Below the pieces are notes generated by a model, which saw only the letters and a program-made list of their open reading frames with translations, was not told the origin of the DNA and searched no databases. A stretch of 64,000 nucleotides of DNA from Acidobacteriota bacterium (lineage in GTDB: Bacteria > Acidobacteriota > Thermoanaerobaculia > Multivoradales > UBA5704). The stretch lies in assembly GCA_040005235.1 (NCBI GenBank), contig JBDTZG010000003.1:64001-128000 (forward strand). The letters run 5' to 3'. Positions within the stretch are counted from its first letter, which is position 1; each line of letters starts with the position of its first letter. Of the stretch, positions 1 through 64,000 are shown piece by piece. Both the position numbers and the translations under genes were made by a program.

Positions 1-2
1 CG

Positions 3-542
3 ATCCCCGCGTATCCGACCCCCGGGCCCTATTGGTTGGAACCACCGGTCGGCGAGGGTGAGTTGATCGTGAAGCTGAACCTCACCGAGCCGTCCTTGCT
101 CGAGTTCACGGCGTCCGCGTTCTCTCCCGATCGGGTGTTCGCGTCGGCGACGATGTGGGTATTGCCCGAAATGCAACTTCTGGACGATCCTGGCCTGGTG
201 CTGACCATCGCGGGTTTGTACACCACGGTGACGGCGTCCGCCATGGGCAGTAAGGTGACCATCAACGCGCACGTGGAAATGATGTGCGGCTGCCCGATCA
301 CGGCGCCGCCCCCGCCGCCGGAAACGGAGCTTTTCTGGCCGTCGAGCGAATTTAAGGTGACGGCAGAAATCCGCCCGCGAGACGGCCGGGACAACCTACC
401 CGTCGATCTCACCTGCACGGCCACGAGCACTTTTACCGGCTCGGCGGACCTGCAGCGCGGGACGTTCGACGTGTGGCTGGTGGCGGTGCAGGCCAAAGAG
501 ACGAACGTCGGATTCGCCAAAACTACAGTGACGGTGACGTAA
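3..542 (+). CDS. Conserved hypothetical protein with MMCGCP motif (5'-truncated by window edge)
   Basis: The frame is open from position 3 to TAA at 540-542. It contains HVEMMCGCPI...FWP and a beta-rich C-terminus; the true start lies upstream of the window. Confidence 0.7.
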   Translation: MPAYPTPGPYWLEPPVGEGELIVKLNLTEPSLLEFTASAFSPDRVFASATMWVLPEMQLLDDPGLVLTIAGLYTTVTASAMGSKVTINAHVEMMCGCPITAPPPPPETELFWPSSEFKVTAEIRPRDGRDNLPVDLTCTATSTFTGSADLQRGTFDVWLVAVQAKETNVGFAKTTVTVT

Positions 543-555
543 GGCCGGGGCGCCC

Positions 556-2142
556 TCAGCCGGGAAGACGCGAAATCGCTTCCCGGCGCAGCACATGCCC
601 CGGTTTGGCGCCGGTCGCGGCACCGCCGGCAAAGACCGCCCGGCCGTTCACCCACACCCGTTCGATGCCGGCGGAGAGAGCGTGCGGTTCGGTCGTGGTG
701 GCCCGGTCGATCACCTTGCCCGGATCGAACAGGACCAGATCGGCAAAGGCACCGGGCACGAGACGGCCGCGGTCTTGGATCCCGACGTGGTCGGCGGCGA
801 GCGAGGTCATCTTGCGCACCGCCTCCTCCAAGCCGAGCACTCCCTTCTCCCGCACGTAACGCCCGAGGACGCGCGGATAGGAACCAAAACCGCGCGGGTG
901 GCTGCCGTCGAGCTGGCCGTCGGTGCAGAGATTGGTGTGCGGCCAGGCCAGGAGCTTTTCGAGGTCACCGTCGATCATGCTGGTGGCGATGACGTTTTCG
1001 ACCCCTTCCTTCCCCTGGCGGCGGAGCGCCTCGGCGTCGCGGATGAGGGCGATGAGCGTCACCTCGGGCGCTTCGCCGCGCTCTTTCGCGATCTCGGCCA
1101 CGGTATGGCCGGCATAGGCCGGGTGCGGCAGATAGCCGCCGAGCAGCAGGCCGTCGGCCGGCGCGATCTCGGCGAGCACCTGGCGGGCTTCCTTCAGGTT
1201 CTCAAAATCGCGGTCCGGGAAGAGCACCGTGAGCGACGAGTGCCAATAAAGATAAGGATAGATGTCGGCCGTGACGTCGATCCCTTGGGAGCGCGCCTGG
1301 TCGAGCAGCGCGATCAGCCGGGGCGCCTGGCCCCAGAGGTTCCGCATCGCGAGCTTGACGTGGGAGATCTGCACCGGGAGCTTCGCCTCGCGGCCGATCG
1401 CGAGGATCTCGTCGATCGCCTCCCAGAACTTGCGGTCCTCGCTGCGGATGTGGCTGATGTAGCGGCCGCCATAGCGCGCGGCGACTCGGGCGAGGTCGAT
1501 CAGCTCGCCGCGGGACGAATAGATGCCGGGATCGTATTCAAGCCCGGAGGAGAGCCCGAGCGCTCCGGCCGCCATGTCCTGTTCGAGCAGCTTCGACATC
1601 TTGTCGATTTCGGCGGCCGTCGCGACACGGCGGAAATCTTCGCCGAGCACCTTGTCGCGCAGCGTGCCGTGCCCCGAGTAGGAGGCGACGTTGATCGCCG
1701 CCGGGGATTTTTCCAGCCGCGCGAAATAGTCGCCGAGCGGAAAGAACGAATCACCGTCCTGCCCGCCGACTACCGTGGTGATCCCCTGGCTCACCGCACC
1801 GAGTGCCTCCGGAATCTCGAACAGGTCCCCCGTGGCGTGGGAATGCGTATCGATGAACCCGGGCGCGAGCACCAGCCCTTTGGCGTCGAACACCTCTTCA
1901 CCCGGCAGCGGCGCCACGTCGCCCACCGCGACGATGCGGTCGCCGACGATCCGCAGGCTCCCCGACCGTCCGGGCACTCCGGTACCATCGATCAACCGGG
2001 CGTTGACGATCCGAAGCGGCTCGGCCTCGGCGGGCCGTTCGGCCGGTTCGACCCCGCCGGATGCGGTCAAGGGCGGCTCGCCAGCTCCGACGAGAGCGCG
2101 GAAAGCGAGCAGCGCGACCACGAAAGCGCCGATTCGACCCAT
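556..2142 (-). CDS. N-acyl-D-amino-acid deacylase (D-aminoacylase) family amidohydrolase, exported
   Basis: Motifs LAPGFIDTHSH, GITTVVGGQDG, GLSSGLEY, SHIRSE, HPRGFGSYPR and GRLVPGAFADLVLFDP. Signal-peptide-like start MGRIGAFVVALLAF at 2142; the longer ORF-track start overlaps kaiB. Confidence 0.9.
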   Translation of the reverse strand: MGRIGAFVVALLAFRALVGAGEPPLTASGGVEPAERPAEAEPLRIVNARLIDGTGVPGRSGSLRIVGDRIVAVGDVAPLPGEEVFDAKGLVLAPGFIDTHSHATGDLFEIPEALGAVSQGITTVVGGQDGDSFFPLGDYFARLEKSPAAINVASYSGHGTLRDKVLGEDFRRVATAAEIDKMSKLLEQDMAAGALGLSSGLEYDPGIYSSRGELIDLARVAARYGGRYISHIRSEDRKFWEAIDEILAIGREAKLPVQISHVKLAMRNLWGQAPRLIALLDQARSQGIDVTADIYPYLYWHSSLTVLFPDRDFENLKEARQVLAEIAPADGLLLGGYLPHPAYAGHTVAEIAKERGEAPEVTLIALIRDAEALRRQGKEGVENVIATSMIDGDLEKLLAWPHTNLCTDGQLDGSHPRGFGSYPRVLGRYVREKGVLGLEEAVRKMTSLAADHVGIQDRGRLVPGAFADLVLFDPGKVIDRATTTEPHALSAGIERVWVNGRAVFAGGAATGAKPGHVLRREAISRLPG

Positions 2143-2199
2143 GGGGTTCAAGGTGTAAGCGAGGCGAGAACCGCTTCGAGAAGTCCGAGCTCGGCAGGC

Positions 2200-2313
2200 A
2201 CCCGCGGCTCGCTCGGCCGAAAGTCCGATTCTGCCGCCGGCCGGAGTGAACTTCGCCGCGTTCTTGAGCTGGTGGAGCTCTTCGTTCTCACCTGGCTCGT
2301 CGGCCGTCCGCAC
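2200..2313 (-). pseudogene. Internally deleted histidine-kinase remnant downstream of kaiB
   Basis: Reads (V)RTADEPGENEELHQL-KNAAKFTPAGGRIGLSAER. NAAKFTPxGGxI is the HATPase_c N-box region; the rest of a kinase is absent. Confidence 0.65.
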
Positions 2314-2318
2314 CCTGT

Positions 2319-2648
2319 TCAGCCCCGGCGAGGCCGCAACTGCAGGCCGACCAGGGTCCGCTCGGTATCCGAGAGATCGCCGATGATGCGGCGAATCGGG
2401 TCGGGCAGCTTGCGCACGAGGGTCGGGATGGCGAGGATCTGATCGTCGCGAGCCAGTTTCGGGTTCACCAGCAGGTCGATGACCTCGATCCGGTAGTGCC
2501 CGGCGAGGTGCTCCTCGCACAGCCGTTTCAGGTTGCTGAAGGCGGCGATCGACTTGGGGGTCTGCCCGGCAACGTAGAGCCGAAGCTCCCAGACCTCTGT
2601 CGGGTCGGGGTTCTCAGAGGAGAGATTCGGTTCCAAGGCGGTCGGCAT
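2319..2648 (-). CDS. kaiB: Circadian clock protein KaiB
   Basis: [14 protein letters not shown]...IEVIDLL...[26 protein letters not shown] is canonical KaiB. Alternative TTG start at 2660. Confidence 0.95.
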
Positions 2649-2666
2649 GATCGTTCTCAATATATC

Positions 2667-4400
2667 TCAAAGTAACTTGGTGCCAATGCCTTGACGGTCG
2701 GCGCCCCGGCGGTGCGCCATGCGCTCGCGGTCGCCCACCGCGATCCGTTCCGCCTCCTCATTGTCCAGGGCGATCCGCCGCGATTCCTCCTCGACCGCTT
2801 CCGCATCGGTGCGCAGGGCCGCGATCTGCGCTTCGAGCGTCACGCGGCGGCGCTCCAGCTCGCGCTGCCGCCGCTCGGCCTCCTGCTTCCTCGTCACCCC
2901 TCCGGCCTGCTCGCGCGCTTCCTGAGCGGCCCGAAGAGAGCCGGTCAGAACACCCTCCGATCCGACATAGACGTCGAGGAGATCGATGCCCTGGTGGGTT
3001 AGACGGAACTCACGGATCTGGTTCGAGTGCTCCATACCCCGGGATTTGAGCACGTAGAGGCCCCGATTGCGCTCGCCGCCCGCCTCGATATGGCGCACCA
3101 GAACCCAGGTATCGACCAGGGAGGAGATCTCCGCCTCGGACCGTTCGAGCGCGCCACCGCCGGAGGTCAGGCTGACCAGGAAGGCAGTGATCCCCTCGGA
3201 CTTGAGGAAGTCGATCAGGCGCACGAGCATCGCCTGCACCTCGACCTCCGCGCCCACGGCGCTGAAGGAGGTGAGCGGATCGATGACCACGACCTGGGGC
3301 CGCCATTCGCGGACGAGCTTGTGGATCGCGACCAGATGCGATTCGAGGCCATGGAGCGAAGGCCGGGCGGATTCGATGCGCAACAGGTCCCGGTCGAGCC
3401 ACCGAGCCAGGTTGATACCGATCGAGCGCATGTTGCGGACGATCTGATGCGCCGATTCCTCGAACGAGAGATAGAGGCACCGCTCTCCGCGCGCGCACGC
3501 GCTGTCCACGAAAGAGACGGCGAGGCTGGACTTACCGGTGCCCGCCATGCCGCTGACCATGATGCTGCTGCCCCGGAAGTAGCCGAGTCCGCCGAGCATG
3601 GCGTCGAGCCGCGGGACTCCCGACGAGATCCGCTCGGCGCTGGCGGCATAATTGAGCCCCATCGAGGTCACCGGCAGCACGGAGATGCCGGTCTCGTCGA
3701 TCAGGAACGGATATTCGTTCGTTCCGTGAACGGTGCCGCGGTATTTGACAATTCGCAGACGGCGGGTCGAAAGCTGGCCGTTGACCCGGTGGTCGAGCAG
3801 GATGACGCAGTCGGCGACGTACTCCTCCAGACCGTGTCGGGTCAGTTGGCCGTCGCCGCGCTCGCCGGTGATCACCGTGGTCATTCCCCGGTCCTTGAGC
3901 CAGCGAAAGAGGCGCCGCAACTCGGAACGCAGGATCGCGTCGTCCGACAGTCCGCCGAACAGGTTCTCGATCGTGTCCAGGACGACGCGCCGAGCGCCGA
4001 TGGAGTCGATGGCCAGCCCGAGGCGGATGAACAGGCCTTCGAGATCGTATTCTCCCGTCTCCTCGATCTGGCTGCGCTCGACGTGAATGGCTTCGACGAG
4101 GAACTTGCCCTCCGCTTCGAGAATGTCGAGGTCGAAACCGAGCGAGCGGACGTTCTGCGTCAGCTCCGCGGCGGTCTCCTCGAAGCTCACGAATACCCCG
4201 GGCTCACCGTGCTCGACCGCGCCGCGGACCAGGAACTCCATGGCGAGCAGCGTCTTGCCGCAGCCGGCGCTGCCGCAGACCAGCGTCGGCCGGCCGCGCG
4301 GCAGCCCCCCGCCGGTAATCTCGTCGAGCCCGCGGATGCCGGTCGCCGCCTTCGGCAGCTCGCGGGACGGCGAGCTGTCACGTTCCAGGGGTTCGCTCAT
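2667..4400 (-). CDS. kaiC: Circadian clock protein KaiC (double ATPase domain, KaiC2-like)
   Basis: Two P-loops (GSAGCGKT, GMAGTGKS), paired EE catalytic residues, EEYVADCVI, ISSLVDTW phosphosite region, KSRGMEHSNQIREF, and a C-terminal coiled coil. Confidence 0.95.
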   Translation of the reverse strand: MSEPLERDSSPSRELPKAATGIRGLDEITGGGLPRGRPTLVCGSAGCGKTLLAMEFLVRGAVEHGEPGVFVSFEETAAELTQNVRSLGFDLDILEAEGKFLVEAIHVERSQIEETGEYDLEGLFIRLGLAIDSIGARRVVLDTIENLFGGLSDDAILRSELRRLFRWLKDRGMTTVITGERGDGQLTRHGLEEYVADCVILLDHRVNGQLSTRRLRIVKYRGTVHGTNEYPFLIDETGISVLPVTSMGLNYAASAERISSGVPRLDAMLGGLGYFRGSSIMVSGMAGTGKSSLAVSFVDSACARGERCLYLSFEESAHQIVRNMRSIGINLARWLDRDLLRIESARPSLHGLESHLVAIHKLVREWRPQVVVIDPLTSFSAVGAEVEVQAMLVRLIDFLKSEGITAFLVSLTSGGGALERSEAEISSLVDTWVLVRHIEAGGERNRGLYVLKSRGMEHSNQIREFRLTHQGIDLLDVYVGSEGVLTGSLRAAQEAREQAGGVTRKQEAERRQRELERRRVTLEAQIAALRTDAEAVEEESRRIALDNEEAERIAVGDRERMAHRRGADRQGIGTKLL

Positions 4401-4488
4401 GGGGTGAAATCTCTAGTAGCCATCATCGAAGTCCGGATCGGCGAAAATTCCGTGGATCTGTGCAAAATAGTTCAAATGCCTGTCGCCG

Positions 4489-6006
4489 TCAAAAATCACC
4501 CTGCCGCCCTGTCGCTAAGGGAAACCGCGCCGCGATCCAGTCGCCGATGATTCCAAGAGCCTCGGGGGAGAACGTCTCCTCGATCGTGCCGTACTCTTCG
4601 ATGCCGCCGGTCTGGGCATGCTGGAACAGGTGATTGAGGCCGGGAAGGATGCGCTCCTCGTGCGTAGGATTCTTGGCGGCGGACAGTGCGGCGCGCACGG
4701 CATTGGCGTTCACTTCCGGGTCCACCTGGAGATCCTTTCCTCCGAACAGGGAGAGGACCGGAATCTTCAACTTTCGTAGGTAGATCCCCGGATCTTGGAC
4801 GATCAGCGACCGGAACCAGGCGGTCGTCGAAACGCGGATCGAGCGCTCGATCGCCGCGGCGTCTACCCCGAGCTTCGCGCGTTCCTCGTCGGTGAACTGC
4901 TTTCTGCGGACCTCCGCGAGCGCCCGCAACCGCTCTAGCAGCTTGTCGGTCGGGATCTTGGAATCCGCGATCAAGTCGAGGTCCTCTGCCTGGGTCGCGA
5001 GCACTCGATCGATCAGCTTCTCGTCGAGCCCTTGGAGGCGGAGGAGGGCCCGGCCCTGGCGTACCAGCAGCGACCGCAGGGTCTCTCCCGGCGGGGCGAG
5101 GAGAACGAGGAAGTCCACGGACGGATCGGCTGCCGGAGTCACCGCGCCGACCGCCGCCACCGCGACCATCGGCCCGATTAAGCCCCCCTCGCTGTGGCCG
5201 ACGATGCCGACCGCGTGGCCTGCCACCTCGGGGCGCGACCGTAGATAGGCTACGGCGGCCCGCGCGTCGGCCGCGAAATCGTCCACCGTAGAGCCGAAGT
5301 GGTCGCCCCCCGAGGCGCCGGCCCCCCGATCATCCCAGCGGAGCGAAGCGATGCCGCGGCGGGCCAAGGCGTCGGCAATTACCAGGAACGGCTTGTGGCT
5401 CAGCAGCGACTCGTCCCGGTCCTGCGGTCCGGAGCCGCTGACCATGGCCACGGCGGGGAACGGCCCCTTCCCCTCGGGAACGAGGAGAGTCCCGGCCAGG
5501 CGAACCTTTCCCGCGTCGCTTTCGAACGTGACGTCGAGGCTCCGGTAGGGAAACGGCGCCTTCGGCAACTGTGGCCGGTTGAGGGCAAACGCCTGCTTCT
5601 GCCGCTCGAAGGTGAGCGGCAGCATCTGCCCCCCTTGCGACCACACGCCCGTAATAGCGCCCCCTTCGGCGTTCAGAGTGCCCTGATAGGAGCCGGCGAT
5701 CGCCGGGATCGAAAGCTTGAGCGTGCGGTTCTCGAACGACACTTCGCCGACGGGGATCTTCGCCCCCTGGTCGATGCTGTCGAGAATCGCGGTCAAACCG
5801 CCGTCGGTCTTTTTGTCGATGCGCAGCCCGAGGCGAAGGCTTACCGCCCCCACCTTGAGCGCTCCCAGCCAATCTCCGGCTATTTCGTCGCCGGTAGCTG
5901 CCTTCTCCGGAGCGGCGGGAGCTTCGGCAAGAGCCGATGGAATCGTCGCGAGCAGGGCGAACGCCGTCGCCAGACACGGCAAGAGCTTGGATCGGAACAC
6001 TTTCAT
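4489..6006 (-). CDS. Exported alpha/beta-fold serine hydrolase
   Basis: GSGPQDRDE, GHSEGG nucleophile elbow, GGKDLQV and LNHLFQH; signal peptide; AAGGAG RBS. Start at 6006 or 6012. Confidence 0.88.
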   Translation of the reverse strand: MKVFRSKLLPCLATAFALLATIPSALAEAPAAPEKAATGDEIAGDWLGALKVGAVSLRLGLRIDKKTDGGLTAILDSIDQGAKIPVGEVSFENRTLKLSIPAIAGSYQGTLNAEGGAITGVWSQGGQMLPLTFERQKQAFALNRPQLPKAPFPYRSLDVTFESDAGKVRLAGTLLVPEGKGPFPAVAMVSGSGPQDRDESLLSHKPFLVIADALARRGIASLRWDDRGAGASGGDHFGSTVDDFAADARAAVAYLRSRPEVAGHAVGIVGHSEGGLIGPMVAVAAVGAVTPAADPSVDFLVLLAPPGETLRSLLVRQGRALLRLQGLDEKLIDRVLATQAEDLDLIADSKIPTDKLLERLRALAEVRRKQFTDEERAKLGVDAAAIERSIRVSTTAWFRSLIVQDPGIYLRKLKIPVLSLFGGKDLQVDPEVNANAVRAALSAAKNPTHEERILPGLNHLFQHAQTGGIEEYGTIEETFSPEALGIIGDWIAARFPLATGRQGDF

Positions 6007-6016
6007 CTTCATCTCC

Positions 6017-6217
6017 TTAAGTGTTGGTTTCCGGATCGAAGAGATCTTCGATCGGCATCTTGAACAGTCCCGCGATGCGAAAAGCGAGCGGCAGACTGGG
6101 GTCATATTTGCCGATCTCGATCGCGTTGACCGTCTGGCGCGAGACCTCCAGCCGTTGCGCCAGATCGGCCTGCGTCCAATCGCGCTCGGCGCGCAGCACC
6201 TTCAGCCGGTTCTTCAC
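6017..6217 (-). CDS. XRE/Cro-family helix-turn-helix transcriptional regulator
   Basis: VKNRLKVLRAERDWTQADLAQRLEVSRQTVNAIEIGKYDPSLPLAFRIA. The GTG start overlaps the upstream TGA (GTGA). Confidence 0.92.
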   Translation of the reverse strand: MKNRLKVLRAERDWTQADLAQRLEVSRQTVNAIEIGKYDPSLPLAFRIAGLFKMPIEDLFDPETNT

Positions 6218-6636
6218 GAGTACCTCCGGTACCCGAGCATCACGGCCAAGGGATGGATGAGGATCATGGCGACGAAAAGAAAGGCGAAGTCCTTGACCTC
6301 CACAGCGCCGCTCACCGCCAGAAGCCAAAACGACAAGCCCCCGAACACGCCGACCCCGAAGGCGAGCGCAAGCGCTTCGACCTCGATCTTGCGCCGCAGC
6401 TCGTCGGTTTCACGAAGGAACATCCGGTACGCCAGAACGGTCGCCAGGCCGAGGAGCGCGGTGCCGATCACCGCCGCAAAGGTCACCCCGGAGGACCACC
6501 ACTCTTTCTTGATCCCCAGCGTGGCGGCGGCGAAAGAGAGCGCCCAGGCCAGAGCCCAGATCGTGACGCGCCACCGATTTCGTCGATCCCGCTGTCGGCC
6601 CGAAGTGCCGCGGGAAGAGTCATCGTTCGTATTCAC
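6214..6636 (-). CDS. Four-TM membrane protein of the kind commonly paired with XRE regulators
   Basis: Four hydrophobic segments, a DELRRKI motif, AAGGAGG RBS, and translational coupling to the XRE gene. Confidence 0.8.
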   Translation of the reverse strand: MNTNDDSSRGTSGRQRDRRNRWRVTIWALAWALSFAAATLGIKKEWWSSGVTFAAVIGTALLGLATVLAYRMFLRETDELRRKIEVEALALAFGVGVFGGLSFWLLAVSGAVEVKDFAFLFVAMILIHPLAVMLGYRRYS

Positions 6637-6659
6637 AGGCGTTGCCTCCTTGTCTTAGA

Positions 6660-6722
6660 GTCAAGATTACTTGACACGACGAACGGTACAGCGTCCTTTT
6701 CTCCGTGTCAAGCGTGCTTGTC
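6660..6722 (-). promoter_or_regulatory. Sigma70 promoter with two GTCAAG-N4-CTTGWC operators
   Basis: Minus strand TTGACA (6711-6706), 17 bp, TACCGT (6688-6683). Palindromes GTCAAG-ATTA-CTTGAC (6660-6675) and GTCAAG-CGTG-CTTGTC (6707-6722, overlapping -35) are probable sites for the XRE regulator (inference). Confidence 0.75.
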
Positions 6723-6785
6723 CAGAAAGAATGACGAGAAGACGGTGAATGAGGTAAAGCTAGCGTGCGATAACCTCCGGATCCT

Positions 6786-8264
6786 ATGACCGGAACGGAA
6801 CCGTTCGCGACCGCCTGGGTCCTGCTGGGACTCGGGGTACTGCTCGGCCTGTCGGCGCTTTCGAGCCGATTGGCCGGCAAGAGCGGTTTGCCGATCACCC
6901 TGCTGCTGCTCGGCGTCGGCATGCTCGCGGGCTCCGAAGGAATCGGCCATATCGGGTTCGAGGATTATTCGCTCTCGTTCCGCCTGGGTTCTCTCGCCCT
7001 GGTCTTGATCCTGTTCGACGGCGGCCTCAACACCCCCATCGCCTCGGTGAAAAAGGGGCTCGGCCCCGCGGCCGTCCTCGCGACGCTCGGCGTCCTCGGC
7101 ACCGCGTCGATCATCGCGTTCGGCGCGTGGCTGCTCGGCTTCGAACCCCTGCGGGCGGCGCTTCTGGGGGTGGTCGTCTCTTCGACCGACGCCGCCGCCG
7201 TGTTCTCGACCCTTCGCGCGGGAGGAATCCGACTTCCCCACCGCCTGGGCGCGGTGCTGGAGCTTGAGTCGGGGCTCAACGACCCAATGGCGGTGATCCT
7301 GACCACGGCGATCACTTCGATCGCCCTCGGGAAGGAGGTCTCCGGCTGGCACCTGGCCCTGGAGATCCCCGTCCAGCTCGCGGTCGGGGCGGGGCTGGGA
7401 TTCGCGATCGGCCGCGCCGGGCGCTGGCTGCTGCGCCGCGCTCGGCTCAAGGTGAGCGGTCTCTACCCGGCGCTCACCGTGGCGCTCGCGCTGCTCGCAT
7501 TCGCACTCCCCACGCTGTTCTTCGGCAGCGGCTTCCTCGCCGTGTATGTGGCGGCGATCGTCCTGGGCGACGGCAAGCTGCCCCATCGCAACAACCTCCT
7601 GCGGGTCCACGACTCGATCGCTTGGTTCGCGCAGATCGGCATGTTCCTGCTGCTCGGGCTGCTGGTTTTCCCGTCGCGGGTGCTCACCGTGCCACCCCAG
7701 GGCCTCGCTCTCGCGCTGCTGCTCGCGCTGGTCGCCCGGCCGCTGGTGGTCTTTCTGCTCCTGCTGCCGTTCCGGTTCCCGCGCCGCGAGGCGATCTTCC
7801 TCTCCTGGACCGGTCTGCGCGGCGCGGTGCCGATCGTGCTCGCGACCTTTCCGGTGATGGCGGGCCTGCCCGGCGCGCGCGAGATCTTCGACGTCGTCTT
7901 TTTCGTCACTGTGATCAACACCCTCGTTCCGGGGGCGACGATCGCCGCCCTGGCCCGCCGGCTTCGGTTGGCCGCCTCGGAGCCTCCGCCCCCCGAAGCG
8001 GTAGTCGAGATCCACTCCGCGCGACCGCTGGAAGGCGAGACGCTGTCGTTCTATATCGAAGAGGCCGCGGCAGTCTGCGGCGCGGTCATCGCCGACCTGC
8101 CGATTCCGGACTCGGCGGTGATCCTGCTCGTCGTCCGCGGCAACCGAATGATCGCGCCGCGAGGCTCGACGCTGTTCGAGGCAGGCGATCACATCCACCT
8201 GTACTGCGAAGCCGCGGACGCGCCTTTCCTCGGATTGCTCTTCGGTCGGCCGGAGGAAGGGTAG
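6786..8264 (+). CDS. nhaP2: Potassium/proton antiporter (CPA1, NhaP2/CvrA type) with C-terminal TrkA-C domain
   Basis: LFDGGL, SSTDAAAVF, LELESGLNDP, GSGFLAVY and WTGLRGAVPIVLA; RCK-C-like tail. Confidence 0.9.
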   Translation: MTGTEPFATAWVLLGLGVLLGLSALSSRLAGKSGLPITLLLLGVGMLAGSEGIGHIGFEDYSLSFRLGSLALVLILFDGGLNTPIASVKKGLGPAAVLATLGVLGTASIIAFGAWLLGFEPLRAALLGVVVSSTDAAAVFSTLRAGGIRLPHRLGAVLELESGLNDPMAVILTTAITSIALGKEVSGWHLALEIPVQLAVGAGLGFAIGRAGRWLLRRARLKVSGLYPALTVALALLAFALPTLFFGSGFLAVYVAAIVLGDGKLPHRNNLLRVHDSIAWFAQIGMFLLLGLLVFPSRVLTVPPQGLALALLLALVARPLVVFLLLLPFRFPRREAIFLSWTGLRGAVPIVLATFPVMAGLPGAREIFDVVFFVTVINTLVPGATIAALARRLRLAASEPPPPEAVVEIHSARPLEGETLSFYIEEAAAVCGAVIADLPIPDSAVILLVVRGNRMIAPRGSTLFEAGDHIHLYCEAADAPFLGLLFGRPEEG

Positions 8265-8417
8265 GCCCGAGCCCGAAGCAGTAACTATCAAACAAAGCTT
8301 TGGATGCGTCCTTCTCCCCGTCCGCATCCGGCAAGGCTCCGGCACTCCTTTTAAAGGAACGGTTTCCCGAGACTCTCGAACGATTCGGAGTCGTCGCGGA
8401 CCGACCGGGAGGAAGCC

Positions 8418-8570
8418 ATGAGGAAGAAGGCGTTCGACAAGAGCCTCAATCTCCACCGCGAGACCCTGCTGGCGTTGGAGGATTCGACGCTCCCCAAAGC
8501 GCAGGCCGCAGGCGCCGTGACGTCAGCCTGCAAATCCGGCTGGACCTGCTGCAACAGCACCTGCTTCTGA
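8418..8570 (+). CDS. 50-aa RiPP (lanthipeptide-like) precursor, absent from the ORF track
   Basis: GGGAGG RBS, then MRKKAFDKSLNLHRETLLALEDSTLPKAQAAGAVTSACKSGWTCCNSTCF*: LxLxRETL leader and a Ser/Thr/Cys-rich core. Confidence 0.8.
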   Translation: MRKKAFDKSLNLHRETLLALEDSTLPKAQAAGAVTSACKSGWTCCNSTCF

Positions 8571-8763
8571 GCCAGTGAGTCGACCGGTCCGCGGTCCGCG
8601 GTGCAGGCTCTCGGCCGGCACCGCACTCGGGTCTCTCCGGTGGGCCTTGCGGCTGGCCTCGATTTTCGCCACGCTCTGCGGCTCGCGGTCGAAGGGAAGG
8701 GATCACCCCAAAAACAGTCGGCACCCCTCCGGTCGGCGGGGCGCACATGATCTGTCTGCCGGT

Positions 8764-8976
8764 TCAGCAACCGCAATCGGTCGCGTAGCCGCTATAGCAG
8801 AAGCAATGGGTGAAGAAGCATTCGGAGTAGGTACCACAGGTCCAATTGCAGCCGCTGTCGCCTGAGCAGAATGCCCTTTCGCGGCTCTCCTCAGTGCCGC
8901 CCACGGCAGCACCCAGGGTCTCGGATCGGATGTTGGCCAGAGTCTCACGGGACAGGCGGAGTCGCTTCGTCTTCAC
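8764..8976 (-). CDS. 70-aa RiPP (lanthipeptide-like) precursor with 8-Cys core
   Basis: AAGGAG RBS and GTG start; MKTKRLRLSRETLANIRSETLGAAVGG/TEESRERAFCSGDSGCNWTCGTYSECFFTHCFCYSGYATDCGC*. Confidence 0.82.
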   Translation of the reverse strand: MKTKRLRLSRETLANIRSETLGAAVGGTEESRERAFCSGDSGCNWTCGTYSECFFTHCFCYSGYATDCGC

Positions 8977-9097
8977 GTCCAGTCTCCTTTTCAGAAGGTC
9001 CAACGCGGTCTATGCGCGAGAGCTTAGCGCAGAGAAGGTGAGAATGCGGCGGGCCGGGCTCGCGACGAATGAAGCTACCGCGCCGTAGACCCTGGCG

Positions 9098-10075
9098 ATG
9101 ATTCGCTCCCTCCTTCGCATCTTCTCCACCGTGGTCGGAATCCTCGCGCTGGCTTGGCTCATGATTTTCTGGTTGGTTCGCCAGCCGATGCGCGCGGCGC
9201 CGCGGCGAATCGAGAGACATGCCGACCCTCGCCGCTTACGCGACGATGTCCAGGTGCTGGCCCGAGATTTGGTTCCACGCGACGTGGCCCATCCGGAGAA
9301 CCTCGACCGCGCCGCCCTCTATATCGCCAGGCAGTTCGAGCTGGCCGGGCTGGCTCCGGAATTCGAGCGCTACGAGGCGCGCGGCGGGAAGTACGCCAAT
9401 GTGGTGGCGAGGATCGGTTCGGGACGATCCCCGCTGGTGATCGGCGCGCATTACGATGCCTTCGGCGAATTCGGTGCGAATCCCGGAGCCGACGACAACG
9501 CGAGCGGTGTCGCGGGGCTGCTGGAATTGGCGCGGCTGATCTCGGGCCACAAGATTCCGGGCGGCCTCGAGTTGGTGGCATTCTCGACCGAGGAGCCGCC
9601 GTTCTTCGGCTCGCGTCAGATGGGCAGCGCCGTCCATGCCGACCGGATGCTCGCGAGCGATCGCCGCTCTCGGGGGATGGTCTCGCTCGAAATGATCGGT
9701 TACTTCACCGAACGGCAGCCCTGGCCGAGCGCCCTGCTCAGAGCGTTCTATCCGACTCGCGGCGACTTCGTGATGCTCGCCGGGCGGAGAAGCGATCGAG
9801 CGTTGATCCGCGCGCTCAAGCCGGGGTTTCAGGGGGGGTCATCGGTTCCGATGGTGAGTTATGCCGGCCCCTTTGTGGGCGGCCTTGATGCTTCAGATCA
9901 CGTGAGTTTCTGGGATCGCGGCCTGCCGGCGGCCGTGCTGACTGACACTTCCTTTCTCCGCAACCCGCGCTACCACGCCTCGGACGATACTTCCGGATCT
10001 CTCGATTACCCGCGCATGGCCGCAGTGGTCGACGGCCTCGCGAACGCGGTACTCGGTCCCGTCGCACCGCCTTGA
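9098..10075 (+). CDS. M28 family metallopeptidase, membrane anchored
   Basis: VIGAHYDA, PGADDNASG, FSTEEPP, LEMIGYF, SDHVSFW and YHASDDT; N-terminal TM segment. Confidence 0.92.
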   Translation: MIRSLLRIFSTVVGILALAWLMIFWLVRQPMRAAPRRIERHADPRRLRDDVQVLARDLVPRDVAHPENLDRAALYIARQFELAGLAPEFERYEARGGKYANVVARIGSGRSPLVIGAHYDAFGEFGANPGADDNASGVAGLLELARLISGHKIPGGLELVAFSTEEPPFFGSRQMGSAVHADRMLASDRRSRGMVSLEMIGYFTERQPWPSALLRAFYPTRGDFVMLAGRRSDRALIRALKPGFQGGSSVPMVSYAGPFVGGLDASDHVSFWDRGLPAAVLTDTSFLRNPRYHASDDTSGSLDYPRMAAVVDGLANAVLGPVAPP

Positions 10076-10205
10076 AGCGTACGCCCGTCGAAATTCCGGA
10101 GCGCGTCCGTCTCTCTTCTCGCGTCACAGAGCTTGAGCCTAAACGCGAATGTTTTTCGCGTGTCTGGTGGAGAGCAAGGACAAACACCAACGCGAAGGAG
10201 ACCCT

Positions 10206-10634
10206 ATGCACCTCCGGATCTTGACCACCCTCATCTTTGTCGCAGTCTTCGGATTCCTCTTGCCCACGACGGCTCGTGCCCAATTCCCCGACATCACCGA
10301 GAGCTCCGGTCACTACAGAGACGCGACCCAGAAAGCCGCCGACTGCTACGGCAGGGGCGCCCGAGCGCTCAAGAAGGCGCAGAAGCAGGCGGCGGCCGGC
10401 GAGACCGAAAAGGCCCGCGAGAACTATCTCCGGGCCAAGAAAGAATTCTCAGAAGCGGTTGGTATGCAAGAGGGCTATTTCGAGGCGCTCCTCGGCCTCG
10501 GCCAGTCCTATCTCGCTCTCGGCCAGAAAGAATCGGCGCTCGACGCCTGCGTCCATGCGCTGGCGGCGAAACCGAAGAGCGCCGACGCTCAGGCCTGCGC
10601 CGAATCCGCCCGCGGCCCGGCGGCGGCCGGCTGA
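10206..10634 (+). CDS. Exported TPR-like protein
   Basis: GAAGGAG RBS, signal peptide ending ARA/Q, and TPR-like EALLGLGQSYLALGQKESAL. Confidence 0.75.
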   Translation: MHLRILTTLIFVAVFGFLLPTTARAQFPDITESSGHYRDATQKAADCYGRGARALKKAQKQAAAGETEKARENYLRAKKEFSEAVGMQEGYFEALLGLGQSYLALGQKESALDACVHALAAKPKSADAQACAESARGPAAAG

Positions 10635-10654
10635 GAATTAGCCGCAGGCGCTCG

Positions 10655-10825
10655 CTGCTCCTCGCCCGGGGACTATCCTCCATGCTGTTCGGCCTGGCCA
10701 CCACCGATCCGCTCACCTACGCCCTCGTCGCGGCGGTCCTCTTCGGCTCCGCCTTCGCCGCCTGCCTTCCCGCCCTCCGCCAGGTGATCGGCACCCGGCC
10801 GACGCTAGCGTTGCGGGGGGCGTGA
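10655..10825 (+). pseudogene. 3' remnant of an ADOP/FtsX-like ABC permease
   Basis: LLLARGLSSMLFGLATTDPLTYALVAAVL...PTLALRGA* parallels the last TM and tail of the intact permease at 37143-39599 (GLEGFDPLAL...DPTAALRAE). No start or RBS. Confidence 0.75.
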
Positions 10826-10839
10826 GCGGGGCGCGGGGC

Positions 10840-11892
10840 CTAGTGCAAATACACCGGCCGGGCGATCACCTCGCCGCGCCGGTGACGTAGATCGATCGTC
10901 GCTTCTCCGGGCTTGAATCCCGAGAAGTCGTCGCGGTTAACTGTGAGCACGTACCAGCCGGAGATCGAACGGGCGAGCCGGTGGGTGGCGAGGCCGGGGA
11001 GCCGGAAAGTGCTCGAATAGGTGCCGCCGGTTGCGGCGGCCACCCCTTCGAGCCCCACTTCTAAAGAGTGAGAGTCCGCGCTGGTGACGTCGAGCACAAA
11101 GACCGAAGTCTTCGCGGCGGCCAAAGCGGCTACGGCCGGACGGAAATCCGGCGTCATGCGGACGCTGCCCCCGAAACCGAATCGACCTAAGCCCCAACCG
11201 AGATAGATCATCGTCTTCTCGCCGGGCAGAGGGCTGAGCGCCTTCGCGGTCATTTCGAGCGCCCGCTCAGGGCTCGCGACCCGGAGCGCCTCGGCGAAGT
11301 CGAATTGTGCGGCCAAGGAGGGGTGCGGGGACCGCGGGACGTCCACCTCCGGCGTGTAGACCCTCGCCCGATCGACCGCATCGAGCACGGCTTGCCGGTC
11401 GGTGGTGAAATCGAGCCAGAGCTTAAGATGGGAATCGAACGAAACCACCGCGACGCGATCCGACGGAGCGAAGCTCGCCACCAGCTCGCGGGTGTAGGGG
11501 CGCAAGCGCAACTGGCCGGAAATCCGAGTCGGGTTCAAATCGGCCTGGACGAAGAAGACGACCAGCTTGCCAGGCGGCCGCACCGCTTGCTCTGCCGGCT
11601 TCCACCGCTCGAATTCGGTGACCTCCACCTCCGGCAGGCTCGCTTCGGACTCCGAGGAAACCCAATCGACGCCGGTCACTGGAATTTCCCGCCCATGGAC
11701 CGTAATCCGGAAGTCATCGGGGACGAGCCCGAGGATCGGCCGGCCGTCGCCGTCCACCACTCGCACGACGATCGTGTCCAGCGCGACGGTGATCGCATCG
11801 TCGAAATGCTCTTGCGGCGAATCGGTCGCCGCGGCGCCCTTCACCGTAAAGATGAAGCCAGCCACCAGGAGAAGGAAGGTCAAGCGTCGCAT
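10840..11892 (-). CDS. Acidobacterial-type VWA-domain protein, exported
   Basis: Signal peptide; VRVVDGDGRPILGLVPDDF, DRVAVVSFD...LDFTTDR and AAATGG. The MIDAS motif looks degenerate. Confidence 0.8.
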   Translation of the reverse strand: MRRLTFLLLVAGFIFTVKGAAATDSPQEHFDDAITVALDTIVVRVVDGDGRPILGLVPDDFRITVHGREIPVTGVDWVSSESEASLPEVEVTEFERWKPAEQAVRPPGKLVVFFVQADLNPTRISGQLRLRPYTRELVASFAPSDRVAVVSFDSHLKLWLDFTTDRQAVLDAVDRARVYTPEVDVPRSPHPSLAAQFDFAEALRVASPERALEMTAKALSPLPGEKTMIYLGWGLGRFGFGGSVRMTPDFRPAVAALAAAKTSVFVLDVTSADSHSLEVGLEGVAAATGGTYSSTFRLPGLATHRLARSISGWYVLTVNRDDFSGFKPGEATIDLRHRRGEVIARPVYLH

Positions 11893-12057
11893 GATCTTTG
11901 AGTCTAACCTGTGCAGAATCACTCGTTGGAGCGGTCCCGTCCCACGAAACGCGAGGTCCGGCCCGAGATCGAGCTTCCGTCGGGCTCCTCCATCCGGACG
12001 CGAGCTCCTTCGCAGTCCGATCTAAACCTCCAACCCTGCGGCGATTCCACCTCTGCG

Positions 12058-15000
12058 CTACTTACCCGGCTCTCGATCGGCTTCCTCCAGGGTCGGCCCC
12101 ACGGGCACTTCAAGGGGGTGCATGACCGGACGTCCCCAGCTCAAGACGTGCCCGATGCGTCGTTCCTGGTTGATGTCCTGGCTTGCGATTCGCACCAATT
12201 CCTCGCGGACGCTGGGGCGAAAATCCAGCAAGCCAGGCCACCAGCCGTTCTCCGACCGGGGCGTCAGAGAGGCAACGACCAGGTTGCCGCCGATGTTCCG
12301 ATCCAGCTCCTGCGCGCGGGAAAACAAAAAGGAGAGCACTTCGGGCGAGGAGCGGAAAAGTTGTCCGCCTTCGAGCTGCGCCTGCTGCAGGGCATGACGG
12401 AATCCGCCGGGTGGCGGCACCGCGTCGTCGAGGGGATCCGGCGAGGCGTTGAGGATCAGCACCTGCCGCGCGTCGGACATGGACGCGGCTTCGAGCGGGA
12501 TGTTGTGCGCATACCCTCCGTCGACGAGATGGACCTCGCAGCCGTCGGGCAGGCGGGCCAGATGCGGAGGGAAGACCGGAAAGGCCGATCCCGAAGCAAA
12601 GACCGCATCGAGGGCACGGGCGGGCGCCGGCTTACGGAAGACCTGCCACGGGCCCCCGGTCGGCGTGCCGCAGCCTTCCTGGCCTTCGAAGCAAAAATAG
12701 AGTCCTCCGGCATTGATGGTCCGGGCCGAAGAGCATTGCGTGGCGCGGAGCAGCGTGCCGGTCACCACCAGGTTTGCCTGGAAGCTGCCGGTCCACAACT
12801 GATCCTCCGAAAGCGCCTCTCCGAAGGCACGGACCGCCCGAACGTTGCTATAGACGGCCGGCGCCACCAGCAGCACCCAACAAGCTATGCAGAACGCAAA
12901 CAGGCCGACCATCGTGCCGGCAAGGCTCGTCGTGACCACGCCGCGCCGATCCCTCATCAGCCCGTCGAGGCCTCCCCGCAGGAAGCACGGGACGCGCCTG
13001 CGCGGGGCATGAGCGAAGAAGAGCAGGGCGACGGACGCGACCACCCCCGCACCGATTAAGCCGGACCAATAGGGGCCGGTCAACTCGAGCATCGATCCGT
13101 ACCCGGTGGCGGTCGCCGCCACGAGGGGAAGAAACGCGGCGCCGATTACGGTCGCAGCCGCCGCCATCGCGGCGACATAGCTGTGATCTCCGCGCACGGC
13201 CAAACCCCAGCGACCGCTTAGGGCACCGGTAGCAAGCGCCGCGGCGATGACGAACACTCCGGCGCTCGCCAGTACCGACAGGCCGGGCAACGGGACTCTA
13301 TGCAAGCCTTCCGGCAGACCGCGGAGCCAATGTCGCGCGACCAACGCGATACCCAGAAGCTGGACACCGAAAAGGAGGCCGACCGCGGCGAGCCGGCCGA
13401 GCAGCCTTGCCACGTCCGTGGGACTTTCATGCTTGCTCTCTCGAATGACGCAGGTCATGCAGAAATGCGCGAGGATACAGGTCAGGATGTAAAACACGCC
13501 CTCGGCCGCGGGAACGGTTTCCATATATTCGCTGCGCGTCGTGACGATCGCGACCGCTCCGGCAACCACGATCAGGAGCGCGATGGCCAACACCCTCCAA
13601 CTGCCGGCTTTCTGGACCGAATCCGGAGGGCAGGCGCCATATCCCCACCAATTGAAGGTCTTGGCTCCGAGAAAAACGAGCTGCATCACGAAGAGCAAGA
13701 CAAAAATGCTCAGCAGGCGGGGAAAATCGGCCATCGGAAAGAGCGGCTTGCCGGACGTCGACTCGACGATTTTCCGCAGCGACCCCACCTGCGGCAGCTG
13801 GGCAGCGAAGAATGCCAGCATCGCGCCGCCGGAAGTACCTATGATCGTATGCACGATGAGCGGGTCGGTAGAGTTCTTCGGAATGGTTTCGGCTTGCCCG
13901 GTCGGGATTTCTGGGTTACGGAGCTGCCGGGACGATTTGCGCCCCGCCCCATACAACTCGTCGAGCAGGACCGTCTGGTACAAGCTCTTGACGCCACCAC
14001 CCGAAAGCACGAGCGCCAGTCGCGCGGTACGGGAATTCTCCTGATCCTGGCGCAGGAATGCCATCGTTTCGTCGATGGTGAAATCGAACAGTCCGTTCTC
14101 ATACCAGCGGGTATTGAGTCGTGCGAGCTCCGGGTCCTGGGTCGCATCGTGGCTGAACAACCGGCTGACTTCAGCACGGAATCGGTCATGGGTCGCGGGG
14201 TTGTACCAGAGGACCGATTTGTATCTTCCTCCCCGCGTTCCCATGTTCTTCTGGATTTCCGGCGCTAGGAAAACATTCCCCAAGCTGGCGCGATCCACTA
14301 CTTCACCGCCGGCGACCTCCTCCACCAATTGACGGCGAACCAGAAGGACGTCATTGGGGATGCTGGGAGAATCCTCCGGCAAGCGACCTGCCCGGTAGTG
14401 CATCGGTGAGCCAAAGCGCGCGGAGTCAGGAGGGTGATAGGAAAACGTGATCGTCGAAGACGCATCCTCTGCGGGCAGGGCGCCATGCATCAGCGTCAAG
14501 TGTGCGTTTTCGAAGTAGAGCCGCCAGAAGCGGGATCGCTCGACCTTGTCAATTTTGCCTTGATCCAGCCAGTTCTCCACATACAACGCGGGCATGATGA
14601 AGCCGGAAGTAGAAAGGTGGGCCACCAGGTCGACCCGAAACTCCGCGCGGATCTTCTCGATCTCTTTCCGAACGGCCGGCGCATCGGGCTCTCCTTTCCG
14701 CACCGCGACGAGCAACGAAGAGAGGTACTGGTCGAAGCCCGTAATCGGGTCGTCGCGCCAGCGCCCCGAAGCCACGATCCAGGGATAATGCGCGGCAATG
14801 TCCTGTGAGTCGCCCGCCTCGGTGGGGATCCCCGAGCCCTCAGAGAATTCCAATATCGAGAGGGCTTGGCTGTCGCGTTCGAGCAACATAGCCATGAAGG
14901 GGGACACGATCGCCGCGTCGATCTGGCCTGTTTTGAACCAGGATAAGATCTGATAGTAGTTGCCGAACGCCAATTCGAAATCAAGTGGAACTTTGAGCGA

Positions 15001-15261
15001 AGGCACATCCTTCGACTTTTGCGCAACCATCCCCAGATACCCATCGACCACCCGAAGGTTGTCCTGCTCGGATTTAGAGGCGGCGAAGTTGAACGTCGTA
15101 TATCCGACCCGCACCACACGCGGCTTCGGACGGGCTGGGAGGGTTTCCGGCTGCGCGGCGGATGCAACAACCGTGTCGGCCTGCGAACGAGCCGCCGCTC
15201 CGGACAGCAGGACGGTCAAAAGACCCGAGATCACAAAGGCTCCTTTGCTTGAGGAAGTCAT
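12058..15261 (-). CDS. Fusion of an N-terminal substrate-binding-like domain and a multi-TM patatin-like phospholipase
   Basis: Patatin motifs LSGGGVKS, GTSGG, ASGSAFPVFP and LVDGG, with about 8-10 TM helices between GTSGG and DGG. N-terminal GNYYQILSWFKTGQIDAAIVSP, STSGFIMP and IPND resemble PhnD-type binding proteins. Confidence 0.78.
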   Translation of the reverse strand: MTSSSKGAFVISGLLTVLLSGAAARSQADTVVASAAQPETLPARPKPRVVRVGYTTFNFAASKSEQDNLRVVDGYLGMVAQKSKDVPSLKVPLDFELAFGNYYQILSWFKTGQIDAAIVSPFMAMLLERDSQALSILEFSEGSGIPTEAGDSQDIAAHYPWIVASGRWRDDPITGFDQYLSSLLVAVRKGEPDAPAVRKEIEKIRAEFRVDLVAHLSTSGFIMPALYVENWLDQGKIDKVERSRFWRLYFENAHLTLMHGALPAEDASSTITFSYHPPDSARFGSPMHYRAGRLPEDSPSIPNDVLLVRRQLVEEVAGGEVVDRASLGNVFLAPEIQKNMGTRGGRYKSVLWYNPATHDRFRAEVSRLFSHDATQDPELARLNTRWYENGLFDFTIDETMAFLRQDQENSRTARLALVLSGGGVKSLYQTVLLDELYGAGRKSSRQLRNPEIPTGQAETIPKNSTDPLIVHTIIGTSGGAMLAFFAAQLPQVGSLRKIVESTSGKPLFPMADFPRLLSIFVLLFVMQLVFLGAKTFNWWGYGACPPDSVQKAGSWRVLAIALLIVVAGAVAIVTTRSEYMETVPAAEGVFYILTCILAHFCMTCVIRESKHESPTDVARLLGRLAAVGLLFGVQLLGIALVARHWLRGLPEGLHRVPLPGLSVLASAGVFVIAAALATGALSGRWGLAVRGDHSYVAAMAAAATVIGAAFLPLVAATATGYGSMLELTGPYWSGLIGAGVVASVALLFFAHAPRRRVPCFLRGGLDGLMRDRRGVVTTSLAGTMVGLFAFCIACWVLLVAPAVYSNVRAVRAFGEALSEDQLWTGSFQANLVVTGTLLRATQCSSARTINAGGLYFCFEGQEGCGTPTGGPWQVFRKPAPARALDAVFASGSAFPVFPPHLARLPDGCEVHLVDGGYAHNIPLEAASMSDARQVLILNASPDPLDDAVPPPGGFRHALQQAQLEGGQLFRSSPEVLSFLFSRAQELDRNIGGNLVVASLTPRSENGWWPGLLDFRPSVREELVRIASQDINQERRIGHVLSWGRPVMHPLEVPVGPTLEEADREPGK

Positions 15262-16424
15262 GCGATCTCGCCTCCGTGGGACTCATCGGTAGCCTTCGAC
15301 CTTCGAACGGCAAAGGCTCCCGCCGCGACCACGAACATGCCGAGCGTGAAAAGGCACCAGAGAAGATAGGGTCTCCAACCGGCCTCATCCTTCTCGCCCC
15401 GATCCGCCAGAGCAATGTACCAGCCTCCCTCGACATCGCTCGACAGCCGGCGGACGAAAGCGATGGGACTCGTCTGACGGGACTCTCCCAGAGGCCACGA
15501 CGCTTCGGCTCCCGGTGCGAGCCCTTTAAGCGGGGGAACGGCCCCTTTGCCAAAGAACGCGTCCTGCGAGAAGACTCTGATCCCTTGACCGTCGAGGAGC
15601 TCCGTGTCGATGTCCTGATCGTGCGCCGCGAAAGCGAGAAGCCCCTCCAGTTCTTTCGGATCGACGACCGCCTTGAGAACGCCGACCGCACGCCCGTCGG
15701 CGGTCACCACCGGCAGCACCACGTCATAGCCGAACAGCCCCGCGCTGGGATCCCAATCGACCCCCCCGATGTGGACGCACTCCATGGGGAGATGGCGGCA
15801 GCGAATCAATGCCTTCTTTAGCCTCGCCGCTTCGGCCAGCTTCGCTGTTTCCCATGCAACTGTCTTCGCCGCCTCCGTCAGGTTTGGATCTGACGATACT
15901 TCCGGCTCCTTCGGCTCGAGGCCCTTCGGCCACCAGGGGTCGTCATCTTGCCGATAGTCCTCGGTACGATTCGAAGCCGCGATCACCCTTCCCTTCAGAT
16001 CACTGAGGAAGATTTCGCGAAAGGCGCTCCCGCTGGCATCCTTTAATTCTGCGAAGTAAGTGGAAAGAGGGTTGTTTTCTTGGATTTCTTTGAACGGATC
16101 TTCTTTCCCCTGACTCGCGAAGGTCGTCCAAAACTTTTCCCTATCCTCGTCGGCCTGGGTGCGGGCAATCTTCGTCGACTCTTCAGCCAGTTCGACGACC
16201 TCGGGAATCACCGTGAGGTAGCCCGTCACGCCGACCACCCGCTTGATATAGGTGTCGATGAGCGACGCCAGGCGTTCGGTCTCGACGGACATCTCCTCCG
16301 GTCTTTCATGTTCGCCTGCCACGCGCAACGCCCAGAGGGACTGAAAGGCGATCGCGATGACGAAGACGGGACCGAGGACCAACAGCCAACGCCAAGTCGA
16401 CAAAATCCCTCGAAGCTGCGACAT
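15258..16424 (-). CDS. Membrane-anchored Cache-like sensor with no cytoplasmic output domain
   Basis: TM - extracytoplasmic domain (EIFLSDLKGRVIAASNRTEDYRQDDDPWW; VLPV...GVLKAVVD) - TM - about 14-aa tail. ATGA overlap with the downstream gene. Confidence 0.75.
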   Translation of the reverse strand: MSQLRGILSTWRWLLVLGPVFVIAIAFQSLWALRVAGEHERPEEMSVETERLASLIDTYIKRVVGVTGYLTVIPEVVELAEESTKIARTQADEDREKFWTTFASQGKEDPFKEIQENNPLSTYFAELKDASGSAFREIFLSDLKGRVIAASNRTEDYRQDDDPWWPKGLEPKEPEVSSDPNLTEAAKTVAWETAKLAEAARLKKALIRCRHLPMECVHIGGVDWDPSAGLFGYDVVLPVVTADGRAVGVLKAVVDPKELEGLLAFAAHDQDIDTELLDGQGIRVFSQDAFFGKGAVPPLKGLAPGAEASWPLGESRQTSPIAFVRRLSSDVEGGWYIALADRGEKDEAGWRPYLLWCLFTLGMFVVAAGAFAVRRSKATDESHGGEIA

Positions 16425-16778
16425 CGGCCACCTCTTGCCTGAACGCCAGAGTAAGTCTGGAGCGATGGTCTTCGTCCGCTCCGCGAAAGTGAGCTTCAAC
16501 GCGGCGCTTCGCGGAGAAGCGGAAGGAGTAGACGGACGCACTCTCCAAAGATCCTCCGATCGGCGGCCGAACGGTGAATTACATTCGGGCCTCCGCCGCC
16601 GTGATACGCTCTCGCTACCCCATTCGGACCGAGCGGAACGACCGCCGCTTCAAGGAGGCACCGGCTGGCACGGGTTCTTTTGAGCTTAGGACAGCGGTTC
16701 TAAGGGGAGGCGGTAGGAGCTGACCGTAACCTTTGGGACGGCGCCGCGGCCAGCTCGGCGTCGGCGACGGATCGTCTT

Positions 16779-19700
16779 TCACATTTTTCCCGGAGGCACG
16801 TCTTTGTCTCGGTTCGGTCTCTCCTCTGACTCGTCCGTATAACCCTTCACAAACACTGCTTGCAAGATTGGCTTATCGCCGGCGATTATGGCCACAACAT
16901 GGACACCGTAGCTCAATCCTTCCGACGTTGAGATCTTCGTGCTCAACTTCCCATCCTTTCCAAAACGCACATCCTTGTTGACCGCAATATCGTCGATGGT
17001 CACTACCAGTGGTGCGCCGATGAGCTCGGAATCCGGCTTCGCTCCCGCAGCCCACAGCCACACGATTCCATCAGATCCCAGAATCGGAAGACTTGGGCTG
17101 GGAATACTCGTGCTCACGAACAACGAAGGATGGATAAGGTTGGACGTTGGCGACTCGTGTGTCTGCAACAGGTCCGCAACCGACTGAATCTGATCCTTCA
17201 GGTTGTCGACTACCTCGATCGGTTGATCGTTCGGCTCCGTCATCGATGTGATCTGAGCGAATCCCTTTCGAATAAAATCTGAATCCGACGAGATGATGGC
17301 GTCAAGTGTTCCGTTCTGCATCACCAGACCATTGACGACCTCTTTGTTCTTCAGCGCAGCCTGAGCAGCTATCTCACCGTCGAATCCAATTCCCTTGTCG
17401 CTTTCCTTAACGGGAAGCGCTGGGGAATCATCTGCCTTCCCGAGGTATCGCATAAAGTTGCTTCCCGGCGAAACCGTGATCTCCTCGACCTTGCCGTCCG
17501 ACCCGAGCTTGAGCCCGTTGATATGTCCATTGCTTATCACCACGGTGTCCCGAGCGTTGTAGGGAAGCGCGCTCTGGATAGCCATGGAGTTGCCACGAAG
17601 GCGAACATTACATCTCGATCGCGGACAGTAGTCGGCGACCGGAAACGGCGCGCGAATGTGGCGAAAGTCCAGCTTCCACAGTCCTCTGCCATAGCTGGAA
17701 GCGAATCCTTCGTTGTTACTAGTCATAAAGAAGCCGGTGCAATAAAGGATTGCTTCGGAGCCCCGGACGTTGGCCCACGTTCTGCCGCCGTCGCCGCTCC
17801 AAATTATGCCCGCCTCGCGAGTGCCAATGAGGATCCGCTGCGAATCAAACGGATCAAAGTAGATCGTCGTAACCTCCATCCCGTATGCGTGCTTCCCGGG
17901 GTCGTTCGCATCGAAGGTTCCCAGTCGGTATTGGTGGTATCTTGTTACTAGATTCGTGAGCTCAACATCGGTCTCCCAAGTGCTGCCGCCGTTCCTCGTA
18001 ACCTTGATTACACCGTTCACGATGTCGGGCGCGATGATGAAGGCCGCATTGAGCGGATCAACGCCGAAAACCGCCGAGTAGTCGAAATTCGTAGCTCGCA
18101 TCCCCAGACTTCCGTTGTCAGGAAGATAGATAATCTGCGACGCGCCGTAAGACTGGTTGGTTCTTAGATCGAACCGGAAAAGACCGAGGCGTTTGTCAGC
18201 GCCGGAGGCGTCTGAGAATGAGCCATATACGAATTGGTGGTCCCCATTCCTCGACGGCTTTGGAAAACTGCTTGGAGTAAAGGGTGTCTCGCCTATCATG
18301 AGCCAGTGGTCACCGTTGTCTTCGGATTTGTAAATCTCTGGATACGATTCGTGCGGCAATCGATAGCGCACCCAGGTGCGCGGGCTGACGTAGAAGGGCG
18401 CCGCAAAATCCGCGAGGTAGCCGGTGCGGGAGCCGCGCACGTTTTCCGGCACCTCGCGCTGCGCGTCCAGGTTGCCGTTGGCGAACATGCTCCTCCACCT
18501 GGGATCCGGTCGGACTGAATTCCACGCTACCGTTGCCATCCCAGGATCGGAGACGTAAGGAGCGACCTGAGCGTAAAAACCTTCGGGTGAGCTCGCCCGG
18601 GGCCAGGTGACTCCACCATCAGGGGAGCTCCAAAGCGAACCATTGTCCTGAGTTGCGAAATAAAGCGACAGATCGGCTCGATCATAGACTGTCCCCGCTA
18701 GTGCGGTGATTTGATAGGAGTTAAGACCCGATCCTCTTACCGCCGCGCGCTCCCAATGTGTGGAGCTCGAGTCCGTCGGTTTGAAAACGCCGCCGTCTGA
18801 TCCATATAGCAGAGGCAAGCCCGCCGAATTGAGTGCCATGAATCCGGAGTCATCATGGATTCCGTCGTCGCGGCTAAAGCTCCTCCAGTTGAACGGTCCC
18901 GTTCGCAAGGCGTCTGCGATGTCCGCGCAAGTGCGACGTAATAGCTGGACACCTGTGCCGGCCCAAATTTCGAAGCCGTTAGCGCCCGCAGGCCGGGCCG
19001 AAATGCGAACGAACGGATTTCGGCTCAGCCGGCCGGCTGCCGGCATAGGGATTGGCGTGAATCGGTTCGCTCCCATCTCATAGAGAAACAGATGGTCGTG
19101 ATCCTTCAATACGAATACCTTGTCCAGATCTCCCGGCCAGGCATCGACCTGTTTGAACGAGCCATCGACGTTGAAGTTGCCCCGAAAAACATTGTCCCAG
19201 GTGCCCTCCGGCGTCAGCCGAAACACGCCAAGCTCTGACAACAAAACTGCTCGGTTGTGCGCCAACGCTACGATGGAATGAGGTCCCCCCCCGACGGGTG
19301 TGTCCGTCCAGTTGTCGCCATTGTCCGTACTGGTGGCTACCCCGAAGTCCGTGGCGACGTATATCTTTCGCCGGTTGTCCGGTGCCACGCTGATACCGTT
19401 CGCTGCGCCATGCCAGCCAAAGCTTGCGGCCGTCCAAGAATCTCCGCCATCGTGGCTCACCCAAATTCCGCTGTCGTCGACCATCTTATTGGTGCCCTGA
19501 ACCGTTGCGATGAGAGTGTCACCCTCTGCATAGGCAACGTCCTTCGACGAGATGGCTCTAAGATTTGTGAGATGGCGCCAGTTAGCACCGCCGTTTGACG
19601 TCTTCCAGAGGCCTCCGAATTCGGTGGAGAAGACGATCTCGGAATCATTATTGGGTTTCACGGCAATGGCATGAGTCCGCCCGCCGCACAACGGAGACCG

Positions 19701-19850
19701 ATCGAAAGTCGGCAGAAGGTAGGGTGGGAACTCGGCCACGCTTTGCGCTAAGGCGGAGCCCATGAAGAGTGTGACCAAGCCGCAAGCAACCATTGCGCTC
19801 ATGCAGTGCAGCCGGGGCTTCCTACGCGGGCCAAATGGTCGGTTGGACAT
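16779..19850 (-). CDS. Large exported BNR/Asp-box beta-propeller protein (glycosyl-hydrolase/VPS10-like)
   Basis: Repeated Asp-boxes (TSNGGANW, SHDGGDSW, STDNGDNW, SPDGGVTW, SEDNGDHW, TRNGGSTW, SGDGGRTW) and SYGRGLW; AAGGAGG RBS; visibly more AT-rich codons than the flanks. Confidence 0.85.
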   Translation of the reverse strand: MSNRPFGPRRKPRLHCMSAMVACGLVTLFMGSALAQSVAEFPPYLLPTFDRSPLCGGRTHAIAVKPNNDSEIVFSTEFGGLWKTSNGGANWRHLTNLRAISSKDVAYAEGDTLIATVQGTNKMVDDSGIWVSHDGGDSWTAASFGWHGAANGISVAPDNRRKIYVATDFGVATSTDNGDNWTDTPVGGGPHSIVALAHNRAVLLSELGVFRLTPEGTWDNVFRGNFNVDGSFKQVDAWPGDLDKVFVLKDHDHLFLYEMGANRFTPIPMPAAGRLSRNPFVRISARPAGANGFEIWAGTGVQLLRRTCADIADALRTGPFNWRSFSRDDGIHDDSGFMALNSAGLPLLYGSDGGVFKPTDSSSTHWERAAVRGSGLNSYQITALAGTVYDRADLSLYFATQDNGSLWSSPDGGVTWPRASSPEGFYAQVAPYVSDPGMATVAWNSVRPDPRWRSMFANGNLDAQREVPENVRGSRTGYLADFAAPFYVSPRTWVRYRLPHESYPEIYKSEDNGDHWLMIGETPFTPSSFPKPSRNGDHQFVYGSFSDASGADKRLGLFRFDLRTNQSYGASQIIYLPDNGSLGMRATNFDYSAVFGVDPLNAAFIIAPDIVNGVIKVTRNGGSTWETDVELTNLVTRYHQYRLGTFDANDPGKHAYGMEVTTIYFDPFDSQRILIGTREAGIIWSGDGGRTWANVRGSEAILYCTGFFMTSNNEGFASSYGRGLWKLDFRHIRAPFPVADYCPRSRCNVRLRGNSMAIQSALPYNARDTVVISNGHINGLKLGSDGKVEEITVSPGSNFMRYLGKADDSPALPVKESDKGIGFDGEIAAQAALKNKEVVNGLVMQNGTLDAIISSDSDFIRKGFAQITSMTEPNDQPIEVVDNLKDQIQSVADLLQTHESPTSNLIHPSLFVSTSIPSPSLPILGSDGIVWLWAAGAKPDSELIGAPLVVTIDDIAVNKDVRFGKDGKLSTKISTSEGLSYGVHVVAIIAGDKPILQAVFVKGYTDESEERPNRDKDVPPGKM

Positions 19851-19913
19851 GGCAACCTCCTTCGGAGTGGGGATGCCCGCGAAGTGTAGCACCGCCCGGT
19901 CATCGAACCGGCC

Positions 19914-21023
19914 CTATGGGCTCGGCGCAAACCGTAGCCAGTCCCCCCGAAGCGGCATCGTCCAACGCGGACCCGAAGGGCCACAAACGGCGTTCGTTGG
20001 GCCGGCCGTCGGGGCGTCACAGTCCAGCTCCTTGCAGATCGTCGCAAGGTATCGCTCGACCTTGGCGTCGGTGAGAAACGAGACGAAGCGAACCGGTTCG
20101 CTTTGAGGACGGAAGAAGTCGTCGTAGTGCGCCACCAGAACGTGCCGTGGCCGCAGCGCCTTGAGGATGGCTTTCGGCTGGCCGGGGGCCTTGTCGTAGG
20201 AGGCGATGCACAAGACGGCGAGGTCGTACGGGTGCCCATCCGGAAACGCTGGAGGCTCGCCGATTCCTTGGCGGTTCGCCGAGTCTTGGTAATAGATGCG
20301 GTAGCGCACGGTCGAAAGATCGTCGGCCATCAAATCGATCACCAGCGCGAAGGTCTGCCCGACCCGCAGATCGCGGAAGTGCCTGGCCTCCCAGGGCGTT
20401 CGCCAATCGTCCTTAACGCTCCCGCTCGCCCAAAGATAGTGATCGATCTGGGGCGCATGGCTGGAGACGACGGGGAAGAACCGAATCGGCCGCCTCTCGA
20501 CGCCGCGCATCAGCCAGACCCATTGGCCCGATTTCTCTTCGAGCAGCGTCGTCCGCCCGGCGGCGTAGGGAGCGAGAGCATGGGCGCCGGATCGGTTGAC
20601 AAAGACGTGGGCCGCCGTTGCTTTTTCCAGGACGACCGGAAAGTCCCCGATGTGGTCGTAGTGGGCGTGCCCTGCGAAGAGGCCCTCGACTTTCGAGACG
20701 TCGATCCCGGCGAGGCCACGTTCGATCGCAGCGCGATCCGCCCGCCATCGGGCGAATTGAGCCCGCGGTGCACTGGGATTGGAAAAGTACGGTCCCAGAA
20801 GAATCGAGTCGTCGCCCCAACGAACGTAGAGCCCGGCGGCGCCCAGGTACTTCATGTCCACCGAAAGGACCGGCGACTCCGGCGGCTTTTCGGCCGGACG
20901 GCAGGGAGGCTGCTCAAAATCGAACGACGCGCCGGGGTGGTTCGGCGCCGTGCGCACGAACCGTCCGTGGCAGCCGAGCCCGAACGCGAGGGCCAGGGCG
21001 AGAGTGAGGGCTCCGTGTTTCAT
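19914..21023 (-). CDS. MBL-fold metallo-hydrolase lipoprotein
   Basis: Lipobox-like FGLGC; GHAHYDHIGD (HxHxDH), SSHAP and AHYDDFF. Confidence 0.85.
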   Translation of the reverse strand: MKHGALTLALALAFGLGCHGRFVRTAPNHPGASFDFEQPPCRPAEKPPESPVLSVDMKYLGAAGLYVRWGDDSILLGPYFSNPSAPRAQFARWRADRAAIERGLAGIDVSKVEGLFAGHAHYDHIGDFPVVLEKATAAHVFVNRSGAHALAPYAAGRTTLLEEKSGQWVWLMRGVERRPIRFFPVVSSHAPQIDHYLWASGSVKDDWRTPWEARHFRDLRVGQTFALVIDLMADDLSTVRYRIYYQDSANRQGIGEPPAFPDGHPYDLAVLCIASYDKAPGQPKAILKALRPRHVLVAHYDDFFRPQSEPVRFVSFLTDAKVERYLATICKELDCDAPTAGPTNAVCGPSGPRWTMPLRGDWLRFAPSP

Positions 21024-21196
21024 TTCCCCTCAAGTGTATCCGGCCAGCACCCACGCAGCGGCGTACCTCTTGCATTTGGCGGCGGAGGAGAAGGCACCCA
21101 GGCGGGCATCGGAGTAGAATCATCGGAAGGAATTTGACCCATGGCATGGCGGAGGACTCCACCGGGCTGGCCGCGAGTTTTCGCGCCGAAGTTTAC

Positions 21197-22825
21197 TTAC
21201 TCTCGCTCCGGACCAGTGGGGATCCCGAGCGAGCGCATCATGCGATGGAACGTCGTCTTGGTGAGCTTCAGGCTCTCTCGAGCCCGCCGAACAGAGCCGC
21301 CGTGTTGGTGAAGCCGCGAGAGAATCAACTCGCGCTCGTACTCCCGGAGGGCCTCGTCGTAAGAAAAGCCGTCGCCCAGTACGGCGCCGGCTTTCGGGTT
21401 CGGCGCGCTTGCGGCAATCCCCGGAACGCCGCGTAGGATCAGATCGTAATCGAGCCACACGCCGAGTCGGGCATGCATCACGAAGGCGGTGCAGGCACGC
21501 GCCAGCTCGCGCACGTTGCCCGGCCAATCGTAGGCGACCAGAGCGCGGAACGCCTCCTGCGTGAATCCGAGAGTCGGTTTGCCGTACTTTCGCTCTTCGC
21601 GCAGGCGGAAGTGGTCGAGAAGCTGCGGGATGTCCCACGGTCGGTTGCGCAGCGCCTGAAGATGGATCGCCAGGGTGCGGAAGCGATCATGAAAATCGGC
21701 GCGCAAGGCGCCCTGCCGAACCGCTTCCTCGAGATCGCGGTTGGTTGCAAGGACGACCGCGACATCGACCGAGATTTCCCGGGTAATTCCCACGGGTGTC
21801 ACGGTGTGGCTCTCCAGCACTCGCAGAAGCTGGGCCTGAACCCGCAATGACAGTTCCGCCACCTCGTCAAGGAACAGCACGCCGCCTTCGGCCGCGCGAA
21901 AGCAGCCGAGCTCGTCGGTGAGCGCGCCCGTGAACGAGCCCTTCTTGTGACCGAACAGGCGCGAGGCTGCAAGGTCCTCGCCGATCTCTGCGCAGTTGAC
22001 GACCACCATCGGACGCCGACGCCGGGAACTGTAGGCATGCAAGTAGCGGGCGATCAGATCCTTGCCCGTTCCGCGCTCGCCGAGAATCAAAATCGGCTCG
22101 GGATGGACTGCGTTAAGCGAGGGGATGAAGACTTCGTGGAGGCCGAAGCGAAGGGCCCGAGTATGGGTCGATTCGCCCAGAATCTCCGGCGCGTTCTCGA
22201 TCTCCTCGTGCTGCGCGATTCGCTGTTTGAGCTCGCGCGCCTGGCGTTGGGCACGAAAGTGGTAGCCGAGCAGCCGTCCCGCAGCCGACCCGTAGCTTCC
22301 AAGGCAGGCAAGGTCCGGCTCGCCGTAAGCGGCCGCGAGACCCTGGTTTTGGAGGTAGATCACCGCGAGCACCGCGCCGTCTGAAGGATCGTGCACGGGA
22401 GCGCAGAGCACGCTCCAACGCGTGTTGTCGAGCGAGCTTGTGCGCCAGCCATCCCCCAGCTGGAGAGAGTCATGAATCCGCTCGGGCCGACCGGTTTCGA
22501 CCACGCGCCGAATCACCGAAGGAGAGACACCGCGAACAGATCGTCCCTCCTCGCAAGCCACGAGCTGTTCTCGCGTCAGGCCGCCTAGCGAATGGATACA
22601 ACGTAGCGTCAAGGGCGCCGTTCGTTCGACCAAGAGGAGCACGGCGTTCTGGGCGCCGAGACCCGCGGCGACGGCCTCGAAAGAAGTGCGTAGAGCCTCC
22701 CGTTGGTCGCCTCGATCGCTGGCGAGGAAGGCGAGCAGCTCGTTCACCGCATCCACAAGCCGCGATGGGTCGCGTGTGGTCTTCGGGGTGCCAAGGACCG
22801 GAGGACATTCCTGGAGTGCGTTCAT
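21197..22825 (-). CDS. GAF-domain sigma54-dependent transcriptional activator (bEBP)
   Basis: N-terminal GAF (SVLCAPV...AVIYLQN), GERGTGKD, GSFTGA (GAFTGA variant), LFLDEV, ATNRDL, WPGNVREL, and C-terminal Fis-type HTH. Confidence 0.93.
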   Translation of the reverse strand: MNALQECPPVLGTPKTTRDPSRLVDAVNELLAFLASDRGDQREALRTSFEAVAAGLGAQNAVLLLVERTAPLTLRCIHSLGGLTREQLVACEEGRSVRGVSPSVIRRVVETGRPERIHDSLQLGDGWRTSSLDNTRWSVLCAPVHDPSDGAVLAVIYLQNQGLAAAYGEPDLACLGSYGSAAGRLLGYHFRAQRQARELKQRIAQHEEIENAPEILGESTHTRALRFGLHEVFIPSLNAVHPEPILILGERGTGKDLIARYLHAYSSRRRRPMVVVNCAEIGEDLAASRLFGHKKGSFTGALTDELGCFRAAEGGVLFLDEVAELSLRVQAQLLRVLESHTVTPVGITREISVDVAVVLATNRDLEEAVRQGALRADFHDRFRTLAIHLQALRNRPWDIPQLLDHFRLREERKYGKPTLGFTQEAFRALVAYDWPGNVRELARACTAFVMHARLGVWLDYDLILRGVPGIAASAPNPKAGAVLGDGFSYDEALREYERELILSRLHQHGGSVRRARESLKLTKTTFHRMMRSLGIPTGPERE

Positions 22826-22989
22826 ATTGGGCTCGGTACCTCGCTCTAATCAGGACACCGTGGAGTAAATTTTGTTTAGAAAACACCACAACGTTTCAAA
22901 AATTCCCCGGTCCACGGCATCGCAATTTCGAGGCCAGAGCGGCTCCCTCCCTGTCGAAACCAGGATCTTGGAGAACCGAAGGATCTTCC

Positions 22990-23005
22990 GTTCCAACGTT
23001 GGAAC
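22990..23005. promoter_or_regulatory. Perfect 16-bp palindrome, candidate bEBP upstream activator sequence
   Basis: GTTCCAACGTTGGAAC is its own reverse complement and lies about 95 bp upstream of the -24 element at 23101. Confidence 0.55.
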
Positions 23006-23100
23006 ACTTCGCCTTTCATTCGGTCCACCCGCGGGACGACCCGCGAAGGCATCGCGAGACGACGCCTTTACGAATCAGCGAGATGCACCTCTCTCTCTGG

Positions 23101-23115
23101 TGGAATGGCGCTTGC
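23101..23115 (+). promoter_or_regulatory. Sigma54 -24/-12 promoter (copy 1)
   Basis: TGGAATGGCGCTTGC matches TGG-N8-TTGC (GG-N10-GC) and is conserved at the equivalent place in the paralogous locus. Confidence 0.65.
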
Positions 23116-23169
23116 CTAGACTGCGGGTTGCCTGGCCTTCCAGGCACGGACCCGAAGGGGGACATCATC

Positions 23170-23331
23170 ATGATCAGGATTCGACTCGGCAGCCCCGCGG
23201 CCCTCGCGCTTGCTCTCACCGCCGCACCCTTGATCGCTACCCTCGCTCCTGGGGCGGCCCAAAAACTCGGCTTGACCGAGGATGACTTGATCACCGGGAC
23301 TTCGATTCCCGGAGAGAGGAAAGCCGCATGA
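23170..23331 (+). CDS. 53-aa exported-looking peptide, paralog 1
   Basis: MIRIRLGSPAALALALTAAPLIATLAPGAAQKLGLTEDDLITGTSIPGERKAA*, with AAGGGGGA RBS. Differences from the 26896 copy in the 5' part are largely synonymous. Confidence 0.65.
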   Translation: MIRIRLGSPAALALALTAAPLIATLAPGAAQKLGLTEDDLITGTSIPGERKAA

Positions 23332-23333
23332 GA

Positions 23334-23517
23334 AATGAGAGGATCGCGCAGCTCCGCGCGACTCCCGAATCGACGCTCCTCGAACCGCGAGGCGTCGGCT
23401 GTCTCCACCTTCTTTCGATCGCTTGGATTGCTATTCCACGCCGCCGAGCACACCCAGCGGCATCTCGGTCAGATCCTCACGACCCGGAGGATCGTTCCAG
23501 GAGGCGAGGCGCGGTAG
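23334..23517 (+). pseudogene. Frameshifted 3' remnant of a DinB-family gene
   Basis: AQLRATPESTLLEPRGVG in one frame, then LGLLFHAAEHTQRHLGQI (DinB HxxxHxxxHxGQ) in the next frame. No N-terminal half. Confidence 0.7.
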
Positions 23518-23654
23518 CCGCCAGCCGGCTCACCGCGATCCGAAGAAGGCCCACGAGGCACTCGCGAGGGGGGCGCCTCGTGCAGAGAGATGAGGATCTG
23601 CTCTCGGTTCGCATGCTCAAGCGCGGTGCGGCCTGACTCGGACGCCGCCCGCCC

Positions 23655-26618
23655 CTACGGCTTATAGCTCCGCACCACCTGCATCCGGTGCCCGGCCGCA
23701 TCGCGAACGGCGATAGTGAACACCGGCCGCTCCGAAGTCGTCACCTTGCGCGGCAAGGTGAGGCGGAGGATTCCCCCTTCCGGGTTGATCGACTTCCCCA
23801 TCGCGAGGTTTCCGCCGACGGGAACGTTGCCAAGCCGCAGGTTGCAGGTCACCGTCAAGCTCCCCGGAATGACGCCGCTTTCGACATCGAAGGCCGCGAT
23901 CTCCAGAATACGGAACGAGCGAGCGACGCGGGCGCGGAGGACCGAAGGACGCACCACCAGCGTCGGCCGTTGGTCGTCCTCCAAGAAACCCCACGGTTGG
24001 CCGAAATCGATCGGGGCTCCGAGGTCGATCCAGCGAGCGAGGGTCATCTTCTCGTCGACCATCATGCCGGGGACTCCGACTCCCGCGGGGTGGGCTGTCG
24101 TGGCGGCAAAATCGAGGTCGTCGGTGCGGTCGGCGTTGGTTCGGCCGTCGAGGCGCTGGCCCCAGACTTTCCAAAGCAGCAGGCTCTGGCGCGATTGGAA
24201 GGCCCGGACGTAGCGGGTGAGCTGGGGCACGAACCAGAGGCCGTACTGTGACGGCGGCGGCTCGGACAGCTCGCTGGTCATGTCTTCAATCAGTTGCCAA
24301 TAGGTGCGCGGCCAGGTGCCGTCGCGTTCGATGGTGCCGGCCGCCGCCGTGAGCGGCAAGCCGGCCGCCGGGCTCGCCGCGCCGTGGCACAAGGCGCAGC
24401 GGCGCTCGAGGATCGGCAGCACGTCGCGCCGGTATTCGACGGTCGTGGCGTGGCCGGGAATCAGACGGATCGCGGTGGCTCCCCCGGCGTCCAGGGTCAG
24501 CAGCGGCGTGGTGCGCGCGAGGTCGGGCATCGGGAAATCCGGGCGTGCCGCCGCGGTGGTTTCGAAATCGAGCGGTTCGAGGCTGTGGGCGTGGCAGCCG
24601 CCGCAGTCGTAGCGCGCTTCGCCTGGGCGGAGCTGGTGCCAGGTTTGGGCCATGTTGAGCACCATTCCGCGCCGGTCGAGGGTCTGGAAGGTGAGCGCGA
24701 TATCGGCCGGTACCTTGGCGAGGAAACTCGTGTCCGCGTGGAGTGTGCCGTCCGGATGGCGGACCGGAGGGGCATTCGGTTTCTTCACCAGGATCTCGCC
24801 CAGGATGCGCATCCGCTCGCCGCCGATCACCGAGTATTTCGGTCCGTTCGCCGGATAGCTGCGGTCGGTCTGTGCCTGCTGCATCAGGACCCGGACGGCG
24901 ACCACGTCGTCGTCCGAGTAGATCCCCGCGTCCGTCCCCTGGCGGGTCCAGCGGAGTGGATTCTGCGTCGGCTCGTCGAACGGATCGCGATCGGTTTGAA
25001 ACGGGCCGAGTGCGCCTTCGCTCTCGCGCCAGAGGAGCGACGAGCTGCCGATCAAGCCGAACGGCTCTCCCGGGGTCAACCTCTCGGCGCGGATCGCGGC
25101 GTCCGAGAGTTCAGGCCGCGCGGGCGGCGCGTCGATTCCGTACAGCTGGCGCCACGAAACGACCGGCCGCGGCCATGCCAGGTTGTATCCCGGCTCATAC
25201 AGAATGGTGATCAACCCCGGCGGTTGCCCCGCCATGTCGGCCGCCGGAGTCGCGACCGGCTCGCCGTCGGGAAACAACACGATCCGGCCGTGCGGCCAGG
25301 GGAACGCGCTGCCCGAGTTGACGTAGGCGCCGTTGTGGTTGACCGGCCCGGGCGCGTAGACCGCGAGCAGGTCGGCTTTCGCCGGATCGCCTTCGACGCT
25401 CGGCGTCGCCGCGGGATGGGTGAGCTTGCCGCGCCGGTCTATGCCCGCGCAGTTCTCCGGCCCGGCCGAGGCGTAAGGGTTGTCCTCCCGCCCGGGGCAG
25501 GGGGCGGGATAGTCGTCCGGCGTGGTCCAGGGCGCGAGCAGGCGCTGGCCGATCCGCTCGAACGGGATCGCGCCCGAGGACGGTTCGGGATCAGACGTTG
25601 CGAAATCGGGTCCCGCCGGGTCGATCGGATAGCGGATCAGGTCGCCGAAGCCGTTGTCGTTCAGGTTGTAGTAGCGGCAAACCACCAGATCACCGCCCGG
25701 CATCTGGGTCATGAAGTGATGCGCGAGCGCGTTCTCGCTGAAACCGGACAGGCTGTTCCAGGTCCGGCCGTCGGGAGCGATCACCCAGAGCGCGAACTGC
25801 CGCGTGTCGCGCAGGCCCTGCTCTTCCCAACTGGTGAAGGCGATCCGGCCGTCCAGCAGCGCCATCGGGTGGAGCGCCATCGCGACGTTCAGCGGTCCGA
25901 TCGGCTCGACGTTTGCGCCGTCGGAGTCCATTGCGAACAGTTGCAGAGCGCGCTGGACCGACGACATCGCCTTCGGCGGCAGAAAGTCATCGCGCGTGGA
26001 GGTGAAGACGATCCGGTTGCCGGCTACCCAAGTTCCTCCCGTGTTGAACACGCCGATCCGCGGATGGTTGCTTCCCGGATCGTTAGGCCCGAACCGCGCG
26101 CCGTTGCCCGTGTTCGGCGTCAACTGCTGGCGGGTCAATCGCACGAGCGCCCGGCTCGCCAGATCGAGCTTGTAAAGATCCGCGCCGCGGCGCGACAGGC
26201 CGCCGCGCTGATCGTTCCGCTCGGTCAGATCGTGGTACCAGGTGAACAGCACCGACCGGCCGTCGAAAGACACGTTCGGATCGGCGACCGAGCCGACCGA
26301 CAACGGTTTGCCCGCAGGCGTGTCGATCTGCCCTCGATAGCGCTCCAGCGGAAAAAGCACCTCGCGCGCGCCGGAGGTCTTCATCAGCACGAGCTGCGCG
26401 CCGGGATCGGGAATCAACGGCCGCACCACATCCGGCCAGACGCTGTTCGCCGCCTCCGGCCCGGGACCGAAGTAGGGCGCGCGAACGTAGATCAGCTCGT
26501 ACGGCAGAGGGCGGATGATCTCCTGGGCGGCGGCGGCGAACGGCACCGCCGCTCCCGCGAAGGTGAGGGCGAGGGCGAGGGCTGAGACCCAACGGAAAAC
26601 CCATGTTCGCTGGCGCAT
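23655..26618 (-). CDS. Exported beta-propeller/c-type cytochrome protein resembling the hydrazine-synthase alpha-subunit (HZS_alpha) middle-domain family
   Basis: Signal peptide; TolB-like DPNVSFDGRSVLF; DTSFLAKVPAD...FQTLDRRGMVLN...WHQLRPGEARYDCGGCH; second heme motif CALCH; WIDLGAP. Confidence 0.75.
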   Translation of the reverse strand: MRQRTWVFRWVSALALALTFAGAAVPFAAAAQEIIRPLPYELIYVRAPYFGPGPEAANSVWPDVVRPLIPDPGAQLVLMKTSGAREVLFPLERYRGQIDTPAGKPLSVGSVADPNVSFDGRSVLFTWYHDLTERNDQRGGLSRRGADLYKLDLASRALVRLTRQQLTPNTGNGARFGPNDPGSNHPRIGVFNTGGTWVAGNRIVFTSTRDDFLPPKAMSSVQRALQLFAMDSDGANVEPIGPLNVAMALHPMALLDGRIAFTSWEEQGLRDTRQFALWVIAPDGRTWNSLSGFSENALAHHFMTQMPGGDLVVCRYYNLNDNGFGDLIRYPIDPAGPDFATSDPEPSSGAIPFERIGQRLLAPWTTPDDYPAPCPGREDNPYASAGPENCAGIDRRGKLTHPAATPSVEGDPAKADLLAVYAPGPVNHNGAYVNSGSAFPWPHGRIVLFPDGEPVATPAADMAGQPPGLITILYEPGYNLAWPRPVVSWRQLYGIDAPPARPELSDAAIRAERLTPGEPFGLIGSSSLLWRESEGALGPFQTDRDPFDEPTQNPLRWTRQGTDAGIYSDDDVVAVRVLMQQAQTDRSYPANGPKYSVIGGERMRILGEILVKKPNAPPVRHPDGTLHADTSFLAKVPADIALTFQTLDRRGMVLNMAQTWHQLRPGEARYDCGGCHAHSLEPLDFETTAAARPDFPMPDLARTTPLLTLDAGGATAIRLIPGHATTVEYRRDVLPILERRCALCHGAASPAAGLPLTAAAGTIERDGTWPRTYWQLIEDMTSELSEPPPSQYGLWFVPQLTRYVRAFQSRQSLLLWKVWGQRLDGRTNADRTDDLDFAATTAHPAGVGVPGMMVDEKMTLARWIDLGAPIDFGQPWGFLEDDQRPTLVVRPSVLRARVARSFRILEIAAFDVESGVIPGSLTVTCNLRLGNVPVGGNLAMGKSINPEGGILRLTLPRKVTTSERPVFTIAVRDAAGHRMQVVRSYKP

Positions 26619-26826
26619 TTCTTGGAAGAGGATACGTTGGGAACTCCGCGTTCGTCGAGGGCGATGATCGACCAGCCCGAAGGATCTCCTCGCCGGCCGC
26701 ATCGCATCCGGCGCGGAGGAAGGAGCACCCCGCTCGCAGGGGGGAGGATTTGCCGGTCCCCGGGACCACGGCGGAACTACATTCCATTCGTAGAGCACCT
26801 TCGCCAAGATCCGCCCCTTTCCTGGC

Positions 26827-26842
26827 TGGAACGACGCTTGCA
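26827..26842 (+). promoter_or_regulatory. Sigma54 -24/-12 promoter (copy 2)
   Basis: TGGAACGACGCTTGCA is one mismatch from the consensus TGGCAC-N5-TTGCW. Confidence 0.72.
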
Positions 26843-26895
26843 AAAGGCTGTTTTGCCTGGTGACCAGGCACGGACCCCAGCAAAGGACTTCTCCA

Positions 26896-27063
26896 ATGAT
26901 CAGAATCCGACTCGGAAGCCCCGCAGCCCTTGAGCTTGCCCTCTCCGCCGCCCTATTGCTCGCCACCCTGCCGGCCCGCGGGGACGACGACGCGATCCAC
27001 GGCGCGAACGAGAACGACTTGATTGCCGGAAACTCGATCCTCAACGAAGCTCGGGCGGCTTAG
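26896..27063 (+). CDS. 55-aa exported-looking peptide, paralog 2
   Basis: MIRIRLGSPAALELALSAALLLATLPARGDDDAIHGANENDLIAGNSILNEARAA*, with AAAGGA RBS. Confidence 0.65.
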   Translation: MIRIRLGSPAALELALSAALLLATLPARGDDDAIHGANENDLIAGNSILNEARAA

Positions 27064-27181
27064 CCGCTTCGCCTGAAACGAGAAGGTCCACCCGGAACGC
27101 TCTGGGGACCGGCTCGGCATACACTTAAGGTATGCAGACCGGCAGGCAGGACGGTTCAGATCGCCGCCAGATTTCGCTGGA

Positions 27182-29350
27182 GTGCTCGCGGTGAGAACCC
27201 AATGGGGATCTGCCGATCCACGGGCTCCGCGCCGCTTCTTCGGTCTGGCTCATTTCGCCCGTTCGCTCGTCGAAGCGCTGTGGAAATGCGCGCCCTTCTT
27301 TGGCCTGTACGCCCTCTCTTTCGTTCTGCTCAAAGAAGTCGGCCAGGGTCGAGAGACTCTCGCCGCATTACTGGATTTGGGCCCGGCCAACATCTCCTGG
27401 TTCCTCTTCGCCCTGCTGTTGGGGGTTTCGAGCCTCTTTACCGCGTCGTTCCTCTTTCTTCTGCTCGACCGATGGAACTATGCAGCCGCGGACGGTTCGC
27501 GGGCTTTTTGCCGCATCTGGGTCCCTTCTGTCCTCACCCTCTCCGCCTCCTTGGTCATACCCATAGCGGCGGAGCGGAGTGCGGCGCACTCCAAATTCTT
27601 CGATGTATTGTTGGGGTTCCCCATCTGCCTCCTGATTCCCGCCCTCGTAGGCCTGGCCTGGTCGCGAACCCGCCCCGTCTTCGCGCCCGCGCGGACGATT
27701 TTCATCCTCGTCGGAGGCGTCAGTCTGCTCGCCTCTTTCTTCATCGGCCTGCTGGCGTTTTATGGCTTCTGCTTCGTGTTCCTCACCGCATTCTGTTTTC
27801 TGATCCGGGACGACTTCCGCGACGGCAATCCGAACTTCCGGCCCTGGGCCGACCTGCATCCGAACGGGCTCTTTCATGCGACGCTGCTTTGCCTCGCCGT
27901 GCTGTGGCTGTCGAACACCTCGGTCGCCAACCGGATGCTCGTCGGCACGCCGATGATCGTCCTTTGCGGTTTCTCGTTCTTCGCGGGACTGGCTTACCTT
28001 TTGACCGGGCTCCTGAGCCGAATTTCACCCGGGGCCGTGTGGACCGGCTGGGGCCTTCTGTGCCTTCTCTTGGTTCTCACGCCGGTCAACCATGAACCCC
28101 TTCGACTCCTGCCTCGCGCGCCGAATCCAACGCGACGCCTAGCCCCGTCGGCCCACTTCGTCGAGTGGCTCCGCTCCCGCCCCGAGGTGCAGGAAGGGAA
28201 CCGGCCCTACCCGGTGTTCTTCGTCGCGGCCGAAGGCGGGGGCATTCGCGCCGCCTACTGGACCTCCACGCTGCTCGCGAGCCTGGAGGAGCGCTATCCC
28301 GGTTTCACTTCGCACGTGTACGCGATCAGCGGCGTTTCCGGCGGCAGCGTCGGTGGCGCGATCTACGACGCCATGTTTCGCGATGCCTCCGGCGCAAAGC
28401 GATGCGCTCCTCTGGTCCAGGGCGGCCTGAAGGGTCTTCGCCCCTGCACGGCATACCTTTTCCAGTGGGATCTTCTGGGGTCGCCGCTCTCCGCCTTGCT
28501 GCTCCACGATCTGCCGTTCGGCTGGCTCGGCGTACGACGGGCCCACGATCTCGAACAGAGCCTGGAGATCGCCTGGTTCGCCGACCTGGAGAACCGCCGC
28601 TTTGAAGAACCGTTCCTGGATTTGTGGCGCGATCGGACCTATCAGGTCCCCTCCCTGATCCTGAACGCCACCTCCGCGGACAACGGCCACCGCCTCGTCC
28701 TCTCAAACCTCGCCGCCCGCGGCGAGCTCACGGCCGAAACCGGCGTGGAGGAGCTCCTGGACCGGCCGGTCCGGCTGAGCACCGCTGCTTTCTTGAGCGC
28801 GCGCTTCCCCTTGCTCAGCCCCGTCGCGACGTTTGAAACGCCCGCCGGCAAGGCCTATCGGCTGGTCGATGGCGGCTATTTCAATAACTCCGGCCTGGCG
28901 TCGCTCGCGCGCCTCTTGCGCGCGGTGATCCCCGCGGTGGCCGGCAGCGAGCTGGCGGGCCGGATCGAGCCGCACGTTCTGGTGATCTCCAGCCGGCCGG
29001 CCGGACCGCCGGCCGCGCCGGGTCGCCTCGCCGGATCGTTTGCCGGAGCGTTGGTCGGACCGGTGGCGGTGCTTCAGAGCACCGGCGAGGCTCATGACGA
29101 AACCTACCTCGGCGAGATCGAACGAATCGTCGGCGCCGGCGGCGTAGCGACGGATCTCCGTCCGATCGAGGGTTCGTCCGAGGCACCCTTGGGCTGGTTC
29201 TTCTCGGCGGCGACGCGCTGCCAACTGGACCGGAACGTCAACGAGGTCACGAACCAGTCGAAAGGGTCGAAGGCGATCGCTCGCGCCTTGGAACTTCCAG
29301 CGCGGCCGCCGGCCGCTTGGACCTCCTGCCCGCCCGCTCCGGAACCCTGA
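27182..29350 (+). CDS. Multi-TM membrane protein with C-terminal patatin-like acyl hydrolase domain
   Basis: About 9 N-terminal TM segments; AAEGGGIRAAYW, ISGVSGGSVG, SARFPLLSP and LVDGGYFNNSG. Start position uncertain. Confidence 0.82.
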   Translation: MLAVRTQWGSADPRAPRRFFGLAHFARSLVEALWKCAPFFGLYALSFVLLKEVGQGRETLAALLDLGPANISWFLFALLLGVSSLFTASFLFLLLDRWNYAAADGSRAFCRIWVPSVLTLSASLVIPIAAERSAAHSKFFDVLLGFPICLLIPALVGLAWSRTRPVFAPARTIFILVGGVSLLASFFIGLLAFYGFCFVFLTAFCFLIRDDFRDGNPNFRPWADLHPNGLFHATLLCLAVLWLSNTSVANRMLVGTPMIVLCGFSFFAGLAYLLTGLLSRISPGAVWTGWGLLCLLLVLTPVNHEPLRLLPRAPNPTRRLAPSAHFVEWLRSRPEVQEGNRPYPVFFVAAEGGGIRAAYWTSTLLASLEERYPGFTSHVYAISGVSGGSVGGAIYDAMFRDASGAKRCAPLVQGGLKGLRPCTAYLFQWDLLGSPLSALLLHDLPFGWLGVRRAHDLEQSLEIAWFADLENRRFEEPFLDLWRDRTYQVPSLILNATSADNGHRLVLSNLAARGELTAETGVEELLDRPVRLSTAAFLSARFPLLSPVATFETPAGKAYRLVDGGYFNNSGLASLARLLRAVIPAVAGSELAGRIEPHVLVISSRPAGPPAAPGRLAGSFAGALVGPVAVLQSTGEAHDETYLGEIERIVGAGGVATDLRPIEGSSEAPLGWFFSAATRCQLDRNVNEVTNQSKGSKAIARALELPARPPAAWTSCPPAPEP

Positions 29351-29620
29351 GGATCTGAAGCCTCCTGCGCTAGAGTGCGCGGCGTGCCGAAACCACCGAG
29401 CGCCCGCCTAAAAACTCAGCCGCTTTCTCCGGAGCAGGAAGAGCGGATTCGCGAGCTGTTCCGCGAAGAGCTGGACAAACGAAACAAGTAGATTGCGATT
29501 CGGCGCCGTATAGCGGCCATCCGCCGCGGCCACCGCGTTGCCGCAGCAGCGGACGATTTTCGGCTCTGGATAGCGACGTCCCACCTCGCGAAGAGAGTTT
29601 CTGAGCCGGAAAGCGGCTTT

Positions 29621-29700
29621 CCGTCCCAGAATCGGATCTTCGGTCCCAGGACCGGATCTACCGTCCCAGAATCGGATCTTCGGTCCCAGAATCGGAGATT
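29621..29700. repeat. Four tandem copies of a 20-bp unit
   Basis: ccgtcccagaatcggatctt / cggtcccaggaccggatcta / ccgtcccagaatcggatctt / cggtcccagaatcggagatt, with no spacers. Confidence 0.9.
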
Positions 29701-29826
29701 CGCCCACGCCTAGCGGACTTACGTCTCGGATTCGGACTTTCAGCGAGCGTTTCGCTCTCTACCTCGCGGAATGGGGCTTTCCGCGGCGCCCGCGGATTCT
29801 CCGCGCCGGAACCGCCGATTGCGCGC

Positions 29827-30186
29827 CTATTTCGTCGCGTACTTCTCCGCGCCGAGAAAATGGAGAGAGACATACGGCTCATTGCCCACCACCCAGCTGT
29901 CGTGCGGATCGGAAGGGATGTAGAAGAGATCTCCCGGTTTCAGCTCGATCACACGGTCTTCGAACGCCGCGGTCGCAATGCCGGAGAGGACGAGCCCCAG
30001 ATGCTCGACCGTACACCGCGCGGCGCCGACGCCCGGCCCCACATGCTCGGACCACTTCCATCCCGGCTGGTAGGTCGCCCGGCCGATCGTCTGCCCGGCG
30101 AGACGGATGATTTCGAACCGGCCGAGGGTCATTTCGCGGACCTCGTCCGGAGTTTCGAAGCGCCTGAGGATCACGCCTAGGTCCAT
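29827..30186 (-). CDS. Cupin-domain protein
   Basis: YQPGWKWSEHV...C..EHLGLVLSG...PGDLFYIP..PHDSWVVG; GGAGGGAGG RBS. Confidence 0.88.
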   Translation of the reverse strand: MDLGVILRRFETPDEVREMTLGRFEIIRLAGQTIGRATYQPGWKWSEHVGPGVGAARCTVEHLGLVLSGIATAAFEDRVIELKPGDLFYIPSDPHDSWVVGNEPYVSLHFLGAEKYATK

Positions 30187-30468
30187 GTCGCCTCCCTCCC
30201 GTTCCGTCGTCGCTGCATTTCAGAGATAGAGTAGAGCCCTTCGTGTTGGGACGTACAGCGAGGGGCGATCTTATGAGAACGTTGCCGTCGGAATTCGCCG
30301 ATCTGTTGTCCCGGAAGGGACGCGACTGGGAATGAATGAAACGGTTTAACACTTCCTTCAGGTTTCAGCATCCTTCTGGGTCGTGCCTCCTCGAAAGTCG
30401 GCGACGACGCCGAATTCGAAGGAGGCGCCAACCGGAGCCCTGAAGGCTCCTCAACTCAGGAGTTGTCC

Positions 30469-31212
30469 ATGAAGAAGTTTGTCGTTCGCCTTTCCGTCGG
30501 TTTCCTGTTGGCCGCCTTCGTCCACTCTCCCGGTTTCGCCTTCGAGGGGACCGGGTCGATCGCGAGCGAGGAGGCGTTCCTCTCCTCGCTGGGCGATCGC
30601 GCGATCTTCGTCGCGCCGGGCGTCTACGAAGTCAAGCTGAATTCCAAAGAGACGATGCGCGTCGCCTTCGGCGATGCGGGAAGGCAATTCGATCGCGCTC
30701 GCTTCGAGGGGGAGCTTGCCAAAGTGCAGGCCGATCTCGCGCAGACGGCCCACCCGTCCCGCGAGCTGCTGCGGAAGGCGCATCGGCTGGAGGATCTGAT
30801 CGCCGGCCTTCGGACTCCCCAAACCCGGGCCGCGGTGACGGGCTGGACCTGCCCGGGGACCACGATTCAATACACCTACTCCTTGGACGGCTATCTCACT
30901 AGCGGCGTCGTCACCGCCAAAGCGAAGATCGGGCTCGGCGTCGATTTCGGCCCGCCTCCCCCCTCCTACCCGAACCGCTACGCAGACGCTTACGCCACGG
31001 CCTACCGGTCACCCTCCTGCTCTGAGAACTCCGTCAGCGCAAGCGACTCCCTGACCAACGGCGCTCTGGGCTTCGCCACCGCCACCGCCTCGGCCTCCTG
31101 CTCGGGCACCTGCATCGCCTGGGAGACGTTCAGCGAAGTGACGCAAGCCGGTTGCACCGACGGCTACCGCTCGCTGACCCGCTTTGGCGGCAGCTTGGTG
31201 AACTGCCCCTGA
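30469..31212 (+). CDS. Secreted hypothetical protein with Cys-containing beta-rich C-terminal domain
   Basis: AGGAG RBS, signal peptide MKKFVVRLSVGFLLAAFVHSPGFA, central helical hairpin, and six C-terminal Cys. Confidence 0.8.
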   Translation: MKKFVVRLSVGFLLAAFVHSPGFAFEGTGSIASEEAFLSSLGDRAIFVAPGVYEVKLNSKETMRVAFGDAGRQFDRARFEGELAKVQADLAQTAHPSRELLRKAHRLEDLIAGLRTPQTRAAVTGWTCPGTTIQYTYSLDGYLTSGVVTAKAKIGLGVDFGPPPPSYPNRYADAYATAYRSPSCSENSVSASDSLTNGALGFATATASASCSGTCIAWETFSEVTQAGCTDGYRSLTRFGGSLVNCP

Positions 31213-31225
31213 TCTGAGATCACGG

Positions 31226-31260
31226 GAGACGGCGGGCCGGCCCCGCCTGCCGTCTCTTTC
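31226..31260 (+). terminator. Probable intrinsic terminator
   Basis: GAGACGGCGGGC-7 nt loop-GCCTGCCGTCTC stem followed by TTTCT, 13 nt after the stop codon. The T-tract is short. Confidence 0.55.
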
Positions 31261-31305
31261 TCCGCCGCCAGTCAGAAAAGGTGCGATTTCTGGGATAATA
31301 AGCCC

Positions 31306-31605
31306 ATGGACCCACAAACCGCTGGCTTGGTCTCCCTTGGAATCCTTGCGCTCGTCGCGCTCGCCTACCTAGCCGTGTTCCGCAAAAAAGGCGAGGTGAA
31401 GATCGATGGGCCAGGCGGCACCGGCCTCTCGTTCAAAGGAAGCAACGAAGCCGACCGGCTCCCGGCGGGCGAAACGATGGCCGAGCGCATTCGAGCCAAG
31501 GGCTCGGTCGAAGTCGTAGGGAGCACGGGCGGAAACGTCAGCGCTCGAGAACTTGATGCAGGCGAGAACGTTCGCGTGGAGAATCAGCCCGGCCCAAAAG
31601 CTTGA
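31306..31605 (+). CDS. 99-aa single-TM protein with two C-terminal amyloid-like pseudo-repeats
   Basis: TM AGLVSLGILALVALAYLAVF followed by RKK; repeats GETMAERIRAKGSVEVV and GNVSARELDAGENVRVE. An extended -10-like TGgGATAAT ends 6 nt before the ATG (possibly leaderless). Confidence 0.75.
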   Translation: MDPQTAGLVSLGILALVALAYLAVFRKKGEVKIDGPGGTGLSFKGSNEADRLPAGETMAERIRAKGSVEVVGSTGGNVSARELDAGENVRVENQPGPKA

Positions 31606-33602
31606 CCCCCGGCGCTCCGAGCGTGACGGGGGAGATCTCGAACGTACACGCGGGAAAGAACGTGGTTCTCGCGGGGACCTACATTGAGGCCGCCGGAACC
31701 CTCACCTCCCGCTCCCCTCTCCACCAGCTCCCCGCCCCACCCGCCGATTTCGTTGGCCGCACGGAAGATCTCACGGCGCTTCGCGCGTCGGTAAGGAAAG
31801 GCGGCGCCACAATCTACGGCCTTCAGGGTCAAGGTGGCGTGGGAAAGACCGCGCTGGCTCTGGTGCTCGCCCGCGAGATGTCGGCGGATTTCCCCGACGC
31901 GCAGATCTTTCTCGATCTTCAGGGGGTGAGCGAACGGCCGCTCTCGTCTGCCGACGCGATGGCGCATGTGGTGCGCTCATTCTATCCCGACGTGAAGCTC
32001 CCCGAAGGGACGCAGCTCGCGGCGGTCTATCGGGACGTTCTCACGGGCAAGCGTGCGCTTCTATTGATGGACAACGCCTCGGGCCACGATCAGGTGGCGC
32101 CATTGGTGCCGCCCACGGAATGCGCACTGCTGGTCACCTCGCGGCAGAAGTTCACGCTCCCCGGACTCGCGGTGCGGGATCTGGAGCTATTGCCTGAGAA
32201 GGACGCTCGGGAACTACTGCTCGCGATCGCGCCACAGATCGGGCACCGGGCGGGCGAGATCGCGCGGCTGTGCGGGTGTCTGCCGTTCGCGTTGAGGATC
32301 GCCGCAGGAACTCTCATGGAGCGGCCGGATCTTTCGGTTGAAGCGTTTGAAAAGCGCCTGGGTAGGGAAAAAGAACGGGCGGCGATCGGAGAGAAGGTGC
32401 TCGGGCTGACCTATTCCCTCCTTCCTGATGCTTTTCAAGAGCGCTACCGCCAACTCTCCGTCTTCGCCGGAGATTTCGACGCCCCAGCGGCGGGCGCTGT
32501 GTGGGAGCTGGGCGAGGACGAGACGGACGAAACGCTCGGCGCGTTCGTGCGCGGGAGCTTGCTCGAAGGGAAGGACGGACGCTACAAGCTCCACGACCTC
32601 GCGCAGGGGTTCGCGGCGTCGCGGCTGGCGGAGGAGGAGAAGGCGCAGGGCGAGCTGCGGCATGCCGAGCACTACTGCGGCGTTCTCAACGAAGCGAACC
32701 GCCATTACGAGCAAGGCAATGAGCACATCCTCGTGGGGCTCGCGTTGTTCGATCGCGAACGGCACCAGATCACTGCCGGCCAGGCGTGGGCGGCCAACAA
32801 CCTCCAAACAAAGGAAGAAGCAGCGCGTCTCGCGAGCTGGTACCCGAACGCGGGCTTTCACTTTCTCTTGATGCGACTACTCCCAGGGGAATACATCGAA
32901 TGGCTCGAAATGGGTCAGCAAGGGGCACGGCGAGCGGAGGACCGTAAACTGGAGGGAAGTCATCTTGGCAATCTTGGCGTCGCCTATAGGAACCTTAGCG
33001 AAAACCGGCGAGCGATCGAGCATTATTCGCAAGCCCTCGCTATCTTTCGCGAAATCGGCGATCGACGAGGTGAAGGCGGCTCCTTAGGGAACCTCGGCAA
33101 TGCCTACTATTTGCTCGGAGAAACCCGAGCTGCGATCGAGTTCTTCGAGCAGCACCTCGTCATTGCCCGAGAGATCGAAGATCGGCGCGGCGAGGGAAAC
33201 GCCCTCGGAAACCTTGGCAATGCCTTTGCCGACCTCGGAGAAACCCGGCGCGCAATCGAGTTCTACGAGCAGCAACTCGCCATCGCCAATGAGTTGGGTG
33301 ATCGGCGAGGCGAGGGGAATGCCCTAGGCAACTTAGGCCTTGCCTACGCTGCCATGGGTGAAACCCAGCGGGCGATCAATCACTACAAGCAGTACCTCGC
33401 GATCACGCGCGAGATTGGCGACCGGCGCGGCGAGGGGAACGCGTCGTGGAACCTGGGACTTGCGTACGAAGAGCAGGGAGAGCTCGCTAGGGCGGTCGAG
33501 CTGATGCAAGTCTGCGTCGATTTCGAACGGGAGATCGGGCACGTAGATGCCGAGAAGCACTCGGCGTACGTACTGGCGATTCGCGCGGGGCTGGCGGGGT
33601 GA
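31602..33602 (+). CDS. NB-ARC (STAND) NTPase with C-terminal TPR array (bacterial NLR-like)
   Basis: PADFVGR, Walker A GQGGVGKT, Walker B LLLMDN, LLVTSR, CGCLPFAL, YKLHDL (MHD-like), and 40-aa repeats GDRRGEGNALGNLG. The TTG start overlaps the upstream TGA. Confidence 0.92.
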   Translation: MTPGAPSVTGEISNVHAGKNVVLAGTYIEAAGTLTSRSPLHQLPAPPADFVGRTEDLTALRASVRKGGATIYGLQGQGGVGKTALALVLAREMSADFPDAQIFLDLQGVSERPLSSADAMAHVVRSFYPDVKLPEGTQLAAVYRDVLTGKRALLLMDNASGHDQVAPLVPPTECALLVTSRQKFTLPGLAVRDLELLPEKDARELLLAIAPQIGHRAGEIARLCGCLPFALRIAAGTLMERPDLSVEAFEKRLGREKERAAIGEKVLGLTYSLLPDAFQERYRQLSVFAGDFDAPAAGAVWELGEDETDETLGAFVRGSLLEGKDGRYKLHDLAQGFAASRLAEEEKAQGELRHAEHYCGVLNEANRHYEQGNEHILVGLALFDRERHQITAGQAWAANNLQTKEEAARLASWYPNAGFHFLLMRLLPGEYIEWLEMGQQGARRAEDRKLEGSHLGNLGVAYRNLSENRRAIEHYSQALAIFREIGDRRGEGGSLGNLGNAYYLLGETRAAIEFFEQHLVIAREIEDRRGEGNALGNLGNAFADLGETRRAIEFYEQQLAIANELGDRRGEGNALGNLGLAYAAMGETQRAINHYKQYLAITREIGDRRGEGNASWNLGLAYEEQGELARAVELMQVCVDFEREIGHVDAEKHSAYVLAIRAGLAG

Positions 33603-33613
33603 GAGGAAGCCCA

Positions 33614-33688
33614 CTACGGGAAGTATCTGTAGATCTCTCGCCGGTGGAGAATCCTCACCAGCGTGATTTGGTCGCCTTCGATCACCAG
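33614..33688 (-). pseudogene. 3' remnant of a RelE/ParE-family toxin
   Basis: LVIEGDQITLVRILHRREIYRYFP* is a typical RelE C-terminus. The upstream sequence is unrelated and no antitoxin is present. Confidence 0.7.
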
Positions 33689-33853
33689 GTCAAGCGCAGC
33701 TTGCGGCGGACAGGGAAGGCAAGCTCCGAGGGGATCGAAGGCGGTTGATCGGGGTCTCGGCGGACGAAACAGCTGGCGTGAACTTAGGTTTACAGCTTTG
33801 ACCCTGCCTCTCAATACAGTTTAGATTCGCCCAGCGCTTTCGCGGCTCTACAG

Positions 33854-35062
33854 GTGGAGGATCGTAAGGTGAGGGTACTCATCCCGACCCATATCGACGA
33901 CATTCACGCGACCGCCGTGGCACTCGCCCTGCGGCGGAAGGGGCACGAGGCGGTGCTGTGGCACGGCGCCGACATGCCGACGATTCAGGCGGGGTCGATC
34001 TCGCTCGGACCCGACGAGAACGAAGCCTGGGAGGTCTCCGGCGAAGACCTCGAACTGCTGCAGCCCAACCTCGACGTCGTCTGGTACCGGCGGCCGACGA
34101 TGCCGATGCTTCCCTCCGGGGACCTCCTCCATGCCGGCGACGCGAAGATCGCCCGCCGCGAGCTTGCCGGCTTCATCACCGGCCTTTGGCAGTTCGTGGC
34201 GCCAGAGGCGTTCTGGGTCAATCCGATTCCGAGCCGGCTGCGCGCGAATTCCAAGCCCGTCCAGCTGCTCGAAGCTAAGCGCGCGGGCCTCGCGATCCCG
34301 CCCACCCTCTGCTCAAACGATCCGCGGCGGATCCGCGAGTTTCTCGCCCGCTGGCCGGGCGAGACAGTGTTCAAGCCTTTCCATCCGACCCAATGGCGGA
34401 AGCACGAAGGCATCGCGATGCTGTTCACCAGCCCGGTCGGGTTCGACGACCTGCCGGACGACGAAGTTCTGCGGCTCTGCCCCGGCATCTTCCAGCGCGC
34501 GGTCCCCAAGGCGTGCGAGCTGCGGGTGACGATGATGGGCCATCACGCGATCACCGCCCGGCTGCTGTCCCAATCGGAAGAAGCGTCGCGCCAGGACTGG
34601 CGGGCGGCGTTCGGCAAGCTGCCGATGGAGCCGGGCGAGATCCCCGAGCCGGTCGCCGCCCGCTGCCGCGAGCTGATGCGCCGGCTGGGCATCGTTTTCG
34701 GCTGCATCGACCTGATCGTGACGCCCGAGGGCGAGCACGTGTTCCTAGAAATCAACGAGATGGGGCAGTTCCTCTGGATCGACGAGATGGGGCCGGAGAT
34801 GGCGACCCTCGATGCGTTCTGCGAATTCCTGATCCACCGCCGGAGCGATTTTGAGTACCGGCCGGGACCGGTCCGGGTCGCCTTCGAGGAGGTCAAAGAA
34901 GAGGCGTTGCAATGGACCGAGGAGGACAAAAAGAGGCATCAAAATCGGCCTGATGCGTCGTTGGTCGACGACGTGCCGGCGACGGAAGGGGCGGGAGCGC
35001 ACGCCGCGGGAGGGGCTTGCGATCACGACCATCCGCATACACACCCACATCCCGCGGCCTGA
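33854..35062 (+). CDS. ATP-grasp peptide ligase (MvdC/MvdD/RimK-like graspetide synthetase) with His-rich tail
   Basis: VVWYRRP, FWVNP...ANSKPVQL, IPPTLCSNDP, VFKP, IFQRAVPKACELRVT, DWR, FGCIDLIVTPEGEHVFLEINEMGQFLW; tail CDHDHPHTHPH. Confidence 0.9.
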   Translation: MEDRKVRVLIPTHIDDIHATAVALALRRKGHEAVLWHGADMPTIQAGSISLGPDENEAWEVSGEDLELLQPNLDVVWYRRPTMPMLPSGDLLHAGDAKIARRELAGFITGLWQFVAPEAFWVNPIPSRLRANSKPVQLLEAKRAGLAIPPTLCSNDPRRIREFLARWPGETVFKPFHPTQWRKHEGIAMLFTSPVGFDDLPDDEVLRLCPGIFQRAVPKACELRVTMMGHHAITARLLSQSEEASRQDWRAAFGKLPMEPGEIPEPVAARCRELMRRLGIVFGCIDLIVTPEGEHVFLEINEMGQFLWIDEMGPEMATLDAFCEFLIHRRSDFEYRPGPVRVAFEEVKEEALQWTEEDKKRHQNRPDASLVDDVPATEGAGAHAAGGACDHDHPHTHPHPAA

Positions 35063-35161
35063 GCCGTTGGCTTCGGGAGCCGGGTGCAGGCCGACTTTAA
35101 ACCGATCGCCCCAAAGGGCGGTCAAAACCACGCGAAGGATCGACGCGAGAGGAGAAGACCG

Positions 35162-35386
35162 ATGAAAAAGCTCGAGCGCAACAACCGAATCCTCGGACGG
35201 GGACTGGCCAAGGAGCTTTGCCCCACCGAGCTGTGCAACGTCACGGGCGGCGTGGACGACGCGGCCGGAACGCCCACCCGTTGCGTGATCATTGCGCACA
35301 CCCATTCGGCCACGATGCATGACGACTGCTACGTTGCGGCCACCGACACCGACGAGGCCGTTCCGGCCGAGGAAGCCGCTCTCTAA
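35162..35386 (+). CDS. 74-aa putative graspetide precursor peptide
   Basis: GAGGAG RBS; MKKLERNNRILGRGLAKELCPTELCNVTGG/VDDAAGTPTRCVIIAHTHSATMHDDCYVAATDTDEAVPAEEAAL*. Confidence 0.82.
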   Translation: MKKLERNNRILGRGLAKELCPTELCNVTGGVDDAAGTPTRCVIIAHTHSATMHDDCYVAATDTDEAVPAEEAAL

Positions 35387-35459
35387 TCCCAATTCCCGAT
35401 CCAACTCTTGACCCGGTGGCGTCCTCCCGCGCCCTCGGGCCTCCTTCCCCGCCACGGGG

Positions 35460-36359
35460 CTAGCGCTCGTCCTTTTCTTTCCGCTCCTTCGGGGCGCCGC
35501 CGGTCAACCGCTCGGCGTACTCAGCGAGCGGACCGAGACCTACCTCCGCACGGCGCCGATCGACGTGCTCGGCATCCTCGATCGGAAACGGTTCGAGCCT
35601 ACCCGCCACCTCGCGAAACTGCGTGCCGTAAACCTGCGGCTCGCCCGCGGCCATCCGCACCCGGTCGGTCAGATAGGCGAGCTGCGAGGGCGCGGCGTCG
35701 CCGCGGGCGAGCGCTTCGCCCAGCCGCGTGAGGCAGAGGCGCTGAAAGACCGGGTCGGAGTCCGCGTGCTGCGCCAACAGGAACGCGGCCTGGGCGCCAT
35801 CGGCTCCGACGAGGGCCCGGCCGGGCCAGCCGCGTTGCGCCACGATGTCGCGAAACCGCGCGAGGTTCCGGCCATCGACTTCGGCGACCCGCTCGGCCTG
35901 TTCGAGCGTCGGCACATCGCCGAGCGCGGCGCGCGCGGCCTGGTCGTCGGCCGTCATACGCAGCAGCTCGTCGTGGAGCACGCGGTCGCCGAGCGCGGCG
36001 AGGCGTTCTTCCTCGCGTCGGCGGACGGCCTCGACGGCGGGCGCCCAGCGCGGATCGGCCGTCAACGAGGAAAGATCGGAATCCTTCAGAAGGTGCTCGG
36101 CATTCGCGTAGCCGCGCGCGACCGCGAGATCGAGGAATCGGAAGGCGGCGTCCCGATCGCCCGTGCGCGCGAACGCGCAGGCGGCGTTGTAAGCATCTTC
36201 CGGCCGCGAGGCGCCCGCGGCGACGGCGGCGGCGAACAGCTCGCCCGCGGCGGAGAACTCCTCGCGGCGGAACGCGTTGCGCGCTTGCCGGTTGAGGTCG
36301 CTGGGATCGGTGGACAGGGTCATCAGCCAGAAGAGGGCGGCGAAAAGGCGCGGCGTCAC
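35460..36359 (-). CDS. TPR + DUF6624-like protein
   Basis: AYNAACAFAR...DSDLSSL TPR end; DQAAR, GWPG..LVG.DGAQAAFLLAQHAD, AYLTDRV...QVYGTQ and VDRRRAEVGL. Confidence 0.82.
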   Translation of the reverse strand: MTPRLFAALFWLMTLSTDPSDLNRQARNAFRREEFSAAGELFAAAVAAGASRPEDAYNAACAFARTGDRDAAFRFLDLAVARGYANAEHLLKDSDLSSLTADPRWAPAVEAVRRREEERLAALGDRVLHDELLRMTADDQAARAALGDVPTLEQAERVAEVDGRNLARFRDIVAQRGWPGRALVGADGAQAAFLLAQHADSDPVFQRLCLTRLGEALARGDAAPSQLAYLTDRVRMAAGEPQVYGTQFREVAGRLEPFPIEDAEHVDRRRAEVGLGPLAEYAERLTGGAPKERKEKDER

Positions 36360-36481
36360 GACGGCTCCCCAAGGGTTCCGGATCCGAAATCCTATCCCGG
36401 GGCCGAAGTGCGGCGCCAGGGTTTGGGACCCCGGGCCTCTTCGGTCCGAACGAGCCCGCGTTGGACCTGGACGAATAGCGA

Positions 36482-36800
36482 CTACGGCGCCAGCGCCCAG
36501 AGCTCCGTGCCGGCGTGGGTGTCATACCAGGGAAAGAAGATCCGCTGGCCGGCGCGAACGAAGTCCCGGCGATCCGTGCCCTGAAAAAGTCCGAGCCGGC
36601 GCACGGTGCCGGCCCGCGTGCCGTCCCCGCCGATCCCGGCGAAGAAAAAGCCTCGGTTGCCGGCCGGCATGAGAGTTCGCGGAAAAGAACCGCTGTCCTG
36701 AGCGGTGTTCAGGTCGGCGACCAGAGAGGTCCCCGCGACGGTACCGTCCGAAACCCAGGGCTCCGGCCCGTGAACCTCGTCGGTCAGACGAAAAAACGCG
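36482..36800 (-). pseudogene. 3' remnant of an ELWxxDGT-repeat protein
   Basis: HGPEPWVSDGTVAGTSLVADLN...GSFPRTL and terminal AGTELWAL. One middle repeat is collapsed and there is no plausible start or signal peptide. Confidence 0.7.
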
Positions 36801-37142
36801 GCCCCCGGCGGAGGCGCCGTAGGAAACGCCAAGAGACGAGGCGAACGGATCGTCTTCACCTACGAGCCGACGGGTACCGCCTGCCGGACTCACGCCGACG
36901 AACCAGAGCCGACCGCCTTCCACGGCTCCGAACGATTCCACACCCCGGGCAGGCACCGGGGCAGACGTCGATCCAGCGCGATCCCGCCGGCGTACCGTCG
37001 ACACGCGCAAGCCTTCGAAGTGTGTGAAATCGATATTTTCACATTTTTTGTGCTCAAAGCCCCGCGTGTGATCTTTTGCGGTCCCCTTGCCGCCACCTCG
37101 AATTCGCGCCAGGATGGGTCCAACATTCGAGGAGGTCCGCCC

Positions 37143-39599
37143 ATGCCTTCGCTCGCACCGGCCGTTCGTCAGTTGTTCCGCCGTCCGCCGATCGGCGCCA
37201 CTTTGGCGCTCGCCGCCGGACTCGCCGGTTCGCTCGTGCTGCTCGCGGTGGCGGACGCGATGCTGTTTCACCCTTTGCCTGGGGTGGTGCATCCGGAACG
37301 GTTGTTTACCATCGCGCAGCCGAATCTTTCCTACCTGTCGCTACGCGATTTCACCGCGGCGGCAGAGGCGCGCGGCACCGGGATCGAAGGGTTCGCCGGC
37401 TATTCCCACCGGTCGTTCGCGCTGGAGATCGATGGCGAGCCGGTGCGCCTGCTAGGCGCTGCGGTCGTGGGAAATTACTTCCCGCTGCTCGGCGCGCACG
37501 CCGCAGAAGGCCGCCTGCTCGGCTCGATCGACGACGCGCCGGACGCGGCGCCCGCGGTCGTTCTCTCCTCCGCGCTCTGGCGTTCCCGATTCGGTGGCCG
37601 GGCCGACGTAGTAGGCCGACCGGTCCGCCTGAACGGCGTGACGTTCGAGGTCGTGGGCATTGTCGCGCCGCCGTTCCGCGGCTTGACGCGCGAGCACGAC
37701 CCGGCGCTTTGGGTCTCGGCTTCGGCCTGGATGCGCTCCGCCCCGCGTTCGTTCGCCAGCCTTGGGCTCGGCACGCGCAGCTGGAGCTGGCTGCGCGCGT
37801 TCGGCCGCCTGGCGCCCGACGGCAATTTCGCCCGCGCGACGGCGGTGCTGAACGCCGAGGCGAAGCGGCAGGAGAGCGCCTATCCGGACGACACGCGAAA
37901 AGGCTTCGAGGTCGAGCTGGCTCCCGCCGAGCGTTTCGCCGCCGGATTCGGCTCAGCGCGCACGGCCAACACCGCCGAGGGCGCGCTGGGCGCCCTGGTC
38001 GCCCTCTTGGTGGCGCTCTCGGTCGCGAGCGCCGCGCATTTGTTCCTTGCCCGCGGCGAGGCGCGCCGCCGTGAGCTTTCGACCCGTCTGGCGCTCGGCG
38101 CCAATCGGCGGGCGCTCGCCGCCCTGCTGCTCGCCGAGCCGATCGCGGCTTCGCTCGCCTCCGCGGCGCTTGCGGTCCTGGCGGCACGCGGCCTGCTCGC
38201 CCTGCTCGCCGAGTGGTACCTGCCCGGCGGAATGCGCCTGGGAGATCTCGGCTTGGCCATCGACCCGCGCGTGGCGGCGTCCGGCTTCGCGCTCGCCCTG
38301 TTCGCCGGGCTCGCCGCGGGATGGCTCCCCGCGCGACGCCTGCTCGGCACCGATCTCGCCCGCGCGCTCGCGGCCCGCTCGATCGGCGATCGAACCGCCT
38401 CGCGCAGCCGCCGCGGTCTCGCCGCGGCCCAGGTGGCGGTCGCCCTCGTGCTGGTCGCGGCGACTGCGCTCGCGGCCCGAGCGCTCTCCCGCGCGGCGCA
38501 GGTCGAAACCGGCTTCGATGGCGAAAAAATAGGCTTTGCCACGCTCGACCCTGGGCTCGCGCGACTGCCCGGCGAACAGGTGGCGGCGCTCCGCGGCGAA
38601 GCGCTCGCGGCGGTCCGAGCGCTACCGCAGGTGGCGAGCGCCTCCCTCGTCTCCTTGCTGCCGCTCGACCACGGCGCCGATAGCGAGACGTTGTCGATCG
38701 AAGGGTATATTCCGGCGCCCGACGAACAGGTGGAGGCGGAGATTCAGCTCGTCGGCCCCGGAGCGCTGTCCACCCTTGGCACCCGCATGGTCGCCGGCCG
38801 CGAGCTGGACGAGCGCGACCGCCAAGGCACGGAACGCACGGCGGTCGTCTCGCGCTCTTTTGCCAACAGGTATTTCTCCGCCAGGGGGGCCGGCAAAGGT
38901 ACCGGCCGCCATGAAGCGCTCGGAGCCCGGCTCGAAATGTTCGCCGGCCCGGCAACGATCGTCGGCATCGCGGAAGACGTCCACGCCCACGGGCTCGGAG
39001 AGATGCAGCCGCCCGCCGTCTATCTGGCGTTCGCCCAGCTCCCCGCCGACAAGGCGCCGGAGAGCTTCTCGGTGATTTACCGCGCCCGCACCTCCGCGGC
39101 CGAAGCCCTACCCGAAGTCCACGCCGCGCTGCTCGCCGCGGCCCCCAGCGCACCGATCTCGCCGGAAGGTACGTTTGCCGACCTCTACGCCGCAACCGTC
39201 GCGCCGCAACGCCTGGCCGCCGCCCTGTTCGGCCTTTTCGGAGGGATCGGAACCCTCCTCGCCGCGAGCGGCCTCTACGGCCTCGTCGCCTTCGCCGCCG
39301 CCGCCCGAACCCGCGAGATCGGCCTGCGCATGGCGCTCGGCGCCCGTCCCTCGGGCATTCTTCGCCTGGTCGCGGCCGACGCCCTCCGGCCGGCGATCCT
39401 AGGCACGCTGATCGGAGCGGCGCTCGCTGTACCGCTCGCGTTCGCCGCCCGCGGCGTCGCCTACGGCCTCGAAGGCTTCGATCCTCTGGCGCTAGCAGTC
39501 GCCGCCGCGATTCTCCTCGCCGCCGCAGGGCTGGCGGTGATCCGCCCGGCACGGGCGGCGGCGAAAGCCGATCCGACCGCGGCGCTGCGGGCGGAGTGA
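37143..39599 (+). CDS. ADOP-family duplicated MacB/FtsX ABC permease (no adjacent ATPase)
   Basis: Two MacB-PCD/FtsX halves (RRRELSTRLALGA; RTREIGLRMALGA), terminal DPTAALRAE, and GAGGAGG RBS. Confidence 0.9.
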   Translation: MPSLAPAVRQLFRRPPIGATLALAAGLAGSLVLLAVADAMLFHPLPGVVHPERLFTIAQPNLSYLSLRDFTAAAEARGTGIEGFAGYSHRSFALEIDGEPVRLLGAAVVGNYFPLLGAHAAEGRLLGSIDDAPDAAPAVVLSSALWRSRFGGRADVVGRPVRLNGVTFEVVGIVAPPFRGLTREHDPALWVSASAWMRSAPRSFASLGLGTRSWSWLRAFGRLAPDGNFARATAVLNAEAKRQESAYPDDTRKGFEVELAPAERFAAGFGSARTANTAEGALGALVALLVALSVASAAHLFLARGEARRRELSTRLALGANRRALAALLLAEPIAASLASAALAVLAARGLLALLAEWYLPGGMRLGDLGLAIDPRVAASGFALALFAGLAAGWLPARRLLGTDLARALAARSIGDRTASRSRRGLAAAQVAVALVLVAATALAARALSRAAQVETGFDGEKIGFATLDPGLARLPGEQVAALRGEALAAVRALPQVASASLVSLLPLDHGADSETLSIEGYIPAPDEQVEAEIQLVGPGALSTLGTRMVAGRELDERDRQGTERTAVVSRSFANRYFSARGAGKGTGRHEALGARLEMFAGPATIVGIAEDVHAHGLGEMQPPAVYLAFAQLPADKAPESFSVIYRARTSAAEALPEVHAALLAAAPSAPISPEGTFADLYAATVAPQRLAAALFGLFGGIGTLLAASGLYGLVAFAAAARTREIGLRMALGARPSGILRLVAADALRPAILGTLIGAALAVPLAFAARGVAYGLEGFDPLALAVAAAILLAAAGLAVIRPARAAAKADPTAALRAE

Positions 39600-39647
39600 G
39601 GGATTAGGAGCCGCAGACACTGGACGCCCTGCGGTACTCTTGGAGTG

Positions 39648-40331
39648 ATGAACGAGGAGATCCGGGACTGGGAGCGCTTGTTGGCCGCCGAACGCCATCT
39701 CCAGGCGCTCATTCCCACCGCTGTCCTGGTGGGCGGCACGGCGGCGGCGCTGCATGCCGGTCATCGTATTAGCCTCGACGGCGACCATGTGGTGACCGAT
39801 CTGCGCGAACGCTTTGACCAAGTCCTATCGGACCTCGAAGCGATCTCCGGCTGGAAAACCAAGCGGGTACGACCGCCCGTCCTCATCCTCGGTAGGCTCG
39901 ACGGAATCCTCACCGGGATCCGCCAGCTGCGTCGCGTCCGGCCTCTAGAAACAGAGGAGGTGGCGGGCTTGCGGGTTCCAACTCTCGCCGAGATGGCGCG
40001 GATCAAGGCCTGGCTGTTGGTGACCCGAGTCACCACTCGCGATTATCTCGACACCGTCGTGCTTTTCGAGCGCCTCGGCGAGCAGGGAACGCGCAGCGCG
40101 CTCGCCGATCTCGATGAAATCTATCCGCAAAAAAACGGCGCATCGGTGCTCACCGAGGTCATCGAGCGTCTGGGCGCCGCCCAGCCGGCCGACGCGGCGC
40201 GAATCGAACTCTCCGGATATCGCGGTTTACAAGCTCCGTGGAACGATTGGCACTATCTGGCGGGGCGGGGCCGCGATTGGGCGCAAACACTCTCTACGAT
40301 GATCTTGAAGCGCGACGAAGAACTCCAATGA
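39648..40331 (+). CDS. AbiEii-like nucleotidyltransferase (type IV TA toxin-like)
   Basis: LVGGTAAALHAGHRISLDGD (GGT...HRxSxDxD), K.W and RDYLD. Confidence 0.75.
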   Translation: MNEEIRDWERLLAAERHLQALIPTAVLVGGTAAALHAGHRISLDGDHVVTDLRERFDQVLSDLEAISGWKTKRVRPPVLILGRLDGILTGIRQLRRVRPLETEEVAGLRVPTLAEMARIKAWLLVTRVTTRDYLDTVVLFERLGEQGTRSALADLDEIYPQKNGASVLTEVIERLGAAQPADAARIELSGYRGLQAPWNDWHYLAGRGRDWAQTLSTMILKRDEELQ

Positions 40332-40624
40332 GCTTCGACCTATCCCGCTCGCAGGCCTTGTGGAACCGGAACAGCCTCAACCTCGAAAGCGACGAGGTGT
40401 TGACGCAGATCCTCGATCGGGGCGAGATAGAAGCCTGGCGGGAGATCTATCGCTTGGCGTCCGGTTCCGAGCCGTCGGCGGTGGCACTACGGAAGCGAAT
40501 CGTCCACATCTGCCGTACGGTCCCGATTGGCTTTCCGCATTTCTTCCTTGCCGCCATGGGCTCTCTCGGCGAACGGCTCGAGCCCTATCCGGAAGTACCG
40601 CCGCCGATGGACGATATTGCCTGA
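40328..40624 (+). CDS. Small protein coupled to the nucleotidyltransferase, putative antitoxin
   Basis: ATGA overlap; ALWN...QILDRGEIEAWREI resembles small partners of such NTases (DUF6922-like, from memory). Confidence 0.65.
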   Translation: MSFDLSRSQALWNRNSLNLESDEVLTQILDRGEIEAWREIYRLASGSEPSAVALRKRIVHICRTVPIGFPHFFLAAMGSLGERLEPYPEVPPPMDDIA

Positions 40625-40740
40625 CGTCACGATTCTCCTTTCCAGTGCCGTTGGGTTAAATGCAAACCCAAAGCCATCATTCGACCGCCTGGCCTATTCT
40701 GCGCGTACTATTCAATCGCGGGGCGACCTCAGGAGGATTC

Positions 40741-41718
40741 ATGCGCGGATGCCTCAAGATTGCGTTCTTTGGCATCGTACTTCCGCTGATCGTATTCGCG
40801 GGTCTCGGGTTTTGGGCACTTCGTCACAAGTTGCCGACCGAGCCACAATTGCCCGGCAAGGTCGAGCGCGGCGCGCTTGAGCATGGGAGACACAGGCGAA
40901 CGTGGATCGCGTATGTCCCCACGAAGCCGCAGGCGCATCCGGCGCTGGTGTTCGCGCTGCACGGCTCGATGGGCACGACGGAGCAGGCGCGCCAGGTCTA
41001 CGGATACGACTTCGATCGGCTCGCGGAAGAGCATGGTTTCATCGCGGTCTATCCGCAGGGGTACGAAGGCCACTGGAACGACTGCAGAGTGAAGGGGCCG
41101 TTCGCCGCGAAGATCGAGAACGTCGACGACGTGGGCTTCCTCCATGCGCTCGTCGATCGCCTCGTGAAGGATCATGATGCCGACCGCGAGCACGTCTACG
41201 TGACTGGCGTATCGAATGGCGGCGCGATGACGATTCGTCTCGCTCTGCAGACGCCGGGTTTCGCGCGCGCGTATGCCGCCGTCGTCGCCAGCATGCCCGC
41301 GCCGGAGAACCTCGCCGTCACGCCGAAGGGCGAGCCGGTGTCGATACTCCTCATGAACGGCACCGCCGACCCTTTCAATCCGTGGGACGGCGGAGATGTC
41401 GTGCTTTACGGCGTGTATGGAAACCGCGGGCCCGTCCTCTCCGCGCAGGCGAGCATCGACTACTTCCTCAAGCTCGACGGACTCGGCGGTCCTCCGGCAA
41501 CGACGCAATTTCCCGACACCGACGCGAACGATGGCAGCACCGCTGAAAGCCAACGCTGGACCGCCCCCGGCAAACGCAACGTAACGCTTATCAAGATTCA
41601 AGGCGGCGGTCACGCCCTGCCCCATCCCGCCACGCAAGGCCCGCGCTTGCTCGGCAGCTCCAACCGTGACTTCCACGCCGCGAACGAGATTTGGGACTTT
41701 TTCCAGCAGGCACCGTGA
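40741..41718 (+). CDS. LpqC/PHB-depolymerase-family esterase
   Basis: LVFALHG, VYPQG...WND, DDVGFL, TGVSNGG nucleophile, NGTADP and GGGH; AGGAGG RBS. Confidence 0.88.
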   Translation: MRGCLKIAFFGIVLPLIVFAGLGFWALRHKLPTEPQLPGKVERGALEHGRHRRTWIAYVPTKPQAHPALVFALHGSMGTTEQARQVYGYDFDRLAEEHGFIAVYPQGYEGHWNDCRVKGPFAAKIENVDDVGFLHALVDRLVKDHDADREHVYVTGVSNGGAMTIRLALQTPGFARAYAAVVASMPAPENLAVTPKGEPVSILLMNGTADPFNPWDGGDVVLYGVYGNRGPVLSAQASIDYFLKLDGLGGPPATTQFPDTDANDGSTAESQRWTAPGKRNVTLIKIQGGGHALPHPATQGPRLLGSSNRDFHAANEIWDFFQQAP

Positions 41719-41759
41719 CGAGGTAACCGCTACTACGCGCCGGGCCATCGGAAGACATC

Positions 41760-42140
41760 TCCGAATCAGCCGAAGAGATCCTCCGGCCGGCCGAAGAGAC
41801 TCCCCCATCCGCCCGGAGATCTCCACCGCCGATCGGGAACGTCTACCACGATTAAAACTCTCCCCCGCGGTCTCCGGAAGAGGCCTTCCGAAGATCCGAA
41901 GAGCGCTCCGCATCGCCCGAAGGGAGCTCCCGATCTTCCGGAGAGGCTCACGGTCTTTCCGAAGTCAGCTCCGAATGGCCGGAAGATGGTTCCCGGACGC
42001 CGGTGACCCTTCCGGACGTTCCGGCATTCTCTTCGGTCGGCCGGAAGTCGCCTTCGGACCGTCCGAAGAGCCCTTCGAAGGGGGCGGAGACGGCTCCGGT
42101 CGGGCGCGCCGGGCAACGGCTCGACCGGCCCGAAGATTCC
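41760..42140. repeat. Degenerate 21-bp-period repeat tract
   Basis: ccgaag/cggaag recurs every 21 nt, e.g. ccgaagagcgctccgcatcgc|ccgaagggagctcccgatctt|ccggagaggctcacggtcttt|ccgaagtcagctccgaatggc. Boundaries approximate. Confidence 0.65.
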
Positions 42141-42304
42141 GGCCGCTTCGGTGCCGAGCTGGTGCTCGGCGGTCCCGGGAACGGCGTTTGCGGATGATAT
42201 CGCGCTGTGCGGTCGGGGATTTCTTCGGACTCTGGATCGGGCGCGAGTGGCTCCGGCGAGAGAGTCTAGGCTCCGGAACGGTTCGCGGGAGGCAGAACCG
42301 GCTC

Positions 42305-42697
42305 TCACACCGCGGCGGATTTCGTGATCAGCTCTTCCAGCACCCCAAGATCCACGTCAGCCAACCGCTTGATGTAAAGGCACAGCCCCTTACTTCGCTT
42401 GTGCTTGCCCAACCGCGCGAGGAGATCGTCGTCGAGGCTGCTCAGGTAGAGCGTCAGGTCCGACTTGCGGGGTGAGAAACCAACCACGGGCCAGTCGTTC
42501 TCTTTGCCGTTGGCGTATTTCATCCGGTAGGAGCCGAAGCCGACGATCGCCGGCCCCCACATGATCGCCGGTCTGCCGGTTACTTTTTTGAAGAGTTTCA
42601 CGAGCGTTCGGCAGTCGTCGCAGCGCGCTTCCGGTTCGAGGCGATCGATGAAGGCGTCGACGCTTTCGCCGGTCGGCCGGGTCTTGGGTTCGGCCAT
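42305..42697 (-). CDS. DUF1801 (YdhG-like) protein
   Basis: KTRPTGESVDAFI, MWGPAIVGFGSY, GFSPRK, LGKHK and CLYIKRLADVD. Confidence 0.88.
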   Translation of the reverse strand: MAEPKTRPTGESVDAFIDRLEPEARCDDCRTLVKLFKKVTGRPAIMWGPAIVGFGSYRMKYANGKENDWPVVGFSPRKSDLTLYLSSLDDDLLARLGKHKRSKGLCLYIKRLADVDLGVLEELITKSAAV

Positions 42698-42713
42698 GTC
42701 CTGCTCCACTCCC

Positions 42714-43979
42714 CTAGTTCGCGATCGCGATCGCGGCGTTGACGAAGATCGGCGGTCCGTCGTCCTGGTTGCCGGTCGTGTTCTGCGGCACCGTGAAGCG
42801 GTCGACCGCGCCCTTCTGGAAGGCGACCGCCATGCTCGAGCCGCCGTAGCTGAAGCGGCCCAGCTCTTGGCCTTTCACCACCTGATCTCCGACTTTGACC
42901 TCGAAGCTCACCGAGGAGATCTCGGTGATGCCGATCGGGATGACGCAGACCATGCCGATTACCGGATCGTCGCTTTCGATGAACATCAGGCCGCGCGTGT
43001 TGACCGACGCCTCGTAGCCTTGCGAATAAGTGGACGCGGTCGGATCGAAGCCGGCGGATTCGGCGTTGCTGAACATCAAGCCGTTCACCTTCTCGACTCG
43101 GACCACGCGGCCGGCGATCGGTGCACGCCAGCGATGATAGTCGGAGCCCGAGAGGAACGACTGGAAAACGTCTCCGCCGACGAACCGATCGACGTAGTGG
43201 CCGCACAATATGTCGTGGAGCGAGTAGGGCTGCCCTTTGAGCCAAAACTGCGCGCTCGCCTGGACGCTCCGCTCCCAGGTGACGACCGTGCCGTCGTTCG
43301 GCGAGACGATCACCCGCGGATCGTTCGGCGCCGAGATCGGCCGCAGCTCGGGTTTGATCTGGCGGTGGAAATAGGCATTGAACGATTCGAAACCCCAATG
43401 CGGCGCGGCGCGGTCGGGGATCACGAACTCGATCAGCCTGTTCTGCTCATAGGCGGGCTGCGACAGCCAGCCGAATTCGCCCTCGTTGATCACGTAGAGG
43501 CTCGCCGGGCTGTCGAGGAAGTGGCACCATTCCTCAAGGATTGCGCGCAGCGCGTCGTTGAACGCGGGGTAGCGGAACGCGGCCTCCCCGGACGGCGTCA
43601 TCATCATGTAGGTAAACAGGGTCGAGACGGGGAACGAGTTCTGCTTCGAAGGATCCCGGTTGTATGCCGGCGCCGAGCGGACGATCCAATCGAGCGCTGC
43701 GAGCATCTCGGACACGTCGTCGATCTGTTTGTGCTGGGCCGGAACCTGATCGATCATCTTGGTTACGTACATGCGGGCAACGCCGTCGCGCTCGATCAAC
43801 CGCGCAAGGGCCGAAACGGAGGGCGAGACGATCCCCATGCCCCTCGCCGGCGCGATCTCCTTTTTGAGATTGACCTGCCATTCGTCGACCGCCGCCCGCT
43901 TCTTCGGAAGATATCCGGCGACCCTGCCGAACGAGTTCCGATATCGCTCGTCGATCGACCGCTCCAGCTCGTCGCTCAT
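42714..43979 (-). CDS. Phosphatidylserine-decarboxylase family, PsiD-like soluble pyruvoyl decarboxylase
   Basis: SFNAYFHR, SPND, KGQPYSL, DYHRWRAP, EISS and KGQELGRFSYGGSS self-cleavage motif; N-terminal helical domain with W..FLDSPAS. Confidence 0.88.
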   Translation of the reverse strand: MSDELERSIDERYRNSFGRVAGYLPKKRAAVDEWQVNLKKEIAPARGMGIVSPSVSALARLIERDGVARMYVTKMIDQVPAQHKQIDDVSEMLAALDWIVRSAPAYNRDPSKQNSFPVSTLFTYMMMTPSGEAAFRYPAFNDALRAILEEWCHFLDSPASLYVINEGEFGWLSQPAYEQNRLIEFVIPDRAAPHWGFESFNAYFHRQIKPELRPISAPNDPRVIVSPNDGTVVTWERSVQASAQFWLKGQPYSLHDILCGHYVDRFVGGDVFQSFLSGSDYHRWRAPIAGRVVRVEKVNGLMFSNAESAGFDPTASTYSQGYEASVNTRGLMFIESDDPVIGMVCVIPIGITEISSVSFEVKVGDQVVKGQELGRFSYGGSSMAVAFQKGAVDRFTVPQNTTGNQDDGPPIFVNAAIAIAN

Positions 43980-44050
43980 GGGTGCCTCTCCGTCGCTGTT
44001 GTCCTGCGGAAGCTATCAGAGGGAGTCCCTCTTCCTCGAAGCCGTCAGGA

Positions 44051-44380
44051 TCAGTCCACGGGAAACACCGCCTGCAACCGCCAGAAACTGCGTTCGGGCG
44101 GGCCGACGAACAGCGGCCCGGCGCTGGCCTTGAAGGCGAGCAGGTGCGGCGTTTTGAGGTGCGGACCGAGGTAGGCCTCGCGGCTGGTCCATTCTTCGAA
44201 CAGGAAGATGCGCGCCGGGTCCGCCGGATCTTGGTAGAGCCGAATGGAGAAGCAATCGGGCTCGGTGGCGACGACGATCGCGATCAGCTCCGTGAGCGCG
44301 CCGACGGCTTTGTCGATCTGGTCGGACTGGGCTTTGTAGGTGATGGCGACAGTGGTGACGGAGGTAGACGTTTGGGTCAT
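44051..44380 (-). CDS. ABM/YgiN-family putative quinol monooxygenase
   Basis: EPDC...YQDPADPARIFLFEEW...HLKTPHL. Confidence 0.85.
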   Translation of the reverse strand: MTQTSTSVTTVAITYKAQSDQIDKAVGALTELIAIVVATEPDCFSIRLYQDPADPARIFLFEEWTSREAYLGPHLKTPHLLAFKASAGPLFVGPPERSFWRLQAVFPVD

Positions 44381-44392
44381 TTGGGTCTCCAG

Positions 44393-45379
44393 CTACCGGC
44401 AGGCGTAAGCCGACTTGGCGAGAGCCGCGGCGTAGATCGCGTGGGCTTCCGCCGTCGGGTGGGGATCTTCGTGGCTGACCCAGAAGCGCTTGCCAGGACC
44501 GGGAGGGAAGGCGTGGGAGGGATCGATGACCTCGAAGCCGTTGGCCTTCGCCAGCTCGGCGACGCGGCCGAACAGACCCTTGAACGGGCCGAAGTCTTTC
44601 GGCTCGTGCAGCTCGGGAAGCAGTAGCACGGTGCCGGGAATGCCGTCCTCGCGGAGCATCTGGCCGAGGTGGGCCATCTCCCGCTTCGTCCCTTCCCAGC
44701 CGGGCAAGCCGTCCTTGTAGAGACCTTGGTAATAAGGCTCATAGTGCTGGAACGGTCCGGAGAGGCGTTGCAGCCGCGCCGAAGCGAGCGAGATCAGGGC
44801 GGAGTTCCAGAAGAACGGGTTGAAGTTTGGCACCGCGTCCGGCTCGGCGTCGTTATAGGAGTAACCGACGATCACCCATTTCGGCTTTAGAGGCCGCAGC
44901 CGCGCCTCGTATCGTTTCACCTCCATGGAGGTGTTGCAGTTGCCGATCCCGGCGTTCAACACCGTCGCCCGCGGCGCCCCTTCCTTCGGGCACTGGTCGG
45001 CGAGCACCCGTTCGAGCTGCGAGGGAAAGGTGTCTTTTTCCGCCGCCCCCCAGCCAAAGGTCACCGAATCGCCGAGCGCCACTACCAGCCGGTCGTTCGG
45101 GGTCCGCGCCGCTTCGGTCGCCGGATCGGCGCGCCGCAGGCCCTTGTCGTCGGTGCGGACGGTGACCCCCATCAGCAGCTCGTCGGCGTTCGGCCGGTGC
45201 TCTTCGACCACGCCGGGAACGTCGGATTCGATTTTGATCGCCTTGGCGTAGCGCCACATTTCGACGTCGAACACGTGGAGGGAGTATTTGGACAAGACTC
45301 GCAGAGCGACTTCCGCAACTCCGAACGTCAGGAGCAGGCTGATCGACAGGACGAGCAGACTTTTGAGCAGCTTGTTCAC
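44393..45379 (-). CDS. SGNH/GDSL hydrolase family protein, membrane anchored
   Basis: LGDSVTFGWG, VLNAGIG, YSYND and DPHP; N-terminal TM with AEVALR. Confidence 0.88.
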   Translation of the reverse strand: MNKLLKSLLVLSISLLLTFGVAEVALRVLSKYSLHVFDVEMWRYAKAIKIESDVPGVVEEHRPNADELLMGVTVRTDDKGLRRADPATEAARTPNDRLVVALGDSVTFGWGAAEKDTFPSQLERVLADQCPKEGAPRATVLNAGIGNCNTSMEVKRYEARLRPLKPKWVIVGYSYNDAEPDAVPNFNPFFWNSALISLASARLQRLSGPFQHYEPYYQGLYKDGLPGWEGTKREMAHLGQMLREDGIPGTVLLLPELHEPKDFGPFKGLFGRVAELAKANGFEVIDPSHAFPPGPGKRFWVSHEDPHPTAEAHAIYAAALAKSAYACR

Positions 45380-45659
45380 CGGGCACCTCGGAGGGGGCGG
45401 CGGCAAACCAGCCACCCGGGACAGTTCCAGGACCGGCGAACGATAGCTCAAGTCGGGGGGCGAGGGCGGGGCGCCGTCTCGTTCGCCTCCTGGGGCAGAA
45501 AGATCGGGGGGACCCGGAAGAACCGGGCCCCCTTATCAACGTCAACGAGTGCTACCCCTTATGTGCCTATACCTACGGGCAAGCCGGTCCGGGCGTTTAG
45601 GTGACCCCTCGCTTCCGGCAGGAAAAAACCGGGATCGTTCCGGCGATATGATCCGCTCC

Positions 45660-46415
45660 ATGCCGCTCACCGTCGCCACCTGGAACGTCAACGGCGTCCG
45701 CGCCCGGGCCGAGCAGGTGCTCGGATATCTCGCCCGCGACCGCCCGGATGTCCTTTGCCTGCAAGAGATCAAGGCCACCGCTGTGCAAGTTCCCGCGCCG
45801 CTTGCCGAGCACCCGGACTACTGGTCGTTCTGGCACGGGGCGGGCGGCTATTCGGGAGTCTGCCTGCTGCTCGCGAAGGCGCGTTTCCCCGAGCTGCCGC
45901 GGTTCGAGCATCCGTCGTTCGACATGGAGACCCGGGTGGTCACCGCCGAGGCGGAGGGAATGTTCTTCGCCTCGATCTACGTGCCGAACGGCGGCAAGGA
46001 CTACGCGGCGAAGATCGCGTTCCTGGAAGGGATGCGCAATTGGGCCGGAACGCTCCGCGAGAGAAGCCGGCCGACCTTCCTGTGCGGCGATTTCAACATC
46101 GCGCGCGAGGAGCGCGACGTCCACCCGAAAGAGAGGAAACCCGACCAGATCGGCACGCGCCCCGAGGAGCAGGCTCTCCTCGAAGGCATCCTCGGCCACG
46201 GCTTGACCGATGTCGGCCGCGCGCTCGATCCCGACAACGACAACCTGTTCACCTGGTGGGCGCCCTGGCGCAACCTGCGGCAGCGGAACATCGGCTGGCG
46301 CATCGACTACGTCGCGGCGAGTCACGCAGCCGCCTCGACCGCGACCCGGAGCGGAGTCCTCGCAGACTACGGCACGAGCGACCACGCGCCGGTGGTGGCG
46401 GAGTTCGCGATGTAA
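45660..46415 (+). CDS. xth: Exodeoxyribonuclease III / AP endonuclease
   Basis: ATWNVNG, LCLQEIK, GYSGV, SIYVPNG, CGDFNIA, FTWW, GWRIDY and SDHAPV. Confidence 0.95.
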   Translation: MPLTVATWNVNGVRARAEQVLGYLARDRPDVLCLQEIKATAVQVPAPLAEHPDYWSFWHGAGGYSGVCLLLAKARFPELPRFEHPSFDMETRVVTAEAEGMFFASIYVPNGGKDYAAKIAFLEGMRNWAGTLRERSRPTFLCGDFNIAREERDVHPKERKPDQIGTRPEEQALLEGILGHGLTDVGRALDPDNDNLFTWWAPWRNLRQRNIGWRIDYVAASHAAASTATRSGVLADYGTSDHAPVVAEFAM

Positions 46416-46498
46416 CCGATTCTTGCGTCATTCCTCTGTAAGAAAGGGAGCGATAGGCTCCGGTTCGTCGAACGGTTTCGATCTCGAAGGAGATCTCC

Positions 46499-47482
46499 AT
46501 GATCCACCCTCCTCGGCTTCCCTTACCTCTAAGGGAAAGCTTCCTCCGGCTCTGCCTCGGCGCGACCGCTTTCGCGTCGTTGGTGCTGGCCTCCCCCGCC
46601 CTCGGCTGCTCGATGTGCCGGTGCGGCGATCCCACTTTCAACGCCCTCGGCACGGACGTCTACGCCGAAGGAAACTTCCGCATCGCGCTCGACGGCGAGC
46701 GATTCGAGAAGGAGCAGGCGATCTCCGAAGCTCCCGAGGGCGCGGCGGTCGCCGAAGATCCCGGCCGCGAGAGCCAAACCGAGCGACGGGTGACCGCGAC
46801 GCTCTCGTACGCGTTCGATCGGGTTAACCTCGTCGCCCGCGTCCCCTGGAGCGATCGCTCTCTCAAGACGATCGGCGAGAGCGGCAGCGAGACCTCGAAC
46901 GGCCTCGCCGATCCGGAGTTGTACGCGCTCGTCCGGCTCTGGTCCGCGCCGTTCAAAGGCGATCTCGGCCGCCGCGCCTGGATTTCGGCGGTCGGCGGGG
47001 TCAAAACCCCTTGGGGCGAGAACAACCTCAAGTCGGGCGACGAGCGCCTGGAAGAGCACCTCCAGAGCGGCACCGGCTCGACCGACTGGTTCGGCGGCTT
47101 TTCCGGCGTCTACCTGGTCGATTCGCAGTCGTCGCTGTTCAGCTCGGTCCAATACCGGCGGATGGGCGCGAACGACTTCGGCTACCAATACGGCGACGTC
47201 AAGCTGCTCAACTTCGGCTACGAGAGGAAACTTGGCAAGAGGCTCGACGCGAGCCTGGAAGCCAACTACCGCGACGCCGGAGAAGACCGGATCGACGCCG
47301 AAGAGGGTTTCGATCCGAACACCGGAGGCTCGGTGCTCTATCTCTCCCCCCGCCTCTCCGCCGACTTCGGTCGCGGCCTGGTCGGTCGATTGTCGTTTCA
47401 GATCCCCGTTGCCGACCACCTGGACGGCGACCAGACGGAGAAGACGGTGGCGAATTTCGGGTTGACGTTTCTGGTGCGGTAG
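46499..47482 (+). CDS. Outer-membrane beta-barrel transporter-like protein with N-terminal CxxCxC
   Basis: Signal peptide ending ALG then CSMCRCG; GLADP, GVKTPWG, LQSGTGSTD and NTGGSVLYLSP; alternating beta-strands. Confidence 0.72.
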   Translation: MIHPPRLPLPLRESFLRLCLGATAFASLVLASPALGCSMCRCGDPTFNALGTDVYAEGNFRIALDGERFEKEQAISEAPEGAAVAEDPGRESQTERRVTATLSYAFDRVNLVARVPWSDRSLKTIGESGSETSNGLADPELYALVRLWSAPFKGDLGRRAWISAVGGVKTPWGENNLKSGDERLEEHLQSGTGSTDWFGGFSGVYLVDSQSSLFSSVQYRRMGANDFGYQYGDVKLLNFGYERKLGKRLDASLEANYRDAGEDRIDAEEGFDPNTGGSVLYLSPRLSADFGRGLVGRLSFQIPVADHLDGDQTEKTVANFGLTFLVR

Positions 47483-47626
47483 CGATCGACGGAGGAGGGC
47501 TACCCTTTCAGGTGTCCTCCTCGGCAGGGAATCCTACTTCGAAGCTGGCGCGTCAATCCGACGGAGTTCGAGCCTCTCCCTCTAGAGCCCGTGATAATCT
47601 CAGAACTGTCTACGGAGGCTTCCAAG

Positions 47627-47836
47627 ATGAATCTCACCCTCGAATGCGAGCGCGAAGACGACGGCCGCTGGCTGGCCGAAGTGGTCGATCTACCCGGTGC
47701 TCTCGCATACGGCGGTTCGGCGGATGATGCGATGGCCAAGGCTGAAGCACTTGCGTTGCGCGTCCTGGCGGAGCGGCTGGAACACGGCGAAAGCCGCCCG
47801 ATCGAAATCAGCATCTCGCTCCCCGCCGCCGCATGA
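47627..47836 (+). CDS. hicB: HicB-family antitoxin (short form, no DNA-binding domain)
   Basis: EREDDGRWLAEVVDLPGALAYG...A; GGAGG RBS. Confidence 0.88.
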   Translation: MNLTLECEREDDGRWLAEVVDLPGALAYGGSADDAMAKAEALALRVLAERLEHGESRPIEISISLPAAA

Positions 47837-48045
47837 GCCACTGGCCTTCGGCCAAGGCCAAGAATGTTCTGGCTGCTCTGATCAAGCTCGGCTGGCAGAT
47901 CAAACGCCAGACGGGCTCCCATCGCACGCTGTCCCGCAAAGGCTGGCCCGATTTCGTTTTTGCCTTCCATGATGGCGACGAACTTGGGCCCCGGATGCTC
48001 GCACGCATCGCCAAACATGCGGGGCTTACACCCGCGGATCTGTAA
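47833..48045 (+). CDS. hicA: HicA-family mRNA interferase toxin
   Basis: LGW..KRQTGSHRTL...FAFHDGDELGPRMLARIAK; ATGA overlap with hicB. Confidence 0.9.
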   Translation: MSHWPSAKAKNVLAALIKLGWQIKRQTGSHRTLSRKGWPDFVFAFHDGDELGPRMLARIAKHAGLTPADL

Positions 48046-48235
48046 CGATCAGACCCTATCCCGCTGTCGAGGTGAGGGAAGAGCTACAAGCCAAGGCGAG
48101 GGATTCCGGCTTGTGGGAGACAGTGCATTTCTGTACACCATGTCGGCATTTTACGGCGTAAAATGCCGACAGCGATCGCCATTGCCCAAGTTCCTCTCCG
48201 CGCTCGCGGAGGGGACGCTCTGGCCCTGAGAAGGG

Positions 48236-48706
48236 TCAGCCCAGCCGCCCGCTCCGTACCGCGTGAATAAAATCCACATACGGCGGCTCGTGCCCGGCGC
48301 GGCGCAGGTCGGCGAGGATCTGAGCGCGGTGGTGGATGCCGTGGAAGATCGTCTGGGTAAGGATATCGCCCACAGAGCTGGTCCACGCCTCCCCGAGCGA
48401 GTTGATGTAGGCGACATCCCTCTCTAGATTTCCGGGTTTTAGCGTTTCGATCTGCTCCTGCCAAAGCGCGGCCGCGCCGTCAAGCTCGCGGGCTGTGACG
48501 GGGAGATCGAGCGCCGGCCAGACGGCGAGGGGGCTCGGCTCACCTTTTACCCGCGCGAGCCAGAGCCGGAGAACGCCCGCGATATGAGCGAGCGTCTTCA
48601 CCGCGCCGGACGGCGGCTCGGCCAGGGCGCGCAGGGCGGAAACGACCTCGCGGTTCGCCCAGGCGTCGAAGGCGAAATGGCGGCGGATTTCTTTCAGGCG
48701 ATCCAT
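48236..48706 (-). CDS. DinB-family protein
   Basis: FDAWAN, LAHI and FHGIHHRAQI. Confidence 0.88.
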   Translation of the reverse strand: MDRLKEIRRHFAFDAWANREVVSALRALAEPPSGAVKTLAHIAGVLRLWLARVKGEPSPLAVWPALDLPVTARELDGAAALWQEQIETLKPGNLERDVAYINSLGEAWTSSVGDILTQTIFHGIHHRAQILADLRRAGHEPPYVDFIHAVRSGRLG

Positions 48707-48760
48707 TCGGTGAGCCTATCTCCCTTGAGCGCAACCTTTCTCCCTCTCGTTCCGTACCTC

Positions 48761-48813
48761 TTGACGACAGATGTCGTCACGCGTATCGTTTCTCCTGACG
48801 ACAGATGTAAGCA
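48761..48813 (+). promoter_or_regulatory. Sigma70 promoter with two BlaI/CopY-type operators
   Basis: TTGACG (48761), 17 bp, TATCGT (48784). Palindrome TGACGACA-GA-TGTCGTCA (48762-48779) and second copy TGACGACA-GA-TGTAAGCA (48796-48813) share the ACA-N2-TGT core known for BlaI/MecI/CopY boxes. Confidence 0.8.
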
Positions 48814-48841
48814 ACGCAGCCAGCCGCCCGGGAGAACCGCC

Positions 48842-49249
48842 TTGAGCCAGGACGCAGCCCCAAGCACGAAGTCGATTGGCGATCAGGAAATGGCGCTGCT
48901 GCGCTTCCTCGCGGAGCGGGGCCCGGTGTCGGTCGGCGAGGCGGCCGAAGAATACGGCGCCCCGCGCGATCTCGCTCGCTCTACGGTGCTCACCATGATG
49001 GAGCGGCTGCGCGCCAAAGGCCATCTGGAGCGCGAGCTTGCCGGCGGTGTGTTCCGTTACTCGACGGCTCAGCCGGCGGCGGAGCTGATGCGCGGTCTCG
49101 TCGGCCAGTTCGTCGACCGGGCGCTCGGCGGCTCGGTCTCGCCGTTCGTCAGCTACCTCGCCGAGAAGGGCGAAGTGTCGGAAAGCGAGCTGGCGGAGCT
49201 GGAGCGTTTGGTCGAGCAGCTGCAAGAGAAGCGGAGGGAAGAGGCATGA
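48842..49249 (+). CDS. BlaI/MecI/CopY-family repressor
   Basis: IGDQEMALL...LARSTVLTMMERLRAKGHL...FVDRALGGSVSPFVSYL...SESELAEL; TTG start after GGGAG. Confidence 0.92.
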   Translation: MSQDAAPSTKSIGDQEMALLRFLAERGPVSVGEAAEEYGAPRDLARSTVLTMMERLRAKGHLERELAGGVFRYSTAQPAAELMRGLVGQFVDRALGGSVSPFVSYLAEKGEVSESELAELERLVEQLQEKRREEA

Positions 49250-51054
49250 GCTTCGAGATTCTATTGGCCGGGCTCTCCGCCTCGCTCGCTCCGCTCCTGC
49301 GCGCCACGTTGCTCGGCGGCCTGCTCGCAGCTCTGGTCTGGCTGGTTGCCCGCCGCGGCAGGCGCCTACCCGCGGGTCTCGTCGCCGCACTCTGGTGGGT
49401 GGTGGCGTTCCAATTCCTGTTCGCGCTCGCCTGGCTGGAACCGATCGCGTTGCCGATTTTGCCCGCGCGGCAGCAGATGGCAGCCCCAGCCCTCACCTCC
49501 GGCACCTCTCCCGAGGGGAGAGAGGAGAACAGCAAAAAAGGCCTCGCTTTTCTCCCCCCTCCCGGGTGGGTGGGAGTGCGGGCGGGAGAGGGGCCGGGGG
49601 TGAGGGCTGGCGCGGGCTCCGCTCTCGCCCTCCTCTGGCTGCTCGGTTGCCTGGCCCAGGTTCCGCGGGCGGCGAGGGCGCTTTCCGCCTCCCGATCGCT
49701 TCGCCGCTCGGCGCGACCGGTCGACGACCCCTGTCTCCTCGCCCGGGCCTCTTCGATCGCCTCCCGGCTCGGCCTTTCGAGCGCGCCGCTTCTCGCGGTC
49801 TCCGACGAGGTTTCGGTCCCGCAGGTGATGGGCTTGCTGCGCCCCCTGGTGCTGCTGCCGGCCGATCTGGCCGAAGCGGATCTCGATCTCGCGCTCGGTC
49901 ATGAATTCGCCCATCTGGTGCGCCGCGATCTGTGGCTCGGCCTGGTGCCGGCCCTCGCGGAACGGTTGTTCTTCTTTCACCCCCTCGCCCGACTCGCCGC
50001 CCGGGAGTACGCCCTGGCGCGCGAGGCGGCGTGCGACGCCCGGGTGCTCGACGCGCTCGAAGCTCCCGCCGAACGCTACGGACGCCTGCTGATCCGCTTC
50101 GGCGCGATCCCCCGCCGAGCCGCCTTTGCGGCGACCGGCGCCTCCCCCACGTTTCACCTCTTGAAAAGGAGACTTCTCATGTTGCAGAACCCCACCCCCG
50201 CGGGCCGCCGCGCGCTGCCCTGGCTGGTGCTGGCCGGCGCGATCGGCGTCGTGGCGCTCGCCCCGTTTCGTTTGACGGCCAAGACCGAGGAGCCGCGGCT
50301 GAACGGTCCGACGCCCTCTGTGGTCTCGGCCCAGCTTGCCGATTGGACCGATTCGACCGGCTCGGCCAGCCGGTACGCCTACGCCAAGATGCCCGTGCCA
50401 CCGCCACCTCCCCCGCCGCCGCCGGCCCCTCCCGCACCGCCCGCGCCGCCGAAACCGTCGAAGTCCTCGCACTCGATGAGCTGGAGCAACGACGGCGACG
50501 ATCCTTTCGTCATCCTGCACGGCGACGATTCCACGATGTCTGGCTCGACGAGCGACATCCGGCGCGCCGAAACCCTCCGCAAGGGTGGCGAGGATCTGGT
50601 CTGGTTCCGCCGCGGCGGCCAGGAGTACGTGATCCGCGACGCGGCGACCGTAAAGGCGGCGACGGAAGCGTTCCGCCCGGTCTCCGAGCTGGGCAAGAAG
50701 CAGGGCGAATTGGGAGCGCAGCAGGGCAAGCTCGGCGCGAAACAGGGGTTGCTCGGCGCCAAGCAGGGCGAGCTGGGCGGCAAGCAGGGAGCGCTCGGCG
50801 CCCGCCAGGCGCATGCCGATCGCGACGACGAGAAAGAGGCGGCGGAGATCGAAAAGCAGATGGACGATCTGGGCAACCAGCAGGAAGAGCTTGGGCGTCA
50901 GCAGGAGGAGCTGGGCAAGCAGCAAGAGAAGTTGGGCGATCAGCAGGAGGAGCTGGGACGCCAGCAAGAAGAAGCCTCCCACGCCGCCGAATTGCAGCTC
51001 AAAAAGGTCACCGACGAAGCGGTCGCCCGCGGTCTGGCCGAAAAAGTCCGCTGA
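49246..51054 (+). CDS. BlaR1/M56-family membrane metallopeptidase with Pro-rich linker and heptad-repeat tail
   Basis: PQVMGLLRPLVLLP, HEFAHLVRRD, FFFHPL, REAACD and LKRRL. Tail QGELGAQ/QEELGRQ repeats; no penicillin-binding domain. Confidence 0.92.
   Translation: MSFEILLAGLSASLAPLLRATLLGGLLAALVWLVARRGRRLPAGLVAALWWVVAFQFLFALAWLEPIALPILPARQQMAAPALTSGTSPEGREENSKKGLAFLPPPGWVGVRAGEGPGVRAGAGSALALLWLLGCLAQVPRAARALSASRSLRRSARPVDDPCLLARASSIASRLGLSSAPLLAVSDEVSVPQVMGLLRPLVLLPADLAEADLDLALGHEFAHLVRRDLWLGLVPALAERLFFFHPLARLAAREYALAREAACDARVLDALEAPAERYGRLLIRFGAIPRRAAFAATGASPTFHLLKRRLLMLQNPTPAGRRALPWLVLAGAIGVVALAPFRLTAKTEEPRLNGPTPSVVSAQLADWTDSTGSASRYAYAKMPVPPPPPPPPPAPPAPPAPPKPSKSSHSMSWSNDGDDPFVILHGDDSTMSGSTSDIRRAETLRKGGEDLVWFRRGGQEYVIRDAATVKAATEAFRPVSELGKKQGELGAQQGKLGAKQGLLGAKQGELGGKQGALGARQAHADRDDEKEAAEIEKQMDDLGNQQEELGRQQEELGKQQEKLGDQQEELGRQQEEASHAAELQLKKVTDEAVARGLAEKVR
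49486..49610. repeat. Palindromic REP/RPE-like element lying in frame within the M56 gene
   Basis: Terminal inverted repeats CCAGCCCTCACCTCCGGCACCTCTCCCG / CGGGAGAGGGGCCGGGGGTGAGGGCTGG (26 of 28 complementary). Confidence 0.8.
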
Positions 51055-51242
51055 TCGCCCGCCTCAAACGGCGCCCCGCCGGGCGTCCCTAGCCACCCTT
51101 TCTTTCGTTCCACGTACCGGACCGGAAAGCCCCCGCCGCGGGCCGCCGAGCGACCGCTCTGCCTGCCCGCGGCCTTTTTCGGCCTCCCCCGTCGCTTTAC
51201 CGCCTTCCGGGGGCCGTTTCGCGATACTCTCCAGGGCAACCT

Positions 51243-53069
51243 ATGCCCACTGAAGAAACCACTGCACCCCCAATACCCCCCACGGCTCCAAAGCCCGCCA
51301 GCCTCTCCCCTTCCGAAGCGACCGTCACTTTTCGTGACTTGAACCTTTCGCCTCAAGTACTTCGCGTGCTCGACGACGTCGGCTATGAGTCGCCGACGCC
51401 GATCCAAGCGGCGACGATCCCGCGCATGCTGGCTGGCGACGACGTGGTCGGCCAAGCGCAGACCGGCACCGGCAAGACCGCCGCATTCGCCCTGCCGATC
51501 CTCACCCGCCTCCACCCGAAGGCGTCGAAACCGCAGGCTCTCGTGCTCACCCCCACCCGAGAGCTGGCGATCCAGGTGGCCGAGGCGTTCCAGCGATACG
51601 CCTCGCACGTCACGGGATTTCACGTCCTGCCGATCTACGGCGGCCAGAGCTACGTGCCGCAGCTGTCGGCGCTGCGCCGCGGCGTCCATGTGGTGGTGGG
51701 CACCCCCGGGCGCATCCTCGACCATCTGGAGCGCGGCTCGCTCGACCTTTCCGGGATCACCACGCTGGTGCTCGACGAAGCGGACGAGATGTTGCGCATG
51801 GGGTTCATCGACGACGTCGAGACGATCCTCAAGAAGACCCCCCCGGAGCGCCAGGTCGCCCTGTTCTCGGCCACCATGCCCGCGCCGATCCGCCGGATCG
51901 CCAAGGAGCACCTCAAGAATCCCGTCGAGGTGACGATTCGCGGCACCACCACCAACGCGCCGAAGATCCGCCAGCGTTACTGGCTGGTGAGCGGCCTGCA
52001 CAAGCTCGACGCGCTCACCCGCATTCTGGAGGTCGAGCCGTTCGAGGCGATGATCGTCTTTGCCCGCACTAAGCTCTCGTGCGCCGAGCTGGCCGAGCGC
52101 CTGGAGGCGCGCGGCTTCGCCGCCGCGCCGATCCACGGCGACATGCAGCAGGCGGCGCGCGAAAAGACGATCGCCCGGCTGCGCGACGGCCAGCTCGACA
52201 TCCTGGTCGCGACCGACGTCGCCGCCCGCGGCCTCGACGTCGACCGGGTGAGCCACGTCCTCAACTACGACATCCCGCACGACACCGAGGCGTACATTCA
52301 CCGGATCGGCCGCACCGGCCGCGCGGGCCGCAGCGGCGACGCGATCCTTTTCCTCACCCCGCGCGAGCGCCACATGCTGGCGGCGATCGAGCGCGCGACC
52401 AAGCAGACGATCCAGCCGATGGAGCTGCCGTCGGTCGATGCGGTGAACGATCAGCGGATCGAGAAGTTCAAGCGCCAGATCACCGAGACGCTCGAAAACG
52501 ACGGCCTGGAGCTGTTCCAAAAGCTGGTCGAGCAGTACGAGCAGGAGCACAACGTCCCCGCCGTTGAGATCGCCGCGGCGCTAGCCCGCATGGCGCACGG
52601 CGACACCCCGCTGCTGCTCGAAAAACCGGCTCACCGGCCGCGGGTGGCCCCGCGGGTGGAATCCGCTCCGCAATCCACCCCCTCCGGTTCCCCGTATCCC
52701 CCGGCGTCCTACCAGCCCGAACGCACCGAATACCCGCGTTCGACTCCGCGCGGTGAAAAGCCGAGCGCCCAATCCGGCCCTCCGGCCAGTCGCGAGCCCT
52801 CCCCGGGCCTCGCGAGCTACCGGGTGGAAGTCGGCAACGTCCATGGGGTCAAAGCGGGCAACCTGGTGGGAGCGATCACCAACGAGGCGGGTCTTGAAAG
52901 CCGGCACATCGGCAAGATCGACATCCGCGACGGCTACTCGCTGGTCGAGCTGCCGGTCGGACTCTCGACCGCCACGCTCAAGCACCTACAGAACGTCCGC
53001 GTCGCCGGGCAACGGCTCGCGATCTCGCGCGAGCGCGACCTGCCGAAAAAGCCGCGCCCGACAGGGTAG
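51243..53069 (+). CDS. deaD: DEAD-box RNA helicase DeaD/CsdA with DbpA RNA-binding domain
   Basis: Q motif, AQTGTGKT, PTRELA, TPGR, DEAD, SAT, ARGLD, HRIGRTGRAG; C-terminal YRVEVG...GAITNEAG. Confidence 0.93.
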   Translation: MPTEETTAPPIPPTAPKPASLSPSEATVTFRDLNLSPQVLRVLDDVGYESPTPIQAATIPRMLAGDDVVGQAQTGTGKTAAFALPILTRLHPKASKPQALVLTPTRELAIQVAEAFQRYASHVTGFHVLPIYGGQSYVPQLSALRRGVHVVVGTPGRILDHLERGSLDLSGITTLVLDEADEMLRMGFIDDVETILKKTPPERQVALFSATMPAPIRRIAKEHLKNPVEVTIRGTTTNAPKIRQRYWLVSGLHKLDALTRILEVEPFEAMIVFARTKLSCAELAERLEARGFAAAPIHGDMQQAAREKTIARLRDGQLDILVATDVAARGLDVDRVSHVLNYDIPHDTEAYIHRIGRTGRAGRSGDAILFLTPRERHMLAAIERATKQTIQPMELPSVDAVNDQRIEKFKRQITETLENDGLELFQKLVEQYEQEHNVPAVEIAAALARMAHGDTPLLLEKPAHRPRVAPRVESAPQSTPSGSPYPPASYQPERTEYPRSTPRGEKPSAQSGPPASREPSPGLASYRVEVGNVHGVKAGNLVGAITNEAGLESRHIGKIDIRDGYSLVELPVGLSTATLKHLQNVRVAGQRLAISRERDLPKKPRPTG

Positions 53070-53079
53070 ACACCGGGGT

Positions 53080-53571
53080 TCAGGGCCGAATCCGCACCGG
53101 AGCCTCGCCCGCGCGAAACGTCAACGTTCGGGTCTCGCCGATACCCCGCAGCAGAAGGTGATTCACTTGGGCTTGCTCCGCCTCGAACAGCACGCGGTCG
53201 GCGAGGTCGAAATCCCCGGTGACGCCGGTCACTTTGAAGTAGAGCCACGCCTCGCGGTAGCTCACCTCGCGTCCCAACCACTCTATCGGCAGCGGCTCTC
53301 CCCCGGGAGGGCCGACCGGAGCGACCACGAAGCGGGTCTTCAGATAGTCGACGATCTCGGATTCCGCCTCCGGCGATTCGACCGGAATGCGCCTGCCCGA
53401 CATGCGTTCGAGCGCCGCCTCCAACTCCTCCGGCACGACGGCGAGCGCCACTTCGAGGCAGCCGCAGTCCGCGCGATAATCCACTTCCGCGTGGCTCGCG
53501 TGAAACGGGTGCGCCCGCGCCCCGGCGCTCAGCCACAAGGAAGTAAAAGCCAGAGCCGCCGCTCTCCTCAC
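53080..53571 (-). CDS. DUF6702-like exported protein
   Basis: Signal peptide, then AHPFHAS...WLGRE...WLYF...QVN; GTGA overlap with the M1 peptidase stop. Confidence 0.72.
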   Translation of the reverse strand: MRRAAALAFTSLWLSAGARAHPFHASHAEVDYRADCGCLEVALAVVPEELEAALERMSGRRIPVESPEAESEIVDYLKTRFVVAPVGPPGGEPLPIEWLGREVSYREAWLYFKVTGVTGDFDLADRVLFEAEQAQVNHLLLRGIGETRTLTFRAGEAPVRIRP

Positions 53572-55973
53572 GGCCTTGGTGTGTCCTTGCTGTCCTTGCC
53601 GTCCTTTAGGTCTTGTCGGATCGGGTTGGGCTTCTCCTCCGGCTTGAACAGCTGGAACCGGGTCTTCCCCGGCCGCGAGGGCCAGCCGTTGTTGGAGAGG
53701 TCGCTATCTGCCGTTTCGAGCTTCGGATCGATCTCGATGCCGGTGATCTCTTTGTCCTCGATGAACAGTTTGGTCACCCGCTCCGCGTTGAAACGCCAGA
53801 TCTCGGCCGGGATCACCAGGTCGCGGTGTGTGCCGTCCGCGTAAGTCAACCGCATCGGCAGCGGCGTCACCAACCCGCCCTTGTTCACCAGGTCGACGGC
53901 GAAGAACCGCTTGTTCGAGATGAGAACCTCTTTCTCGGACGCTTCGAGCGAAGCGAGCAGCTTTTGGTAGTCCGCAGAGTCCGTCGGCGTCACCCGATAC
54001 TCATCGAGCTTGTTGTAGAAATCGGCCAGCTCCGGCCGCGCCTCGATCCGCTTCGGCAACGGGGCGTTGCGCTCGGCCGAGAGGGTCTTCGATTGGGCGT
54101 CGTCATACTCCTTCTGGTGTTTCTTCGCCGCGTCCGGATCCTGCGGGTCGAGCACGTACTCGCTCACCCTTTCGATCCCGACGTCGACGTGGCCGGTGCC
54201 GTAGAACCAGCCGCGCCAGAACCAGTCGAGATCGACGCCCGAGGCGTCCTCCATGGTGCGGAAGAAGTCGGCCGGCGTCGGGTGCTTGAACTTCCACCGC
54301 TCTGCGTACTGGCGGAACGCGAAGTCGAACAGTGGACGGCCGAGGATGCTCTCGCGCAGGATGTTGAGCGCGGTCGCCGGCTTGCCGTAAGCGTTGTTGC
54401 CGAATTGGAGCACCGACTCCGAGTTGGTCATGATCGACGTCTGGTCGGCCGATACCATGTAAGAAACGATGTCCTTCGGTTCGCCGCGGCGGGAGGGGTA
54501 GTCTTTCTCCCACGACTGCTCGGCGAGGTATTGGAGGAAGGTGTTCAACCCCTCGTCCATCCAGGTCCATTGCCGCTCGTCGGAGTTGACGATCATCGGG
54601 AAGTAGTTGTGGCCGACCTCGTGGATCACCACCGAGATCAGCCCGTACTTGCTCCGCTTCCAAGTCTTGTCCTTGTCCGACGGCTCGCCCCAGTAGGTCT
54701 TGTCTTCATAGGGGCGCGGCTGGTTGAAGCAGATCATCGGGTATTCCATCCCGCCGACCGGGCCGTTCACCGAGATCGCCACCGGATAGGGAAAATCGAA
54801 GGTGAATTTCGAGTACGTCTCGATCGTGTGCGCGACCGCCTCGGTCGAATATTGGCTCCAGAGCGGATCGCCCTCGTTCGGGAAGAACGACATCGCGAGC
54901 ACCCGGTTCGGACCGCTCTGGACCCCCATCGCGTCCCAGATGAACTTGCGCGAGCTGGCAAACGCCACGTCGCGTACGTTGTCGGCCTTGAAATGCCAGA
55001 CCCGCCGGCCCGGCTCCTTGATGTAGGTACGGCGCTCGCGCGAGGCGGCCTCTTCCGGCGTGACCACGTACAGCGGTTTGTCGCTTTTGGCCGCGCGCGC
55101 GAGCCGGTCGCGCTCAATCGCAGAAAGCACCTCGTTCTGATTCTGGAGCACGCCCGTCGCCGCGACGATGTGATCCTCCGGCACGTCGATCGACAGGTCG
55201 TAATTCCCCAGCTCCAGGGTGAACTCCCCCGAACCGAGGAACTGCTTGTGCTGCCACCCCTGGTAGTCGAGATAGGCGGCCATGCGCGGATAGAACTGGG
55301 CGATCTCGTAGATCGCGTTGCCGTCCTTGAACAGCTCGTACCCGGTGCGGGCGCGGATCTTGGTGCCGTCGATGACGTTGAACGCGAACGCCACGTTGAG
55401 CACGAACGTGCCGCCCGGACCGAGCGGCGCGGGCAGATCGACGCGCATCATCGTCTTCACCTGGGTAGCCCTGAGCGGCGCCCCTTTGGCGTCGGTCACC
55501 GAAGCGATCTCGAAACCGCCCTCGAACCGGCTCATCTCCAGCCGCTGCGCCAGATCGTCGTAGGCCAATTCGTCGAAGCTCGCGGGCGCGGTCTGGGTGA
55601 GCACGTTGTCGCTGTCGGGCCGAAAACGGTTCTGGTCCAGCTGAAGCCACAGGTAGGTCAACGTATGCGGGGAGCGGTTCTGGTAGGTGATCCGCTCTTT
55701 CCCCTCGATCCGCCTTCTCGCGTCGTCCAGCCGCACCTCGATCTTGTAATCCGCCCGCTGCTGCCAGTACGCCGGCCCGGGAGCGCCCGAAGCCAGCCGC
55801 GTCTCGGAAGGCGTGGGCAACAGCCATTCGAGCTGCGCAAACGCCGTCGCCCCGGTGCCCGCCCCGGGAGTCCCCGCCTCCGGCGGTTTGCTCGGCAACG
55901 GCTGCGCGCCCAAGGCACTGGCTAGGGACGCGACGAAACCAAGGAGAACGACCGGACGCCAACGGCTGAGCAT
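53568..55973 (-). CDS. M1-family zinc aminopeptidase, exported
   Basis: PGPAYWQQRADY, GGMEYP, HEVGH...WMDEGLN and NAYGKPA. Confidence 0.93.
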   Translation of the reverse strand: MLSRWRPVVLLGFVASLASALGAQPLPSKPPEAGTPGAGTGATAFAQLEWLLPTPSETRLASGAPGPAYWQQRADYKIEVRLDDARRRIEGKERITYQNRSPHTLTYLWLQLDQNRFRPDSDNVLTQTAPASFDELAYDDLAQRLEMSRFEGGFEIASVTDAKGAPLRATQVKTMMRVDLPAPLGPGGTFVLNVAFAFNVIDGTKIRARTGYELFKDGNAIYEIAQFYPRMAAYLDYQGWQHKQFLGSGEFTLELGNYDLSIDVPEDHIVAATGVLQNQNEVLSAIERDRLARAAKSDKPLYVVTPEEAASRERRTYIKEPGRRVWHFKADNVRDVAFASSRKFIWDAMGVQSGPNRVLAMSFFPNEGDPLWSQYSTEAVAHTIETYSKFTFDFPYPVAISVNGPVGGMEYPMICFNQPRPYEDKTYWGEPSDKDKTWKRSKYGLISVVIHEVGHNYFPMIVNSDERQWTWMDEGLNTFLQYLAEQSWEKDYPSRRGEPKDIVSYMVSADQTSIMTNSESVLQFGNNAYGKPATALNILRESILGRPLFDFAFRQYAERWKFKHPTPADFFRTMEDASGVDLDWFWRGWFYGTGHVDVGIERVSEYVLDPQDPDAAKKHQKEYDDAQSKTLSAERNAPLPKRIEARPELADFYNKLDEYRVTPTDSADYQKLLASLEASEKEVLISNKRFFAVDLVNKGGLVTPLPMRLTYADGTHRDLVIPAEIWRFNAERVTKLFIEDKEITGIEIDPKLETADSDLSNNGWPSRPGKTRFQLFKPEEKPNPIRQDLKDGKDSKDTPRP

Positions 55974-56130
55974 GGTTCGGACCTCGTGGGGAGAGTTGGC
56001 CGCCAAGAGATACGCGGCGCGACGGCGGCAGTTTAGCGCGAGAGCTTTCCTCGGGAGCGCACCCAGTCCGGCGATCCTGGGGAAAGCCCAACCGCGACAG
56101 TTTACGCCCAACTTACGCTATGCTTCCGCC

Positions 56131-59100
56131 ATGGCTTCCGGCCCTCCATCGCGCGACTATGCCGGGCCTGGGGCGCGGAAGGAGGCGCTGCGGAAGCTGC
56201 CCGAGAACGTGCGGCAGATCGGTCCGCGCGGCGGCGGTAAGGGCGGGGTGCCCGTCTACACCGAGCTGCGCGCCGCGTCGTCGTTTTCGTTTCTGGACGG
56301 CGCGTCTTCTCCGGAGGACCTGATCGTACGGGCGGCGGAGCTGGACCTCCCCGCGGTCGCGCTGGTCGATCGCAACGGGGTCTACGGCGCGCCGCGTTTC
56401 TATCGGGCGGCAAAGCAGGCGGGAATGCGGGCGCTGGTGGGGGCGGAAGTGTCGATTGGCGACCGGAACGCTCCTCCTGCGGCCGCGGTGGCCGCAGGGA
56501 TCGCGGTGCGCGCCGCCCGTCGCCGCCGCGATGCGGAAGAAGAAGCCGAAGAACAGCAGCCGCCGCTGATCGCCCCGCCCGGCGCGGACGGCGCGGTTCC
56601 CGATCTCCCCCGCCTGACGTTGATGGTCGAAAACCGGACCGGCTACAAAAACCTCTGCAAGCTCATCTCGGCCGCGGCGCGCGAGCGGCCGAAGGGGGAT
56701 CCGCGCGCCTCTTGGGAGCTGGTCGAGCATCACGCCCGCGGCTTGCGCTGTTTGACCGGCGGCGAGGAGGGAACGGTCGCCCGGGCGCTGCGGGCCGAGG
56801 GGCTCGACGGCGCACGACGCGAGCTGGAGCGGCTGGTCGCGCTCTTTTCCGGCCGAGTCCACGTCGAGATCGGTCGGCACCACCTGCGCGAAGAGGAGCA
56901 CGCGAACCGCGCGTTGGTCGACCTCGCGCGCCGCCTCCGCCTGCCGCTGGTGGCGACCAACGGCGTGCGCTACGCCAGTCAGAAGGACAAACCGCTGTTC
57001 GACGTGCTGACCGCGATCCGCCACCGCACTCCGCTCGACGCCGCGGGCAAGCTGCTCGCCGCCCATCGCGAGCGGCATGTGAAAAGCGGCGCCGAGATGG
57101 CGCAGGCGTTCGCCGATCTGCCCGAGGCGCTGGCCGGCAACGCCGAGCTGGCGGCGCGGCTCGATTTCACGCTCGCCGACCTGGGCTATCGCTTCCCCGA
57201 GTATCCATTGCCTTCCGGCGAGACCCCCGCGTCGTTCCTGCGCCACATTACCTGGAACTGCGCGCCCGCGCGCTTCCGGCCGTTCTCGGCCAAGGCCCAG
57301 GCGCAGATCCAGAAAGAGCTGGACATGATCGAGAAGCTCAATCTCGCCGGCTACTTTCTGATCGTCTGGGACATCGTCCGCTTCTGCCTGGCCGAAAACA
57401 TTCTCGCCCAAGGGCGCGGCTCGGCCGCCAACAGCGCGGTCTGCTACGCGTTGTCCATCACCGCGGTCGACCCGGTGCGGATGGATCTCCTGTTCGAGCG
57501 GTTTCTCTCCGAAGAGCGCGGCGAGTGGCCGGACATCGATCTGGACCTCCCTTCCGGCGCGCAGCGCGAGAAGGTGATCCAGTACGTCTACCGCCGCTAC
57601 GGCCCGCACGGCGCCGCGATGACCGCCAACGTCATCACCTACCGCGACCGCTCGGCTGCGCGCGAAACGGCCAAGGCGCTCGGCTATTCGCCCGACCAGG
57701 TGGACAAGCTCGCCAAGCAGCTCGGCCGCTGGAGCTACGACCAGTCGCGCGGCGATACGAAGTCGTTCGACACGGAGCTCTCCGCCGCCGGGTTCGATCC
57801 GGCCGAGCCGCGGCTCCAGCGGTTCACCGAGATGTTCGAGAAGATCCAGCACCTGCCGCGCCACCTCGGCCAGCACTCGGGCGGCATGGTGGTCGCCGCC
57901 GGCCGGCTGGACGAGGTGGTGCCGCTCGAACCGGCCTCGATGCCCGGCCGCACGGTGATCCAGTGGGACAAGGACGACTGCGCCGATCTGGGGATTGTCA
58001 AAGTGGACCTGCTCGGCCTCGGCATGCTCGCGGCACTCGAAGAGGCGGTGCCCACGATCCGCACCTACGAGAAGAAGCACGTCGATCTCGCCCATCTGCC
58101 GGCCGACGACCCCAAGGTCTACCAGATGCTTCGCGCGGCGGACACGGTCGGCGTGTTCCAGGTCGAGAGCCGGGCGCAGATGTCGGCGCTGCCGCGCAAC
58201 CGCCCCGAGAAGTTCTACGACTTGGTGATCCAGGTCGCGATCATCCGCCCTGGGCCGATCGCGGGCAACTTGGCCAACCCCTATTTCGAGCGCCGGGTCG
58301 GCCGCGAGAAGGTGACCTATCCGCACCCTTCGCTCGAACCGATCCTCAAACGCACGCTCGGCGTGCCGATCTTCCAAGAGCAGCTGCTGCGCATCGCGAT
58401 GGTCGCCGCGGGCTTCACGGGCGGCGAAGCCGAGGAGCTGCGCCGCGCGATGGGCTTCAAGCGCTCGGTCGATCGCATGCGCTCGATCGAGGCGCGTTTG
58501 CGCTCCGGCATGGCCGAGCGCGGCATCACGGGCGATGCCCAGGACAAAATCGTCCAGGGGATCACCTCGTTCGCGCTCTATGGCTTTCCCGAATCGCACG
58601 CCGCGAGCTTCGCCCTGATCGCCTACGCGAGCGCGTACTTGAAAGCCCACCACCCGACCGCGTTCTACCTCTCGCTGCTGAACGCCTGGCCGATGGGCTT
58701 CTATCACCCCGCCTCGCTGATCAAAGACGCCGAGCGCCACGGGGTTCTCGTCCGTCCGCTCGACGTGCAGGCCTCCGGCTGGAACTGTCGCTGGGAGGAG
58801 CGGGAGGAAATTAGCGTAGGGGCGGGATCTCGGGAACAACCGCCGGTCGGCGCGATCCGCCTCGGCTTCAAATTCGTCCGCGGCCTGCGCCACCACGCAG
58901 CGAGAGCGATCGAAGCGGAACAGGCGATCAGCCTCTTTACCAGCGTCGAGGATCTCGGCCGCCGTTGTCGTCTCCACGCGCCGGAGCTGGAAACGCTCGC
59001 GAGCCTCGGCGCGCTCGAAGCGCTCGGCGACGCCTCGCTCGGCGGCGCCAAGGGCAAGAAGCCTCTCCCCCGCCGCGCCGCGCTCTGGCAGGTCGCCCGC

Positions 59101-59580
59101 GTCGGCCGGCCGGCCGGGCCGCTGCTCGAATCATTGCCCGACGAGGCGCCCTCGCCGCTCCCCGAGATGACGACACAGGAGAAAACCCTCGCCGACTACG
59201 CCGGGCTCCAGCTCACGCTCGGTCCCCATCCGGTCGCGTTCTTCCGCGAAGGACTTACCCGCCAAGGGGTGGTCCCCGCGGCCGATCTGCCGCGCCACCG
59301 CGACGGCGAGCGCGTGCGCATCGCGGGGTCGGTGATCGTCCGCCAGCGCCCGGGTACTGCAAAGGGAATGTTGTTCCTCACCCTCGAAGACGAGTCCGGC
59401 ATGTGCCAGGCGATCGTCGCCCCCGACCTGTTCCAAGAGAACCGCAAGATGATCGTCGGGAACCCCGGACTCGCGGTCGAAGGCAAGCTCCAAAAACGCG
59501 ACGGCACCCTCTCCGTCCGCGCCGAGAAGTTCTGGCCCCTCCGCGATCTAGCGGCGACGCCGAGCCACGATTTTCGGTGA
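56131..59580 (+). CDS. dnaE2: Error-prone DNA polymerase DnaE2 (ImuC)
   Basis: PHP start SSFSFLDGASSPE, GRGSAANS, PDIDLD, PRHLGQHSGG, QWDKDD, YGFPESHA, RQRPGTAKG and terminal SHDFR (DnaE2-type tail). Start could be the GTG at 56248. Confidence 0.95.
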   Translation: MASGPPSRDYAGPGARKEALRKLPENVRQIGPRGGGKGGVPVYTELRAASSFSFLDGASSPEDLIVRAAELDLPAVALVDRNGVYGAPRFYRAAKQAGMRALVGAEVSIGDRNAPPAAAVAAGIAVRAARRRRDAEEEAEEQQPPLIAPPGADGAVPDLPRLTLMVENRTGYKNLCKLISAAARERPKGDPRASWELVEHHARGLRCLTGGEEGTVARALRAEGLDGARRELERLVALFSGRVHVEIGRHHLREEEHANRALVDLARRLRLPLVATNGVRYASQKDKPLFDVLTAIRHRTPLDAAGKLLAAHRERHVKSGAEMAQAFADLPEALAGNAELAARLDFTLADLGYRFPEYPLPSGETPASFLRHITWNCAPARFRPFSAKAQAQIQKELDMIEKLNLAGYFLIVWDIVRFCLAENILAQGRGSAANSAVCYALSITAVDPVRMDLLFERFLSEERGEWPDIDLDLPSGAQREKVIQYVYRRYGPHGAAMTANVITYRDRSAARETAKALGYSPDQVDKLAKQLGRWSYDQSRGDTKSFDTELSAAGFDPAEPRLQRFTEMFEKIQHLPRHLGQHSGGMVVAAGRLDEVVPLEPASMPGRTVIQWDKDDCADLGIVKVDLLGLGMLAALEEAVPTIRTYEKKHVDLAHLPADDPKVYQMLRAADTVGVFQVESRAQMSALPRNRPEKFYDLVIQVAIIRPGPIAGNLANPYFERRVGREKVTYPHPSLEPILKRTLGVPIFQEQLLRIAMVAAGFTGGEAEELRRAMGFKRSVDRMRSIEARLRSGMAERGITGDAQDKIVQGITSFALYGFPESHAASFALIAYASAYLKAHHPTAFYLSLLNAWPMGFYHPASLIKDAERHGVLVRPLDVQASGWNCRWEEREEISVGAGSREQPPVGAIRLGFKFVRGLRHHAARAIEAEQAISLFTSVEDLGRRCRLHAPELETLASLGALEALGDASLGGAKGKKPLPRRAALWQVARVGRPAGPLLESLPDEAPSPLPEMTTQEKTLADYAGLQLTLGPHPVAFFREGLTRQGVVPAADLPRHRDGERVRIAGSVIVRQRPGTAKGMLFLTLEDESGMCQAIVAPDLFQENRKMIVGNPGLAVEGKLQKRDGTLSVRAEKFWPLRDLAATPSHDFR

Positions 59581-59595
59581 GGTTGCTCGGAATCC

Positions 59596-60642
59596 TCAGT
59601 CCACGATCTCGATCGTAGCGATCCCGCGCACCGTTCCCCCCTGAGCCGAGACCACTATCGTCACCGGGCCGCGGTAAGTGGTGGTTCCGGCAAGGAAGGT
59701 GGCCGCGGCGCTGCCGCTGTCGTTGACCGTCGAGGCGTCGCGGAAGATTCCGATTTCGCGGCCGGAGGAGTCGGTGGCGGAGAAGATCGCGGAAGTGCCG
59801 GGGGTTACCTTGCCGATGTCCCTCTGGAAACTGGCGGTCACGGTGACCGGATCGGCAAGACCCGCTTGCGCCGTCACTTTGCCGCCGGTCGAGACGAGGA
59901 TGCGGTCCGGCAGAGCGCGGACGAAGGAGATCTGTGCTTGGCGGGTCACCTGGTTTGCGGTGGCCGAGACGATGCCGGTGCCGATCGCCGATGGGCTCAC
60001 CAACTCGACCGTGGCGCGGAAGGAACCGTCGATCGAGCGCGTGGCGGACGAGGAGCTCTCCGGCGCGAACAGCCCGCCGGAGGTGGCGAACGCGACCTGC
60101 GTTCCGAGGGGGAGTGCCGAGGAGACCTCGACCGTGAAAACGGTTCTTGAGGCTCCATCGGCGGGGGCCGAAGTCGGGGCCGCGACGAAGCGGATGACGC
60201 CGTTGACGTCCGCCGAAGTAAAACCGATCGCGATCGAGCGCGAGAGGCCCGGGACTTCCTTGACGCTCGCCATTACCACGGCGGGTCCCACTTGCTGGCC
60301 GCTCACCAACTCGATCGTCGCCTGGCCGGTGCCATCGGCCGCCACCTCGCGCCCTCCCGCCAGGGCCGCCGGGACTCCGCCGACCAATGTCCCCGCGCTG
60401 GTTGAAAAGATCACCGTCCGCTTGTTCAGATCGGCGCGCGGATCGAGTTGGGCCACCAGGCGCAGACGTGAGACGCCGTCCGCCGGGAGCGACGTGACGC
60501 CGCCGACCGTCCCCAAGACGAGCGACTCTTCGACGATGGCCGGAGGCTCGAAATCGCTCTGCTTGTAGCAGCCGCTCGAAACCAGGGCGGCGACCGAGAG
60601 GGCGGCGAGGACCGACACGACGCGGGGGGGGAAACGGCGCAT
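59596..60642 (-). CDS. Lipoprotein with tandem invasin-type Ig-like (Big_1-like) domains
   Basis: Lipobox VSSGC; repeated SLPADGVS / SAPADGAS...F.TS.G units. Confidence 0.78.
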   Translation of the reverse strand: MRRFPPRVVSVLAALSVAALVSSGCYKQSDFEPPAIVEESLVLGTVGGVTSLPADGVSRLRLVAQLDPRADLNKRTVIFSTSAGTLVGGVPAALAGGREVAADGTGQATIELVSGQQVGPAVVMASVKEVPGLSRSIAIGFTSADVNGVIRFVAAPTSAPADGASRTVFTVEVSSALPLGTQVAFATSGGLFAPESSSSATRSIDGSFRATVELVSPSAIGTGIVSATANQVTRQAQISFVRALPDRILVSTGGKVTAQAGLADPVTVTASFQRDIGKVTPGTSAIFSATDSSGREIGIFRDASTVNDSGSAAATFLAGTTTYRGPVTIVVSAQGGTVRGIATIEIVD

Positions 60643-60662
60643 GATTCGATTCTCCGCGCGGT

Positions 60663-61019
60663 TCAAGCTTTTTGGATTTGGACCAGCACCAGGTCCGGCT
60701 GCGGGATGCCGAGCGAGTCGGTGAGGGTCTGGTCAATCTGCACCAGCTCGATCGGGCCGGTTCCCGGGCCGATCACCAGCTCGATGCGGTCGCGACAGAC
60801 CTGATCGGTCGAGCCCACGGTTTCGGTGCGGGTAAAGCTCTTGGCCGGCGGATCGTCGCCGTCTTGAAACCAGATCTGATGGCCGGGCGCAAGCTTGTAA
60901 GTGAGCGTGATCGGCTCTTCGGCGAGCGTGCTGCGGAGCGTCTGCACGAGCTCGATGCGCTTCGGCACCGAAGTCGGGTTCGGGGACACGGTGAGGGCCT
61001 TCTTGATCTGGATCGCCAT
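60663..61019 (-). CDS. 118-aa beta-rich hypothetical protein
   Basis: GGAG RBS; MAIQIKKALTVSPNPTSVPKRIELVQTL...; high-GC3 codon pattern. This is the real part of the 706-aa ORF-track call. Confidence 0.72.
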   Translation of the reverse strand: MAIQIKKALTVSPNPTSVPKRIELVQTLRSTLAEEPITLTYKLAPGHQIWFQDGDDPPAKSFTRTETVGSTDQVCRDRIELVIGPGTGPIELVQIDQTLTDSLGIPQPDLVLVQIQKA

Positions 61020-61060
61020 GGATTGCCGTTTTCTCCGTTTCTCTCTCGCTGGCCGGAAAT

Positions 61061-62800
61061 CTACTGGCCCGGGAACAGGCCGCCCAAGCCGCCCTTGAAG
61101 GCGCGGGCGACGTTCAGGTCGAAGGACACCGTGAAGTAGTAGGAGACGGCCGTGTCGAATTTGGTGATCAACGGGCTCGGGTCGTCCTTCTTGAACACCA
61201 GCGCGCCGCCGCCGAGCCGGATCATGTCGGTGATCCGCAGGCCCGCGCCGATCAGCATCGACTGGTTGCCGAACAGGTCTTGCCGCGTCGGACCGCCGCC
61301 GTTGTCGCCGTCGGCGATGCTCTGCACCGTGAGGCCGAGGGTGAAGGCGAAGCGCCGGCTGAACGTCTTGCGAAAGCCTCCCAACTGCCGCAGCGGCGCG
61401 TTCTTGTTGACCGGACGCAGATAGAGGTTGACTCCGATATAGGAGACCACGGAGTCCAGCTCGGGCGCCCCGACCAGGCCGGCGTCGGCGCTGACGTAAT
61501 AGTTCTGGAAGGTGTCGAAGCCGCCGGTTGAGGAGGCGTTGACGATCTGTGCCCCGACCGCCCGAAGCGCCACCTCCGAGGCGAGCAGGTCGAGCGCGCT
61601 CGCGCGGGCGGCGAGGCTCGCCTGAACGTTGGTGGCGATCGAGGCGAGCGTCGCGGCGAGAGCGCCCGCCCGGGCCGCCGGACCCTGGGGTCCCACGAGG
61701 AGCCGAAGCGCCGCTGCGTCCCCTTCGGGCAGCTCGACCCCGCCCGGCCCGGTCGCCCGGTCGACCAGCCCGGGAAAGCCTGCGATCGCCTGGGCGAGCG
61801 CGTCGTAACGCCCGGCGATCGCCCCGGCAACTCCCGGGTCGAACGTGGCGTCGAGCGTTTCGCCATCGGCCGTCGTCGGGTCGAGCCCTTGAGCGGCGCG
61901 GGCGGTTGCGTCGGACGACATCTCCATCGCGTCGAGCACGCCGAGGAAGGCGTTCGACAACGCCGCGAGGTTCGGATCGGACGGTGCGGCAAGCGCCGCC
62001 ACAAGCCGTCCGACCGCCGAGTCGCCGGCCAGCCCGCGCAACAATTGAGCGAGATCGAATTGCAAGGTGGCGTAGGTCTTGAGGAGCGCGTTGCGCCGCA
62101 GTTGCGGCTCCAGCACCTGGCGGACACGGCCGTTGAAGCGGTCGGCCAGATCGTCGTGGGGGGTGCGCGAGTCGAACAGGGTGCCGGGGGCGATCGCCTG
62201 GTCGGATTTCATCTGGACCAGCAGCGCGGCGAGCAGTTTCCGGCGCAGCGCTTCGCTCTGGTCGGCGGTCAAATCGCCCCTTTCGATCGACGCGAGCCCC
62301 TGGTCGAGCGCTTCGCGCGCGACCGGCCGGAAGGCGGCCGCCGCTTCCGGGGTGACCTCGGCTTCGCTGCGGAAACAGAAGGCGTAGAACCGTTGCGCTT
62401 CCAGACGCGGGATGACGGTGCGAAACGTCGTGCCGTCGATCCGCCCGTCGATCGGCGCGGCCGGCAGCCAGGCGATCGGCGCCCCATTCGGTCCGCGGCA
62501 GTCGTCGTCCACCTGGGGTGGATTCTTGCGGTCCGAGATGTACTGGAGCGTCAACCGCTTCGCGCCGGTCGGCAGGCTGCCGCAGAAGCGGATCGGCACG
62601 TCGAACGGCAACACCCCGTCGATCGTTCCGGCTTGGAGATTGACCGCCACCTCGGCGAAACCGGTGTCGGCCGATGGGGCGGCGCAGGGGTCCGTGTCGC
62701 CGGGTTGAGCACCCAAAACCCCAGGCAGAAACGCCAGGGCGCCGACGGCCACCCCCGAACAGACGGCCACCCGCCAGCGGCAAGCCCTCGACTTCTCCAT
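61061..62800 (-). CDS. Exported hypothetical protein: beta N-domain, helical middle, C-terminal amphipathic beta-strands
   Basis: GGGGAGG RBS; signal peptide; strands YVSADAGLV, YIGVNLYL, FAFTLGLTV, LIGAGLRI, IRLGGGALVF and YFTVSFDL. Confidence 0.75.
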   Translation of the reverse strand: MEKSRACRWRVAVCSGVAVGALAFLPGVLGAQPGDTDPCAAPSADTGFAEVAVNLQAGTIDGVLPFDVPIRFCGSLPTGAKRLTLQYISDRKNPPQVDDDCRGPNGAPIAWLPAAPIDGRIDGTTFRTVIPRLEAQRFYAFCFRSEAEVTPEAAAAFRPVAREALDQGLASIERGDLTADQSEALRRKLLAALLVQMKSDQAIAPGTLFDSRTPHDDLADRFNGRVRQVLEPQLRRNALLKTYATLQFDLAQLLRGLAGDSAVGRLVAALAAPSDPNLAALSNAFLGVLDAMEMSSDATARAAQGLDPTTADGETLDATFDPGVAGAIAGRYDALAQAIAGFPGLVDRATGPGGVELPEGDAAALRLLVGPQGPAARAGALAATLASIATNVQASLAARASALDLLASEVALRAVGAQIVNASSTGGFDTFQNYYVSADAGLVGAPELDSVVSYIGVNLYLRPVNKNAPLRQLGGFRKTFSRRFAFTLGLTVQSIADGDNGGGPTRQDLFGNQSMLIGAGLRITDMIRLGGGALVFKKDDPSPLITKFDTAVSYYFTVSFDLNVARAFKGGLGGLFPGQ

Positions 62801-62832
62801 GCTCTTCCTCCCCGCGCCGGTCGCGATTCGAT

Positions 62833-63225
62833 CTAACGAATGCTACCAGCTCGCGCGGCGAGCGCGAAGAGGAGGAAGCCGGCGATCATCCCCAACCCGC
62901 CCAGCGGCGTGATCGCTCCCAGGATTCGCGGGCCGCCGAGCGCCAAGGCAAAGAGCGAAGCGGAGAAAACCGCGGTGCCGGCCAAGAGCGCGAGGACCGC
63001 CGCGCCGTAGAGCCGGCTTTGGCCCCCAGTCCGGATAAGGCCCAGCCCGATCAGGCCGAGTGAGCCGTACATGAGATAGCGCGCCGCCGTCTCCCAAAGC
63101 GAAAGGCCATGGGCGTCGAGCCTTCCGGCGAGGGCATGGGCGCCGAACGCCCCCGCTACCACCGCGAGGGCGGCGCCCACGGCGCCGGCCGAAACCCATG
63201 GGGCGGTCGATTCTTCTGTCGCCAT
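62833..63225 (-). CDS. DUF423 (YgdD/TMEM256) membrane protein
   Basis: GAFGAH, WETAARY, GTAVFSASL and LGAITPLGG. Confidence 0.9.
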   Translation of the reverse strand: MATEESTAPWVSAGAVGAALAVVAGAFGAHALAGRLDAHGLSLWETAARYLMYGSLGLIGLGLIRTGGQSRLYGAAVLALLAGTAVFSASLFALALGGPRILGAITPLGGLGMIAGFLLFALAARAGSIR

Positions 63226-63240
63226 TCGGATTCCGTCGGC

Positions 63241-63513
63241 CTATGCGATCTCGCCCAAAGGCCGAATCCCGGTCACCGCGTCGTTCGGGATCACGATCCG
63301 GTCGAATTTCTTCCAGATCCCGAAGCGCGCGGCGCTTTCGAGGTACTTCTCGCGCGGGGTTTCATCCCCTTCGCGATGAACGTCGGCGTCATTCAGGATC
63401 ACGCCGCGGTCGGTGACGTCGTCGCAGCGGCCCACGTACATCTCCGGGCCGCTCGTTTCGACCACCACGGTAATGCCGTGCAGATTGCTTTTGCCCTGAT
63501 GAAAAGTCCCCAT
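63241..63513 (-). CDS. Small conserved-looking hypothetical protein (Sm-like strand pattern)
   Basis: MGTFHQGKSNLHGITVVVET...YVGRC...VILNDADVH...IVIP; starts 10 nt after the brx stop. Confidence 0.7.
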   Translation of the reverse strand: MGTFHQGKSNLHGITVVVETSGPEMYVGRCDDVTDRGVILNDADVHREGDETPREKYLESAARFGIWKKFDRIVIPNDAVTGIRPLGEIA

Positions 63514-63523
63514 CGAGCAGCCG

Positions 63524-63958
63524 TTACGCCGAAACGGCGCTGTGCTCCGCGAACGCGCTCGACAGATCGGCGGCCACCTGATCGGCGGAGCGCCCTTCGA
63601 TCCGATGCCGAGGAAGGAAATAGACCAGCTCGCCATCTTTGAAGATTGCGATCGACGGGCTGCTCGGCGGGATCTGCGGCATGTGGCCGCGGGCGCGCGC
63701 GGTCGCTTCGAGATCCTGGCCGGCGAACACGGTCGCCACCCGATCGGGCCGCGCGTCGCTCTCCAACGCCTGGCGAACGCCTGGGCGGGCCATTCCGGCG
63801 GCGCAACCGCAGACGGAGTTGACCACCAGCATTGCGGTGCCGGTCTTTTCGTTCATCCACTTGTCCACTTGGTCGGCGGTGAGCAGCTCCTCGACCCCGA
63901 TCGAGGTGAGCTCTTCGCGCATGGGCTTGACGAGCATTGGGCTGTAGGGCACGGGCAA
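63524..63958 (-). CDS. BrxA/BrxB-family bacilliredoxin
   Basis: VVNSVCGCAAGMARP, TVFAGQD.EAT, PPSSPS and RHRIEG; AGGAGG RBS. Confidence 0.92.
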   Translation of the reverse strand: MPVPYSPMLVKPMREELTSIGVEELLTADQVDKWMNEKTGTAMLVVNSVCGCAAGMARPGVRQALESDARPDRVATVFAGQDLEATARARGHMPQIPPSSPSIAIFKDGELVYFLPRHRIEGRSADQVAADLSSAFAEHSAVSA

Positions 63959-64000
63959 TGACCTCCTGCGATCCGCCGACGCAAGAAGGCGCGGCGGTTG

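Follow-up and report, generated by a model that had tools for sequence, protein, structure and literature searches.

The two small open reading frames described here, ORF1 and ORF2, are, as judged from their sequences, most likely precursor (LanA) genes of class I lanthipeptides of the LxLxKx5L/Gly-Gly type, and at a probability of roughly 0.7 we read them as genes whose peptides would be matured in trans by an enzyme set encoded elsewhere in the genome. They lie in a 64-kb window (the whole stretch of DNA that was analyzed, 64,000 nucleotides) on contig C18 of the host genome, G000, which comprises 6.22 Mb in 140 contigs with 66% G+C and a reported completeness of 100%. The host is described as a soil bacterium, a Thermoanaerobaculia-like member of the Acidobacteriota. 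An earlier note on this DNA had proposed that the pair belongs to a dispersed set of peptides matured in trans. That proposal is supported by the 39 leader-sharing ORFs that were found in the genome, by the lanthipeptide enzymes encoded on other contigs, and by the class I type of the leader, with the modification of the peptides being predicted from these features.

The two putative precursor genes, their leaders, and their cores

The description of the locus as a tail-to-tail pair of small ORFs, each with a good ribosome binding site (RBS), was confirmed, with the two genes lying 193 bp apart (Table 1). The leader segments given in the earlier note (KSLNLHRETL and KRLRLSRETL, ending in AAG and VGG), the 4 and 8 Cys residues, and the WTC tripeptide in each peptide all hold as well. 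An alternative in-frame start of ORF2, a TTG at position 9003, would give a product of 79 aa; the GTG at position 8976 is the likely start because the orthologs begin at this GTG/ATG position. The leader box reads L10-N-L12-H-R14-ETLLA-L20 in ORF1 and L6-R-L8-S-R10-ETLAN-I16 in ORF2. Cleavage of the ORF1 peptide is predicted to occur before Val34, after Gly-Ala, and in the more distant homologs of ORF1 the leader ends in AGG before VTSAC, compared to AGA in ORF1 itself. No terminator or sigma-70 promoter motif was found when positions 8200 to 9150 were scanned, a type of scan that is uninformative for this phylum.

Table 1. Features of the two putative precursor genes, with positions given in the 64,000-nucleotide window
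Feature	Positions	Strand	Description	Basis
RBS of ORF1	8407..8412	+	GGGAGG, 5 nt upstream of ATG	Read from sequence
Precursor gene 1 (ORF1, lanA-like)	8418..8570	+	50 aa, ATG start	ORF list
Leader of ORF1 (predicted)	8418..8516	+	aa 1-33, LNLHRETLLAL box (LxLxRx5L), Gly-Ala end	Alignments
Core of ORF1 (predicted)	8517..8567	+	17 aa, 4 Cys and 6 Ser/Thr	Homolog alignment
Spacer between stop codons	8571..8763		193 bp, convergent genes; 8676-8761 is the site of the G007 cassette	
Precursor gene 2 (ORF2, lanA-like)	8764..8976	-	70 aa, GTG start	ORF list
Core of ORF2 (predicted)	8767..8895	-	43 aa, 8 Cys and 10 Ser/Thr	Residue counts
Leader of ORF2 (predicted)	8896..8976	-	aa 1-27, LRLSRETLANI box, Val-Gly-Gly end	Alignments
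RBS of ORF2	8984..8989	-	AAGGAG (CTCCTT on the + strand), 7 nt upstream of GTG	

Neither peptide matched any Pfam family at an E value of 10 or below, and no Pfam or NCBIfam family at this threshold, including those of Nif11-type and nitrile hydratase-type leaders, was matched by either ORF except NF038153, the NCBIfam "class I lanthipeptide" model (lant_leader_L1a). The scores against this model were 18.6 bits for ORF1 (E value of 0.0015) and 12.4 bits for ORF2 (E value of 0.14), both below its 22-bit cut-off, and four paralogs in the same genome scored above the cut-off, at 27.4, 27.3, 22.9, and 22.3 bits. When the whole genome was searched with NF038153 at an E value of 1 or below, 24 matches were obtained, and all 24 fell within the family of 39 leader-sharing ORFs described below. 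As set out in the relevant part of a published survey, class I LanAs of Bacteroidetes carry the motif LxLxKx5L instead of the FxLD motif, a Gly-Gly end is common among LanAs of this kind, and their clusters often include a C39 protease gene (Walker et al. 2020, PMC7268733). Both leaders from the window fit the box LxLx(K/R)x5(L/I), with Arg in place of Lys, and each has a Gly-Gly-type end, VGG in ORF2 and AGA in ORF1. The published motif and the NF038153 matches, with the paralogs above the cut-off and the window ORFs below it, thus support the view taken in the earlier note that these are class I leaders of the LxLxK/R type. Because neither ORF reaches the cut-off of the curated model, their placement among the class I LanAs rests on the motif, on the paralogs, and on linkage in relatives.

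The composition of the cores was compared to that of the called proteome for 38 members of the family, with cleavage sites predicted by a simple rule across the whole family. These 38 cores contained 17.2% Cys and 23.9% Ser plus Thr, versus 0.78% and 10.4%, respectively, for the proteome. Ser and Thr together were at least as numerous as Cys in every one of the 38 cores, and in 37 of them each Cys could be assigned a distinct Ser/Thr donor on its N-terminal side, compared to a mean of 13.6 and a maximum of 22 cores in 500 within-core shuffles. Relative to Cys, positions -5 and -1 showed an enrichment of Ser/Thr (z values of 5.8 and 5.2), and the number of Cys residues was odd in 22 of the 38 cores and even in those of ORF1 (4) and ORF2 (8). 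As indirect evidence, such features would be more in keeping with thioether rings than with disulfide pairing. Two lipid II-binding motif patterns, the nisin-type SxxxCTP[GS]C and the mersacidin-type Tx[ST]xEC, had no match in the 38 cores.

The leader-sharing family and the enzymes encoded elsewhere in the genome

Further leader-sharing ORFs had been predicted for this genome, and numerous small ORFs sharing this leader were picked up by a six-frame motif scan. With 34 of these as seeds, both window ORFs among them, a leader HMM was made and used to search 150,577 small ORFs (25 to 130 aa, with every start considered). This search separated 39 distinct leader-sharing ORFs, scoring from 30 to 49 bits, from the next best ORF at 12.9 bits. 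The scores of ORF1 (38.7 bits) and ORF2 (37.5 bits) are partly circular, both being among the seeds; independent support for the leader family, beyond an HMM made from its own members, comes from NF038153 and from the relatives. The leader consensus from the genome-wide alignment is MKKxxxKLxLxRETxxxLxxxxxxxxxGxx, with GG or GA at the end.

The 39 members are spread over 31 contigs, with 6 of them on C18, including the two in the window. One member (C24:59259-59351) ends right after the leader, and approximately 38 intact precursors remain. A LanC gene is the direct neighbor of only 3 of the 39 and is 3.7 kb away from a fourth; for the remaining 35, the two called genes on each side include no LanC. 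None of the 39 is found on C66, the contig that carries the LanB and exporter genes. No recurring maturase was detected by Pfam among the 127 neighbor genes of the family, which are of mixed housekeeping content. Peptidases (M28, M12B, and S8), MacB-type permeases, and toxin-antitoxin genes occur near some members.

The claim that the window itself encodes no maturase was borne out, in that none of its 45 called genes had a Pfam match to LanB, LanC, LanM, radical SAM, YcaO, or C39; the matches lie on other contigs. The lanthipeptide enzymes expected elsewhere in the genome were located there as one LanB, three LanC proteins, and one exporter. LanB is encoded by a single full-length gene (C66:135688-139065, 1,125 aa) whose product covers positions 1 to 648 of the 649 of Lant_dehydr_N and 1 to 253 of the 255 of Lant_dehydr_C and matches the MibB and NisB structures; the gene is flanked by glycine-cleavage and SUI1 genes on one side and an ABC importer on the other. 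The three LanC genes are on contigs C8, C35, and C115. The first adjoins an M1 peptidase gene, the second comes directly after two family precursors within a region of reduced G+C and keeps the WCYG, CHG, and HG motifs when aligned to 8byk, and the third directly follows one family precursor. The single C39-ABC exporter gene (C66:91766-94153), which has an HlyD/GAF partner, encodes a protein that matches both ComA (8hf7) and PCAT1 (4ry2) over the full length and in whose C39 domain the Q..DCG..C motif and the NHF histidine are conserved. LanM (PF13575) had no match in the genome, and since the control search was likewise without a match in 14 of 14 control genomes, its absence is weakly shown.

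From this enzyme set we infer a route for the peptides that extends from binding of the leader by LanB through dehydration, cyclization, the cleavage site, and export to any biological activity of the products. The single LanB, encoded on another contig, would recognize the shared leader box and dehydrate Ser and Thr residues of the core, after which one of the three unlinked LanC cyclases would add Cys thiols to the dehydrated residues to form thioether rings. The single C39-ABC exporter, with its HlyD/GAF partner, would cleave at the Gly-Gly-type site to free the product from its leader and would export it. The same enzymes would serve all of the approximately 38 intact, scattered precursors in trans.

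The locus and the family in related genomes

ORF1 and ORF2 are real genes, and both are under purifying selection. In public genomes and metagenomes, ORF1 has nine other homologs, with 54 to 86% identity, and ORF2 has four, with 66 to 93% identity. ORF1 differs from its ortholog in the congener G007 by 8 synonymous and 7 non-synonymous changes (dN/dS of 0.23), and ORF2 differs from its ortholog in another congener, G002, by 16 synonymous and 5 non-synonymous changes (dN/dS of 0.07). In the ortholog alignments conservation is highest in the core of each gene, and in both the residues immediately preceding the predicted cleavage site vary. Among 10 ORF1 homologs, the 4 Cys, Thr35, Ser36, and Ser40 of the core are invariant and only Thr or Ser occurs at position 43, the invariant parts as a whole being the LxLHRETLLALE box and the TSACKSGW-x-CC core (where x is Thr or Ser); among five ORF2 homologs, all 8 Cys of the core are invariant. 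The earlier note had placed the peptides in a combinatorial library, citing the hypervariable precursors of prochlorosin-type systems; because the cores here are not hypervariable between orthologs, "combinatorial" describes the paralog set and not the single locus. One of the ORF2 homologs, P0003, carries the precomputed Pfam accession PF28317.

The arrangement of the locus differs among congeners. The gene order in G007 is an exchanger, the ORF1 ortholog, a MacB/FtsX permease, an MFS gene, a third family precursor, a LanC, and, on the opposite strand, the ORF2 ortholog. When positions 8200 to 9200 of the window were compared by blastn to the G007 contig, approximately 86 bp (8676 to 8761) were found to stand where G007 has a 6.1-kb cassette. 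The pair is orphan in G000 because this LanC-containing cassette, present between the same genes in the congener, is missing. The cassette may have been lost in G000 or gained in G007. The LanC paralogs in G000 are only 40 to 42% identical to the LanC of the cassette, so the cyclase originally paired with these two genes may be gone. In G002, the MacB and MFS genes lie beside ORF2 and an M28 peptidase gene with no LanC there, and in G001 the two precursor genes fall on different contigs, the orientation of ORF2 with respect to the M28 gene being reversed.

The missing cassette raises the possibility, which we consider unlikely although it fares best among the alternatives, that both genes are stranded relics, formerly served by a LanC/transporter cassette and now unmatured or unexpressed and decaying. 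Along with the absence of the 6.1-kb segment from G000, this would fit the state of the locus in G002, which is an intermediate one, the family member on C24 that is already cut off after its leader, and the lack of a sigma-70 promoter motif at the locus, given by a scan that, as stated above, is uninformative here. Set against it are the intact reading frames and good RBSs of both ORFs and their dN/dS values well below 1, though most of the history recorded in those values may predate any loss of the cassette. Orphan status is also the rule in this genome, as it is for the 35 members that have no LanC in the flanking genes, and when 14 genes near the ORF1 homologs of two more distant MAGs were scanned, LanB and LanC were likewise absent. 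In addition, the LanB, the three LanC genes, and the exporter gene are intact in G000. Maturation in trans continues to be the reading that we prefer.

Co-occurrence was assessed in 61 genomes, consisting of G000 and 60 relatives, which are not independent samples. The leader profile matched 34 of these genomes, with 1 to 71 copies each, and gave no match at an E value of 0.001 or below in the other 27. All eight genomes of the genus to which G000 belongs were leader positive, with 14 to 52 copies. A LanB match (PF04738) was found in 34 of 34 leader-positive versus 10 of 27 leader-negative genomes, and when a best E value of 1e-100 or below was required, in 32 of 34 versus 1 of 27. The single leader-negative genome at this level, G041, has a strong LanB and no leader matches, and two leader-positive genomes, G018 and G022, have LanB only as adjacent pieces. 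Genera g3, g5, g6, g7, and g8 each include members having both features and members having neither. Some relatives carry the same leader in compact clusters, with the order HlyD-PCAT-lanA-LanC-LanB in G039, PCAT-lanA-LanB in G024 and G030, and LanB-lanA-lanA-LanC-LanC in G037. Compared to these cluster-embedded enzymes, the exporter of G000 is 55 to 56% identical and its LanB is 49 to 51% identical.

These associations bear on a second alternative, in which the products would be unmodified double-glycine peptides, that is, disulfide-rich bacteriocins or signals that are cleaved and exported by the C39-ABC protein and have no thioethers. Such peptides would account for the Gly-Gly-type leader ends, for the one C39-ABC exporter with intact catalytic motifs and an HlyD partner, and for the even numbers of Cys in the two window ORFs. 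We nonetheless judge this quite improbable, as the N-terminal LxLxRx5L box is of the class I lanthipeptide type and matches NF038153, the family tracks LanB over the 61 genomes and adjoins LanB or LanC in relatives, and neither ORF matched a bacteriocin family in Pfam or NCBIfam. The placement of Ser/Thr N terminal to Cys, far above chance, and the odd Cys numbers in the majority of the cores also argue against it. It is highly improbable that the family belongs to another RiPP class, modified by the YcaO or a radical SAM enzyme of the genome instead of LanB and LanC, for although the genome has one YcaO gene (C120:2935-4182) and a radical SAM gene approximately 1.8 kb from the family member on C58, and Cys/Ser/Thr-rich cores would also suit azoline formation, no such enzyme recurs among the neighbor genes of the 39 members, the genes linked to the family in relatives are those for LanB, LanC, and the exporter, and the YcaO was rejected as a maturase of the family on the grounds that its gene lies among unrelated cyclase, kinase, and P-domain protein genes on a contig with no leader-family ORF.

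Relation to known peptide systems

The closest resemblance is to the class I LanAs of the Bacteroidetes type, including the pinensin family, which share the basic N terminus, the LxLx(K/R)x5L box, and the GG-type end. The likeness extends to the enzymes and cores, with a C39 protease-exporter, a full-length LanB, a separate LanC, and cores rich in Cys, Ser, and Thr. The system described here differs in its Acidobacteriota host, in the Arg that replaces Lys, in the window ORFs scoring below the HMM cut-off, and in having dozens of precursors unlinked from the enzymes, whereas the Bacteroidetes type has a few inside the cluster. The Gly-Gly-type site and the full-length exporter match are also reminiscent of class II double-glycine bacteriocins, which are handled by exporters such as ComA and PCAT1, but here the lanthipeptide recognition box makes up the leader's N-terminal half, and LanB and LanC are linked to the family.

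In organization, the nearest counterpart is found in the prochlorosins and SyncA peptides of marine picocyanobacteria, for which one enzyme, ProcM or SyncM, is described as acting on many precursors that share a leader, have unrelated cores, and are in many cases encoded far away (PMC10783134, PMC9872173, and PMC7268733, in the parts that concern these systems). Here, too, one enzyme set would serve many shared-leader precursors with unrelated cores that are encoded away from it. The two systems differ in that the enzymes here are a tRNA-dependent LanB and a separate LanC and not a bifunctional LanM, with the reservation noted above for the absence of LanM, in that the leader is of the LxLxRx5L/GG type and not of the Nif11 type, and in that individual cores are conserved between related genomes.

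Taken together, these comparisons lead us to lean, if only slightly, towards a broader proposal, namely that soil Thermoanaerobaculia carry a class I, LanB/LanC-based counterpart of the prochlorosin system. Tens of unrelated cores (14 to 52 per genome in the genus and as many as 71 in the family) would be substrates of a single dehydratase, the precursors would be scattered singly, and each core would be under purifying selection, which would point to many distinct functions and not to a random library; mining methods based on clusters would miss most of them. A literature search found no description of scattered class I precursor sets in Acidobacteriota, with most subscription papers falling outside its scope. 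PMC8692599 concerns other RiPPs and not this set, as does PMC13083261, which deals with Acidobacteriota lanthipeptides of classes III and II.

Should approximately 40 unrelated cores indeed be matured by a single LanB together with a few LanC proteins, these proteins would be naturally substrate-tolerant class I enzymes, useful for peptide engineering, in a one-to-many arrangement so far reported for enzymes of class II, ProcM and SyncM among them. The peptides themselves may act as antibiotics, in signaling, or in other roles. Tools that require a precursor to lie near its enzyme would then strongly undercount the lanthipeptides of Acidobacteriota, as 3 of 39 members adjoin a LanC gene and 0 of 39 are near the LanB gene. 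Many genes of the family have fewer than 60 codons and are easily left unannotated.

Permease and peptidase genes near precursors

Large MacB/FtsX-type permease genes recurred near family precursors and LanC genes, both in the window and elsewhere (see the table). A role for these permeases in export or immunity is possible. Their adjacency may also be due to chance, because a tblastn search of G000 with the copy from the congener G007 gave 35 alignments. The M28 peptidase gene that diverges from ORF2, the minus-strand precursor gene of the convergent pair, has counterparts in the congeners G002 and G001, in the latter of which it likewise adjoins ORF2, and a second M28 gene lies near the C121 precursor. 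These peptidases could trim N-terminal residues once the leader has been removed, or their adjacency could be coincidental.

Genomic settings of the family members

The region C35:36000-53000 (locus L009), which holds LanC and three precursors, has a G+C content of approximately 60%, versus 66% for the genome. Close to this LanC lie one gene with a PIN domain and another for a 1036-residue reprolysin-like/fn3 protein. The region is possibly a horizontally acquired island. Several precursors were adjoined by toxin-antitoxin and Uma2-type genes (HicB, BrnT, PIN, Unstab_antitox, and Uma2), which hints that many family members are housed in variable, island-like regions. Five of the 39 family members in G000 lie less than 1 kb from a contig end, and the assembly breaks beside them may have been caused by adjoining repeats or mobile DNA. 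The coreless member on C24 and the intact member at C121:19168-19338 have closely similar leaders, and the former is probably a truncated paralog.

LanB frames and other features

For the LanB-holding frames of the relatives G024 and G030, the approximately 420 to 490 codons upstream of the LanB domains had no Pfam match; this stretch is either a long, spurious continuation of the ORF through DNA of high G+C content or an N-terminal addition of an uncharacterised kind. Within the window, the 81-aa gene preceding the HicA toxin likewise lacked a Pfam match.

Coordinates of features in the window, other G000 contigs (C), loci (L), and related genomes
Feature	Location	Strand	Remark
MacB/FtsX-type permease	window 37020-39599	+	
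MacB/FtsX-type permease	L016:8236-11076 (C18)		
MacB/FtsX-type permease	L009:6773-9238 (C35)		
MacB/FtsX-type permease	L052:4769-7372 (G007)		
M28 peptidase	window 9098-10075	+	divergent neighbour of ORF2
M28 peptidase	L055:3384-4367 (G002)		divergent neighbour of ORF2
Second M28 gene	L037:8330-10720 (C121)		1 kb from C121 precursor
Coreless family member	C24:59259-59351 = L019:7001-7093		stop directly after leader
LanB-holding open frame	L057:4968-9587 (G024)		
LanB-holding open frame	L058:4601-9223 (G030)		
Contig-end family member	C11:720-899		
Contig-end family member	C22:344-526		
Contig-end family member	C90:378-584		
Contig-end family member	C53:28225-28413		
Contig-end family member	C29:10343-10519		
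Family loci with toxin-antitoxin/Uma2-type neighbours	L014, L015, L017, L022, L030, L034		
KaiC-like ATPase	window 2667-4400	-	
BlaI/BlaR1-type repressor-sensor pair	window 48584-51054	+	
HicA toxin and preceding 81-aa gene	window 47591-48045	+	
'Disulph_isomer' family protein	window 63524-63958	-

Follow-up and report, generated by a model that had tools for sequence, protein, structure and literature searches.

A slippery heptamer and hairpin, conserved at the junction of a small membrane-beta protein gene and an NLR-like gene in Acidobacteriota, suggest programmed -1 frameshifting

Two overlapping open reading frames on the forward strand make up the locus, which lies in the middle of the window, a 64,000-nt stretch of an Acidobacteriota contig (Table 1). 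The small upstream ORF and the large ORF that follows it share 4 nt (TTGA, 31602-31605). The 99-aa gene, the TTGA overlap and the NB-ARC/TPR gene described in the first-pass annotation were all recovered at these positions, and the three peptide strings that it quoted are present in the ORF translations. A hairpin upstream of the pair had been described as terminator-like. The hairpin itself is real, with a 12-bp core (31226-31256; dG -30.2 kcal/mol and z -2.27 by strand folding), but it fails the terminator rule because its T-run is too short, and a terminator scan called none at the locus.

Table 1. Features of the small-ORF/NLR locus, with positions in the window.
Feature	Position	Strand	Description
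Terminator-like hairpin	31223..31264	+	GC-rich hairpin, then UUUCUCC; 3' of the stop of the upstream gene; from folding
Small ORF (0 frame)	31306..31605	+	99 aa; TM helix and beta-rich tail; ends P-K-A-stop
N-terminal hydrophobic (TM) helix	31312..31377	+	Residues 3-24; M-D before, F-R-K-K after; AF2
Beta pseudo-repeats R1 and R2	31480..31581	+	Small-protein residues 59-72 (R1) and 73-92 (R2); sequence and AF2
Slippery heptamer	31593..31599	+	C_CCA_AAA, an X_XXY_YYZ motif in the small-ORF phase
Open -1 frame	31593..33602	+	Reads P-K-S-L-T-P-G..., then NB-ARC and TPR, and ends at the stop
Spacer	31600..31605	+	6 nt, GCTTGA; 0-frame stop TGA at 31603-31605; non-conserved TTG at 31602-31604
Large ORF	31602..33602	+	666 aa, NB-ARC/TPR; annotated start TTG
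GC hairpin, candidate frameshift stimulator	31606..31632	+	CCCCCG...CGGGGG arms; 6 nt past the heptamer
Third beta-repeat unit, R3	31623..31676	+	NLR ORF residues 8-25; the NLR-side motif of the first-pass annotation
NB-ARC NTPase domain	31794..32324	+	Pfam stretch residues 65-241; P-loop G76-T83
TPR sensor repeats	33084..33551	+	120-nt period; 73-76% matches between units

The large protein is a P-loop NTPase of the NB-ARC type followed by TPR repeats, which places it among the STAND (NLR-like) proteins. Pfam NB-ARC was matched at E 1.2e-4 (21.9 bits, just under the cut-off of 23.5), AAA_16 was also matched, and TPR families were found with E values down to 2e-28. As in AfsR-type STAND proteins, the NB-ARC part precedes the TPR repeats, and residues 30-347 match residues 276-618 of AfsR (PDB 8k60 and 8jke) at E 8e-41. 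The description of this protein as an NLR without an N-terminal effector domain holds under the two-gene annotation only, and the TTG start on which that annotation places the gene is not conserved.

Searches of the small protein against Pfam, NCBIfam and PADLOC returned no family. In the AF2 model the TM helix is confidently placed (pLDDT >90 over residues 1-20) and six beta strands come after it, with no second helix; the strands at 57-60, 68-72, 78-81 and 89-93 form a block with pLDDT 62-82. The predicted topology, by the positive-inside rule, is N-out and C-in. Foldseek comparison of this model with the PDB gave nothing at E<=0.001 (best match E 2.8), and HET-s (2rnm), at rank 5, was not significant (E 5.3, probability 0.03). 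A wide search with VIA-align reached a best Z of 3.3 with rows mainly over the helix (residues 1-42), so that the beta part was barely probed.

The small TM protein adjoining an NB-ARC/TPR gene is a conserved unit, as the first-pass annotation had anticipated. Four paralogous pairs are present in the source genome and 16 full loci were found overall, 13 in the genome family, one on a metagenome contig and two in genomes of another class. The DNA-level evidence is from a single phylum. Beyond family f1, the small-protein family was found in none of the 401 genomes of the class, and of 401 genomes sampled across the phylum one more has it. The metagenome scan returned only L017 and a remnant, L018, and scans of genome contigs for further loci gave no relative. 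At the protein level, clustering at 50% identity divides the family into at least 406 clusters. Its neighbour clusters in the Atlas bear mainly the labels Verrucomicrobiota, Acidobacteriota and Pseudomonadota.

A short cassette, consisting of a heptamer, a spacer and a GC-rich hairpin, lies where the two ORFs meet. The NLR sits in the -1 frame relative to the small ORF and is open across the heptamer; a fusion of about 765 aa is predicted, made up of 98 residues of the first ORF, then S and L, then a further 665. The 0-frame stop codon is always 1 to 5 codons from the heptamer, either in the spacer or in the hairpin loop. The hairpin was part of the minimum free energy structure in 15/15 folded loci, in each case starting 6 nt after the heptamer. 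The 50-nt junction stretches gave dG values of -17.8 to -33.1, but these GC-rich sequences had z scores of only -0.4 to -2.3 relative to shuffles. The core arms never vary among the loci, and for this reason the hairpin yields no covariation. The available part of Atkins 2016 (PMC5009743) names C_CCA_AAG as a shift-prone heptamer and gives a spacing of 5-9 nt for the downstream stimulatory structure; C_CCA_AAA is close to this heptamer and the 6-nt spacing falls within this range. An SD-like GGAG upstream of the heptamer, as in dnaX, was seen by eye in some loci only and was dropped from consideration. Transcriptional slippage was set aside, since the A-run has only 4 bases.

Nucleotide conservation of the cassette goes beyond the needs of the protein, as judged from its synonymous sites, which are frozen. 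The string CCCAAAAG, followed by 5 variable nt and then CCCC, is identical in 16/16 full loci, and the flanking codons vary. Proline in the cassette is always encoded by CCA, lysine always by AAA, and glycine in the 3' arm of the hairpin always by GGG, codons that account for 5.6% of Pro, 29% of Lys and 19% of Gly usage in the genome, respectively. The 6.2-Mb genome contains the pattern four times, once at each of the four small-ORF/NLR junctions and nowhere else. Across 92 family genomes it gave 13 matches, every one of them (13/13) at a junction that had been identified independently by protein search, and a reversed-pattern control gave 3. A look-up of sequencing runs for the locus found no RNA run that contains it.

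The proline and lysine encoded by the heptamer recur across the wider small-protein family. P97 and K98 are among the six columns that are at least 90% conserved, and PK falls within the last 14 residues in 120 of 139 short family proteins. PK is missing from the corresponding linker of the in-frame fused relatives (P0017, P0045, P0047, P0051, P0067 and P0075, and further P0087, P0092, P0099, P0102, P0104 and P0108), and two more (L033 and L034), checked at the DNA level, are likewise fused in frame without it. The sole in-frame fusion of the small ORF to NB-ARC is P0139, whose end looks out-of-frame, such that the fusion may be an indel error.

Canonical start codons are rare ahead of the NLR N-terminal motif. 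Counting ATG, GTG and TTG only, which leaves near-cognate CTG, ATC and ATT as possible starts, a start precedes the motif in only 3 of 14 loci (11 of 14 have none there); the first NLR-frame start lies at +24 to +32, inside or after the motif, in 7/14, and no start is found before codon +66 in 4/14. Two loci (L020 and L022) have no ATG, GTG or TTG from at least 17 codons upstream to +66. In the window itself a TTG at +3 and a GTG at +10 are possible starts of an independent NLR, and L030 and L032 also contain a start before the motif. In most loci, then, a separately translated NLR would lack the motif. Differences in clade A over codons +14 to +66, counted by codon position, were 6/5/27, 8/7/26 and 8/9/28. 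At the sequence level the start-less NLR stretch evolves as coding, and both frames are under purifying selection.

Beside these observations (the cassette, its conservation, the absent starts and the coding constraint in the -1 frame) we place an interpretation that we consider probable: the small ORF and the NB-ARC/TPR ORF would be one recoded unit, in which programmed -1 frameshifting yields both a free 99-aa peptide and a TM-NLR fusion of about 765 aa. Ribosomes would meet C_CCA_AAA while the GC hairpin sits at the mRNA entrance. Some would stop two codons on and release the free protein with its TM helix and two beta repeats, and others would slip one base back and read through the junction into the NLR, giving a chain in the order TM helix, R1 and R2, linker, R3, NB-ARC and TPR. 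Free and fused modules would in this way be made in a set ratio, and the 'effector-less' NLR would have an N-terminal membrane module because the -1 fusion supplies the head from the small ORF. The first-pass annotation had named a frameshift within one fused gene as something that would tell against its own model, and this returns here in a programmed form, with a conserved slippery site and hairpin at the junction. As for what the products do, ligand binding by the TPR repeats may lead to oligomerisation through NB-ARC and clustering of the fused heads; these might then recruit free 99-aa copies via the shared beta repeats and disturb the membrane, with an abortive or cell-death type of output.

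E. coli dnaX (tau/gamma) and the phage tail chaperone G/GT are the classical bacterial -1 programmed frameshifts, and in dnaX it is the shorter product that results from the shift. The heptamer here is C_CCA_AAA, unlike the A_AAA_AAG or G_GGA_AAG of dnaX and G/GT, and the proposed long product, unlike those of the classical cases, would be a STAND NTPase of the NLR-like kind. AfsR carries an N-terminal SARP DNA-binding domain; in the proposed fusion its place would be taken by the TM-beta head, supplied via the -1 frame. Shared with the classical cases, by the general rules given in Atkins 2016 (PMC5009743), are an in-phase X_XXY_YYZ ending in a Lys codon, a predicted stem-loop at the given distance and a nearby 0-frame stop, and the two products proposed here would likewise have a common N-terminus and a fixed ratio. 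The heptamer ends in AAA and not in AAG, the ending that is best in E. coli, which is a point against frameshifting. A literature search for a frameshift-linked membrane peptide and NLR found no paper; the supplementary tables of BASS pairs in Dyrka 2020, which may list members of this family, lay outside that search.

The first-pass annotation had instead proposed two separate proteins, with the NLR made from its own TTG and its motif templating an amyloid in the small-protein repeats so that the TM helices cluster, with no frameshift involved; we now regard this as unlikely. The available part of Dyrka 2020 (bioRxiv 10.1101/2020.01.06.895854) describes bacterial BASS pairs in which the gene for a small membrane-targeting (Bell) protein lies just upstream of an NB-ARC/TPR NLR, and a Bell/HeLo signature in which a hydrophobic helix opens the protein and residue 2 or 3 is acidic. 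The present locus resembles such pairs, and fungal NWD2/HET-S, in its adjacent effector and NLR genes, its overlap of a few bases, and its motif placed at the C-terminal end of the effector and in the N-terminal part of the NLR, with two pseudo-repeats in the tail and one unit on the NLR head. Gene order, the 4-nt overlap and the 2:1 repeats also match the description of Bab/Agp, the BASS11 antiphage pair of E. coli (Ibarlosa 2024, bioRxiv 10.1101/2024.11.07.622273). The hydrophobic helix of the small protein recalls the Bell/HeLo signature, and position 2 is acidic in 115 of the 136 proteins of the family. Further points in favour are the two possible starts in the window and the likeness of R2 to R3, which align at the profile level (hhalign P 9.8e-4, probability 21.8%), in keeping with the claim of two repeats in the small protein and one like unit on the NLR. 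In addition, R3 had a pLDDT <57 in an AF2 model of the in-frame fused P0092, and such low confidence would fit a segment that takes up its fold only when it assembles. The same model did not place R3 on the beta unit.

Direct comparisons of the motifs gave a different picture. In the window's own pair the best ungapped score between effector tail and NLR N-terminus was 21, and 300 shuffles averaged 19.8 (p ~0.33), such that the match noted by eye in the first-pass annotation is not above chance. Only two of 15 pairs beat their shuffles; these two, L009 (p <1/300) and L030 (p ~0.013), match strongly and count in favour of the two-protein model. The diagonal of a 15 x 15 matrix of tail and N-terminus scores was not elevated, and cognate pairs, which had been expected to co-vary, were no more alike than non-cognate ones. 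Neither protein matched the Pfam profiles HET-s, NACHT_sigma, Ses_B, sigma, PP or RHIM at E<=1, so the suggested comparison with known amyloid motifs, as far as Pfam represents them, brought no match. A complex prediction with residues 26-99 of the small protein and NLR-frame residues 1-55 scored 0.11 against a mark of 0.32, which gives no verdict on the pair. R1 and R2 are predicted, with moderate confidence, to form a folded beta unit already in the monomer. These comparisons leave amyloid signalling between the small protein and the NLR weakly supported. The locus also differs from known systems: there is no ~100-aa helical bundle as in Bell/HeLo, since in the AF2 model beta strands follow the TM helix, and within-pair motif identity is low and not pair-specific, unlike in BASS pairs. 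What links the ORFs here is a -1 slippery site with a hairpin, both conserved, and the word 'frameshifting' occurs 0 times in Dyrka 2020. In the part of Ibarlosa 2024 available, the structure of the small helical domain of Bab is solved, its partner Agp does not belong to the NLRs, and amyloid formation and phage defence are demonstrated with no recoding described. Two separate proteins would leave the frozen heptamer and hairpin unexplained, and in the 11 of 14 loci that lack a canonical start ahead of the motif a separate NLR would be made without it.

Translational coupling without a frameshift, in which ribosomes terminate at the end of the small ORF and start again close by, often at a non-canonical codon, while the hairpin and A-run tune coupling or mRNA stability, would fit the constant proximity of the stop to the heptamer and the nearby starts in some loci. 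We judge it improbable, as it does not require the in-phase X_XXY_YYZ or the frozen CCA and AAA codons, has to account for L020 and L022 with their long start-less stretches, and does not predict that PK vanishes exactly where the parts are fused in frame. That a single gene was split by sequencing error or by a recent frameshift, leaving a pseudogene, is barely credible: the small ORF is separately broken in one locus (L012, genome G031), but the same frame arrangement recurs in 16 loci from 13 genomes and a metagenome contig, two contig sets or runs (possibly the same as the source sample) contain the junction without an indel, and selection acts on both frames.

Programmed -1 frameshifting also makes a simple prediction, as the junction peptide would read S-L-T-P-G after a shift and M-T-P-G if the NLR has its own start. 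For predictions of two-gene amyloid signalling from adjacency and short motifs, the implication is that recoding signals should be examined first. A broader reading, which we put forward tentatively and with considerable doubt, is that TM-beta heads of about 100 aa are widespread and that programmed -1 frameshifting joins them to genes for NLR-like proteins and perhaps for other conflict systems, with sensor oligomers seeding a membrane polymer. Recoding would then set, in the sequence itself, how much of the executioner is free and how much is fused to a sensor, and the polymer might be a beta-solenoid or amyloid-like assembly of free copies in the membrane, a prion-like amplifier with seed and substrate from one mRNA.

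If the frameshift is real, 'effector-less' bacterial NLRs and anonymous 100-aa hypothetical proteins of this kind would be mis-split genes, and the PK ending of a whole protein family would be explained. The sensor would carry a membrane head that is also made alone, and recoding would join fusion and amyloid templating as a means of sensor-effector coupling in immune-like STAND systems.

A -1 frameshift at the junction where the two reading frames meet probably joins the small transmembrane (TM)-beta protein, or head, to the NB-ARC/TPR protein (NLR) encoded behind it. The small protein matched no Pfam, NCBIfam or PADLOC family, and its AlphaFold2 (AF2) model, built on a 48-row alignment, showed a confident helix (residues 3-24) followed by six short strands in a block with pLDDT of 62-82. 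The P-loop NB-ARC module of the NLR scored 21.9 bits against a Pfam cut-off of 23.5, and its best solved relative was AfsR (E 8e-41, residues 30-347). The TPR repeats behind the NB-ARC have a 120-nt period and are 73-76% identical between units. The best partial NCBIfam match of the NLR, far under the cut-off, was HaaT, a TPR protein of RiPP clusters. All sequence strings quoted in the first-pass annotation were found in the window. The terminator-like hairpin it placed upstream of the pair exists as a GC hairpin with a short U-run, but was not called by a consensus terminator scan. The ORF upstream of this hairpin has a signal-peptide-like N-terminus, a Cys-rich tail and no Pfam family. Downstream lies a possible RiPP-like pair: a 402-aa ORF, weakly matching MvdD-type pre-ATP-grasp (E 0.019), and behind it a 100-aa ORF whose tail is rich in Cys and Thr.

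Coordinates of the head and NLR frames and of neighbouring ORFs in the window
Feature	Position	Strand	Remark
Upstream ORF, 249 aa	30463-31212		
Small ORF, 99 aa	31306-31605	+	
NLR ORF, 666 aa	31602-33602	+	TTG start overlaps TGA of small ORF, forming TTGA
402-aa ORF, then 100-aa ORF	33854-35386		

The junction is occupied by a cassette of a heptamer, a 6-nt spacer and a GC hairpin. All 16 loci carried CCCAAAAG, followed by five variable bases, CCCC(CGG), a loop and (C)GGGG(G). In the frame of the small ORF this reads C_CCA_AAA, a textbook X_XXY_YYZ heptamer, and the small ORF ends ...P-K-A in every full locus, either stopping there or continuing through x-P-P-A to its stop. In the -1 frame, that of the NLR, the same bases give P-K-S/R-x-x-P-G. 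The first hairpin pair was 6 nt past the heptamer in 15 of 15 loci folded; Atkins et al. (PMC5009743) describe a usual heptamer-structure spacing of 5-9 nt, and C_CCA_AAG as highly prone to shifting in E. coli. At a genome GC content of 65.9%, CCA makes up 5.6% of proline codons, AAA 29% of lysine codons and GGG 19% of glycine codons, and all three are invariant at their cassette positions. The pattern occurred four times in the window's genome, only at its four junctions, and 13 times in 92 genomes of the family, each time at a locus from the protein search; a reversed-pattern control gave three matches. Because rare codons are frozen and the pattern is found only at junctions, the cassette is conserved at the nucleotide level. 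It is correctly phased and spaced and sits at the sole meeting place of the two frames. One study, which may have covered the source sample, supplied two contig sets, and neither had an indel at the junction. At L012/L025 (G031:C40), the small ORF is broken by a stop after residue 45 and its remainder lies in another frame, with heptamer, hairpin and NLR intact.

The first-pass annotation had instead proposed a two-gene NLR-amyloid pair on the logic of NWD2/HET-S and BASS. The NLR frame was scanned for ATG, GTG and TTG at 14 loci, with codons counted from the heptamer. A start between heptamer and N-terminal motif was present at only three (+3 in the window, +13 in L017 and L003); at seven the first such codon lay at +24 to +32, inside or past the motif, and at four none occurred before +66 (L002 and L023 at +66, L020 and L022 none in the scanned range). 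Read by eye, L030 has a GTG at about +9 and L032 an ATG at about +16. TTG codons also lie 117 (L002) and 157 (L017) codons upstream, use of which would overlap nearly the entire small ORF. Across codons +14 to +66, differences at codon positions 1/2/3 were 6/5/27, 8/7/26 and 8/9/28 among three clade-A loci and 1/2/11 between L010 and L023. Since these fall mainly on position 3, the start-less stretch is coding; the more divergent L020, L021 and L022 showed no codon-position bias, with amino-acid identity of 0.50-0.58. At most loci, ATG, GTG and TTG provide no independent NLR start ahead of the motif, and the -1 frame directly downstream of the cassette is under coding constraint.

P-K, which the heptamer encodes at these loci, was found within the last 14 residues of 120 of 139 stored family proteins of at most 160 aa. 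In the 48-row alignment only six columns reach 90% conservation, and P97 and K98 are two of them, though the linker before them varies in length. Twelve proteins have the head fused in frame to a ~190-aa helical domain, an HATPase_c_3 protein or other tails, a form seen at the DNA level in L033 and L034, and their corresponding linker has no P-K. The remnant L018 has neither the P-K end nor a downstream NLR. As P-K is present in most short members and absent from in-frame fusions and from L018, it appears to track the frame change rather than the protein. In P0139, ...P-K-S-L-N-P-G-G... runs directly into the NB-ARC P-loop, matching the predicted trans-frame sequence; this protein may be an indel error, because its C-terminus looks out of frame, and was given little weight. 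Among the 19 short members that lack P-K, some end in K-K-A, K-K-V or K-K-G, perhaps marking another A-rich slippery site. Among the in-frame fusions are P0047, P0051, P0067, P0087, P0092, P0102, P0104, P0108, L033 and L034. The unnamed helical domain has a confident AF2 fold (pLDDT 80-96), and P0075 (866 aa) carries the head in frame with an HD-CE/HATPase_c_3 (Hsp90- or MORC-like) protein. The TM head is in frame with a TPR-only protein in L011 and L013 (L011/L026 in G006, L013/L027 in G003), and with the post-NB-ARC half of an NLR in L014 (G002), all with the cassette absent; L011, L013 and L014 look like deletion derivatives in which head and sensor stay in frame with each other.

The motif match of the amyloid proposal, between the small protein and the NLR N-terminus, was no better than chance in the window's own pair. 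We aligned the last 46 small-protein residues, with P-K removed, to the NLR-frame residues behind P-K-S-x-x-P-G at 15 loci, using 300 shuffles. The window pair scored 21 against a shuffle mean of 19.8 (p about 0.33); just two loci, L009 at 41 (p below 1/300) and L030 at 34 (p about 0.013), scored above shuffles. Non-cognate pairs often out-scored cognate ones, so pair-specific co-variation of the two motifs was not seen across the 15 loci. No Pfam amyloid-motif family matched. When the two sets were aligned to each other as profiles, the top local match joined exactly R2, the second beta pseudo-repeat, to the unit on the NLR side (P 9.8e-4 and probability 21.8% over 18 columns). We take the latter to be a putative third copy, now diverged, of an ~18-residue repeat (small-G-G ... 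hydrophobic-x-A-G-x-D-hydrophobic), not a co-evolving signalling motif. A like unit (A-G-G-D/N-I-T-I-Q-Q) also follows the head in in-frame fusions and therefore belongs to the architecture whatever domain lies downstream; its AF2 confidence was low in one such fusion.

The small ORF is NLR-adjacent: each of the four copies in the window's genome has an NB-ARC/TPR gene behind it on the same strand. L004 and L003 (G000:C5:84745-90954) are head-plus-NLR units in tandem, separated by ~3 kb, whose TPR_12-type repeats are highly self-similar; a patatin-like phospholipase ORF (GGGIKG motif) is immediately upstream. Profile searches detected the small ORF in 12 genomes out of the family's 92, the window's included. 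Among 401 genomes of the class, no other family had it, and of 401 across the phylum one further genome did, in whose class it turned up in 4 of 301. The metagenomes scanned contributed one full locus and a remnant, and scans of a genome-contig collection gave no relative. Among 1.84 billion representative proteins, 406 clusters matched at E<=1e-3 and 157 at E<=1e-10. Family clusters are mostly ~100 aa, and the unnamed Atlas neighbour clusters are labeled mostly Verrucomicrobiota, Acidobacteriota and Pseudomonadota.

Frameshifting would yield a free 99-aa peptide and a ~765-aa fusion, whose TM helix would anchor the NB-ARC/TPR sensor in the membrane, with an N-out, C-in topology suggested by the acidic N-tip and the R/K behind the helix. 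Position 2 is acidic in 115 of 136 family proteins, as in the signature described at Bell, HeLo, MLKL and RPW8 N-termini (Dyrka 2020), but the AF2 model lacks the defining helical bundle of those domains. By analogy with HET-S/NWD2, Bell/BASS pairs and Bab/Agp, sensor oligomerisation might cluster the heads. That these would then template, recruiting free copies through their common beta repeats and damaging the membrane, is a rather doubtful further step. On their own, frameshift cassettes are well known, as are NLR-effector pairs; no paper linking them in bacteria was found in the literature searched, which lay mostly outside subscription journals. On purely comparative evidence, a head joined to its NLR by frameshifting would be a new form of known parts.
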